Part shown: piece after piece, positions 1 to 29,377 of the stretch
Position numbering within the stretch: position 1 is the stretch's first letter
Layout of the letters: every line of letters begins with the position of its first letter
Source of the DNA: an uncultured Thermoanaerobaculia bacterium
GTDB taxonomy: Bacteria; Acidobacteriota; Thermoanaerobaculia; Multivoradales; UBA5704
DNA: 29,377 nucleotides
Direction of reading: 5' to 3'
Assembly: GCA_964245465.1 (NCBI GenBank)
Contig: CAXTNS010000005.1
Span: 1 to 29,377 of the forward strand
Program-made: the position numbers and the translations under genes
The notes under the pieces: model-generated
What the model saw: only the letters and a program-made list of their open reading frames with translations
Databases searched by the model: none
Told to the model about the DNA's origin: nothing

Positions 1-2
1 AC

Positions 3-1814
3 ACGGCCGTCATCAACCGGATGACGCTGGAGGTGCCCTGGGAGGAGCTGGGGCACGGCCCGGTGGGGGAGTACCTGGAGGTGGTGGACGTCGATCCGGC
101 GAGCGGGTGTTGCTACGCGCCCGTCAATCTCAACCATCCCGATCTCCTGGCCATGGACGGCCTCGACCCGGCCGAGGGCGACCCCCAGTTCCACCAGCAG
201 ATGGTCTACGCGGTGGCCATGACCACCATCCGCAATTTCGAGCGGGCGCTCGGTCGCCGGGTCTTCTGGTCCGAGGCCGGTCCGGACCAGAAATACGCCT
301 TCGTGCGGCGCCTGCGCATCTACCCCCATGCCCTGCGCGAGGCCAACGCCTACTACAGCCCGCAGAAGAAGGCCCTGCTCTTCGGCTACTTCCCGGCCTC
401 GACCTCCGACCCGGGACACAACCTGCCGGGCGGCACCGTGTTCGCCTGCCTGTCGCACGACATCATCGCCCACGAGACCACGCACGCCCTGCTCGACGGC
501 CTGCACCGCCGCTTCATCGAGCCCAGCAACCAGGACGCCCTGGCCCTGCACGAGGCGTTCGCGGACGTGGTGGCCCTGTTCCAGCACTTCTCGTTCCCCG
601 AGGTGCTGCGCCACCAGATCTCCCGCACGCGCGGGGATCTCGCGTCGCAGAACATCCTTGCGGAGCTCGCGAACCAGTTCGGCCAGGCCATCGGCAGCTA
701 CGGCGCCCTGCGCGACGCCCTGGGGGCGATCGATCCGGACACCCGGGAGTGGCGGTCCAAGGAGCCCAATCCGGCGGACCTCCAGACCCTCCATGAGCCC
801 CACGGCCGCGGTGCCATCCTGGTGGCGGCGGTGTTCGAGGCCTTCCTCGCCATCTACAAGTCGCGCATCGCCGATCTGCTGCGCATCGCGACGGGCGGCA
901 CGGGCGTGCTGCCCCAGGGCGCCATTCACCCCGACCTCGTGGACCGCATGGCCCGGGAGGCGGCCGTCACCTCCGGGCAGATCCTGAACATGTGCATCCG
1001 CGCCCTGGACTACTGCCCGCCCGTGGACATCGACTTCGGTGACTATCTGAGAGCGCTGGTCACCGCGGACCGTGACCTGGTGCCGGAAGACGAACGGCGT
1101 TATCGGATCGCCATCATCGAGGCCTTCCGGCGCCGCGGCATCTATCCCAAGGGAGTGCGCAGCCTCTCGGCCGAGAGCCTCTGCTGGGCCGGTCCGGCGG
1201 CGGACGAGATGCCGACGTTCCAGAAGCTGTTGCCCACGGCCGAGTACCTGAAGCGGGTGGAGCCCGACTGGTCGCTCGATTCCGACCGCGAGGCGGCCTG
1301 GAAAGCCGCCCAGGCCAGCGCGGCGCAGGTGCATGACTGGCTGGCGGACGTGGGCCGGCCGCTCGGCTCCTCTCTGGGTCTCGCCCTGGAGGCCGACGCC
1401 CCGCGGTCCATCCGGCGCGGCGAGAACGGCCTGCCCATTTTCGAGGTCCACGCCGTGCGGCCTGCCCGGCGCGTCTCGCCGAACGGCGAGTCGAGCGTCG
1501 ACCTGGTGATCGAGATCACCCAGAAGCGGCACGGCTATCTCGATCCCGAGCTCCAGGCCATGGTTGACGCGGGCAGGATCGATCCGCCCCCGGAGGACTT
1601 CTGGTTCCGCGGCGGCGCCACGGTCCTGGTCAACCTGGAGAGCCGCGAGGTCCGCTACTCCATCGGCAAGGGGATCACGAGCGCCGACCGGCTGGAGCGC
1701 CAGCGCCGGTACGTCTCGGGCGACTCGGACGGCTCGCTCGCGGCCACCTACTTCGGCGATCCCAGGATCCGCGACGAGGCCGAGCCGTTCGCGCTCCTTC
1801 ACCGCTCTCTCTGA
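3..1814 (+). CDS. Thermolysin-like (M4/gluzincin) zinc metallopeptidase-domain protein, 5'-truncated by the window edge
   Basis: The frame is open back to position 3 (TAVINR precedes the track's Met at 21). HETTH (HExxH) is followed by LHEAFAD (third Zn ligand, like thermolysin NEAFSD). An ANAYY substrate-strand motif is present. Confidence 0.8.
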   Translation, partial: TAVINRMTLEVPWEELGHGPVGEYLEVVDVDPASGCCYAPVNLNHPDLLAMDGLDPAEGDPQFHQQMVYAVAMTTIRNFERALGRRVFWSEAGPDQKYAFVRRLRIYPHALREANAYYSPQKKALLFGYFPASTSDPGHNLPGGTVFACLSHDIIAHETTHALLDGLHRRFIEPSNQDALALHEAFADVVALFQHFSFPEVLRHQISRTRGDLASQNILAELANQFGQAIGSYGALRDALGAIDPDTREWRSKEPNPADLQTLHEPHGRGAILVAAVFEAFLAIYKSRIADLLRIATGGTGVLPQGAIHPDLVDRMAREAAVTSGQILNMCIRALDYCPPVDIDFGDYLRALVTADRDLVPEDERRYRIAIIEAFRRRGIYPKGVRSLSAESLCWAGPAADEMPTFQKLLPTAEYLKRVEPDWSLDSDREAAWKAAQASAAQVHDWLADVGRPLGSSLGLALEADAPRSIRRGENGLPIFEVHAVRPARRVSPNGESSVDLVIEITQKRHGYLDPELQAMVDAGRIDPPPEDFWFRGGATVLVNLESREVRYSIGKGITSADRLERQRRYVSGDSDGSLAATYFGDPRIRDEAEPFALLHRSL

Positions 1815-1835
1815 TCCGGTATGAGGAGGAACGCC

Positions 1836-3347
1836 ATGGCCACTCCCGTCCCCGAGATGAAAGCTCCCGGCTCCGGCGTCACGGTGCGCATGTACCGCCA
1901 AGGGCTCGGCGACTGCTTCCTGCTGGCCTTCCCCCCGTCCCGCGGCTCCAGGCCCTGCTTCATGCTGATCGACTGCGGTGTGCTTCTCGGCACGCCCGAG
2001 GGCGAAGGCAAGGTCCGCAAGGTCGTGGAGCACATCCTTGGATCGACCGGCGGGCGCATCGACGTGCTCGTGGCAACCCACGATCACTGGGACCACCTCT
2101 CCGGATTCGAACAGGCACATGACCTCTTCGAGAAGTTGAAGATCGGCGAGGTCTGGGTGGCCTGGACGGAGGACCCGGAGGACCCGGTGTCCCGCTCCCT
2201 GCGCAAGGAGCGGACCGCCGCGTTGCGTGCCCTGACCGCCACGGTGTCTCACCTGCGGATGAACGGCGATGCCGGCGACATCGAATCCACCCGGAAGGCG
2301 GAAGGGATCGATGCGGTCCTCGGCTTCTTCGGCGACCTGTCCAGCCTCGGGGTGGACGGCAAGCCTGCCGGCATCGAGCGCGCCATGGACTACGTGGTCG
2401 GCCGGGGCAAGCCGCCGCGCTACCGCACCCCGGGCGAAGGGCCCCTCTCCATTCCGGGAGCCGACGGGGTGCGTGTCTACGTGCTCGGCCCGCCGAAAGA
2501 CCTCGACTTCCTGAAGCGCTCCGATCCGCGCAAGGGAGAGGCCTACGAGGCCCGGCTGGCCCTCGACGAGAAGACGGCCTTCGTCGCCGCCGTGCTCCAT
2601 GCCCAGGAGAAGACAGGCGAGTTGGGTGACCGCGGGATGAGCCCCGAGGAGAAGGAGGTCGCCCGGCTGGCCTTTCCCTTCGACAAAGTCTTCCGGGTCG
2701 ATCCCAAGGACGCGAAGCAGGACCCCTTCTTCCAGGAGCTCTATTACGGAGTTTCGGGCGAGCCCTCCGAGAAGGGCCTCGAGTGGCGCCGCATCGAGTC
2801 GGACTGGATGGGCGCGGCCGGCAGCCTGGCCCTGAAGCTCGACAGCGACACCAACAACACCAGCCTGGCCCTGGCCATCGAGCTCGTCCCCAGCGGCAAG
2901 GTTCTCCTCTTCCCAGGCGACGCCCAGGCGGGCAACTGGAACTCCTGGCACAAGCTGGAGTGGCAGCGGAAGGACGATCCGGACCACCCCCTGACGGTCG
3001 CGGACCTCATGCGCCGCACCGTCCTCTACAAGGTGGGGCACCACGCCAGCCACAACGCTACCCTGCGCGACAAGGGCCTGGAGCTGATGGTGGATCCCGA
3101 CCTGGTCGCCATGATCCCGGTCGACGAGAAGATGGCCCACAAGCCCAAGGGGGGAAGTCCCAGGGGCTGGGACATGCCCTTCCCGCCACTGCTCCAAAGG
3201 CTCCAGGAGAAGACCAACGGCCGGGTCCTCCGGGTCGACCAGGGCCTGCCTGAGCGCCCTTCCAGGGTGCCGGCCGGGGAGTGGAAGCGGTTCTCCGCCT
3301 GTTGCGTGGAGGACGACCTGTATCTGGATTTCACGGTGGAGGGGTGA
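1836..3347 (+). CDS. MBL-fold metallo-hydrolase (ComEC/Rec2-like)
   Basis: LIDCG, THDHWDH (HxHxDH), LFPGDAQ and KVGHH motifs. Start placed at ATG 1836 because AGGAGG lies at 1824-1829; the track start is 1821. Confidence 0.85.
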   Translation: MATPVPEMKAPGSGVTVRMYRQGLGDCFLLAFPPSRGSRPCFMLIDCGVLLGTPEGEGKVRKVVEHILGSTGGRIDVLVATHDHWDHLSGFEQAHDLFEKLKIGEVWVAWTEDPEDPVSRSLRKERTAALRALTATVSHLRMNGDAGDIESTRKAEGIDAVLGFFGDLSSLGVDGKPAGIERAMDYVVGRGKPPRYRTPGEGPLSIPGADGVRVYVLGPPKDLDFLKRSDPRKGEAYEARLALDEKTAFVAAVLHAQEKTGELGDRGMSPEEKEVARLAFPFDKVFRVDPKDAKQDPFFQELYYGVSGEPSEKGLEWRRIESDWMGAAGSLALKLDSDTNNTSLALAIELVPSGKVLLFPGDAQAGNWNSWHKLEWQRKDDPDHPLTVADLMRRTVLYKVGHHASHNATLRDKGLELMVDPDLVAMIPVDEKMAHKPKGGSPRGWDMPFPPLLQRLQEKTNGRVLRVDQGLPERPSRVPAGEWKRFSACCVEDDLYLDFTVEG

Positions 3348-3394
3348 CGCCGGCAGGAGTAAGATGGGCACAGCGTTCTTTCGCGCCCAGAGCC

Positions 3395-3598
3395 ATGACG
3401 TCCCAGACCTCCGAAATGTGGTTGCCCCTGACGCTGTTCTGTCTTTTCGCACTGCTCAGCGTGGTGGGAGCCTATCTGGCCGCCGCGCACCTGAAGGGGC
3501 GGGCGGCGGGGTTGTGGGCTGCCCTGGGGACGGCGCTGTTCTTTGGCGCCCTGTTCGTGGGACTCGAATTCCTGCTCCGGAGCGGCGGCGTGCTCTGA
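3395..3598 (+). CDS. Small two-helix membrane protein (67 aa), hypothetical
   Basis: 3' part of ORF 3281..3598 from ATG 3395. Two hydrophobic stretches (WLPLTLFCLFALLSVVGAYLAAA; LWAALGTALFFGALFVGLEFLL). Fills the gap between two real genes. Confidence 0.6.
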   Translation: MTSQTSEMWLPLTLFCLFALLSVVGAYLAAAHLKGRAAGLWAALGTALFFGALFVGLEFLLRSGGVL

Positions 3599-3627
3599 GG
3601 CGGGGGGATTTCTGGTGGATCGCGGAA

Positions 3628-4161
3628 ATGTCGGATTCTGAATACGAGATCGAGAAGCTGGTCACCGTCGAGACGTTCTCCTCCTCCTGGGAGGCGCAGC
3701 TCGCCCGCGCCTGCCTGGAAGCCGAGGGTATCCACTCGGTCATCGCGGACGAGCACTTCCACCGTCTCTACAACGCCCTTTCGAGCACGCTGGGAGGAGT
3801 GCGCCTCCAGGTCCACCCCGAGGACGCCGGCCCGGCCGCCGAGCTGCTGCGCAACCGCCGGCCCATCCTCTACCTGGTGACGGAGGACGACAGCCAGCCC
3901 GTCTTCGAGGAGATCGAAGAGCCGGTGGCCCTGGTCGTCGTCGGCCGTTTCCTGACGCCCTGGGAGGCCCACCTCGCCCGTACCCTCCTGGAATCCGAGG
4001 GAATCGACGCCTGCGTCCACGAGGAGCGACTGCCCACCGTGAGCCTCCTCACGGGCGAGCCGGCCGCCCTGAGCCGTGTGGAGGTTCACCCCGAGGACGC
4101 CGAGCGCGCCTTGGAGATCCTGGCCGAGGTCGAGGAGCTGGACGAGGCCTCGGAGCCGTAG
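3628..4161 (+). CDS. Tandem DUF2007 (putative signal-transducing) domain protein
   Basis: Two copies of the pattern V..F....EA.LAR..LE.EGI...V.....V.VHPEDA..A.E.L. The upstream part of ORF 3364 overlaps another gene, so start set at ATG 3628. Confidence 0.75.
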   Translation: MSDSEYEIEKLVTVETFSSSWEAQLARACLEAEGIHSVIADEHFHRLYNALSSTLGGVRLQVHPEDAGPAAELLRNRRPILYLVTEDDSQPVFEEIEEPVALVVVGRFLTPWEAHLARTLLESEGIDACVHEERLPTVSLLTGEPAALSRVEVHPEDAERALEILAEVEELDEASEP

Positions 4162-4164
4162 CCC

Positions 4165-6837
4165 TCACTCTTGGCCACGGGACAGTCCGGCACGTCTTCT
4201 TCTCGTAGAGCGAGCCTTCGTTTTCCTCTTGGCGGCAGAGGCCTTCTGGGCTCTTTGCTCTTTGACTTTTTCTCGCAGCCGTGCCAAATCCTCACCCGCC
4301 CTCTGCGTGTGGGTATGAGCGGGGCCGAGGCTCGCCTCGAAGACGTCCCGAGCCCGCTGGAGGTTCTCTGCCGCTTCGGACAGTCGGCCCTGAGCCTGGA
4401 GGAGAGAGGCCAGGTTGTGGAGGTCAAACGCCACGTCCGGATGATCCGGGCCGGAGGAGGTCTCGTCGATCTTCAGTGCTTCTAGCAACAGAGGCTCGGC
4501 TTCCCGCGAGCGGCCGTCCCTGTGCAACAGGTCGGCGAGATTGCTGAGGTCGCGGGCAACGTTAGGATGGGTTGGCCCGAAAGCGGCCCGGTCGATCTCC
4601 AGCGCGCACCGCAGCAGCGGCTCGGCTTCTTTCAGATTCGCGGTCGTCCGGATCTCAAGCCGGGCAAAATTCGTCAGGTGGATGGCATGGGTGTGCCCCT
4701 GGTTCCGGGCGGCTTCATCTATGGCGAGCACCCGCCGCATTAGGTCCTTGGCTTCGCTCAACCGGTCCTTATTCTCCTCTAGCAGATTCGCCAGGTTGTT
4801 GAGGATGGGAGCGACGTTGGGATGGGATTCCCCGAAGGTCTGTTCGTAGATTGCCAAGGCTTCGCGCAGGAGAGACTCCGCTTGGGTCAGGTCACCTTGA
4901 GCCCGGACGAGGCTCGCGAGCGTATCGAGGTCGCGAGCGACGCTGGGATGGGTCAGACCCGATGCGGTTTTGTCGATAAGCAAGGCCTTGCGCACAAGAG
5001 ATTCCGCTTCGTCCGGGCGGCTTGTCTTACGAAGCTGCGCCAAGTTGTGCATAGCGGTCGCGACCGCCGGGACAGCGCCGAACTCTTTTTGGCCGATGGC
5101 GAGGGCCTCCTCCATCAGGCGCTCCGCTTCCTGGGAATGAATTGACCGGGAGCCGAGCAGTGTGGCGAGCTGATTCATCAGCCGGAAGGCGCGGGCTCCG
5201 AGGCTATGACGCCGTGCGTGCTCGATCACTTGGGCGGCGTGTGGCCGCAGGCGGTCCCATAAGGGCCAGCAGCGTTCGTCGTTCGGATCCGGGGAGAAGT
5301 CGTCGACGAGCCGCAGAGCGCTCTCCACCCAAAAACCCCGGCGTCCCAAAGGAATCCGATGGCGAGTCGCCTCCTGGACCACCCGTTGAACAGCGATCAC
5401 ACCGCCGCTCCAGCGAACCATTGAGTAGTCGGCCAGGTCCGCCAAGGCTTCTCGCGGCGAGGAGCGAACCGCAGGCTGCTCCATTTCCGCCTGCAATCCC
5501 TCTTCCGCCTGGGCCAGTACCTCAGAGCCGGACAGGATCAGGGCCTCCGGAATGGACTCGGGGGCAAGATAGGCGAGCAGGCGCAGAAGGGCTTCAGCGG
5601 TTGGGCCGAGTTGACTGACGGTTTGCTGATAGGTAACCGCCATGGAGCGGTCATAGCTCGTCGTCTTTGGATCGAACCAGTCGAGGAGTTTGGCCTCTTG
5701 CCCCCAACTCTCCCGGTACTGCCCCAGTGTCATCCGGTTACGAAGAACGTAGGTGGCGGCCTGTTCCAAGGCGAGGGGGAGTCCTCCAAGGATCTCGGCT
5801 AGACGGCTCGCCTCGTCGCTTTCGTCAACAACCCGAGAGTCTGAGGCGATGCGTTGCAAGAGGTAGTGGGCCGCATCCTTCACGGAGATGGGCGCGACCT
5901 CTTGTAGGGCCAGTCCAGGGGGCCAGCGGCTGATCCGGGAGGTCATGAGCACTTGGCCGCTGGGCAGCAGAGGGAGTTGTTCGATCACCGCCCTCGCGGC
6001 TTCCTCGGTGTCAATGCCGTCCAGGATCAGGAGCCAGCCGGGATTGTCTCGCAGCCAACGCAGGACAGCTTCGTAGGCCATCTCCTCCGACCGTGCCTCC
6101 TGTTGAGGCGAGCCGATGAGCCCAGCCAAGGCCGCGAGTTGGGCCCTGAGCCTCTCTCCAGACCGAGCGGATACGAAGAAGGCCGCCTTATAGGAAACTC
6201 CATGACGCCGGGCGTACTCCACGGCCAAGCGCGTCTTGCCCACTCCACCGAGCCCGTGGAGCACTCTCGTCTGCACGGTCAGTGGGGCCGAGCTCTCGCC
6301 CCCCAAGGCGGTCCAGAGAGCCGCCAGGTTTGCATCCCGGCCCTGGAAAGACTCACCGAGGGAAAATGGGACATTCTGAAGCGGGGCTGAAGTCGAGCCT
6401 TGCTTTGCCTCTTTCTGCCTCGGTGGCCGCTTCCCCCGGATTTCCGAGATCAGCCTCTCGAGATTACGGCCGGAGATCCCATCACGCAGATCGACCCAGG
6501 TAAACAGGCTGAGAAAGGACGGGAGGTCCGGCTGACGGGGTGCCCCTGGTAGTAGAACCGGGATGACAGGCTTGTTCTGGTCGACATGCTCATTGAGGAG
6601 GGCTCGCATTTCCAGCTCTTCCCAAGGGCCGAAACCATCCCGACCAACCAGCACCACGGCTGAGCGAGCGCAGGTTACGGCATTTTCAATCTCCCGCTGC
6701 CAGTCAGCACCCGGATGGAGATCCTCTTCGTCGAACCACGGCTTGATCCGGCGTCGACGCAGGATCTTGTAGAGTTCCCGGACCTCGTCCTTGTTGCGGC
6801 TGTTATGGCTTAGAAAAACGTCGACTTCTGCGCCCAT
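4165..6837 (-). CDS. TIR - STAND/NB-ARC-like P-loop NTPase - TPR protein
   Basis: N-terminal VFLSHNS...WFDEEDL...PWEELE (TIR). Walker A GLGGVGKT, Walker B LLILDGID, GGLPLALEQA. About 7-8 C-terminal ~42-aa TPRs (HPxVAxxLxNLAxLL). Confidence 0.9.
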   Translation of the reverse strand: MGAEVDVFLSHNSRNKDEVRELYKILRRRRIKPWFDEEDLHPGADWQREIENAVTCARSAVVLVGRDGFGPWEELEMRALLNEHVDQNKPVIPVLLPGAPRQPDLPSFLSLFTWVDLRDGISGRNLERLISEIRGKRPPRQKEAKQGSTSAPLQNVPFSLGESFQGRDANLAALWTALGGESSAPLTVQTRVLHGLGGVGKTRLAVEYARRHGVSYKAAFFVSARSGERLRAQLAALAGLIGSPQQEARSEEMAYEAVLRWLRDNPGWLLILDGIDTEEAARAVIEQLPLLPSGQVLMTSRISRWPPGLALQEVAPISVKDAAHYLLQRIASDSRVVDESDEASRLAEILGGLPLALEQAATYVLRNRMTLGQYRESWGQEAKLLDWFDPKTTSYDRSMAVTYQQTVSQLGPTAEALLRLLAYLAPESIPEALILSGSEVLAQAEEGLQAEMEQPAVRSSPREALADLADYSMVRWSGGVIAVQRVVQEATRHRIPLGRRGFWVESALRLVDDFSPDPNDERCWPLWDRLRPHAAQVIEHARRHSLGARAFRLMNQLATLLGSRSIHSQEAERLMEEALAIGQKEFGAVPAVATAMHNLAQLRKTSRPDEAESLVRKALLIDKTASGLTHPSVARDLDTLASLVRAQGDLTQAESLLREALAIYEQTFGESHPNVAPILNNLANLLEENKDRLSEAKDLMRRVLAIDEAARNQGHTHAIHLTNFARLEIRTTANLKEAEPLLRCALEIDRAAFGPTHPNVARDLSNLADLLHRDGRSREAEPLLLEALKIDETSSGPDHPDVAFDLHNLASLLQAQGRLSEAAENLQRARDVFEASLGPAHTHTQRAGEDLARLREKVKEQRAQKASAAKRKTKARSTRRRRAGLSRGQE

Positions 6838-6885
6838 GCGGTTCTGGCTCTCCGAGTAGATGGCTATTCCCAGCGTGCTAGAATT

Positions 6886-6898
6886 ATAACCGTCGTAA
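6886..6898. promoter_or_regulatory. Overlapping divergent sigma70-type -10 elements
   Basis: Plus strand TGcTAGAAT at 6886-6894 (extended -10) faces gene 6947. Minus strand TATAAT at 6893-6898 faces the TIR gene at 6837. Confidence 0.5.
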
Positions 6899-6946
6899 TT
6901 TCGGTTGAGCGTCTGAACGACAGGGCAAGCCTGCGGAGATGAGCCT

Positions 6947-8017
6947 ATGACGACTGCGAGTCCCCCTTCCTCTTCTCCAGAGAAGAATCTGTCTTCGATC
7001 CGCGGCGAAGCTCATGGCGGTCGTCCCTTGATCCCGATCTTTCTCAGCGTCTTTTTCCTGTTGAGTGCCGGATTGTCCTGGGGACTGTACCAGCAGCAGG
7101 GGGTGATCCGGCAGAAGGACCAGGATTTGCAGCAGGCTCAGGGGCAGATCGCCTCCTTGAAGGGCGAGCTCGTGGGCTACCAACAGGTGGCGGCGAAGGT
7201 CGAGCGTCTGGATGAGATGTTCGACTCCTTCCAAGAGGATGGGAAGACAATTCCCTTCACAAAGTTCGTTGCCGCTCAGCAGGAACGGGTCACGAAGCTG
7301 GAAGAGTCGGTCCAGACCACAGAGAGGAATGACGCGGAGGCGATCTCCGGCCTCAAGGCGACGCTCTCGAGTCTGGAGGCAAGGTTCGGCGAGGCAGATA
7401 GCAAGCTACAGGCACTCGCCAATGTCGGCACTAGGCTAGCGCAGGCTGAGTCTCGCATACAGACCCAGCAGCAGGCACAGCAGCAGGTGCAGACAGCACT
7501 TGCGGAGACGAGGGAGCAGCTCAATGACCGCTTGACCCAGCAGACCAGCCGGTTGACCCAACTCACCAACTCCGTCCAAAACGTCTCTGACCTAGAAGTC
7601 CGAGCCCAGTCTCTCGGTCAGCGCCTCTCGGAACTCGAAGAGCAGGTCGGACGTAAGGCTACCAGAGAGGATCTCAGTGCCAAGCTGACGAGCGTCGACA
7701 GCCGTTTCGATCGGCTGGAGTCACGAATTACAGACTTGGAGCGGCAGGCTCTTAGCTCGGTCGTTTTGCGGGAGGGGCAAGAGGATGTGATTCCGGGAGT
7801 CGGTCTCACCGTAAAGCTCCAGCGTATCAACCCAAATAATGCGATTGACGTGGTCGTCAAGGAGGAAGGCTCCGAGTCAATGCAGCTTACGATGCCACTC
7901 GGTCAGCAAAAGGTCTTCGACTACAAGGGAGGCCGCTACAAAATTACGGTGAAAAGGATCGTGAAGGTTCCAGGCCGGATTAGAGATTTTCTGCAAGTGA
8001 CTCTCGAAACAGCTTGA
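6947..8017 (+). CDS. Membrane-anchored long coiled-coil protein with C-terminal beta-rich domain, hypothetical
   Basis: Single hydrophobic helix PLIPIFLSVFFLLSAGLSWGL, then about 230 aa of Q/E/L/R-rich heptad sequence, then an alternating hydrophobic beta-strand pattern. Confidence 0.75.
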   Translation: MTTASPPSSSPEKNLSSIRGEAHGGRPLIPIFLSVFFLLSAGLSWGLYQQQGVIRQKDQDLQQAQGQIASLKGELVGYQQVAAKVERLDEMFDSFQEDGKTIPFTKFVAAQQERVTKLEESVQTTERNDAEAISGLKATLSSLEARFGEADSKLQALANVGTRLAQAESRIQTQQQAQQQVQTALAETREQLNDRLTQQTSRLTQLTNSVQNVSDLEVRAQSLGQRLSELEEQVGRKATREDLSAKLTSVDSRFDRLESRITDLERQALSSVVLREGQEDVIPGVGLTVKLQRINPNNAIDVVVKEEGSESMQLTMPLGQQKVFDYKGGRYKITVKRIVKVPGRIRDFLQVTLETA

Positions 8018-8115
8018 ACTACCCAGTAGTCGAGACGAATTAGGCCGAAGTTGTTCCTGAAGTCCTCCTCTCTGAGCGGGAGAGGTGGTGTGTAAATTTC
8101 CTGGCACGTAGGCTC

Positions 8116-8544
8116 TTAGGAGGGTGAGAGGCCGTTCGACTTCACCTCCTCCAACTCGATCTCCTTCTTCTCCGCCGTCAGCTTCTCCGTCTTGACCTCC
8201 TGCCGCAGCCGGCCGAAGGAGCTCATGTAGACGTTGGCGATCGCCACCAGGGCGAAGAAGGCGATGAGATACCCCCGCCAGTCGTCGAGCAGCAGCCGGT
8301 ACCGGGTGAGGATCAGGAAGAAGATCGTCACGTAGTGGCTGAAGCAGTACTCGCAAGTGAAGAGGTAGAAGAACTTCCGGGCGAAGAGGCCGCGGGAGCT
8401 CTTGGATTTCTCGACGCAGTAGTCACGCGGCTCGCGGAAGATCTCCTCGTGCGTGACCGTCCACGCCACGCAGGCGATGGGAATCGCCAGCAGCACGAGC
8501 CAGATGATCTGGCGGAGCCATTCGGAGCTGAGTGGAGGGGCCAT
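8116..8544 (-). CDS. Small membrane protein with CxxC (DUF1360-like)
   Basis: Three hydrophobic segments and an LFTCEYCFSHYV motif. Start at ATG 8544 within ORF 8116..8637. Confidence 0.65.
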   Translation of the reverse strand: MAPPLSSEWLRQIIWLVLLAIPIACVAWTVTHEEIFREPRDYCVEKSKSSRGLFARKFFYLFTCEYCFSHYVTIFFLILTRYRLLLDDWRGYLIAFFALVAIANVYMSSFGRLRQEVKTEKLTAEKKEIELEEVKSNGLSPS

Positions 8545-8620
8545 GGCGGGCCAAGTTGTGCAAGAACGGGGCCTTCCCAGGCCCGATCCTTGCTGGATAG
8601 CGGGCAAGGAGGTACTGATT

Positions 8621-8839
8621 TTGCCAAATTCCCTCATCGCCAGTCCCTGGGACCCTCAAGACCCCCGCCGCGACCGCGACCCGCGCGAGCCGGACGACCA
8701 GCCGAAACGGGACGAGCCGCTGGACGATCCCGACGAGTCTCCCCTGGAGCAGCCGCCCGTGGACGACCCTTCGGAAGCTCCCGAGGACGAGCCGGCCCGC
8801 CGCGATCCGGACACGAAGGAGCCGCCGATGCAGGTCTAG
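8621..8839 (+). CDS. 72-aa Asp/Glu/Pro-rich disordered small protein, hypothetical
   Basis: AAGGAGGT at 8606-8613 followed by in-frame TTG at 8621 in ORF 8453..8839. 23 acidic residues and 18 Pro out of 72. Confidence 0.5.
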   Translation: MPNSLIASPWDPQDPRRDRDPREPDDQPKRDEPLDDPDESPLEQPPVDDPSEAPEDEPARRDPDTKEPPMQV

Positions 8840-8928
8840 AAATATGACGACCGGATCCTCCCCCAACTCGATCGGCCCCGAGGATCCGGCGTCGGATTCA
8901 GTTTCCAAGGAACACGAATTGCCCGAAA

Positions 8929-8952
8929 GGGGCGGCCCACGGGAGCCGCCCC
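8929..8952. terminator. GC-rich hairpin between convergent genes (probable terminator)
   Basis: GGGGCGGC (8929-8936) pairs with GCCGCCCC (8945-8952). No clear U-tract. Confidence 0.4.
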
Positions 8953-8971
8953 TCCGGGGAAATGGGATGGA

Positions 8972-9343
8972 CTAAGGCTTGGGAGTCTGGGCAGCCGGGG
9001 TCTTGCTCACGCGCGGCCCGCGGGGTCCCGTCTTGCGGGGGCGGAGCCCGAACTTCACGAGCTCATCACTGGTGAAGCCGAAGCTCCCCTTGAGATGGGA
9101 GGCCGCCCGGCGCCGCAGGGTCTCGCCGCGCTTCTCGAGATCCTGCCGCCGATGGACAACGTCCTGCAGCCGCCCGCGTGCTTCCTCCTGCTCGCTGTCA
9201 AGGGACCTGGCCTCGATGACCAGACCATCGAGCTCGGTCACGATCTCCTGGAGGAACGGCATCTCCGGCAGATGCGGTCTGACGTTGGTGATGAACAGCA
9301 CCCACTCCGTGATCTTTTTGGCAAACGCCTGTGCTTTTCTCAT
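8972..9343 (-). CDS. Helical/coiled-coil hypothetical protein with basic C-terminal tail (123 aa)
   Basis: RBS-like GAAAGGAGAAAGT directly before the ATG. Amphipathic helices and a FG...DEL.KFG.RP...R motif. Confidence 0.75.
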   Translation of the reverse strand: MRKAQAFAKKITEWVLFITNVRPHLPEMPFLQEIVTELDGLVIEARSLDSEQEEARGRLQDVVHRRQDLEKRGETLRRRAASHLKGSFGFTSDELVKFGLRPRKTGPRGPRVSKTPAAQTPKP

Positions 9344-9493
9344 ACTTTCTCCTTTCGGTGTTCAGGTTGAACGACAGTCTGTGTTTGATGGGCTCTTGGA
9401 TTCCGGCTCCCCGGCGGCCCACGGTTTTTATTCATCCATCCTTCTCCTCTGGTCCTGGTGGCGACATTGCCCGTAATGCCAACGACAGGGAGA

Positions 9494-9522
9494 GTATTAG
9501 ACGTGAAGAGTCAACATGTCAA
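9494..9522 (-). promoter_or_regulatory. Putative sigma70 promoter for the 8972..9343 gene
   Basis: Minus strand TTGACA (9517-9522), 17 nt spacer, TAATAC (9494-9499), in an AT-richer intergenic stretch. The -10 is imperfect. Confidence 0.3.
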
Positions 9523-9742
9523 GAGAAATTTTCGTCAAATACGGCTAATCTAGACTTTAATTTGTTTCCGTGGTCCAAACAATGTTTGGGGGGCTTGAAC
9601 AATGATTGGAGTGCCGGAACATTGTCTGGACGGTGGGAACGTCATTCCTGGCGCCGTTCGGCTGTTTCAGGGGTTGAGGAATTGATCCAGGCAGGAGAAC
9701 AATGTTCGAGGAGCCGGACCGGCCTGGAGTAAAGTACCCGCC

Positions 9743-10582
9743 ATGTTCCAGCGCAAACGGACCGGCTCCATCCTCTGCCCGTCGTGCGGCAAGCTGGTCG
9801 GGGTCAACGACGACGTCTGTTGGAACTGCGGGCGCAAGAACCCCGGGATGTGGGGGCTCACCGCCGTCTTCCGCAAGCTCGGCCAAGACCTGGGATTCGT
9901 CCAGGTGGTCATCGTGGGCACGGCCTTCCTCTATATCGCCATGCTCGTGGTCGATCCCGAGGGCATCCGCATGGGCGGGCTCCTCTCGATCGGTATGCCC
10001 AGCCAGGAAAGCCTGTTGCGGTTCGGGGCGGCCGGCCGGTATCCCGTCTGGGCTTTCGGCCGCTGGTGGACGGTCCTCTCCGCGGGCTGGCTCCACGCGG
10101 GCCTGCTGCACATCGGATTCAACCTCTATTGGATCCGGCTCCTGGCACCCGAGGCGGCCGAGCTGTATGGTGCCGGGCGGATGGTCGTCATCTACACGGT
10201 CTCCTCGATCGTGGGCTTCTTCGTCAGCAGCTCGATCGGGCTGGTGCTGCCGTTCTTCAGTGGCGCGGGGCTCACGGTGGGAGCTTCGGCACCCATCCTG
10301 GGTCTGCTCGGGGCTCTCGTCCACTACGGGCGGCGCACCGGCAGTGGCACCTTGGGACGGCAGGCCTGGAGCTACGCTATCTTCATGATCGCCTTCGGGT
10401 TCCTGATGCGCGGCGTGGACAACTGGGCCCACCTCGGCGGCTTCGCGGGCGGCTATCTGGCCAGCCTGCTGGTCGATCCCCGGCGGCCGGAGCGGGGCAA
10501 CGACCTCGCCCTGGCGCTGATCTGCCTGGTGCTGACGGCGGCTTCGATCGTGGCGTCGCTGGTGGTCCCGGTGCCGGTGTAG
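9743..10582 (+). CDS. Rhomboid family intramembrane serine protease with N-terminal zinc ribbon
   Basis: CPSCG...CWNCG N-terminus, LHAGLLHIGFN, catalytic GAS (VGASAP) and AHLGG, multiple TM helices. Confidence 0.92.
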   Translation: MFQRKRTGSILCPSCGKLVGVNDDVCWNCGRKNPGMWGLTAVFRKLGQDLGFVQVVIVGTAFLYIAMLVVDPEGIRMGGLLSIGMPSQESLLRFGAAGRYPVWAFGRWWTVLSAGWLHAGLLHIGFNLYWIRLLAPEAAELYGAGRMVVIYTVSSIVGFFVSSSIGLVLPFFSGAGLTVGASAPILGLLGALVHYGRRTGSGTLGRQAWSYAIFMIAFGFLMRGVDNWAHLGGFAGGYLASLLVDPRRPERGNDLALALICLVLTAASIVASLVVPVPV

Positions 10583-10595
10583 GGGCGGAAGGAGA

Positions 10596-11003
10596 TCAAC
10601 TCGCCTCAAACGGATTGAGGATCTCAGTTCCAAAGGGTGTGAAGTCCCGGACATTTCGCGTTACGACCACCAGATTGTGGTTGATCGCGGTAGCTGCGAT
10701 GAGCGCATCGGCCAACAGATCGTCGGAACGCCGATGTATAAGCTTTGCCCAGATGCGAGCAGTCCGATCGTCAATTGGCAGGACGTTCCAAGTCTTTGCC
10801 ACTTGGTCGATCCACGACTCAATCTCGGCGGCCTTGTCCGGATTCTGCTCGCGGGTCATCTCGACCCCTGCTTGGAGCTCGCCCAGAGTTACAGCAGACA
10901 AGTGAAGGTCGTGGTCGGCAACTGCTTTGAGCCAAGCGACAACGGCGCCATGGGGCCGGGACCGTCTAAGCTCCGAGATGACATTGGTATCGAGGAGGTA
11001 CAT
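10596..11003 (-). CDS. vapC: VapC-family PIN-domain toxin
   Basis: MYLLDTNVISE, ELQAG, DALIAATA, VTRNVRDF. Confidence 0.92.
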   Translation of the reverse strand: MYLLDTNVISELRRSRPHGAVVAWLKAVADHDLHLSAVTLGELQAGVEMTREQNPDKAAEIESWIDQVAKTWNVLPIDDRTARIWAKLIHRRSDDLLADALIAATAINHNLVVVTRNVRDFTPFGTEILNPFEAS

Positions 11004-11008
11004 AAGGG

Positions 11009-11263
11009 CTATTCGAGCTCTTCAGGCGGCCGCCGACGCCACTGGCGGCGTGGAGCGATCGGGATCTCGGCACGTGGCGTATCGGCGAGGAGCAACTCCT
11101 TGAGAGTCGGCCGAGAGGAGGGCTGGCCTCCCATGGAGGCTGCCGAGGGCACCTCAGCATCGGGAACGACGATATACACTCTGGCCTTCTCCGGTAGGTG
11201 GATACTAACCGGCAGCCGGACCTGACCGTTCTCCACGATTCCCTCGAACGCAGTGACTTTCAT
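11009..11263 (-). CDS. Antitoxin (84 aa), DUF104/AbrB-like N-terminus with a Phd-partner-like C-terminal tail
   Basis: Directly upstream of vapC. N-terminus AFEGIVENGQVRLP...LPE...VYIVVP; C-terminus RPTLKELLLADTPRAEIPIAPRRQWRRRP. Start at ATG 11263. Confidence 0.75.
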   Translation of the reverse strand: MKVTAFEGIVENGQVRLPVSIHLPEKARVYIVVPDAEVPSAASMGGQPSSRPTLKELLLADTPRAEIPIAPRRQWRRRPPEELE

Positions 11264-11283
11264 GGATTGGATTCTAGCGCCGT

Positions 11284-11931
11284 TCACTCCTCCGGCACGA
11301 TTCCCAACTCCTTGGCCCGGCGGCGCACCTGGTAGGCGTCGTGGGTCTCCTGGGAGCTGAAGCGCTCTTCTGTCCAGGGATCGCCGTAGGTGTGGTAGCC
11401 GTTCTCTTCCCAAAAGCCGCGGCGGTCCTCATTCATCAGCTCGATGCCGTTCACCCACTTGGCGCTCTTCCAGGCGTAGAGGTGGGGCACGATGAGGCGC
11501 ACCGGGCCTCCGTGGTCCACCAGAAGGGGATTGCCGTTGTGGCGGTCCACCAGGAGGGACCGTTCCGAGAGGAAGTCCTCCAGCGGCAGGTTGGTCGTGT
11601 ACCCGCCGTAGCAGTGGACCATGACGTGCGAGGCCTCGGGATCGACCCGGACATGCCGGATCAGCTCGCGGGTCGCCACCCCCTCCCAGCCGTTGTCCAG
11701 GGTGGAGAAGCGGGTGACGCAGTGGAAGTCGGCCGTGACGCGGACGCGGGGCAGGGCCTGGAAGTCCTTCCAGGAGAACGTTTTCTCTTCGGCGACGAGA
11801 CCGAAGATCCGCAGGGTCCACTTCTCCGGCTGGATCGACGGGGTGCGGCCGTAGGTGAGGACGGGCCATTTGTTGGTGACGTACTGGCCCGGGGGGACCC
11901 GGTCGTTGCCGGTATGTGGGGTGTCGTCCAT
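11284..11931 (-). CDS. Sulfite-oxidase-like molybdopterin-dependent oxidoreductase (MsrP/YuiH-like, no Tat signal)
   Basis: RVPPGQY, DFHCVTRFS (Mo-ligand Cys), HGGPVRLIVPHLYAWKSAKWV, GFWEENGYH. Start at ATG 11931, preceded by AGGAGAG. Confidence 0.88.
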   Translation of the reverse strand: MDDTPHTGNDRVPPGQYVTNKWPVLTYGRTPSIQPEKWTLRIFGLVAEEKTFSWKDFQALPRVRVTADFHCVTRFSTLDNGWEGVATRELIRHVRVDPEASHVMVHCYGGYTTNLPLEDFLSERSLLVDRHNGNPLLVDHGGPVRLIVPHLYAWKSAKWVNGIELMNEDRRGFWEENGYHTYGDPWTEERFSSQETHDAYQVRRRAKELGIVPEE

Positions 11932-12006
11932 GGCTCTCCTCTCCCTCCTTGGATGCCGCCTCCGCGGATAAGGATACATGCGGGATTGTGCTAGCTTGAT
12001 CGAGCG

Positions 12007-12942
12007 ATGCCGCTCACCCTGGAAAAACCTGCCACTCGCAGCCGGCCAGCCGGCATCCTGGAGCTGATCGGCGGCACCCCGCTCCTCGACCTTTCGGGGC
12101 TCACGGGCAAGCCGGGAGTGAGGCTCTACGCCAAGGCCGAGCACGCCAACCCGGGGGGATCGGTGAAGGACCGGCCCGCGCTCGCCATGGTGGAGGACGC
12201 CGAGCGGCGGGGGCTGTTCGCGGCCGGCCGGCGCCTGCTCGACGCCACCTCCGGGAACACGGGGATCGCCTACGCCATGATCGGCGCGGCCAAGGGGATC
12301 CCGGTCACCCTGTGCCTGCCCGGGAGCGCGAGCCCCGAGCGCAAGCGCATCCTCAGGGCGTATGGGGCCGAGCTGCGGATCACCGATCCCATGGAAGGCA
12401 GCGACGGAGCCATCCTGGAAGCCCGGCGGCTGGTAGCCGGGGAGCCGGAGCGCTGGGCCTATCTGGACCAGTATTCGAACCCCGAGAACTGGCGGGCCCA
12501 CTACCGCACGACCGGCCCCGAGATCTGGGAGCAGACGGGCGGGACGGTCACCCACTTCGTCGCCGGCCTCGGCACGAGCGGCACCTTCATGGGCGTCGGC
12601 CGATATCTGAAGGAGACGAATCCCGGCATCCGGCTGATCTCCGTCGAGCCCGACTCGCCGTTCCACGGTCTGGAGGGGATGAAGCACATGGCCTCAGCCA
12701 TCGTTCCGCCCATCTACGACCCGGCGCTGGCGGACGAGGCCTTGGAGCTGGCCGCGGAGAGGGCCCATGCCATGGTCAAGCGGCTGGCCCGCGAGGCCGG
12801 TCTCCTCGTGGGCGTCTCGTCCGGCTGCAACGTGGCGGCGGCGCTCGACGTGGCGTCCGGGCTGGAGGAGGGGGTGCTCGTCACCGTCCTCTGCGACGGC
12901 GCGGACAAGTACCTGTCCGACCGCTTCTGGGAGGACGCTTGA
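12007..12942 (+). CDS. cysM: PLP-dependent cysteine synthase family protein (CysM-like)
   Basis: IGGTPL, NPGGSVKDR (PLP Lys), ATSGNTG, GLGTSGT, GVSSG. Clustered with JAB and Ubl-MoeB genes. Confidence 0.88.
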   Translation: MPLTLEKPATRSRPAGILELIGGTPLLDLSGLTGKPGVRLYAKAEHANPGGSVKDRPALAMVEDAERRGLFAAGRRLLDATSGNTGIAYAMIGAAKGIPVTLCLPGSASPERKRILRAYGAELRITDPMEGSDGAILEARRLVAGEPERWAYLDQYSNPENWRAHYRTTGPEIWEQTGGTVTHFVAGLGTSGTFMGVGRYLKETNPGIRLISVEPDSPFHGLEGMKHMASAIVPPIYDPALADEALELAAERAHAMVKRLAREAGLLVGVSSGCNVAAALDVASGLEEGVLVTVLCDGADKYLSDRFWEDA

Positions 12943-13373
12943 GCCGCGTCCTCGTCTCGCCCCAGGACCTGGAGAGGATGGGCCGCCACGGCGAGGCGAG
13001 CTATCCCGAGGAGTGCTGCGGCTTCCTGATCGGCCGGACTGTTGAAGAAGAGACCGTCGTCGAGCGCGTCCTGTCCGTGGACAACGAGCGGCAGGACAGC
13101 CGGCACAACCGGTTCCTGATCCATCCCGAGACGGTGCTCGCGGCGCACAAGGAGGCCCGGGCCGCGGGGCTCGACGTCGTCGGCTACTATCATTCCCACC
13201 CGGACCATCCGGCGCGGCCGAGCGAGTTCGACCGCGAGCACGCGTGGCCGGGGCTTTCCTACGTCATCGTCTCCGTGGCGGGCGGCAAGGTGGCCGAAAC
13301 CCGGAGCTGGCGCCTCTCCGATGACCGCGAAAGGTTCGAGGAAGAGGCCCTCGAGAAGGAGAATGCGAAGTGA
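12939..13373 (+). CDS. JAB/MPN+ (M67, Mec+-like) metalloprotease
   Basis: YPEECCG and YHSHPDHPARPSEFD (JAMM motif). TTG start at 12939 overlaps the cysM stop and follows GGGAGGA. Confidence 0.9.
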   Translation: MSRVLVSPQDLERMGRHGEASYPEECCGFLIGRTVEEETVVERVLSVDNERQDSRHNRFLIHPETVLAAHKEARAAGLDVVGYYHSHPDHPARPSEFDREHAWPGLSYVIVSVAGGKVAETRSWRLSDDRERFEEEALEKENAK

Positions 13374-14830
13374 GCGTCACCATCCACATCCCCACTCCCC
13401 TGCGCCGGTTCACCGGGGATCAGGGCGAAGTCCAGGTCGAGGGCGCCACGGTCGGCGAGGCCATGCAGGACCTCACCCGCCGCCACCCCTCGCTCCAGCG
13501 CCACCTCTTCACCGACGACGGCGCGTTGCGCAGCTTCGTCAACGTCTTCCTGAATGATGAGGACGTGCGGCATCTCGAGAAGGACGGGACCCGGCTGTCC
13601 AACGGCGACACCCTCTCGATCATCCCCTCCATTGCGGGGGGAGTGAGCGCGCTCGAAAAGGGTCAGGCCCCCGCAGTCACTGAGGAGCTGCCGGACCTGT
13701 CGCCGGGCGAGATCCGCCACTACAGCCGCCACCTGATCCTGCCCGAGGTCGGGACCGTGGGGCAGAAGAAGCTCAAGGCGGCCAAGGTGCTGACGATCGG
13801 CGCCGGCGGCCTGGGCTCCCCCCTGGGGCTCTACCTCGCCGCCGCCGGAGTGGGCACGCTGGGGATGGTGGACTTCGACGTGGTGGACGAGAGCAACCTG
13901 CACCGGCAGGTCCTCTTCGGCCGCTCTTCCGTGGGCCGGCCCAAGATCCAGGCGGCTGCCGAGCGGCTGCGGGACATCAACCCCCACATCGAGATCGTCC
14001 CCCACGAGACGCGCCTCGACTCCTCGAACGCCCTGGAGCTGTTCGAGGACTACGACATCGTGGTGGACGGCACGGACAACTTCCCGACCCGCTATCTCGT
14101 CAACGATGCCTGCGTGCTGCTGGGCAAGCCGAACGTCTACGGCTCGATCTTCCGCTTCGAGGGGCAGGTCTCGGTGTTCTGGGGGGCTCGCGGGCCCTGC
14201 TACCGGTGCCTTTTCCCGGAGCCGCCGCCGCCGGGGCTCGTCCCCTCCTGCGCGGAGGGCGGCGTGCTGGGGGTGCTGCCGGGCATCATCGGCTCGCTTC
14301 AGGCCAACGAGGTCATCAAGCTGATCGTGGGCGCGGGCGACCCGCTGATCGGCCGGCTGGTCCTCTTCGACGCCCTCAAGATGAAGTTCCGCGAGCTGAA
14401 GCTCCGGAAGAGCCCGGACTGCCCCATCTGCTCGGAGAACCCCACGCAGACCGAGCTCATCGACTACCAGCAGTTCTGCGGGATCGATCCCCAGGAGGAC
14501 AAGGTGGAACAAGCCTTCGAGATGTCCGTTTCCGAGCTCAAGCAGTGGCTCGATGAAGGACGGCAGGTGACGATCCTCGACGTCCGCAACCCTCCGGAAT
14601 GGGAGATCTGCCGCATCGAGGGCGCGAAGCTGATCCCCATGGGGGAGATCCAGGACCGCTTGGGCGAGCTCGATCCCGCGGACACCATCGTGGCCCACTG
14701 CCACCACGGAGCGCGCTCGGCCCGGGTCGTCAACTTCCTGCGCCAGATGGGCTTCTCGCGGGCCATCAACCTGGCGGGTGGGATCGACGCGTGGAGCGCC
14801 GAGGTGGATCCGTCGGTGCCGCGGTACTGA
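13370..14830 (+). CDS. moeB: MoaD/CysO-like Ubl - MoeB/ThiF E1 - rhodanese fusion (MoeZ-like)
   Basis: The N-terminal beta-grasp ends in PSIAGG. Then GAGGLG, DFDVVDESNLHRQ, PCYRCLF, PSCAEGG, CPIC, and a rhodanese with HCHHGARS. Confidence 0.92.
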   Translation: MSVTIHIPTPLRRFTGDQGEVQVEGATVGEAMQDLTRRHPSLQRHLFTDDGALRSFVNVFLNDEDVRHLEKDGTRLSNGDTLSIIPSIAGGVSALEKGQAPAVTEELPDLSPGEIRHYSRHLILPEVGTVGQKKLKAAKVLTIGAGGLGSPLGLYLAAAGVGTLGMVDFDVVDESNLHRQVLFGRSSVGRPKIQAAAERLRDINPHIEIVPHETRLDSSNALELFEDYDIVVDGTDNFPTRYLVNDACVLLGKPNVYGSIFRFEGQVSVFWGARGPCYRCLFPEPPPPGLVPSCAEGGVLGVLPGIIGSLQANEVIKLIVGAGDPLIGRLVLFDALKMKFRELKLRKSPDCPICSENPTQTELIDYQQFCGIDPQEDKVEQAFEMSVSELKQWLDEGRQVTILDVRNPPEWEICRIEGAKLIPMGEIQDRLGELDPADTIVAHCHHGARSARVVNFLRQMGFSRAINLAGGIDAWSAEVDPSVPRY

Positions 14831-14942
14831 GGATGCCGTCGCGTCCCCGCCCGGGCATTTATACCCGGGCGAGGGTGCCTTCGTAGATAATCCTCCCCGC
14901 GAAGAGACGGGTTTCCAGCCGTCTTTGGAAGGAGAGTTAACC

Positions 14943-16502
14943 TTGAGAAAACAAAGAAATCGGTGGCTCGCCGTCGCCTTCCTCGCCCTCCTCTGCCTCC
15001 CCCCCGCCATCGCCCAGCCGCCGGGCAGGATGGCGGACGAGGGTATGACGAAAAAGGAGGAGAAGACCCCCAAGTCCGAGTGGCCCAAGGTGGAGGACAG
15101 CATTGTCCAGACCCAGCACCGGGCCACCATCGGCGGCAAGGAGATCCGCTACACGGCGACCGCCGGCACGCTCGTGCTCCGGGAGGAGAACGGCAAGGCC
15201 CGGGCCAACATTTTCTTCACCGCCTATACCCGGGACGGCGTCACCGACTTTTCCAAGCGGCCTATCACCTATACCTACAACGGCGGTCCCGGGTCGTCTT
15301 CCGTCTGGCTCCATCTAGGGGCCTTCGGGCCTCGCCGTGTGGAGATGGGCGATGCGGGACAGGTCGTGCCCCCTCCGTACCGGCTGGTCGACAACGGCGA
15401 GTCGCTCCTCGACGTGACCGACCTCGTCTTCATCGATCCCGTCACCACGGGCTACAGCCGGGCCGTCGAAGGGGAAGACCCGAAGAATTTCTACGGTCTC
15501 AGGGAAGACGCGGAGACCGTCGCTGAATTCATCCGCCTCTGGACGGTCCGGTATGGCCGCTGGTCGAGCCCCAAGTTCCTGGCGGGCGAGAGCTACGGCA
15601 CCACCCGCTCCGCCCGGCTCTCGGACCTCCTCCAGCAGCGCCATGGAATGTACCTGAACGGCGTCGTCCTGATCTCCTCGATCCTCAACTTCCAGACGGC
15701 CCGCTTCGCCGTGGGCAACGACCTGCCCTACCCGCTGTTCCTGCCCACCTACACGGCCACGGCCTGGTATCACAAGCGCCTGCCTCAGGATCTCCAGTCG
15801 GGCAGCGTCCAGAAGGCCGTGGAGGAGGCACGTCGCTTCGCCATGGGCGAGTACACGGCGGCGCTGATGCAGGGCAACGACCTCGGCGAGCAGGGCTGGA
15901 ACGACATCGCGGCCAAGGTCGCCCGCTATACGGGTCTCTCGGTAGACTTCGTCAAACGGACGAATCTGCGGCCGGAGATCCAGGCCTTCGTCAAGGAATT
16001 GATGCGCGACCAGCGCACCACCGTGGGCCGTCTCGACAGCCGCTTCAAGGGGATCGACCGCGACGCGGCCGGCGAGGAGAACGAGTTCGATCCCAGCTAC
16101 GCGGCCATCCAGGGGCCGTATACCGCTACCTTCAACTCCTACGTGCGCCAGGATCTCGGCTTCAAGAGCGACCTCCCCTACGAGATCCTCACCGACCGCG
16201 TGAGGCCCTGGAACTACAGCGAGGCCCAGAACCAGTACGCCAACGTAGCCGAGGACCTGCGCCGGGCCATGAGCCAGAACCCGGCTCTGAAGGTCTTTGT
16301 AGGCAACGGCTACTTCGACCTGGCGACCCCCTTCTTCGCCACTGAGTACACCTTCAACCACATCGCCTTCGATCCCGGTTACAAGGAGCGGGTGACCTTC
16401 AAATACTACGAGGCGGGTCACATGATGTACGTCCGCCCGGTGGACAGGGAGCAACTCAAGCGGGACGTGGCGGCGTTCATCGCGGCGGCGAGCGGGGGAT
16501 AG
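14943..16502 (+). CDS. Secreted S10 serine carboxypeptidase
   Basis: Signal peptide (MRKQRNRWLAVAFLALLCLPPAIA) from TTG 14943 after GGAG. NGGPGSSS, GESYG, DLATP, AGHMMY. Confidence 0.9.
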   Translation: MRKQRNRWLAVAFLALLCLPPAIAQPPGRMADEGMTKKEEKTPKSEWPKVEDSIVQTQHRATIGGKEIRYTATAGTLVLREENGKARANIFFTAYTRDGVTDFSKRPITYTYNGGPGSSSVWLHLGAFGPRRVEMGDAGQVVPPPYRLVDNGESLLDVTDLVFIDPVTTGYSRAVEGEDPKNFYGLREDAETVAEFIRLWTVRYGRWSSPKFLAGESYGTTRSARLSDLLQQRHGMYLNGVVLISSILNFQTARFAVGNDLPYPLFLPTYTATAWYHKRLPQDLQSGSVQKAVEEARRFAMGEYTAALMQGNDLGEQGWNDIAAKVARYTGLSVDFVKRTNLRPEIQAFVKELMRDQRTTVGRLDSRFKGIDRDAAGEENEFDPSYAAIQGPYTATFNSYVRQDLGFKSDLPYEILTDRVRPWNYSEAQNQYANVAEDLRRAMSQNPALKVFVGNGYFDLATPFFATEYTFNHIAFDPGYKERVTFKYYEAGHMMYVRPVDREQLKRDVAAFIAAASGG

Positions 16503-16523
16503 GCGGGGATATATACTGATGTC

Positions 16524-16988
16524 ATGGACTGGCGTGAGCGCATCGCTGTGGACCCTGGTGTCCTGGTGGGCAAGCCCGTGATCAAGGGAACCCGGATCGC
16601 GGTGGAGCTGGTCATCGATCTGCTGGCACGTGGCTACACCAAGGAGCAGATCCTGGATCAATACGACCACATCACGGCAGAGGACATCCAGGCCTGTCTT
16701 GCTTACGCCAGTGAGACGCTTCAGCCAAGGAGCGCGAGGTATACTGGCTCCGTGCAGAGAGGCCTGATCCAGTCCGATCCTTCCGTGATGATGGGCAAGC
16801 CAGTTGTCGCCGGCACCCGGATCACTGTTGAATCGCTTCTGGAAAGGTTGGCGGCAGGCGAGACGATGGAGCAGATTCTCGATGCCCATCCTCGCCTGAC
16901 CCGTGAGGCGCTCCTGGCAGCCTTTGACTTTGCGGCGCGGGCCCTCCGTGCCGATGTGGTCTATCCCATCCCCGACAAAGCCGCGTGA
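16524..16988 (+). CDS. Tandem (double) DUF433 antitoxin
   Basis: Two copies of I..DP.V..GKPV..GTRI.VE.....LA.G.T.EQIL......T.E...A...A (aa 1-67 and 77-154). Confidence 0.88.
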   Translation: MDWRERIAVDPGVLVGKPVIKGTRIAVELVIDLLARGYTKEQILDQYDHITAEDIQACLAYASETLQPRSARYTGSVQRGLIQSDPSVMMGKPVVAGTRITVESLLERLAAGETMEQILDAHPRLTREALLAAFDFAARALRADVVYPIPDKAA

Positions 16989-17344
16989 AGCTCGTCGCCG
17001 ATGAAGGCGTCGATCGCCAGATCGTCGAATGTCTCCGTCGAGACGGACACGAGGTGATCTATGTTGCCGAGCTCGATCCGGGGATCGGGGACGACATGGT
17101 TCTGCAGTGGGCCGGCGAGAGCGGTGCTCTCCTCCTGACCGGCGACAAAGACTTCGGTGAGCTGGTGTTCCGTCAGAGGAAGGCAAGCAGGGGAGTGGTC
17201 TTGCTCCGGCTTGCTGGTTGGGCACCCGAAAGGAAGGCAGAGCTGGTCTCAGAATCCTTGCGCGAGCACGGGCGGGAGATGCAAGGTGCCTTCTCTGTGA
17301 TCTCCCCGACAGCTCTCCGGATCCGTCGTGAGCTACCCTTGTAG
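16985..17344 (+). CDS. DUF5615 PIN-like (VapC45-type) toxin
   Basis: MKLVADEGVD, LLTGDKDFGELVF, GVVLLRL. GTG start overlaps the DUF433 stop (GTGA). Confidence 0.88.
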   Translation: MKLVADEGVDRQIVECLRRDGHEVIYVAELDPGIGDDMVLQWAGESGALLLTGDKDFGELVFRQRKASRGVVLLRLAGWAPERKAELVSESLREHGREMQGAFSVISPTALRIRRELPL

Positions 17345-18037
17345 GGGTGGGGTCATCGAGGTGGTACCTACCAGCGGCTCCTCCTCCCGCCACGCCGCCT
17401 CACCGTCCGCGTAGTGCTCCCGCTTCCAGATGGGAATCTCCGCCTTGAGCCGCTCCAGGGCGGTGCGGCTCGCCTCGTAGGCGGCGGCGCGGTGGGGGGA
17501 GCCGACGGCGATCACCACGCTCGCTTCGCCCACGGGAACCTCCCCGAGACGGTGAACGATCGCCGCCCTCAGATCCTGGTGGGTGGCTTCGAGGTCAGCC
17601 ACGATCCGGCGCAACCCTTCCAGGGCCATGGGACGGTAGGCGCTGTAGGTGAGCTTCTCGACGGGACGGCCGGCGTGGTGATCCCGGACCGTGCCGAGGA
17701 AGACCACGACGGCGCCGCGGCCGGGACCGGAGACGGCGGCGACCGCTTGGCCCGTATCGATCGGCTCGTCTACAAGACCCACATGCGCCTCGATGCCTCC
17801 TGATACCGGGGGAAGCAGGGCCACTTCGACTCCGTCCTTGAGCTCGGCATCGGCGGATGCGATCCGGCCATTCAGGGCGATCGCCATCCGGGGCCAGAGG
17901 GGGATGAGGCCAGGATGGTCCCGATCGAGCCGCTCGCGGAGGTCGGCGACCCGGCTGCCGTCAGGGATCTCCAACTCCGTCTCGGTGGTGCCCAGGGCAT
18001 CTCCGGCGCTGGCGAAGGCGAGGAGGTGGATCTTCAT
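17333..18037 (-). CDS. moaE: MoaD-MoaE fusion molybdopterin synthase (MoaX-like)
   Basis: MKIHLLAFA...VALLPPVSGG (MoaD) followed by GAVVVFLGTVR, HRLG, HRAAAYEA, PIWKRE (MoaE). Start at ATG 18037. Confidence 0.9.
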   Translation of the reverse strand: MKIHLLAFASAGDALGTTETELEIPDGSRVADLRERLDRDHPGLIPLWPRMAIALNGRIASADAELKDGVEVALLPPVSGGIEAHVGLVDEPIDTGQAVAAVSGPGRGAVVVFLGTVRDHHAGRPVEKLTYSAYRPMALEGLRRIVADLEATHQDLRAAIVHRLGEVPVGEASVVIAVGSPHRAAAYEASRTALERLKAEIPIWKREHYADGEAAWREEEPLVGTTSMTPPLQG

Positions 18038-18303
18038 GCTCTCGAAACCAGGGGGTATTGCTCCGGGTGCTCGATCGACTCCACGGCGAGATCTACGTCC
18101 AAGTCGGGCCAGTAGAGATGATGCGGCTGGGGCCATTCAACGTTCAGAATGGCGGAAACAGAGGCATCCCGGAACCAGGGAAACCCCTCAAAGGAGAGGA
18201 ACAGCTCACGGTCTCCAAGGAGGAGCCAGAAGCCGTGCTGGGATATATGGGTGACCTCAATGTCCGAAGTGTTCTTGCCAAGCGCGCTTGATCTCATCTT
18301 CAT
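18034..18303 (-). CDS. DUF2442 family protein (antitoxin-like)
   Basis: EVTHISQHGFWLL...LSFEGFPWF...LYWPDLDVDL..ESI.HPE.YPL. Start may be 18297. The stop overlaps the moaD-moaE ATG. Confidence 0.85.
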   Translation of the reverse strand: MKMRSSALGKNTSDIEVTHISQHGFWLLLGDRELFLSFEGFPWFRDASVSAILNVEWPQPHHLYWPDLDVDLAVESIEHPEQYPLVSRA

Positions 18304-18496
18304 GCTCCCTGATCAGCCTTTCAACGGCTCGCAGGTCAGTAGACGTCAAACCGTAATTCTGCGCCAACTCGATCTCAGGCTCCATCCAGAACTTCGCCTC
18401 TCCATGTCCACAGTGGATGTGAACGTGCATCCGTGGTTCCTCACGCGAGAAAAAGAAGAACCGGTATCCCCTCTCTTGGAAGATTGTCGGGCTCAA
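18257..18496 (-). CDS. DUF4160 family protein (HicA-like toxin candidate)
   Basis: GYRFFFFSREEPRMHVH...EAKFW...EI..AW..HF. TTG start after AAGGAGG. Confidence 0.85.
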   Translation of the reverse strand: MSPTIFQERGYRFFFFSREEPRMHVHIHCGHGEAKFWMEPEIELAQNYGLTSTDLRAVERLIREHEDEIKRAWQEHFGH

Positions 18497-18560
18497 GGAG
18501 CCTCCTTATCAAGGTAACGATGCTAGCCCATATAATCCCCCCTCCAACAGGGGAGGACTC

Positions 18561-20225
18561 GTGGCGATCCTGGAGAGCAAGGTCAACCGGAACGATGCGT
18601 TCGAGCGCCAGGCGGAGCATTGGCGGCGGAAGGTCGAGGAGATCCGCGAGCAGGAGGACCGCATTCGCCTGGGTGGCGGCCTGAAGGCGCAGGACAAGCA
18701 GCGCGCCCAGGGCAAGATGACGGCCCGCGAGCGGGTCGAGGCGCTGTGCGATCCGGGAGCGCCGTTCCTGGAGCTGGGACTCTGGGTGGCCGAAGGGTTC
18801 TACCAGGAGTACGGCGGCGCGCCGGCGGCGGGGGTGGTCCTGGGAGTCGGCAGAATCCACGGCCGGGAGGTGGTGGTGGTGGCCAACGACGCCACGGTGA
18901 AGGCCGGCGCGTGGTTCCCGCTGACCTGCAAGAAGGTCCTGCGCGCCCAGGAGATCGCCCTCGAGAACCGGCTGCCCATCGTCTACCTGGTGGATTCGGC
19001 GGGCGTTTTCCTCCCCCTTCAGGACGAGATCTTCCCTGACCGGGAGCACTTCGGCCGGGCCTTTTACAACAACGCCCGGCTCTCGGCCGAGGGGGTGTTC
19101 CAGATGGCGGCCATCATGGGCTCGTGCGTGGCCGGCGGGGCCTATCTGCCGATCATGAGCGACGAGTCCCACATCGTGGAGGGCACGGGCTCCATCTTCC
19201 TCGCCGGTTCCCACCTGGTGCAGGCGGCCATCGGCGAGAAGATCGACAACGAGGAGCTGGGCGGCGCCCTCGTCCAGTGCGACGTCTCGGGCGTCGTGGA
19301 CCACCGCCATCCCAACGACGCCGCCTGCCTGGAGAAGATCCGCAGCCAGTTCGCCCAGATCGCCCGGGGAGAGCGGGCGCCCTTCGCCCGGCGTGATCCC
19401 GTCGAGCCGCTCTATCCGGCCGAGGACCTGTACGGCCTGATGCCCATCGACCGTTCCCGGCCCTACGACACCCACGAGATGCTCGCCCGGCTGCTCGACG
19501 GCAGCGAATTCGACGAGTACAAGGCCACCTACGGCCAGACCCTGGTCTGCGGCACGGGCTGGATCGAGGGGCAGGCGGTGGGGATCGTGGCCAACCAGCG
19601 CTCGATCGTCCCCAGGAAGACGGGCACCGGCGCGGGCGACCGTGAGCTTCAGATCGGCGGCGTCATCTACTCGGACTCGGCGGACAAGGGGGCGCGGTTC
19701 GTCGAGCTGTGCAACCAGAAGAAGATCCCCCTTCTCTTCCTGCAGGACGTGACCGGCTTCATGGTGGGCAGCCGCGCCGAGAGGGGCGGCATCATCAAGG
19801 ACGGCGCCAAGATGGTGAACGCCGTGGCCAACTCGACGGTGCCCAAGATCACTCTTTTCGTGGGCAACTCCTATGGCGCTGGCAACTACGCCATGTGCGG
19901 CAAGGCCTACGGCCCGCGCTTCGTCTACGCTTGGCCGTCGGCGTCCATCGCAGTAATGGGCGGTGACCAGGCGAGCCGAACGCTCCTCTCGATCCAGCTC
20001 AAGAACCGAGGCGCGGAGGTGTCGGAGGAAGAGAAGAAGCGGCGTCTGGACGAGATCAAGGCCCGCTACGCCGCCGCCATGGACCCCCGCTACGCCGCCG
20101 CCCGCCTCTGGGTGGACGCCATCATCGACCCGGCCGAGACCCGCGCGGTGATCGGGCGCTCGCTGGCCTGCGCGGCGATGAACCCGGAGATCCTGGATTT
20201 CAAGACTGGAGTGCTACAAACGTAG
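18561..20225 (+). CDS. Acyl-CoA carboxylase carboxyltransferase subunit (methylcrotonyl-CoA carboxylase beta-like)
   Basis: GKMTARER, ANDATVKAG, LVDSAG, CVAGGAY, EELGG, FLQDVTGFMVG, GAGNYAMCG, YAAARLWVDAIIDP. GGGAGG RBS before the GTG. Confidence 0.93.
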   Translation: MAILESKVNRNDAFERQAEHWRRKVEEIREQEDRIRLGGGLKAQDKQRAQGKMTARERVEALCDPGAPFLELGLWVAEGFYQEYGGAPAAGVVLGVGRIHGREVVVVANDATVKAGAWFPLTCKKVLRAQEIALENRLPIVYLVDSAGVFLPLQDEIFPDREHFGRAFYNNARLSAEGVFQMAAIMGSCVAGGAYLPIMSDESHIVEGTGSIFLAGSHLVQAAIGEKIDNEELGGALVQCDVSGVVDHRHPNDAACLEKIRSQFAQIARGERAPFARRDPVEPLYPAEDLYGLMPIDRSRPYDTHEMLARLLDGSEFDEYKATYGQTLVCGTGWIEGQAVGIVANQRSIVPRKTGTGAGDRELQIGGVIYSDSADKGARFVELCNQKKIPLLFLQDVTGFMVGSRAERGGIIKDGAKMVNAVANSTVPKITLFVGNSYGAGNYAMCGKAYGPRFVYAWPSASIAVMGGDQASRTLLSIQLKNRGAEVSEEEKKRRLDEIKARYAAAMDPRYAAARLWVDAIIDPAETRAVIGRSLACAAMNPEILDFKTGVLQT

Positions 20226-20292
20226 ATCCTGGACTTTCGCGGCGCTATGCCGCCATGCAATAATCCGCCGGTCCGTATTGGAAGGGCTCCCC

Positions 20293-20889
20293 GTGAGCGA
20301 CGTTTCTCCAGGTGGCGTGACGCAGCTCCTGACCGATTGGCAGGCGGGCGACGATCGTGCGCTCGAGCGGCTCATGCCCCTGGTCTACGGCGAGTTGCGC
20401 CGGCTGGCCGGCCGGTATCTCAACCGCGAACGGGAAGGCCATACCTTAGAGACCCATGACCTGATCCACGAGGCCTTCCTGCGCCTCATCGACCAGCGTC
20501 AGGTGGACTGGCAGAGCCGGGCTCACTTCTTCGGCATCGCCGCCCAGATGATGCGGCGGATCCTGGTCGACCATGCCCGCCGCCGCGGCGCGCGCCGGCA
20601 CGGGGGCGACGTGCGCCAGCTCCTGGGGGATGAAGTGGCCGACGTGGCCGTGGATCGCGACGCAAGTCTTGTGGCTCTCGACGAGGCCCTCACCGAGCTC
20701 GCCCGGAGCGACGAGTCGCTCGCCCGTATCGTCGAGCTGCGCTTTTTCGGCGGCCTGGAGCATGACGAGATCGCCTCTCTCCTGGGAGTGTCCAATCCCA
20801 CCGTGAGGCGCCGCTGGCGCGTGGCCCGGGCCTGGCTCTACCGGCATCTGTCTGGCGGCGAGGCTGCTCCGGTGGCGGATGGCGACTGA
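20293..20889 (+). CDS. ECF-type sigma factor of the kinase-associated (TIGR02999-like) type
   Basis: VTQLL..W..GD..AL..L.PLVY.ELRRLA..YL, HEAFLRL, WQSRAHFFGIAAQMMRRILVDHAR, RFFGGL, W..ARAWL. GTG start at 20293. Confidence 0.9.
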   Translation: MSDVSPGGVTQLLTDWQAGDDRALERLMPLVYGELRRLAGRYLNREREGHTLETHDLIHEAFLRLIDQRQVDWQSRAHFFGIAAQMMRRILVDHARRRGARRHGGDVRQLLGDEVADVAVDRDASLVALDEALTELARSDESLARIVELRFFGGLEHDEIASLLGVSNPTVRRRWRVARAWLYRHLSGGEAAPVADGD

Positions 20890-23680
20890 CCGCTGGCGCC
20901 GGATCGAGGCGATCTTCGAGGAGGTCGAGGCGCTTTCCGGGGCCGAGCGGGAAGCGCGCCTCGCGGAGCTGTGCGGCGGCGACGAGCCGCTGCGGCGGGA
21001 GGTCCTCTCCTTGCTCGCCGCTGAAGAGGCGGCCGGCACCTTCCTGGACCGGCCGGCCGGGCAATCACCAGGCGCCACCGTCCTGCCGCCGTCCTCGGCC
21101 GTCGGGCAACGCCTCGGCCCCTACCGCGTGGAGCGCAAGCTCGGCGAGGGCGGCATGGCCTCGGTCTATCTGGCCGTGCGCGCCGACGAGGAGTACCGCC
21201 AGCAGGTCGCCATCAAGATCTTCGGCTATGGCGCGGACCGCTCGGACCTGCTCCATCGCTTCCGCGCCGAACGGCAGATCCTGGCCTCGCTCGACCACCC
21301 GAACATCGCCCGCCTCCTCGACGGCGGCACCACGGAAGACGGCCTTCCCTACCTGGTCATGGAATACATCGACGGCGTCCCCATCGACCGCTTCTGTGAG
21401 CAGAGCGGGTTGGGGATCGACGCCCGCATCGACCTCTTCCGCGAGGTTTGCGCGGCGGTCCAGTACGCGCACCAGAACCTGGTGGTCCACCGCGACATCA
21501 AGCCGTCCAACATCCTGGTGACTGCCGACGGCCGGCCCCACCTGCTCGACTTCGGCATCGCCAAGCTCCTGGAGGGCTCCAACCTGACGGAGGCCGCCGC
21601 CACCCTGACGGGGCAGCGGCTGATGACCCCGCACTACGCCAGCCCCGAGCAGGTGGCGGGCAGGCCGGTGACCACCTCGACCGACGTGTACGCCCTGGGC
21701 GTGCTGCTGTACGTCCTGCTGACCGGCCGCCTGCCCTACCGGCTGGAGGGGGACCGCATAGGAGCCGTCGAGCAGGCGGTGCTGGAGCAGGAGCCGGAGC
21801 GGCCGAGCACGGCTATTAGCTCCCTGTTCCCCGGAGATGACGGTCTGGGGACCACCACGGCGCGCGACCGTCGGCTGGCCCGCTGGCTGGCCGGCGATCT
21901 CGACAACATCGTGCTCATGGCTCTGCGCAAGGAGCCGCAGCGGCGCTATGCCTCGGTCGAGCTGCTGTCCGAAGACCTCCGGCGCTACCGGGAGGGTCTG
22001 ACCGTCCGCGCGCGGCCCGCGACCCTGGAGTACCGGGTGGCCAAGTTCGTGAGCCGCCACCGCCTGGGGGTCGGTCTCGCCGCTGGCTTCTTCCTCCTCG
22101 TCCTCGTCCTTGCCGTGGTGATGACCGTGCAGGCGGTGCGCCTGGCCCGCCAGCGGGATGAGATCCGCCGCGAGCGCGACAAGGCCGTGGAGGTGGCGCG
22201 CCTCCTGGAGGAGGTCTTCTCCAAGGCGGATCCCAGCGAGGCCCGGGGCGAGGAGGTCACCGCCCGCGAGGTGCTCGACAAGGGGGCGAGCCGGGTGATG
22301 GCCGAGATGAAGGGGCAGCCGGAGGTGCAGGCGGCGCTCGCGGCTACCATGGGCAAGGCCTATCAAGGCCTGGGGCTGAACGACAGCGCCCGCCCTCTGC
22401 TGGAGAGGTCGCTGGCGCTCCGGCGGCGGCTGTTTGGCGAGGAGCACCCGGCTGTGGCCGAGAGTCTGGAAGCCCTGGGAAACCTCGTCCAGATCCAGGG
22501 AGACCTGGACCGCGCCGAAGCTCTGCAGCGCCAGGGACTTCGCATCCGCCGCAAGCTCCTGGGCAATGACGATCCCGCCGTGGCCCTGAGCCTCAACGGG
22601 CTCGCCACGGTCCTCACCGCGAAGGCCCAGTACGACGAGGCCGAGCGGCTGCTGCGGGAGGCGCTCGCCATCAACCGACGCCACTACGGCAATGAGCACC
22701 AGGAGGTGGCGACGGACCTGGGCAACCTCGGCTACGTCGTCAAGCTGAAGGGAGACCTCGTGGCGGCCGAGGCCCTCTACAAAGAAACCTTAAGAGTCCT
22801 GCGAAAGCTGTTCGGGAATACCCACCCCATGATCGCCACTCAGCTCAACAACCTGGCCGTCCTGCAAGCCGAGCGCGGCGATCTGGTTGGCGCGGAGAAG
22901 AGCTATCGCGAATCGCTCGCCATCGCTCATCGCCTCTATGGCGAGGAGCATTCCGAGATCGCCCTTCAGCTCAACAACCTGGCGGTCGTGCTTACCCTGC
23001 GCAACGGCCCTGGTGATAGCGAGGAGGCCGAACGCCTGCTGCGCCAGTCCCTGGCCATGCGCCGGAAGCTGCTCGGCCCCGAGCACGAGCAGGTGGCCAT
23101 GGCGGTCAACAACCTGGCCAGGGTGCTCGAAGACCGGGGTGACCTGGCCGCGGCCCGGCCTCTCTACGAAGAGGCCCTGCGCATCTCCCGCAAGGCCTTC
23201 GGTGACAAACATCCGCGGGTCGCCTCCCAGCTCGTCAACCTGGCGAACCTCCTGGCCGCCCAAGGTGACCGGGCGGCGGCCGAGCCGCTGGCCCGCCAAG
23301 CCCTGGCGATTCGCCGCGAGGTGCTCGGCGAGAAGCACCCGGACGTCGGCGCCTCTCTGGTGGGGTTGGGCACCCTTCGTCTCGCCAGAGGCGCGCCCGC
23401 CGAGGCGGAGCCCCTCCTGAGGCAGGGTCTCGAAATCCTGCGCGCGGTGCTGCCGGCCGGCCATCCCCGGATTGCGGAAGGAGAAAGCCAACTCGGCGCT
23501 TGCCTGGAAGCCCGTGGCCGTGCGGCGGAGGCCGGACCACTCCTGGCCTCCGGCTACGAGGCCCTCGCCCGCGCCCGGGGGCCTGCCAATCCCAAGACGA
23601 TCGCCGCCTGCGAGCGGCTGAAAACCTTCCGGGCCGCCCACGGTGGAGGCCCGCCGGTCTCCTGCCACGCTCCCGCCTGA
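20879..23680 (+). CDS. Membrane Hanks-type Ser/Thr kinase with about 10 C-terminal TPRs
   Basis: GEGGMASVY, VAIK, HRDIKPSN, DFG, TPHYASPE, DVYALG. TM helix LGVGLAAGFFLLVLVLAVVMTV. Then ~42-aa repeats HP.VA..LNNLA. Start overlaps the ECF stop region. Confidence 0.95.
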   Translation: MATDRWRRIEAIFEEVEALSGAEREARLAELCGGDEPLRREVLSLLAAEEAAGTFLDRPAGQSPGATVLPPSSAVGQRLGPYRVERKLGEGGMASVYLAVRADEEYRQQVAIKIFGYGADRSDLLHRFRAERQILASLDHPNIARLLDGGTTEDGLPYLVMEYIDGVPIDRFCEQSGLGIDARIDLFREVCAAVQYAHQNLVVHRDIKPSNILVTADGRPHLLDFGIAKLLEGSNLTEAAATLTGQRLMTPHYASPEQVAGRPVTTSTDVYALGVLLYVLLTGRLPYRLEGDRIGAVEQAVLEQEPERPSTAISSLFPGDDGLGTTTARDRRLARWLAGDLDNIVLMALRKEPQRRYASVELLSEDLRRYREGLTVRARPATLEYRVAKFVSRHRLGVGLAAGFFLLVLVLAVVMTVQAVRLARQRDEIRRERDKAVEVARLLEEVFSKADPSEARGEEVTAREVLDKGASRVMAEMKGQPEVQAALAATMGKAYQGLGLNDSARPLLERSLALRRRLFGEEHPAVAESLEALGNLVQIQGDLDRAEALQRQGLRIRRKLLGNDDPAVALSLNGLATVLTAKAQYDEAERLLREALAINRRHYGNEHQEVATDLGNLGYVVKLKGDLVAAEALYKETLRVLRKLFGNTHPMIATQLNNLAVLQAERGDLVGAEKSYRESLAIAHRLYGEEHSEIALQLNNLAVVLTLRNGPGDSEEAERLLRQSLAMRRKLLGPEHEQVAMAVNNLARVLEDRGDLAAARPLYEEALRISRKAFGDKHPRVASQLVNLANLLAAQGDRAAAEPLARQALAIRREVLGEKHPDVGASLVGLGTLRLARGAPAEAEPLLRQGLEILRAVLPAGHPRIAEGESQLGACLEARGRAAEAGPLLASGYEALARARGPANPKTIAACERLKTFRAAHGGGPPVSCHAPA

Positions 23681-23741
23681 AAAATTCTTTTGGACCGCGT
23701 GATCGCTTTGGCCACCGCTTTACGCGTTAGGGAAGAACCCG

Positions 23742-23758
23742 GCTGCTCAACGAGCAGC
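23742..23758 (+). promoter_or_regulatory. Hairpin in the leader of the peptide array
   Basis: GCTGCTC-AAC-GAGCAGC, perfect 7-bp stem, 20 nt before the first peptide ATG. Confidence 0.45.
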
Positions 23759-23778
23759 GCAGCAAGAAGGAGACGGTC

Positions 23779-23829
23779 ATGAAAATCAAGGCGAACGTCA
23801 AGGCTGGCGGCATTCTCCTCAGCGACTAA
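23779..23829 (+). CDS. 16-aa peptide 1: MKIKANVKAGG-ILLSD
   Basis: AAGGAGA RBS, ATG..TAA, one of five paralogues with synonymous codon differences. Confidence 0.88.
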   Translation: MKIKANVKAGGILLSD

Positions 23830-23877
23830 GCTGAACGGAACCTCGCAGAAAAATCTTTGGAAATTCAGGAGTCAACC

Positions 23878-23928
23878 ATGAAGGTCAAGGCAAACGTAAA
23901 GGCCGGCGGTATCCTCGCCAGCGACTAA
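23878..23928 (+). CDS. 16-aa peptide 2: MKVKANVKAGG-ILASD
   Basis: CAGGAG RBS, ATG..TAA, paralogue. Confidence 0.88.
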   Translation: MKVKANVKAGGILASD

Positions 23929-23974
23929 GTTGGACTGAACCTCGAAGCAAACTCTGGAACTGAAGGAGTAAGCC

Positions 23975-24025
23975 ATGAAAGTCAAGGCGAACGTAAAGGC
24001 CGGCGGCATCATGATGTCGGATTAG
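23975..24025 (+). CDS. 16-aa peptide 3: MKVKANVKAGG-IMMSD
   Basis: AAGGAG RBS, ATG..TAG, paralogue. Confidence 0.88.
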   Translation: MKVKANVKAGGIMMSD

Positions 24026-24082
24026 GTATGTCTCCATGGAGACAGCCTGAATCATAGGAATGCAACACGAAAGGAGACAGTC

Positions 24083-24133
24083 ATGAAGATCAAGGCGAAC
24101 GTGAAGGCCGGCGGCCATTTGATGGGCGACTAA
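24083..24133 (+). CDS. 16-aa peptide 4: MKIKANVKAGG-HLMGD
   Basis: AAAGGAGA RBS, ATG..TAA, paralogue. Confidence 0.88.
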   Translation: MKIKANVKAGGHLMGD

Positions 24134-24169
24134 CCAATCTTGAGAAACTCTGAACTGAAGGAGAAGGAC

Positions 24170-24220
24170 ATGAAGATCAAGGCGAACGTGAAGGCCGGCG
24201 GCATCCTCCTCGGCGACTGA
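24170..24220 (+). CDS. 16-aa peptide 5: MKIKANVKAGG-ILLGD
   Basis: AAGGAGA RBS, ATG..TGA, paralogue. Confidence 0.88.
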   Translation: MKIKANVKAGGILLGD

Positions 24221-24287
24221 GAGCGTTGAGCACACCGGCCCCCGGCGGACCTCAGAATCCTTCCGCGGGGCTGGTCAAGCCTCCTCT

Positions 24288-24320
24288 CCGGCCTCACCCC
24301 TGGAGGCCGGTTGTTTTTTT
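24288..24320 (+). terminator. Rho-independent terminator closing the peptide array
   Basis: CCGGCCTC (24288-24295) / GAGGCCGG (24303-24310) 8-bp stem followed by TTGTTTTTTT. Confidence 0.8.
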
Positions 24321-24801
24321 ATCCCGTATCCCATCGCTTCAGGATCATCTGGATCTCGTCCCGGTGGGTGGTCTCGTCGCGGATCAGGTCGTCGAACTCG
24401 ACGGCCAAGCCGTAGTGGCCCAAGGATTCGGCCTGCTTGCGGCGCAGGACATAGCGCTGGATGGTCTCGATCTCGTCTTCCAACGCGTTTCGGAGCATCT
24501 CCTTGGAGTCCTTCGCCGACTTGACCCCGGCGGGGACCGTGGTGGGCGTGCCGCCCAAGGACACGATCTTGTCGGCCAGGATCTGGGCGTGGCCGAGCTC
24601 ATCGGGGATCTCGTTCTCGAAGAACTGGCGCAGTTCCATGCGCCACTGGCCCTGCACCTGGCTGGCGTAGGTGCGGTACAGGATTACCGCCGCATACTCG
24701 TGCGCGAGGTCCACGTTCAAACCTTCAAGGAACTGGTCGTGGGAGACCTGGGCATCGCTGCCGGTTCCCTCGTCATCCCTCTTCTTGCCATTCTTTGCCA
24801 T
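24319..24801 (-). CDS. Ferritin-like / bacterioferritin-family di-iron protein
   Basis: EYAAVILY, DELGHA, EIETIQRY, DETTHRD (ExxH pairs). AAAGGAG RBS. Confidence 0.88.
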   Translation of the reverse strand: MAKNGKKRDDEGTGSDAQVSHDQFLEGLNVDLAHEYAAVILYRTYASQVQGQWRMELRQFFENEIPDELGHAQILADKIVSLGGTPTTVPAGVKSAKDSKEMLRNALEDEIETIQRYVLRRKQAESLGHYGLAVEFDDLIRDETTHRDEIQMILKRWDTG

Positions 24802-24911
24802 AGGACGTACTCTCCTTTCACTCTCTCACTGGACGGTCCATGCAAATTCCTGACCGTCCTCAACGGTCCTGACGGACCCAGCTTTACACCCATGCTAATC
24901 TTCCGGCCTCT

Positions 24912-26279
24912 ATGAAGACGATCCGGATTGGCAACGGCCAGGGGTTCTGGGGAGACAACGTCGACGCGCCCGTGGAGCTGCTGCGTGGCGGCCCCATCGA
25001 CTACATCGGCATGGACTATCTGGCCGAGGTGACGTTGTCGATCATGATGCGGCAAAAGCTGAAGAATCCGAAGCTCGGCTATGCCACGGACTTCATCGGT
25101 TTCATCCGCCGGGTGCTCCCCGAGCTCAAGGAGCGCAACGTGCGCGTGCTGACCAACGCCGGTGGTCTCAATCCGCGGGCGTGCCGCAACCGCATCTTCG
25201 AGGTGGCGCGGGAGTTGGGCGTCCAAGGTCTGCGGGTGGGCGTGGTCGAGGGGGACGACCTCCTGCCGCGCCTCAAAGAGCTGATCGATGCCGGGCATCC
25301 GTTGAAAAACATGGATACGGGCGAGCCGCTGGCGCCCATAGTCGATAGGGTGATGAGCGCCAACGCCTACCTGGGGGCCCGACCCGTGGTGGAGGCCCTC
25401 GCTCAGGGCGCCCACATCGTGCTCTGCGGCCGGATCACGGACACGGCCCTGGCGCTGGCGCCCATGATCCACGAGTTTGGCTGGAGCCTGGCGGACTGGA
25501 ACTGCATGGCCGCGGGCACCATCGCCGGCCACATCATCGAATGCGGCGCCCAGTGCACGGGCGGCAACTTCAGCCGCTTCTGGGAGGTGCCGGACCTCTG
25601 GAACGTCGGCTATCCCGTGGTCGAGGCGCGGGAGGACGGCACCTTCGTGGTCACCAAGCACGAGGGGACCGGGGGGATGGTGACGGTTGATACGATCTCC
25701 GAGCAACTCGTCTACGAGATGGGCGATCCCAAGGGCTACATCACGCCGGACGTGACGGCCGACTTCACCTCTATCCGCGTGCGCCAGGACGGCAAGGACC
25801 GGGTGGAGGTCTCGGGGATCGAGGGTCGGCCCAACACGCCGTTCCTCAAGGTCTCGGCCTCCTACCTCGCCGGCTACAAGGCCTCGGGACAGATCACGCT
25901 CTCAGGGCCGCGGGCGGTGGAGAAGGCGGAGCTGGCGGCTGACATCGTCTGGAAACGGCTGGAGCGGGCAGGCGTCGTCTTCGCGCCCGAAGACCGCCAG
26001 ACGGAGCTCCTCGGCACGGGCGCCTGCCTGCCAGGGGTCTTCGACGCGCCGGAGGATCTGCCCGAGGTCGTGCTGCGGCTCGGCGTACGGCATCTGGAGG
26101 CCGCCAAGGTGGAACGGTTCGGCAAGGAGATCGCGCCGCTCGTGACCGCCGGCCCGCCGGGGGTGACGGGCTTTGCGGGCGGCCGGCCCAAGCCGCAGGA
26201 GATCGTGGCCTACTGGCCGGCGCTCCTGGCCCGCGAAGAGGTCGAGAGCCGCATCGGGGTCAACGTGGAGGAGGTGTGA
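24912..26279 (+). CDS. Acyclic terpene utilization AtuA family protein (DUF1446), N-terminal part
   Basis: IRIGNGQGFWGD, DYLAEVT, NAGGLNP, ANAYLGA, GRITD, AGHIIECGAQCTGGN, EQLVYE. Confidence 0.88.
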   Translation: MKTIRIGNGQGFWGDNVDAPVELLRGGPIDYIGMDYLAEVTLSIMMRQKLKNPKLGYATDFIGFIRRVLPELKERNVRVLTNAGGLNPRACRNRIFEVARELGVQGLRVGVVEGDDLLPRLKELIDAGHPLKNMDTGEPLAPIVDRVMSANAYLGARPVVEALAQGAHIVLCGRITDTALALAPMIHEFGWSLADWNCMAAGTIAGHIIECGAQCTGGNFSRFWEVPDLWNVGYPVVEAREDGTFVVTKHEGTGGMVTVDTISEQLVYEMGDPKGYITPDVTADFTSIRVRQDGKDRVEVSGIEGRPNTPFLKVSASYLAGYKASGQITLSGPRAVEKAELAADIVWKRLERAGVVFAPEDRQTELLGTGACLPGVFDAPEDLPEVVLRLGVRHLEAAKVERFGKEIAPLVTAGPPGVTGFAGGRPKPQEIVAYWPALLAREEVESRIGVNVEEV

Positions 26280-26719
26280 GCGAGAACCGGTCGCTCGCTC
26301 CCGTTACCCGCGGCACCCTCGGTTGGTATGGCGGCCTCCTCGGTGGGCTCCTGCCGATCCTTCTCCTGGGCTTCATCTACAGCGCCCTCGCGGACCGCAC
26401 GGCCTTCGCCCTCTGGGCCCTGGTGGTGGGGATGGTCTGGGTGGTGGTGCTCCATCGGGGACTGTCCGCGGGCCTCCGGCGTCCCCGTCTGCTGGCCTTC
26501 CTGGCGGCGGTCCTGGCGGCCGGGCTCGCGGTGTTCGCGTGGCTGGAGTCGAGGCACCACGAGATCCTGGACCTCGGATTCCGTGCGGTCTTCCCGTCGC
26601 TCTACACCCCCGCGGCCACGTCTCCTCGCACGGTGTACCTTCTTGCGGCGGCCTTTTTTCTGATCGGCACCGCCGCGCTGATCGTTTCTGTATTGTCGCG
26701 GACAAAGGAAAGAGCATGA
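26276..26719 (+). CDS. Four-helix membrane protein, hypothetical
   Basis: Four hydrophobic segments. GTG start overlaps the AtuA stop; its stop overlaps the next ATG. Confidence 0.75.
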   Translation: MSENRSLAPVTRGTLGWYGGLLGGLLPILLLGFIYSALADRTAFALWALVVGMVWVVVLHRGLSAGLRRPRLLAFLAAVLAAGLAVFAWLESRHHEILDLGFRAVFPSLYTPAATSPRTVYLLAAAFFLIGTAALIVSVLSRTKERA

Positions 26720-27063
26720 GGATTCGACTGGACGAGATCGCCCACGCCCGCTCGGGCGACAAAGGGGACGCCTCGAACGTCGGCCTGATCGCCGGCACGC
26801 CGGAGGTCTACGAGGTGCTGCGGCGGGAGGTCACGGCCGAGCGCGTGAAGGAGCACTTCCGGGAGGTCTGCCGCGGCAAAGTCGAGCGCTTCGAGCTGCC
26901 GAACATCCTGGCGCTCAACTTCATTCTCCACGACTCGCTGGGGGGCGGCGGCACCGAGAGCCTGAAGAACGACGCCCAGGGCAAGACCCACGCCCAAGGC
27001 CTGCTGGAGATGGATATCGATCTCCCCGAGGATCTGTGGCCCTACGATGAGCGCGCGGATTGA
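26716..27063 (+). CDS. AtuA C-terminal-like small protein (115 aa)
   Basis: IAHARSGDKGDASNVG, RFELPNILALNF, LGGGG..SL..DAQGK. ATG 26716 after AAAGGAAAG. Confidence 0.85.
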   Translation: MRIRLDEIAHARSGDKGDASNVGLIAGTPEVYEVLRREVTAERVKEHFREVCRGKVERFELPNILALNFILHDSLGGGGTESLKNDAQGKTHAQGLLEMDIDLPEDLWPYDERAD

Positions 27064-27829
27064 AGTCCTGAGGCAAGGAGATCTCCTCTGGGTCACCCTG
27101 AACGACCCGGAGCGGGCCAATGCGCTCTCACCGGCCATGATCGGGGAGATCACGGAGCTCTACGGCCGCGACTGGCGCCGGGAAGGGGTGCGGGCCATCC
27201 TGCTCTCCGGGGCCGGCAGGAACTTCTCGGCTGGAGCGGACCTGGAGCACCTGCGCTCGCTGCGCGACGCCGGGCACGAGGAGAACCTCCAGGACTCGCT
27301 GCGCCTGCGGGACCTCTTCGCTTCCGTGCTGCGGCAGGACGCGCTGACGATCGCCCTCGTCCACGGCGCCTGCGTGGCGGGCGGCTGCGGCCTCGCCACG
27401 GCCCACGACTTTGTGGTGGCGGCCGAGGACGCCAAGTTCCTCTACAGCGAGGTGAGGATCGGCTTCGTGGCGGCGCTGGTCGCCACCTATCTGCCCCTGC
27501 GGCTCAAGGGCTCGGACATCCGCGAGCTGCTGCTCAATCCCCAGCTCCTGGACGCCCGCAAGGCCCTGGAGATCGGCCTCGCGAACCGGGTGGTGCCCGC
27601 CGGGGACCTGCGGACGGCGGGCGAGGCCCTCGCCGCGCAGATCCTGGAGTCCGGCAGCTCCGAGTCCATCGCCCGCACCAAGCGCCAGCTTCTCGACGTA
27701 GTCGGCAAGCCGCTGGGCGCGGCCATGACCCTGGCCGCCGAGGTCAACGCAGCGGCCCGGGCCCCGGCCGACTGCCACCACGGCCTCGCCCCCTTCCTGG
27801 AGACGAAGAAGCCGCCGAAATGGCGGTAG
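27047..27829 (+). CDS. Enoyl-CoA hydratase/isomerase (methylglutaconyl-CoA hydratase-like)
   Basis: LNDPERANAL, FSAGADL, VHGACVAGGCGL, SEVRIGF, F..K..P.W. Confidence 0.9.
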   Translation: MSARIEVLRQGDLLWVTLNDPERANALSPAMIGEITELYGRDWRREGVRAILLSGAGRNFSAGADLEHLRSLRDAGHEENLQDSLRLRDLFASVLRQDALTIALVHGACVAGGCGLATAHDFVVAAEDAKFLYSEVRIGFVAALVATYLPLRLKGSDIRELLLNPQLLDARKALEIGLANRVVPAGDLRTAGEALAAQILESGSSESIARTKRQLLDVVGKPLGAAMTLAAEVNAAARAPADCHHGLAPFLETKKPPKWR

Positions 27830-28515
27830 ATCCCGGTAGCTTGATGAAGCTGGTCCTGTTCGACATCGACGGCACTCTCCTCGACTGCGGTCCCCAGGTA
27901 CGGCCCCTCTTCGCCTCGGCGCTGGTCGAGGTCTTCGGTACGGCGGGCGACGTGGACGGCTATGACTTCGCGGGGCGGACGGACCCCCGGATCGTCCTCG
28001 ATCTGATGATGGCGGCCAGCGTTCCGGAGCGGGAGGCGCGGGAGAAGCTGCCCCGGATGCGGGAGCTGTACATCGAGCGGCTGTCTGGAGCCCTGGACCG
28101 GCGGGGGATGCGCCTCCTGCCCGGGGTGGAGGAGACGCTGGCGAGGCTTGCGGCGCGCGAGGACGTGGTGCTCGCCCTCCTCACCGGCAACTGGGAGCCG
28201 GGGGCGCGGGCCAAGCTCTCGCGGTTCGACCTCAACCGGTTCTTCGACTTCGGGGCCTTCGGCTGCGACGGCGTGGACCGTTCGGATCTGCCGCCCGTGG
28301 CGCTCGACCGGGCGGAACGGGCCGTGGGCCGCCGCTTCGAGCCCGCCGAGACGCTGATCGTGGGGGACAGCGTCCACGACGTCTCCTGTGCCCAGGCTCA
28401 CGGCATCCCCTGCCTTGCCGTAGCGACCGGCCGCACGCCCGCGGAAAGGCTCCGCGCGGCCGGCGCCGACTGGGTCGTGCCCGACCTCCTCGCGGCTCCG
28501 GAAGGGCTGCTCTAG
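27820..28515 (+). CDS. HAD-superfamily hydrolase (phosphoglycolate-phosphatase-like)
   Basis: LFDIDGTL, LTGN, GDSVHD. True start may be ATG 27844. Confidence 0.88.
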   Translation: MAVDPGSLMKLVLFDIDGTLLDCGPQVRPLFASALVEVFGTAGDVDGYDFAGRTDPRIVLDLMMAASVPEREAREKLPRMRELYIERLSGALDRRGMRLLPGVEETLARLAAREDVVLALLTGNWEPGARAKLSRFDLNRFFDFGAFGCDGVDRSDLPPVALDRAERAVGRRFEPAETLIVGDSVHDVSCAQAHGIPCLAVATGRTPAERLRAAGADWVVPDLLAAPEGLL

Positions 28516-28540
28516 GTCGCCCGGGTCTAGGTCGCCCGGG
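28511..28540. repeat. Perfect 15-bp tandem duplication TCTAGGTCGCCCGGG x2
   Basis: 28511-28525 is identical to 28526-28540. Confidence 0.9.
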
Positions 28541-28898
28541 CCGGAGAGGTAGAGCCGGTCTCCACCGGTCCGCCCGCCAGCTTCCACTCCACCATGCCGC
28601 CGGTCACCTCGACCACGCGGCGGGCTCCCAGGCGGCGCAGGGCGAGGCTCACCGGGCGCAGGGCCGGATCCTCCGGGCTGCTGCCGATCACGAAGAGCTC
28701 GGTGTGCTCCGTCGTCCCCGGCGGCAGGGCGGCAGGCCCGTTGGGACCGGCCGGGAACGCGCCCGGAATGTGTCCCTCCTCGAACTCGCCACGCCAGCGC
28801 GCGTCCACCACGGCAAACGGGGGGAAGGGCCGGCGTATGCGGCGGATCAGCTCCCCGGCGTGAGTCTTGAAGATCACCCCATCGAAATGCGGGTCCAT
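28527..28898 (-). CDS. Rhodanese-like domain protein lacking the catalytic Cys
   Basis: VVDAR...EFEEGHIPGA, L.RLG...V....GG...W. The active-site loop reads FVIGSSP. Confidence 0.75.
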   Translation of the reverse strand: MDPHFDGVIFKTHAGELIRRIRRPFPPFAVVDARWRGEFEEGHIPGAFPAGPNGPAALPPGTTEHTELFVIGSSPEDPALRPVSLALRRLGARRVVEVTGGMVEWKLAGGPVETGSTSPARAT

Positions 28899-28922
28899 TG
28901 GCGTCCTCCTGATGAGGGAATG

Positions 28923-29219
28923 CTATCTCAAGCTCGCCCGGCGGTGGTGAGCTGGACCATCCCTGGCCTCCTGCTCGAGGGTACGGAATGTCCTTCGAAG
29001 GATTTGCTTGTAAGGATCCGGATCGCATCGTAAAGCCGAGTCTTCGAGATCTCGGATCAGAAATCGAAAGTCCTGCCTTTGCGAGACTTCCTGAACCAGC
29101 CGGGAGCATTCGGGGCACTGTCGCAACAAATGCCGAACAAAGTCCCGAGTTTCATCCCTGGAGAGCTCGGATTGTAGAAAACACAGTACGGTCTGCCGCG
29201 AGAAGTGATCGTCCGCCAT
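28923..29219 (-). CDS. 98-aa protein with zf-HC2-like (anti-sigma zinc-finger-like) N-terminus
   Basis: DH.S..T...F...ELS..E......HLLRQCPEC. AAAGGAGGA RBS upstream. Confidence 0.6.
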   Translation of the reverse strand: MADDHFSRQTVLCFLQSELSRDETRDFVRHLLRQCPECSRLVQEVSQRQDFRFLIRDLEDSALRCDPDPYKQILRRTFRTLEQEARDGPAHHRRASLR

Positions 29220-29377
29220 GTCATTCCTCCCAAAGGGTCTGCCAAATACCCTCAGACCTTCATCAAGTAAGGTTGCCGGAGGGCGGAAATCCAGGACAAG
29301 AAAATGGCCCGGAAATCTCGGGAGGATTCCGGAAACCAGGAACGGATCGGATTACAGGTGGGACCGGTACCAGCGCT

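Follow-up and report, generated by a model that had tools for sequence, protein, structure and literature searches.

A soil acidobacterium carries an ECF43-type sigma factor and a membrane receptor kinase that probably switch on five very small genes for putatively exported peptides, which belong to an undescribed and widespread family. Both the control of the peptide genes by the sigma factor and the export of the peptides are well supported by comparative genomics, although they remain inferences. Whether the kinase senses these same peptides, which would make this a peptide quorum circuit in a Gram-negative bacterium, remains a hypothesis.

Architecture of the locus

The analysed window is a stretch of 29,377 nucleotides from an uncultured Thermoanaerobaculia bacterium (GCA_964245465.1 CAXTNS010000005.1:1-29377), and the features of the locus are collected in Table 1. 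An earlier note, made from the sequence alone, had described an ECF sigma gene overlapping a kinase with intact catalytic motifs, one transmembrane (TM) helix and about 10 TPRs, followed by a peptide array that ends in a terminator, with no modifying enzyme or transporter adjacent. Our analysis confirmed each of these observations.

Table 1. Features of the sigma factor, kinase and peptide locus (positions in the window).
Feature	Position	Strand	Description
ECF43-type sigma factor	20293..20889	+	PF07638/TIGR02999; ORF open from TTG 20278; GTG 20293, preceded by GGAAGG, is the likelier start
Hanks-type receptor Ser/Thr kinase	20879..23680	+	933 aa; 80-aa N-terminal extension; kinase domain (nt 21122-21964); one TM helix (about nt 22058-22132); ten TPR_10/12 repeats (about nt 22319-23580); start overlaps the sigma stop by 11 nt
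Promoter-like element	23680..23731	+	A/T-rich tract (23680-23691), -35-like GTGATCGCTTT (23699-23709), -10-like CGCGTTAGG (23723-23731)
Hairpin in the presumed 5' leader	23742..23758	+	7 bp; followed by the ribosome-binding site AAGGAG (23767-23772)
Peptide gene 1	23779..23829	+	KAGG leader plus ILLSD
Peptide gene 2	23878..23928	+	KAGG leader plus ILASD
Peptide gene 3	23975..24025	+	KAGG leader plus IMMSD
Peptide gene 4	24083..24133	+	KAGG leader plus HLMGD
Peptide gene 5	24170..24220	+	KAGG leader plus ILLGD
Intrinsic terminator	24288..24320	+	8-bp GC-rich stem (stem 24288-24310) plus a T-run

In profile searches the sigma factor matched PF07638 (E 4.5e-58) and TIGR02999 (217.5 bits against a cut-off of 126). 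It is co-encoded with the kinase, and no anti-sigma-like ORF was found between or beside the two genes. The Pkinase domain of the kinase spans residues 82-362, and the catalytic residues K113, HRD 204-206, N211, DFG 224-226 and PE 256-257 were invariant in an alignment of 18 sequences. We identified a single hydrophobic segment at residues 394-412/418, followed by ten 42-residue TPR_10/TPR_12 repeats that start at residues 481-862. The predicted location of the TPR domain outside the cytoplasmic membrane follows only from the kinase needing to be inside, as the charges flanking the hydrophobic segment are uninformative.

The five 51-nt ORFs behind the kinase gene each have an AGGAG-type ribosome-binding site and encode 16-residue peptides, in which MK[IV]KANVKAGG is followed by five variable residues. 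The gap from the kinase stop to the first ATG is 98 nt, and no terminator separates the kinase from the array. In the leader, five of the six variable sites are third codon positions, with 26 synonymous against six non-synonymous pairwise codon differences, whereas the core shows 12 against 22, so the ORFs are under selection as protein. The leader motif is far beyond chance; a reversed-pattern control gave no hits in every genome searched. The flanking genes are a carboxyltransferase, a ferritin-like gene and AtuA; no modifying enzyme or transporter is adjacent.

A promoter-like element that tracks the sigma lineage

Orthologous sigma/kinase pairs (clade A, sigma at least 73% identical) occur in five species, all of which have one to five KAGG peptide genes directly behind the kinase, in at least three different flanking contexts. 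In all five species a bipartite element, GTGATCGCTTT-N13-CGCGTTA(G/A), lies between the kinase and the peptide genes, with fixed spacing and a variable spacer. In the window it reads GTGATCGCTTT-N13-CGCGTTAGG, and it occurs once in the 7.1-Mb genome; the sigma appears to have a single target. The element is absent from six peptide arrays in the genus that lack the sigma/kinase and from nine paralogous sigma/kinase loci. No sigma-70-like site was found between the kinase and the array, whereas the sigma operon itself is preceded by sigma-70-like TAAT boxes and not by the motif. A sister clade (clade B, sigma about 62% identical) keeps the same element, again with fixed spacing and a variable spacer, behind its kinase in four of five species, and clades A and B share a distinctive region 4.2 (NPTVRR.WR). 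Thus, the element travels with the sigma lineage, as a cognate promoter would. Other ECF43/kinase pairs sit immediately next to family members in Blastocatellia, Pyrinomonadaceae and Bryobacterales, with a similar A-tract and -10-like element.

We also considered that the array is expressed by read-through or from an unrelated promoter, and that the sigma/kinase pair regulates something else. ECF43/kinase pairs are very numerous in these genomes (about 100-190 first-look kinase candidates per genome), most arrays of the family lack them, and the absence of a terminator behind the kinase would allow read-through. Furthermore, none of 65 ECF43 relatives of the Pyrinomonadaceae peptide-linked sigma has such a peptide nearby, indicating that the link is confined to narrow sub-lineages. 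The promoter assignment is purely comparative, since only soil DNA runs hold the region. However, all five orthologous loci keep the adjacency despite different flanks, the intergenic motif is conserved, unique in the genome and specific to the sigma lineage, and immediate adjacency recurs in several other ECF43 lineages. We consider coincidental adjacency or mere co-transcription unlikely.

The sigma factor departs from characterised ECF43 members at the site of phosphorylation. In these, region 2.2 lacks the acidic DAED motif and carries QTTA, the second Thr of which is phosphorylated (PMC8999054, PMC13147305). Clade A reads E-T-H-D and clade B reads E-T-R/A/H-D at this position, whereas paralogues keep QATA or QTSA. 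The canonical acceptor position is His in the sigma factor of the window, and acidic residues stand at positions 1 and 4. Based on this, activation by direct phosphorylation at the canonical site cannot simply be assumed, and control by phosphorylation may differ from that of EcfP or EcfK.

An undescribed peptide family linked to a C39-peptidase exporter

The peptides belong to a large family spread over Acidobacteriota, Planctomycetota, Proteobacteria and others, for which we found no Pfam or NCBIfam model, source name or paper. Its recurrent neighbours are a HlyD / C39-peptidase ABC / second ABC exporter and TPR or kinase-TPR proteins; no modifying enzyme recurs among 266 neighbouring ORFs in 79 loci. 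Among 101 loci with a family member, 20-26 hold C39, PCAT, ABC2 or HlyD genes within 8 kb. One such locus, L030, reads HlyD, C39-ABC (PF03412 plus ABC_tran), ABC and then peptides, whereas L161, a locus in one relative, reads PCAT, ABC2, sigma, kinase and four peptides, all on one strand. The C39 domain has an intact catalytic Cys (DCGPA motif) and is 55-79% identical across phyla, against 36-68% for the rest of the transporter, which matches the near-invariant leader. All five clade-A genomes have the PCAT orthologue. In the genome analysed here the exporter lies on another contig (C216), where the N-terminal C39 part is cut off by the contig end.

The leader is conserved up to Gly-Gly and the tails, of 5-7 residues across the family, are hypervariable, as expected of double-glycine-leader peptides. 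However, canonical double-glycine leaders have about 15-30 residues and are hydrophobic at -4, -7, -12 and -15, and the 11-residue Lys-rich leader, with Lys at -4, -8 and -10, does not fit this consensus. This departure, the distance between array and exporter in this genome and the apparently cytoplasmic nature of stand-alone TPR partners (below) would be compatible with 16-mers that are neither cleaved nor exported in this organism and act inside the cell as whole mini-proteins, for example as ligands of TPR proteins. Given the tight linkage of the family to a C39 transporter conserved more strongly in its peptidase than in the rest of the pump, the strong variation of the tails behind an invariant leader, and the presence of the exporter orthologue in every clade-A genome, we regard this possibility as very unlikely.

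We favour, with moderate confidence, a three-part regulatory module. In this view, the ECF43-family sigma factor and its translationally coupled receptor kinase form the sensor and regulator, with a cytoplasmic kinase, one TM helix and a TPR_10/12 solenoid outside the cytoplasmic membrane. The sigma factor would read one dedicated promoter placed directly behind the kinase gene, and this promoter would drive the five minigenes. The peptides would be handed to the dedicated exporter, which most likely cuts after Gly-Gly and releases unmodified 5-residue hydrophobic peptides ending in Asp. Sequence and comparative genomics establish the parts themselves, the selection on the peptide leader, the promoter conservation that tracks the sigma lineage and the linkage to the exporter, whereas we infer that this sigma reads this promoter, that the kinase controls the sigma, and that cleavage and export occur.

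The TPR domain as a candidate peptide sensor and comparison with known systems

The earlier note proposed a closed loop, in which exported peptides bind the extracytoplasmic TPR solenoid, the kinase phosphorylates the sigma factor, and the sigma transcribes more peptide. This interpretation is partly supported: the sigma-to-peptide and export arms find support, whereas binding of the peptides to the TPR domain, and therefore the closed loop, is not supported, though not refuted. In such a loop the exported 5-mers would re-enter the periplasm and bind the concave groove of the solenoid. In its favour, exporter, sigma, kinase and peptides form one cluster in L161 and in a further locus, L137, which is the layout of the com/blp-type pheromone loci (PMC7595303). 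TPR proteins recur beside the peptide family in two forms, kinase-fused ones and a stand-alone 390-410-aa TPR_10/12 family that is 40-70% identical across four phyla; for four of five of these stand-alone proteins the best match in this genome is the TPR domain of this kinase. The short tails and the lack of a recurrent modifying enzyme look more like signals than like bacteriocins, and the apparent single target of the sigma would also suit such a loop. KLC-type and carboxylate-clamp TPRs bind short acidic or C-terminal-Asp peptides.

Other observations weigh against the loop. Sister clade B has the same sensor architecture and promoter but drives unrelated secreted proteins, in genomes where no such peptides were found and, in four of five, no exporter. 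Peptide-bearing genomes exist without this sigma/kinase, and homologous arrays occur without any sigma/kinase locus, including one in this same genome, a condition that the earlier note had named as one that would refute the model. Prediction of the complex gave no signal, with a score of 0.02 against a mark of 0.32, which counts neither for nor against binding. Putative groove-facing helix-A positions (6, 7, 13, 16 and 17, by our own assignment) are identical in all five clade-A species in only one to three of the ten repeats, although the peptide cores are alike across those species. The stand-alone TPR relatives have no signal peptide or TM helix and should act in the cytoplasm, and five cores per array is unlike typical single pheromones. 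We therefore regard the peptides as one candidate ligand only and the closed loop as a tentative and rather unlikely model.

The pairing of a sigma factor with a TPR receptor kinase is itself already described, in EcfK/PknS of Xanthomonas citri (PMC13147305). This system and EcfP/PknT of Vibrio parahaemolyticus (PMC8999054) likewise feature an ECF43-type sigma (PF07638) without an anti-sigma factor, co-encoded with a transmembrane Hanks kinase that has a roughly 80-residue N-terminal extension, and the kinase PknS carries TPRs as well, which are periplasmic there. Here, the inferred output is an array of exported mini-peptides rather than a T6SS or a polymyxin-resistance regulon, the TPR domain is far larger (10 repeats against 3), sigma 2.2 reads ETHD instead of QTTA, and the putative target promoter sits directly behind the kinase gene.

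The ComC/ComAB/ComDE and BlpC/BlpAB/BlpRH pheromone circuits of streptococci (PMC7595303, PMC7018657) also combine small Gly-Gly-leader peptides, a C39-peptidase ABC exporter with an accessory protein, and a dedicated membrane sensor plus transcription factor in the same cluster, as seen in L161 and L137. The present system differs in that the sensor is a Ser/Thr kinase with an ECF sigma rather than a histidine kinase with a response regulator, the host is a diderm, the leader departs from the consensus, the products would be only 5-7 residues long, and sensing of the peptide is hypothetical. The NHLP/Nif11 precursor families share one conserved Gly-Gly leader with variable cores, and their three-gene NHLM exporter (TIGR03794/03796/03797) has the same three parts. 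However, the exporter analysed here scores far below the TIGR03796/TIGR03797 cut-offs (162.9 against 853.3 bits and 147 against 709.4 bits), the leader is unrelated and very short, and no maturase recurs.

In the model of MibX/MibW feed-forward control of microbisporicin (summarised in PMC4203916), an exported ribosomal peptide activates an ECF sigma that raises production; there the switch is an anti-sigma factor and the peptide is a lantibiotic made in an actinomycete, whereas here no anti-sigma factor is present and a kinase takes its place. RRNPP receptors (Rap, Rgg, NprR, PlcR, PrgX) have TPR-type domains that bind 5-8-residue, often hydrophobic, peptides. These receptors are cytoplasmic, with the TPR fused to an HTH or phosphatase domain, their peptides are Sec- or PptAB-exported and re-imported by Opp, and they involve no kinase and no sigma factor, whereas the TPR domain described here follows a TM helix behind a kinase and no HTH domain was found.

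Composition of the sigma/kinase/peptide locus

The genome to which the window belongs (contig C5, bases 1-29377) is 7.1 Mb in size and 92.6% complete, and relatives that share its loci are labelled Thermoanaerobaculia (Acidobacteriota) MAGs. In the window, the ORF for an ECF sigma overlaps by 11 nt the ORF for a Hanks kinase. All catalytic motifs of the kinase are invariant in an 18-sequence alignment. After a gap of 98 nt the kinase gene is followed by five 51-nt ORFs, each preceded by an AGGAG-type ribosome-binding site. These ORFs encode MK[IV]KANVKAGG followed by ILLSD, ILASD, IMMSD, HLMGD or ILLGD, and a terminator follows the array. Of the six variable sites in the leader, five are third codon positions; the ORFs are therefore constrained as protein. 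The earlier note had described the sigma gene, the TPR-bearing kinase, the peptide array and the terminator, and this observation was confirmed in every detail. The module is inserted between an acyl-CoA carboxyltransferase gene and an AtuA-family gene both here and in the genome of the relative G016, and an AtuA gene also lies about 3 kb from the peptide/kinase locus in a Blastocatellales MAG (locus L109). A ferritin-like/rubrerythrin-like gene convergent to the array is absent from the syntenic locus of G016 and is thus probably not part of the module. The coordinates of these and other features are collected in the table.

Features of the window and of related loci. Handles beginning with G denote genomes, with C contigs and with L loci; domain positions within the kinase are residue numbers.
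Location	Coordinates	Strand	Feature
Window	17333-18136	-	Single ORF with ThiS/MoaD-like and MoaE domains, apparently a fusion of the two molybdopterin synthase subunits
Window	18034-18496	-	Adjacent small genes with DUF2442 and DUF4160 domains, a pairing that may be a toxin-antitoxin-like module
Window	18561-20225 and 24912-26279		Acyl-CoA carboxyltransferase gene and AtuA-family gene
Window	20278/20293-20889		ECF sigma of the PF07638/TIGR02999 type
Window	20879-23680		Hanks kinase, 933 aa: 80-residue N-terminal extension, Pkinase domain (82-362), one hydrophobic segment (394-412), then ten 42-residue TPR_10/TPR_12 repeats
Window	24288-24320		Terminator
Window	24319-24801	-	Ferritin-like/rubrerythrin-like gene
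C237 of this genome (G000), locus L036	6333-6389, 6427-6483, 7497-7553		Second array: three 18-residue KAGG peptides with tails ending in TGAD
L035 (G009)	9938-9994		Single peptide gene
L083	1633-2862		Stand-alone TPR_10/12 protein
L057	5995-7188		Stand-alone TPR_10/12 protein
L112	826-1977		Stand-alone TPR_10/12 protein
L047	1-1185		Stand-alone TPR_10/12 protein
L065	788-1963		Stand-alone TPR_10/12 protein

The KAGG-leader peptide family and its genomic neighbours

A codon-degenerate pattern for the leader identified seven copies in this genome, and the pattern without the start codon identified an eighth copy with a GTG start. Three of the eight form the second array on contig C237, which lies just upstream of a PotA-like ABC ATPase and has no sigma or kinase nearby. 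The same arrangement occurs in G016 (L032) and in G018 (L030), and the arrays are followed by a palindromic CCGGATCCGG-type hairpin. The pattern also identified members in 7 of 40 other genomes of the genus and in at least 118 stretches of a collection with one genome per species. Real short ORFs with this leader occur in Thermoanaerobaculia, Blastocatellia, Pyrinomonadaceae, Bryobacterales, Holophagales-labelled MAGs, Pirellulaceae, Gemmatimonadaceae, Chloroflexota, Myxococcota and Gammaproteobacteria, the last including the cultured Methylomicrobium lacus. The tails comprise 2-10 residues in most members and are lineage-specific, as exemplified by h-h-h-[SG]-D and I-T-h-[TS]-G-A-D in this genus, x-x-W-x-x in many others, and multi-unit NHNQT chains in Blastocatellia. 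Long family members (L047, L090, L109, L112, L130 and L137) are chains of leader-like KVK..KAG(G) units that alternate with short variable stretches and an NHNQT motif, like polyproteins of repeated leader/core units. At L035, the reading frame about 70 nt upstream of the single peptide gene ends abruptly within an ABC-exporter NBD-like sequence, which looks like a truncated remnant of the gene for the second ABC protein of the exporter (ABC2) beside a surviving peptide gene.

We found no Pfam or NCBIfam model for this family, including when nine longer family members were searched against both. All of the 120 homologues listed out of 220 are unnamed or annotated as hypothetical protein, and literature searches for KAGG leader peptides and for the NHNQT motif found no relevant paper, although absence from the libraries searched is not proof of novelty. 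The minigenes here are 16-20 codons long and fell below the cutoff of the ORF track used for the earlier note. They form a large family with a dedicated exporter across several phyla.

Among 266 neighbouring ORFs from 79 loci, only a few families recur: exporter ABC proteins (21 loci), a kinase/TPR cluster (15 loci), HlyD (13 loci), ECF sigmas, and three small lineage-restricted groups and a cluster of further KAGG-type ORFs, at three loci each. The possibility that the peptides are RiPP precursors was rejected because no radical-SAM, YcaO, lanthionine or other maturase recurs among these ORFs; a radical SAM gene, a glycosyltransferase and an FGE-like gene each appear near a single locus only. 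The exporter consists of HlyD, a C39-peptidase ABC and a second ABC, and is complete in relatives such as those with loci L030 and L097. It resembles the NHLM three-gene system in layout but scores far below its cut-offs. Its C39 domain keeps the DCGPA catalytic Cys and is consistently more conserved across phyla (55-79% identity) than the rest of the pump (36-68%), which fits a protease matched to a near-invariant leader. This genome has the orthologues on contig C216, without peptides beside them. Based on this context, cleavage after Gly-Gly and export are well supported as inferences and we consider them likely, although the 11-residue Lys-rich leader is not a canonical GG leader.

The promoter-like element and the sigma/kinase lineage

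Within the genus, the kinase has many paralogues at 40-54% identity, and its close relatives split into two clades. Clade A members are 68-72% identical within the genus and about 75% identical in two further MAGs from the species collection, whereas clade B members are 58-60% identical. All five clade-A species, namely the window genome, G016, G004, G065 and G067, have 1-5 KAGG peptide genes directly behind the kinase, in at least three different flanking contexts. In G067 the order on one strand is PCAT, ABC2, sigma, kinase and four peptides.

Between the kinase stop and the first peptide lies GTGATCGCTTT-N13-CGCGTTA(G/A), preceded by an A-tract, with fixed spacing and a variable spacer. This element occurs exactly once in the genome and is absent from the six arrays of the genus that lack the sigma/kinase as well as from nine paralogous sigma/kinase loci. 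Autoregulation of the sigma operon was rejected, since the element is also absent upstream of the sigma gene itself, where sigma-70-like TAAT boxes sit instead. Clades A and B share a distinctive region 4.2. At one edge case (L084), a partly similar motif stands in front of a longer protein with a KAGG-like start, with no sigma or kinase within 8 kb. We read the element as the cognate promoter of this sigma lineage and the peptide array as its only recognisable target in this genome. The conservation and distribution of the element are observed directly in the sequences, whereas its use by this sigma, the control of the sigma by the kinase, and the cleavage and export of the peptides are inferred by comparison; a search of sequencing runs returned only soil metagenome DNA runs, holding about 5% of the words of the region, and no RNA run. 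Based on this comparative evidence, we consider it probable that the sigma drives the array, slightly more so than that the peptides are cleaved and exported.

The sigma itself departs from characterised ECF43 members. These lack the acidic DAED motif of region 2.2 and carry QTTA, whose second Thr is phosphorylated (PMC8999054; PMC13147305). Here the motif is ETHD, so that the acceptor position is His and two acidic residues are back. Clade B has ETRD, ETAD or ETHD, whereas paralogues keep QATA or QTSA. Kinase control is still likely from the conserved translational coupling, but the site and logic may differ, involving for example the first Thr or the linker sites described for EcfK.

Evidence bearing on peptide sensing and comparison with known systems

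The earlier note had proposed a closed loop in which exported peptides bind the extracytoplasmic TPR solenoid, the kinase phosphorylates the sigma and the sigma transcribes more peptide. This interpretation was only partly supported, as the evidence favours transcription of the array by the sigma and peptide export but leaves sensing of the peptides unproven. Clade B keeps the same element behind its kinase in four of five species (L155-L158), where it precedes genes for unrelated signal-peptide proteins: a small secreted protein, a Cys-rich protein and an NHL-repeat-like protein. No KAGG peptide was found in those genomes, and four of five lack the exporter orthologue. The sensor module thus works without these peptides in its nearest relatives, and the same element in front of unrelated genes suggests a fixed sigma/kinase/promoter cassette with swappable cargo. 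Genomes with peptides and exporter but without a clade-A sigma/kinase also exist, and arrays independent of ECF/kinase loci occur even in this genome, an outcome that the earlier note had named as one that would refute its model. A general link between ECF43 and these peptides was rejected, because 0 of 65 ECF43 relatives of the Pyrinomonadaceae peptide-linked sigma have a peptide within 5 kb. Complex prediction of the TPR domain (residues 440-933, 18-row alignment) with the 16-residue peptide 1 gave an ipSAE of 0.02, a score that according to the method is no evidence either way. The positions that we take to face the TPR groove are identical in all five clade-A species in only 1-3 of the 10 repeats. 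A comparison of clades A and B for specificity-determining groove residues showed no enrichment, with conservation following the structural TPR consensus only.

Other observations keep the loop possible. ECF43/kinase pairs lie immediately beside family members in several other lineages (L040, L050, L088, L109, L122, L130 and L137), with a similar A-tract and -10-like element, and L137 again combines sigma, kinase, peptides, HlyD and PCAT. In addition, a family of stand-alone TPR_10/12 proteins of 390-410 aa is embedded in operons that read peptide, HlyD, C39-ABC, ABC. Its members are 40-70% identical across four phyla, in Gammaproteobacteria, Pyrinomonadaceae, Blastocatellia and Verrucomicrobiota, and for four of its five members the best match in this genome is the TPR domain of this kinase. 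One stand-alone TPR protein comes from the cultured Methylomicrobium lacus. However, these proteins have no signal peptide or TM helix and should therefore meet the precursor in the cytoplasm, which points to an escort or leader-binding role as much as to a receptor. Taken together, we consider it doubtful on present evidence that the kinase senses the peptides.

In the furthest-reaching hypothesis compatible with these data, which we regard as unlikely, KAGG-leader peptides would be a widespread class of unmodified 5-7-residue extracellular signals in Gram-negative soil bacteria, sensed directly in several acidobacterial lineages by the periplasmic TPR solenoid of a Hanks kinase that activates an ECF sigma. 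This would be a peptide quorum-sensing pathway built from a Ser/Thr kinase and a sigma factor instead of a two-component system. Peptide-based cell-to-cell signalling is textbook for Gram-positive bacteria and rare in Gram-negatives. Few ECF43/kinase pairs have a known output, and this locus supplies a single, sharply defined candidate promoter and target, which makes the sigma, kinase and promoter triple directly testable in a heterologous host. It also gives a concrete ligand candidate for a TPR sensor inferred to be periplasmic, a type whose signals are unknown even for PknS. If the loop is not closed, the locus would still show how abundant sigma/kinase modules in Acidobacteria carry swappable cargo behind a fixed promoter.

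The architecture of a sigma plus a TPR receptor kinase is already known from EcfK/PknS, in which PknS is a TM kinase with an N-terminal extension and periplasmic TPRs (PMC13147305). Loci for GG peptides with a PCAT exporter and a dedicated sensor are known from streptococci (PMC7595303), and a proposed route from an exported peptide to an ECF sigma is known from microbisporicin (PMC4203916). In comparison with these systems, what is new here is the peptide family and its exporter, the inferred use of a Ser/Thr kinase and an ECF sigma as the regulator of such peptides, and a clean single-promoter design.

Follow-up and report, generated by a model that had tools for sequence, protein, structure and literature searches.

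The window (the whole stretch of 29,377 nt that was analysed) carries, on its forward strand, a sigma-factor gene, a receptor-kinase gene and, behind this pair, an unannotated array of five very short open reading frames (ORFs), followed by a terminator-like hairpin:

20278..20889, + strand: ECF sigma factor, PF07638 / TIGR02999 type (PF07638 E 4.5e-58; TIGR02999 217.5 bits, cut-off 126)
20879..23680, + strand: receptor Ser/Thr kinase (Pkinase E 7e-45; TPR_12 E 1e-78)
23700..23730, + strand: conserved ECF-type promoter-like motif TGATCGCTTT-N7-GCTTTACGCGTTAG, with an A-rich tract 5' of the motif
23779..23829, + strand: peptide gene 1, MKIKANVKAGG-ILLSD
23878..23928, + strand: peptide gene 2, MKVKANVKAGG-ILASD
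23975..24025, + strand: peptide gene 3, MKVKANVKAGG-IMMSD
24083..24133, + strand: peptide gene 4, MKIKANVKAGG-HLMGD
24170..24220, + strand: peptide gene 5, MKIKANVKAGG-ILLGD
24288..24320, + strand: intrinsic terminator-like hairpin and T-run (8 pairs, 7 of them G-C), closing the array

Each ORF of the array (23779-24220) is 51 nt long, with 16 codons and a stop, and AGGAG lies about 7 nt 5' of the ATG in five of five; positions, lengths and ribosome-binding sites were all verified on the sequence as the original prediction had given them. The full precursors encoded by genes 1-5 (MKIKANVKAGGILLSD, MKVKANVKAGGILASD, MKVKANVKAGGIMMSD, MKIKANVKAGGHLMGD and MKIKANVKAGGILLGD) consist of MK[IV]KANVKAGG plus five variable residues, the latter with the pattern [IH][LM][LAM][SG]D, and Gly-Gly occupies residues 10-11 in all five genes as well as in three paralogues elsewhere in the genome (contig C237). 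The array uses three stop codons (TAA three times, TAG and TGA) and encodes Ser15 by AGC, AGC and TCG; synonymous variants are seen at K2, A5, V7, A9, G11 and D16, and spacers of 48, 46, 57 and 36 nt separate the genes. The earlier description of synonymous leader variation, mixed stop and Ser15 codons and diverging spacers of 36-57 nt holds in every detail. No sigma-70-like promoter was found in 23600-24400.

Within the leader, 6 of 33 nucleotide sites vary; five of these changes are synonymous and fall at third positions, while the sixth produces the Ile/Val difference. Summed over the 10 gene pairs, leader pS is 0.364 and pN 0.026 (ratio 0.07), whereas 12 of the 15 core sites vary, with a pN/pS of 0.54 among the five genes. 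Since leader variation is mostly synonymous and its pN/pS lies so far below that of the core, the coding signal is far beyond chance, bearing out the predicted selection on peptide sequence and confirming all five ORFs, at the level of sequence, as genuine peptide genes subject to selection. It is extremely improbable that the array is instead a non-coding repeat or regulatory element, or a piece of a minus-strand ORF of 116 codons (23885-24235). The units are short direct repeats and a frame does stand open on the minus strand, but a Shine-Dalgarno site is present at every copy, all three stops are in use, and the peptide sequence is kept across phyla with differing codons. Moreover, the substitutions are synonymous in the plus frame, and because the variable third positions of that frame are the first codon positions of the minus-strand ORF, we rejected the latter as a gene and regard it as a by-product of the array. 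An Rfam search gave nothing above noise (one sub-threshold snoRNA match only). Six sequencing runs share 4% of words with the array, none of them shown to be RNA, and no run was listed for the 2.1-kb stretch around the locus.

A peptide family of soil bacteria

The leader defines a family signature, MK[IV]K[TSA]x[IVL]KAGG, which we searched for as a degenerate DNA pattern with a reversed pattern as control. The forward pattern matched eight times in this genome (control 0) and occurred in 8 of 41 genomes of the genus (control 0); the three members in this genome that lie outside the array are on C237, with no kinase close by. The matches listed from the wider scan come from Acidobacteriota, Planctomycetota, Verrucomicrobiota, Proteobacteria, Myxococcota and Chloroflexota, and among them the same leader carries dozens of differing short cores, mostly of 5-6 residues, many containing Trp, Cys, or a C-terminal Asp or Gly. 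A Shine-Dalgarno motif precedes 83% of the 149 listed family matches, against a background of 10% for all ATGs in that DNA; the lengths of the listed ORFs peak sharply at 16-17 codons. Long forms repeat the leader segment internally, as (LKVKTxVKAGG...NHNQT...)n, and one locus (L121) reads as a peptide-TPR fusion. Matches in Rhizobium/Neorhizobium and a few other scan matches were discarded as unrelated proteins of 41-200 residues that fit the pattern by chance.

Scans of the peptides against Pfam and NCBIfam, extended from 4 codons upstream to reach 20 residues, returned nothing at E up to 10, and the long repeat forms gave only noise against the same models. In the ESM Atlas, 95 of 100 matches belonged to clusters that have no Pfam family in common, and the three best carried the name 'hypothetical protein'. 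Literature searches on the leader motifs, NHNQT and PCAT peptides in Gram-negative bacteria turned up no account of this family. With neither a Pfam or NCBIfam model nor a paper containing the motif found, the original prediction of an undescribed family stands, and the leader search across genomes with neighbours tabulated placed the family in many phyla, with exporter, TPR, kinase and ECF genes recurring beside it. Judged by sequence, the array genes belong to a widespread, unnamed 'KAGG mini-leader' family of double-glycine peptides in soil bacteria, one that is unannotated despite its presence in many soil phyla because gene callers miss genes of 16-18 codons.

Exporter linkage and the fate of the leader

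Relatives with the same leader directly adjoin genes for an HlyD protein, an ABC exporter with a C39 peptidase domain and a second ABC protein (domain calls Peptidase_C39 + ABC_membrane + ABC_tran; HlyD; second ABC), which makes it very probable that an export leader ends at Gly-Gly. Exporter genes are present in 24 of the 69 listed short-peptide loci, within stretches of up to 8 kb, and the C39 region itself in 14; another 37 of the 69 have neither exporter nor regulator in the DNA examined, many of them at stretch edges. The catalytic Gln, Cys, His and Asp of C39 are kept in 11 of 11 aligned peptide-linked exporters, which also have in common the motifs VQTSxMDCGPA, THFVV and MDPA. In G018, a genome of the same genus, the second ABC gene is followed at a distance of 85 nt by an array whose cores (VLVTD, VVLSD, VLISD) belong to the same class. 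Peptide-linked exporters are also present in L042, another locus of the genus, and in L068, which comes from the cultured Methylomicrobium lacus. A close exporter orthologue occurs in seven of the eight peptide-bearing genomes of the genus versus 1 of the 33 others (Fisher p 3e-6, the relatives not being independent).

The exporter of the present genome is on a different contig from the peptides (C216:2-3285) and is up to about 72-76% identical to exporters of peptide-linked loci, with its N-terminal part missing at the contig end. Gene decay of this exporter was rejected, as its apparent frameshifts coincide with N runs, which are scaffolding gaps. A C39 fragment at the end of C713 was also rejected as a partner, since it matches no clustered peptide-locus ORF, peptide-linked exporters included. 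Another contig (C29) holds a classical PCAT, HlyD and outer-membrane gene set; a family peptide was not found nearby.

The predicted removal of the leader at Gly-Gly, as originally proposed, and the predicted export of the peptides are well supported by comparison, through the exporter linkage, the intact C39 residues and the co-occurrence within the genus, but the leader itself departs from the classical double-glycine consensus. Classical leaders have conserved hydrophobic positions at -4, -7, -12 and -15; the 11-residue leader here is basic, with Lys at -4 and Ala/Thr at -7, and matched no curated Pfam or NCBIfam leader model at E up to 10. We consider it very unlikely that the 16-mers stay uncut and act as whole small basic proteins in the cell or membrane, for example by binding TPR domains through KVKxxVKAGG. 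Such a role would suit the fact that the 'leader' is the conserved part, repeated internally in the long forms, and it would suit the peptide-TPR fusion; in exporter-type loci, moreover, the TPR partner is cytoplasmic and has no membrane helix, so that what TPR domains bind may be the conserved leader, within the cell, and not the exported core. Against this, Gly-Gly is fixed at positions 10-11, immediately before the variable part, and the family is tightly linked, genomically and phyletically, to a C39 peptidase exporter whose catalytic residues are intact.

[quoted passage not shown] As RiPP precursors, they would use the KAGG leader to recruit a modifying enzyme encoded elsewhere, which would act on the cores either before they are exported or afterwards. 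Several gene copies in an array, with one constant leader and hypervariable cores, are a typical feature of RiPP precursors, the three exporter genes (HlyD, C39-ABC and second ABC) resemble those of NHLP/Nif11 systems, and the Trp, Cys and C-terminal Asp/Gly of many cores are common modification sites. All-against-all ORF clustering of the 117 listed scan loci, the same-genus loci and the window, however, recovered only exporter, TPR, kinase and ECF as shared neighbour families; radical SAM, YcaO, LanM/LanKC, ATP-grasp, MNIO and other tailoring enzymes are absent from these families, and the window has no tailoring enzyme beside the array. Because no modifying enzyme (nor any RRE-containing protein) is conserved within the 8-kb neighbourhoods of these loci, the RiPP half of the prediction is disfavoured and, in our judgement, distinctly unlikely, while the signal half is a conjecture that we take up below.

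The sigma factor/kinase pair and possible signalling

The end of the sigma gene overlaps the start of the kinase gene by 11 nt (20879-20889), giving a pair in which an ECF of the PF07638/TIGR02999 type is joined directly to a Ser/Thr kinase gene and no anti-sigma gene is present. This arrangement recurs in the genome: of seven sigma-factor paralogues, five are followed by a Hanks kinase and the other two run off contigs. The kinase of the window combines a cytoplasmic Hanks domain, in which the motifs VAIK, HRDIK, DFG and SPE are present, with a single membrane-spanning helix at about residues 396-420 and, C-terminal to it, a TPR_12/TPR_10 region. No other hydrophobic peak approaches that of the helix (KD 2.82 at residue 396; the second highest value is 1.45), and from this layout the TPR domain should face the periplasm. 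Related kinases stand upstream of peptide arrays in other loci (75% identity in L119, 71% in L060), and in the former exporter, ECF, kinase and peptides follow one another in a single row. Among the loci listed, an ECF, kinase or TPR gene, or several of these, adjoins the peptide genes in 11 of 69 short-form loci and in 16 of 27 repeat-form loci.

Between the kinase and the peptides lies the promoter-like motif, whose elements include TGATCG and CGCGTTAG. L016, L106 (two copies) and L022/L086 have it 5' of their peptide genes as well, and loci of Blastocatellia, Pyrinomonadaceae and Planctomycetaceae contain variants of it, so that it is conserved across classes. Elsewhere in this genome it occurs just once, on C804, immediately 3' of a stretch coding for TPRs, probably the last part of another kinase gene. 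Both here and in L096, the motif after another kinase gene precedes ordinary secreted-protein genes, and the kinase may for this reason respond to something besides the peptides. In ECF43-like sigma factors, the acidic DAED of region 2.2 is replaced by an uncharged Thr-containing motif (PMC8999054). The sigma factor of the window reads LETHD at this site (by eye), with Thr plus Glu and Asp, and since acidic residues are kept there, its dependence on phosphorylation is uncertain.

Taken together, we favour a model, which we consider reasonably probable as a whole, in which the array is driven by the ECF/kinase pair, the C39 peptidase cleaves after Gly11, and five-residue products are exported unmodified and serve as signals. 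Activation by the partner receptor kinase, on the pattern of ECF43-type pairs, would let the adjacent ECF sigma transcribe the array as one polycistronic message, each gene being translated from its own Shine-Dalgarno site. The basic 11-residue leader would then direct the peptide to the HlyD, C39-peptidase ABC and second ABC exporter encoded on C216, whose C39 domain would cut after Gly11 and let the five-residue product leave the cell unmodified. Most tentatively, the exported products may be secreted signals rather than toxins, a suggestion prompted by their length of 5-6 residues, their variability among species and their association with a sensor kinase whose TPR region points outward. 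Because the array sits behind a sigma-factor/receptor-kinase pair, the peptides and this pair may form a peptide signalling system in Gram-negative bacteria.

The kinase is the obvious candidate receptor, and its binding of the peptides would close an autoinduction loop: pentapeptides would bind the periplasmic TPR domain, the kinase would phosphorylate the ECF sigma, and the sigma would transcribe the array. We regard this full circuit as conceivable but on present evidence unlikely. When the kinase TPR region (residues 425-933) was docked with peptide 1, the median score was 0.06, the mark being 0.34; such scores speak neither way on binding. Also rather unlikely is that the peptides are cut and exported but unsensed by the adjacent kinase, as an output of an ECF/kinase stress or competition response, possibly as effectors, metal or surface binders, or signals for another receptor. 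The motif copies 5' of secreted-protein genes and the three C237 members without a kinase nearby are consistent with such independence, as is the response of known ECF43-type pairs to external stress such as polymyxin or amoebae (PMC8999054, PMC13147305). Conversely, unmodified five-residue peptides are too small for known bacteriocin mechanisms, and the recurrent linkage of peptide genes to TPR proteins in several phyla suggests a direct relation.

If the products are indeed exported pentapeptides, as the favoured model holds, they rank with the smallest known peptides of the double-glycine type. Secretion of peptides through C39-type exporters is best studied in Gram-positive pheromone and bacteriocin systems and would, if the model is right, extend to poorly studied, largely uncultured Gram-negative groups. 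To our knowledge, the natural signals of the ECF/kinase class are mostly unknown, and the recurrent peptide/kinase/ECF pairing offers this class a candidate ligand, or at least a target gene. Cell-to-cell signalling by peptides in Acidobacteria and Planctomycetes becomes directly testable. Were the autoinducer circuit true, it would represent a new quorum-sensing architecture (double-glycine mini-peptide, Hanks kinase and ECF sigma) distributed across Acidobacteriota, Planctomycetota and further Gram-negative phyla of the soil.

Relation to known peptide and ECF/kinase systems

The KAGG family shares a leader ending in Gly-Gly with the double-glycine/PCAT peptides (ComC/ComAB, BlpC/BlpAB, class II bacteriocins and microcins; PMC7595303, PMC6363468, PMC12219008), together with linkage to an ABC exporter with N-terminal C39 domain and an HlyD-type adaptor, an arrangement that does not imply modification. 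In PCAT substrates the mature part begins right after Gly-Gly, or after Gly-Ala or Gly-Ser. In those systems, however, leaders are 15-30 residues long (15-18 for microcin signal sequences; PMC12219008) and cores 17-100, whereas the array leader, basic and 11 residues long, shows no hydrophobic -4/-7/-12 pattern, and family cores have 5-6. Unlike a classical PCAT, the KAGG-linked exporter contains a conserved insert of ~170 residues and is accompanied by a second ABC protein that lacks a peptidase; the family's hosts belong to Gram-negative soil phyla, and regulation would involve an ECF sigma and Ser/Thr kinase rather than the histidine kinase of classical double-glycine systems. NHLP/Nif11 systems (TIGR03794, TIGR03796, TIGR03797) have the same layout of HlyD, ABC1 (C39) and ABC2, and likewise many precursors with one leader ending in Gly-Gly and hypervariable cores. 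Their leaders, though, are unrelated to the KAGG leader, which is about six times shorter, the exporter scores far below the TIGR03794/6/7 cut-offs (176.5 versus 853; 155.7 and 109.3 versus 709; 37.4 versus 156), and no lanthionine synthetase or other tailoring enzyme occurs near KAGG loci.

Direct coupling of an ECF to a single-pass Ser/Thr kinase without an anti-sigma is known from the ECF43-type pairs EcfP/PknT of Vibrio parahaemolyticus and EcfK/PknS of Xanthomonas citri (PMC8999054, PMC13147305). A TPR region in the periplasm is a feature of PknS too, and PknS-EcfK and PknT-EcfP are published cases of ECF/kinase signalling (PMC13147305, PMC8999054). Neither pair has a known peptide ligand or peptide target gene.

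The PatS gene has fewer than 20 codons. In Anabaena/Nostoc, the active part of PatS is, as proposed here, a C-terminal signal pentapeptide of a tiny gene, and HetC, a C39-type ABC exporter in a Gram-negative, has been proposed to process regulatory peptides (PMC4133259, PMC10986499, PMC7761841). PatS differs in having no KAGG leader, an unproven link to HetC, a cytoplasmic receptor (HetR), no arrays and no ECF/kinase module. Rap-Phr/RRNPP systems, with which the peptides had originally been compared, also have five-residue C-terminal products of a small precursor, a TPR candidate receptor and species-variable peptides. Phr precursors, however, carry Sec signal peptides, and their products are re-imported by Opp to meet cytoplasmic TPR receptors; the array peptides have a double-glycine-type leader whose 11 residues contain no hydrophobic signal core, and the TPR region, following the single membrane helix of the kinase, would lie on the outer side of the membrane. 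The likeness in the five-residue products holds, but with no Sec signal and no cytoplasmic Rap-type receptor the comparison with Phr-Rap is an analogy only.

Coding evidence for the peptide array

The region around the array contains the following features:

20278-20889, ECF sigma factor gene of the PF07638/TIGR02999 type, directly upstream of the array
20879-23680, Ser/Thr kinase gene (933 residues), overlapping the ECF gene by 11 nt
23700-23730, conserved motif TGATCGCTTT-N7-GCTTTACGCGTTAG, between the kinase and peptide genes, with an A-rich tract 5' of it
23779-24220, plus strand, five peptide ORFs of 51 nt each, with AGGAG about 7 nt 5' of each ATG
24288-24320, terminator-like hairpin with a T-run, 3' of the array

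In the window, the array products consist of the leader MK[IV]KANVKAGG followed by a core of ILLSD, ILASD, IMMSD, HLMGD or ILLGD. The original prediction reported three stop codons in use, AGC and TCG serine codons, synonymous variants and spacers of 36-57 nt, all of which proved correct. Summed over the ten gene pairs, leader codons 2-11 contained 26 synonymous versus 6 non-synonymous differences (pS 0.364, pN 0.026, ratio 0.07); across the five core codons the ratio was 0.54, with 12 of 15 sites variable. The spacers are unlike one another in both length and sequence. At the level of sequence, these data show that the ORFs are real, selected and conserved mini-genes with their own SD sites, set between an ECF-like promoter motif and a terminator-like hairpin. 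No sigma-70-type promoter was found in 23600-24400, and an Rfam search of the array gave no match above noise. We rejected a minus-strand ORF of 116 codons (23885-24235) as a by-product, since the variable third positions of the plus-strand frame land on its first positions.

A widespread peptide family and its linked exporter

Using a degenerate DNA pattern for the leader, we found family members in 8 of 41 genomes of the genus (0 for the reversed control pattern). The window's own genome holds three further genes on another contig (C237):

L146:6333-6389, MKVKTTLKAGGITVTGAD
L146:6427-6483, MKVKTKVKAGGVVMTGAD
L146:7497-7553, VKIKTKVKAGGITLTGAD

These 18-residue peptides (MKVKT..KAGG[IV]..TGAD) have strong SD sites; their genes lie among BNR/sortilin-repeat genes and beside an ABC ATPase of the importer type, and no kinase, ECF or exporter gene adjoins them.

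A prokaryote-wide scan with one genome per species yielded at least 117 stretches, a few matches at the N-termini of ordinary proteins being set aside as chance. Among the matches listed, the leader MK[IV]K[TSA]x[IVL]KAGG occurs in Thermoanaerobaculia, Blastocatellia, Pyrinomonadaceae, Bryobacterales and Holophagales, in Pirellulaceae and other Planctomycetota, in Verrucomicrobiota, Myxococcota, Chloroflexota, Gemmatimonadaceae and Acidimicrobiia, and in Gamma- and Betaproteobacteria, including the cultured Methylomicrobium lacus. Because the pattern itself prescribes leader residues, some of the leader conservation across the family follows from the search; the substitution pattern inside the window, the SD sites and the ORF lengths are free of this bias. 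An SD motif precedes 83% of the 149 matches listed (versus 10% for ATGs overall in that DNA), and among these ORF length peaks at 16-17 codons, with a core most commonly of 5 or 6 residues. Core classes in the listed matches are lineage-specific: hydrophobic-x3-[SGT]D and xxxTGAD in Thermoanaerobaculia and Pyrinomonadaceae, F[ST]WS[NRQ] in Pseudomonadales, Gxx[WF]xG in Pirellulaceae and NRCxTxR in methanotrophs.

The unit LKVKTxVKAGG-xxx-NHNQT-xx-RG recurs several times within long relatives (40-200 residues; L089, L092, L096, L107, L134 and other loci), some present as several copies per locus; since every unit has a KAGG, it may be asked whether these proteins are cleaved into many peptides. 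In a Holophagales MAG (L121:5613-6626, minus strand), an ORF opens with a family peptide (MKIKTQVKAGGISINHNQT...) and reads without a stop into a TPR protein, either as a genuine fusion or because of a sequencing frameshift. Neither Pfam nor NCBIfam has a model matching any form of the family. Of 100 ESM Atlas matches to the long form, 95 belong to clusters that lack a common Pfam family (the top three matches being called 'hypothetical protein'), and a literature search for the family motifs found no paper containing them. The family is thus large and unnamed.

All-against-all BLAST clustering of every ORF in the loci defined the neighbours common to most of them: an HlyD-type adaptor, an ABC protein of 870-940 residues that has a Peptidase_C39 domain at its N-terminus, a second, peptidase-free ABC protein (about 700-800 residues), and TPR, kinase and ECF genes. 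Several other apparent neighbour families were discarded as antisense frames of exporter, TPR, kinase or ECF genes. Exporter genes were present in 24 of 69 short-peptide loci and the C39 region in 14, counts that are lower bounds because the chunks compared (up to 8 kb) extended unevenly to either side of the peptide. The C39 catalytic set (VQTSxMDCGPA, THFVV, MDPA) is kept in all 11 aligned exporters. Peptide-linked exporters also carry a conserved insert of about 170 residues (WREWAGS...LAALDAA.RM...) that separates the peptidase from the membrane domain (L080:2000-4603, L068:4113-6779 and nine others), which is absent from the own genome's classical PCAT (an ABC exporter with an N-terminal C39 domain). 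That 765-residue PCAT lies on contig C29 (L145:8000-12924) with an outer-membrane protein and HlyD, adjoining a DUF7005 gene; no family peptide was found near this set.

In a genome of the same genus (G018), an array encoding VLVTD, VVLSD and VLISD, the window's class, together with VxxxPG forms begins 85 nt downstream of the second ABC gene. The protein encoded there has a close orthologue (59-82% identity) in 7 of 8 peptide-bearing genomes versus 1 of 33 others among the 41 of the genus (Fisher p 3e-6, the relatives not being independent); the two genomes breaking the co-occurrence are 81% and 77% complete. The window's genome encodes its exporter on a separate contig (C216:2-3285), with up to about 72-76% identity to exporters of peptide-linked loci; apparent frame changes in this copy fall at stretches of N, and the contig end cuts off its N-terminal part. 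Separation of peptide genes from the exporter is thus normal in this genus. In the complete genome of Methylomicrobium lacus strain 22M6SE5-12, one locus (L068, 632001-640000) holds every component: two peptides whose cores are of the NRCETFR type, a TPR protein, HlyD, the C39-ABC exporter and the second ABC. This cultured methanotroph offers an experimentally tractable host for the family.

Regulatory genes and a promoter-like motif

The window kinase retains intact VAIK, HRDIK, DFG and SPE motifs and has one clear membrane helix (about residues 396-420), followed by about 450 residues of TPR_12/TPR_10 repeats that, from their position after the helix, should face the periplasm. Xanthomonas PknS has the same topology (PMC13147305). 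All five assessable PF07638 sigma genes of the window's genome are followed by a kinase gene, and 11 of 69 short-form and 16 of 27 repeat-form loci have ECF, kinase and/or TPR genes alongside. Another Thermoanaerobaculia MAG (L119), with a kinase 75% identical to the window's, has C39-ABC, second ABC, ECF, kinase and peptide genes in a single row, tying exporter, regulator and peptide modules together. In the same genus (L060/L016), an ECF gene and a kinase gene (71% identical) accompany four peptides with cores IMLGD, ITLTGAD, ILVSD and VLIGD; compared with the window's cores, these point to fast turnover of array content with a constant leader.

The motif at 23700-23730 recurs 5' of peptide genes in L016, L106 (twice) and L022/L086, and variants precede peptide genes beside ECF/kinase pairs in Blastocatellia, Pyrinomonadaceae and a Planctomycetaceae MAG. 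We read it as the putative target promoter of this ECF family, which would make the array a target of the ECF/kinase pair, though not the family's sole target type. The only other copy in the window's genome (C804:2315-2345) directly follows a TPR-coding stretch that probably ends a further Ser/Thr kinase gene, and lies about 40 nt 5' of a gene starting with a signal peptide (MKKPMLCFLILML...). This arrangement suggests that each such ECF/kinase pair drives a downstream secreted product; in L096, the motif likewise precedes secreted-protein genes.

Proposed mechanism and relation to known systems

Comparison of the loci argues strongly that the 11-residue KAGG leader would direct the peptides for export to a dedicated HlyD/C39-ABC/ABC machine, which would cut after Gly-Gly and release unmodified 5-residue peptides. 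From gene architecture and published ECF/kinase pairs (PMC8999054, PMC13147305), we infer that the kinase may activate the sigma factor, which would in turn transcribe the array. More tentatively, the exported peptides could be signals received by the outward-facing TPR domain of the kinase, and a full autoinduction loop of peptides, kinase, ECF sigma and array is possible, though unlikely.

Docking of the kinase's TPR domain with peptide 1 scored below the mark, a result the tool counts neither for nor against binding. The window also encodes an 890-residue protein (4165-6837, minus strand) built of TIR, STAND NTPase and TPR_12 repeat regions, the last of which resembles peptide-linked TPR proteins as much as the kinase's TPR region does, so TPR similarity alone is generic. 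In exporter-type loci of four phyla (L044, L068, L094, L107, L039, L034, L052, L050), a TPR_12 protein of 370-410 residues is encoded between the peptide gene and HlyD; it has neither a membrane helix nor a signal peptide, which complicates the idea of TPR domains binding an exported core. This protein may be a cytoplasmic leader-binding adaptor. That the peptides are an output which the kinase does not sense is unlikely, and it is very unlikely that they are uncleaved small proteins binding TPR domains through their conserved segment. Modification by a trans-encoded enzyme, making them RiPPs, is quite improbable: no tailoring enzyme recurs near peptide genes in the loci compared, and none was found in the window, where a ferritin-like gene, encoded on the opposite strand, and AtuA-type genes lie downstream. 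Given the selected leader codons, a non-coding repeat is extremely improbable.

The regulator belongs to the ECF/Hanks-kinase class, for which the literature examined describes no peptide ligand or peptide target. The array system would work like double-glycine pheromone and bacteriocin export (ComC/ComAB, microcins), but its leader falls outside the classical leader definition and is recognised by no curated model. The layout of the peptide-linked exporter resembles the NHLP/Nif11 export triad, yet it scores far under the equivalog cut-offs and is not a member. In gene size and predicted pentapeptide product, the array genes are similar to PatS (with HetC) and to Phr peptides, from which the proposed system differs in export route and receptor type.
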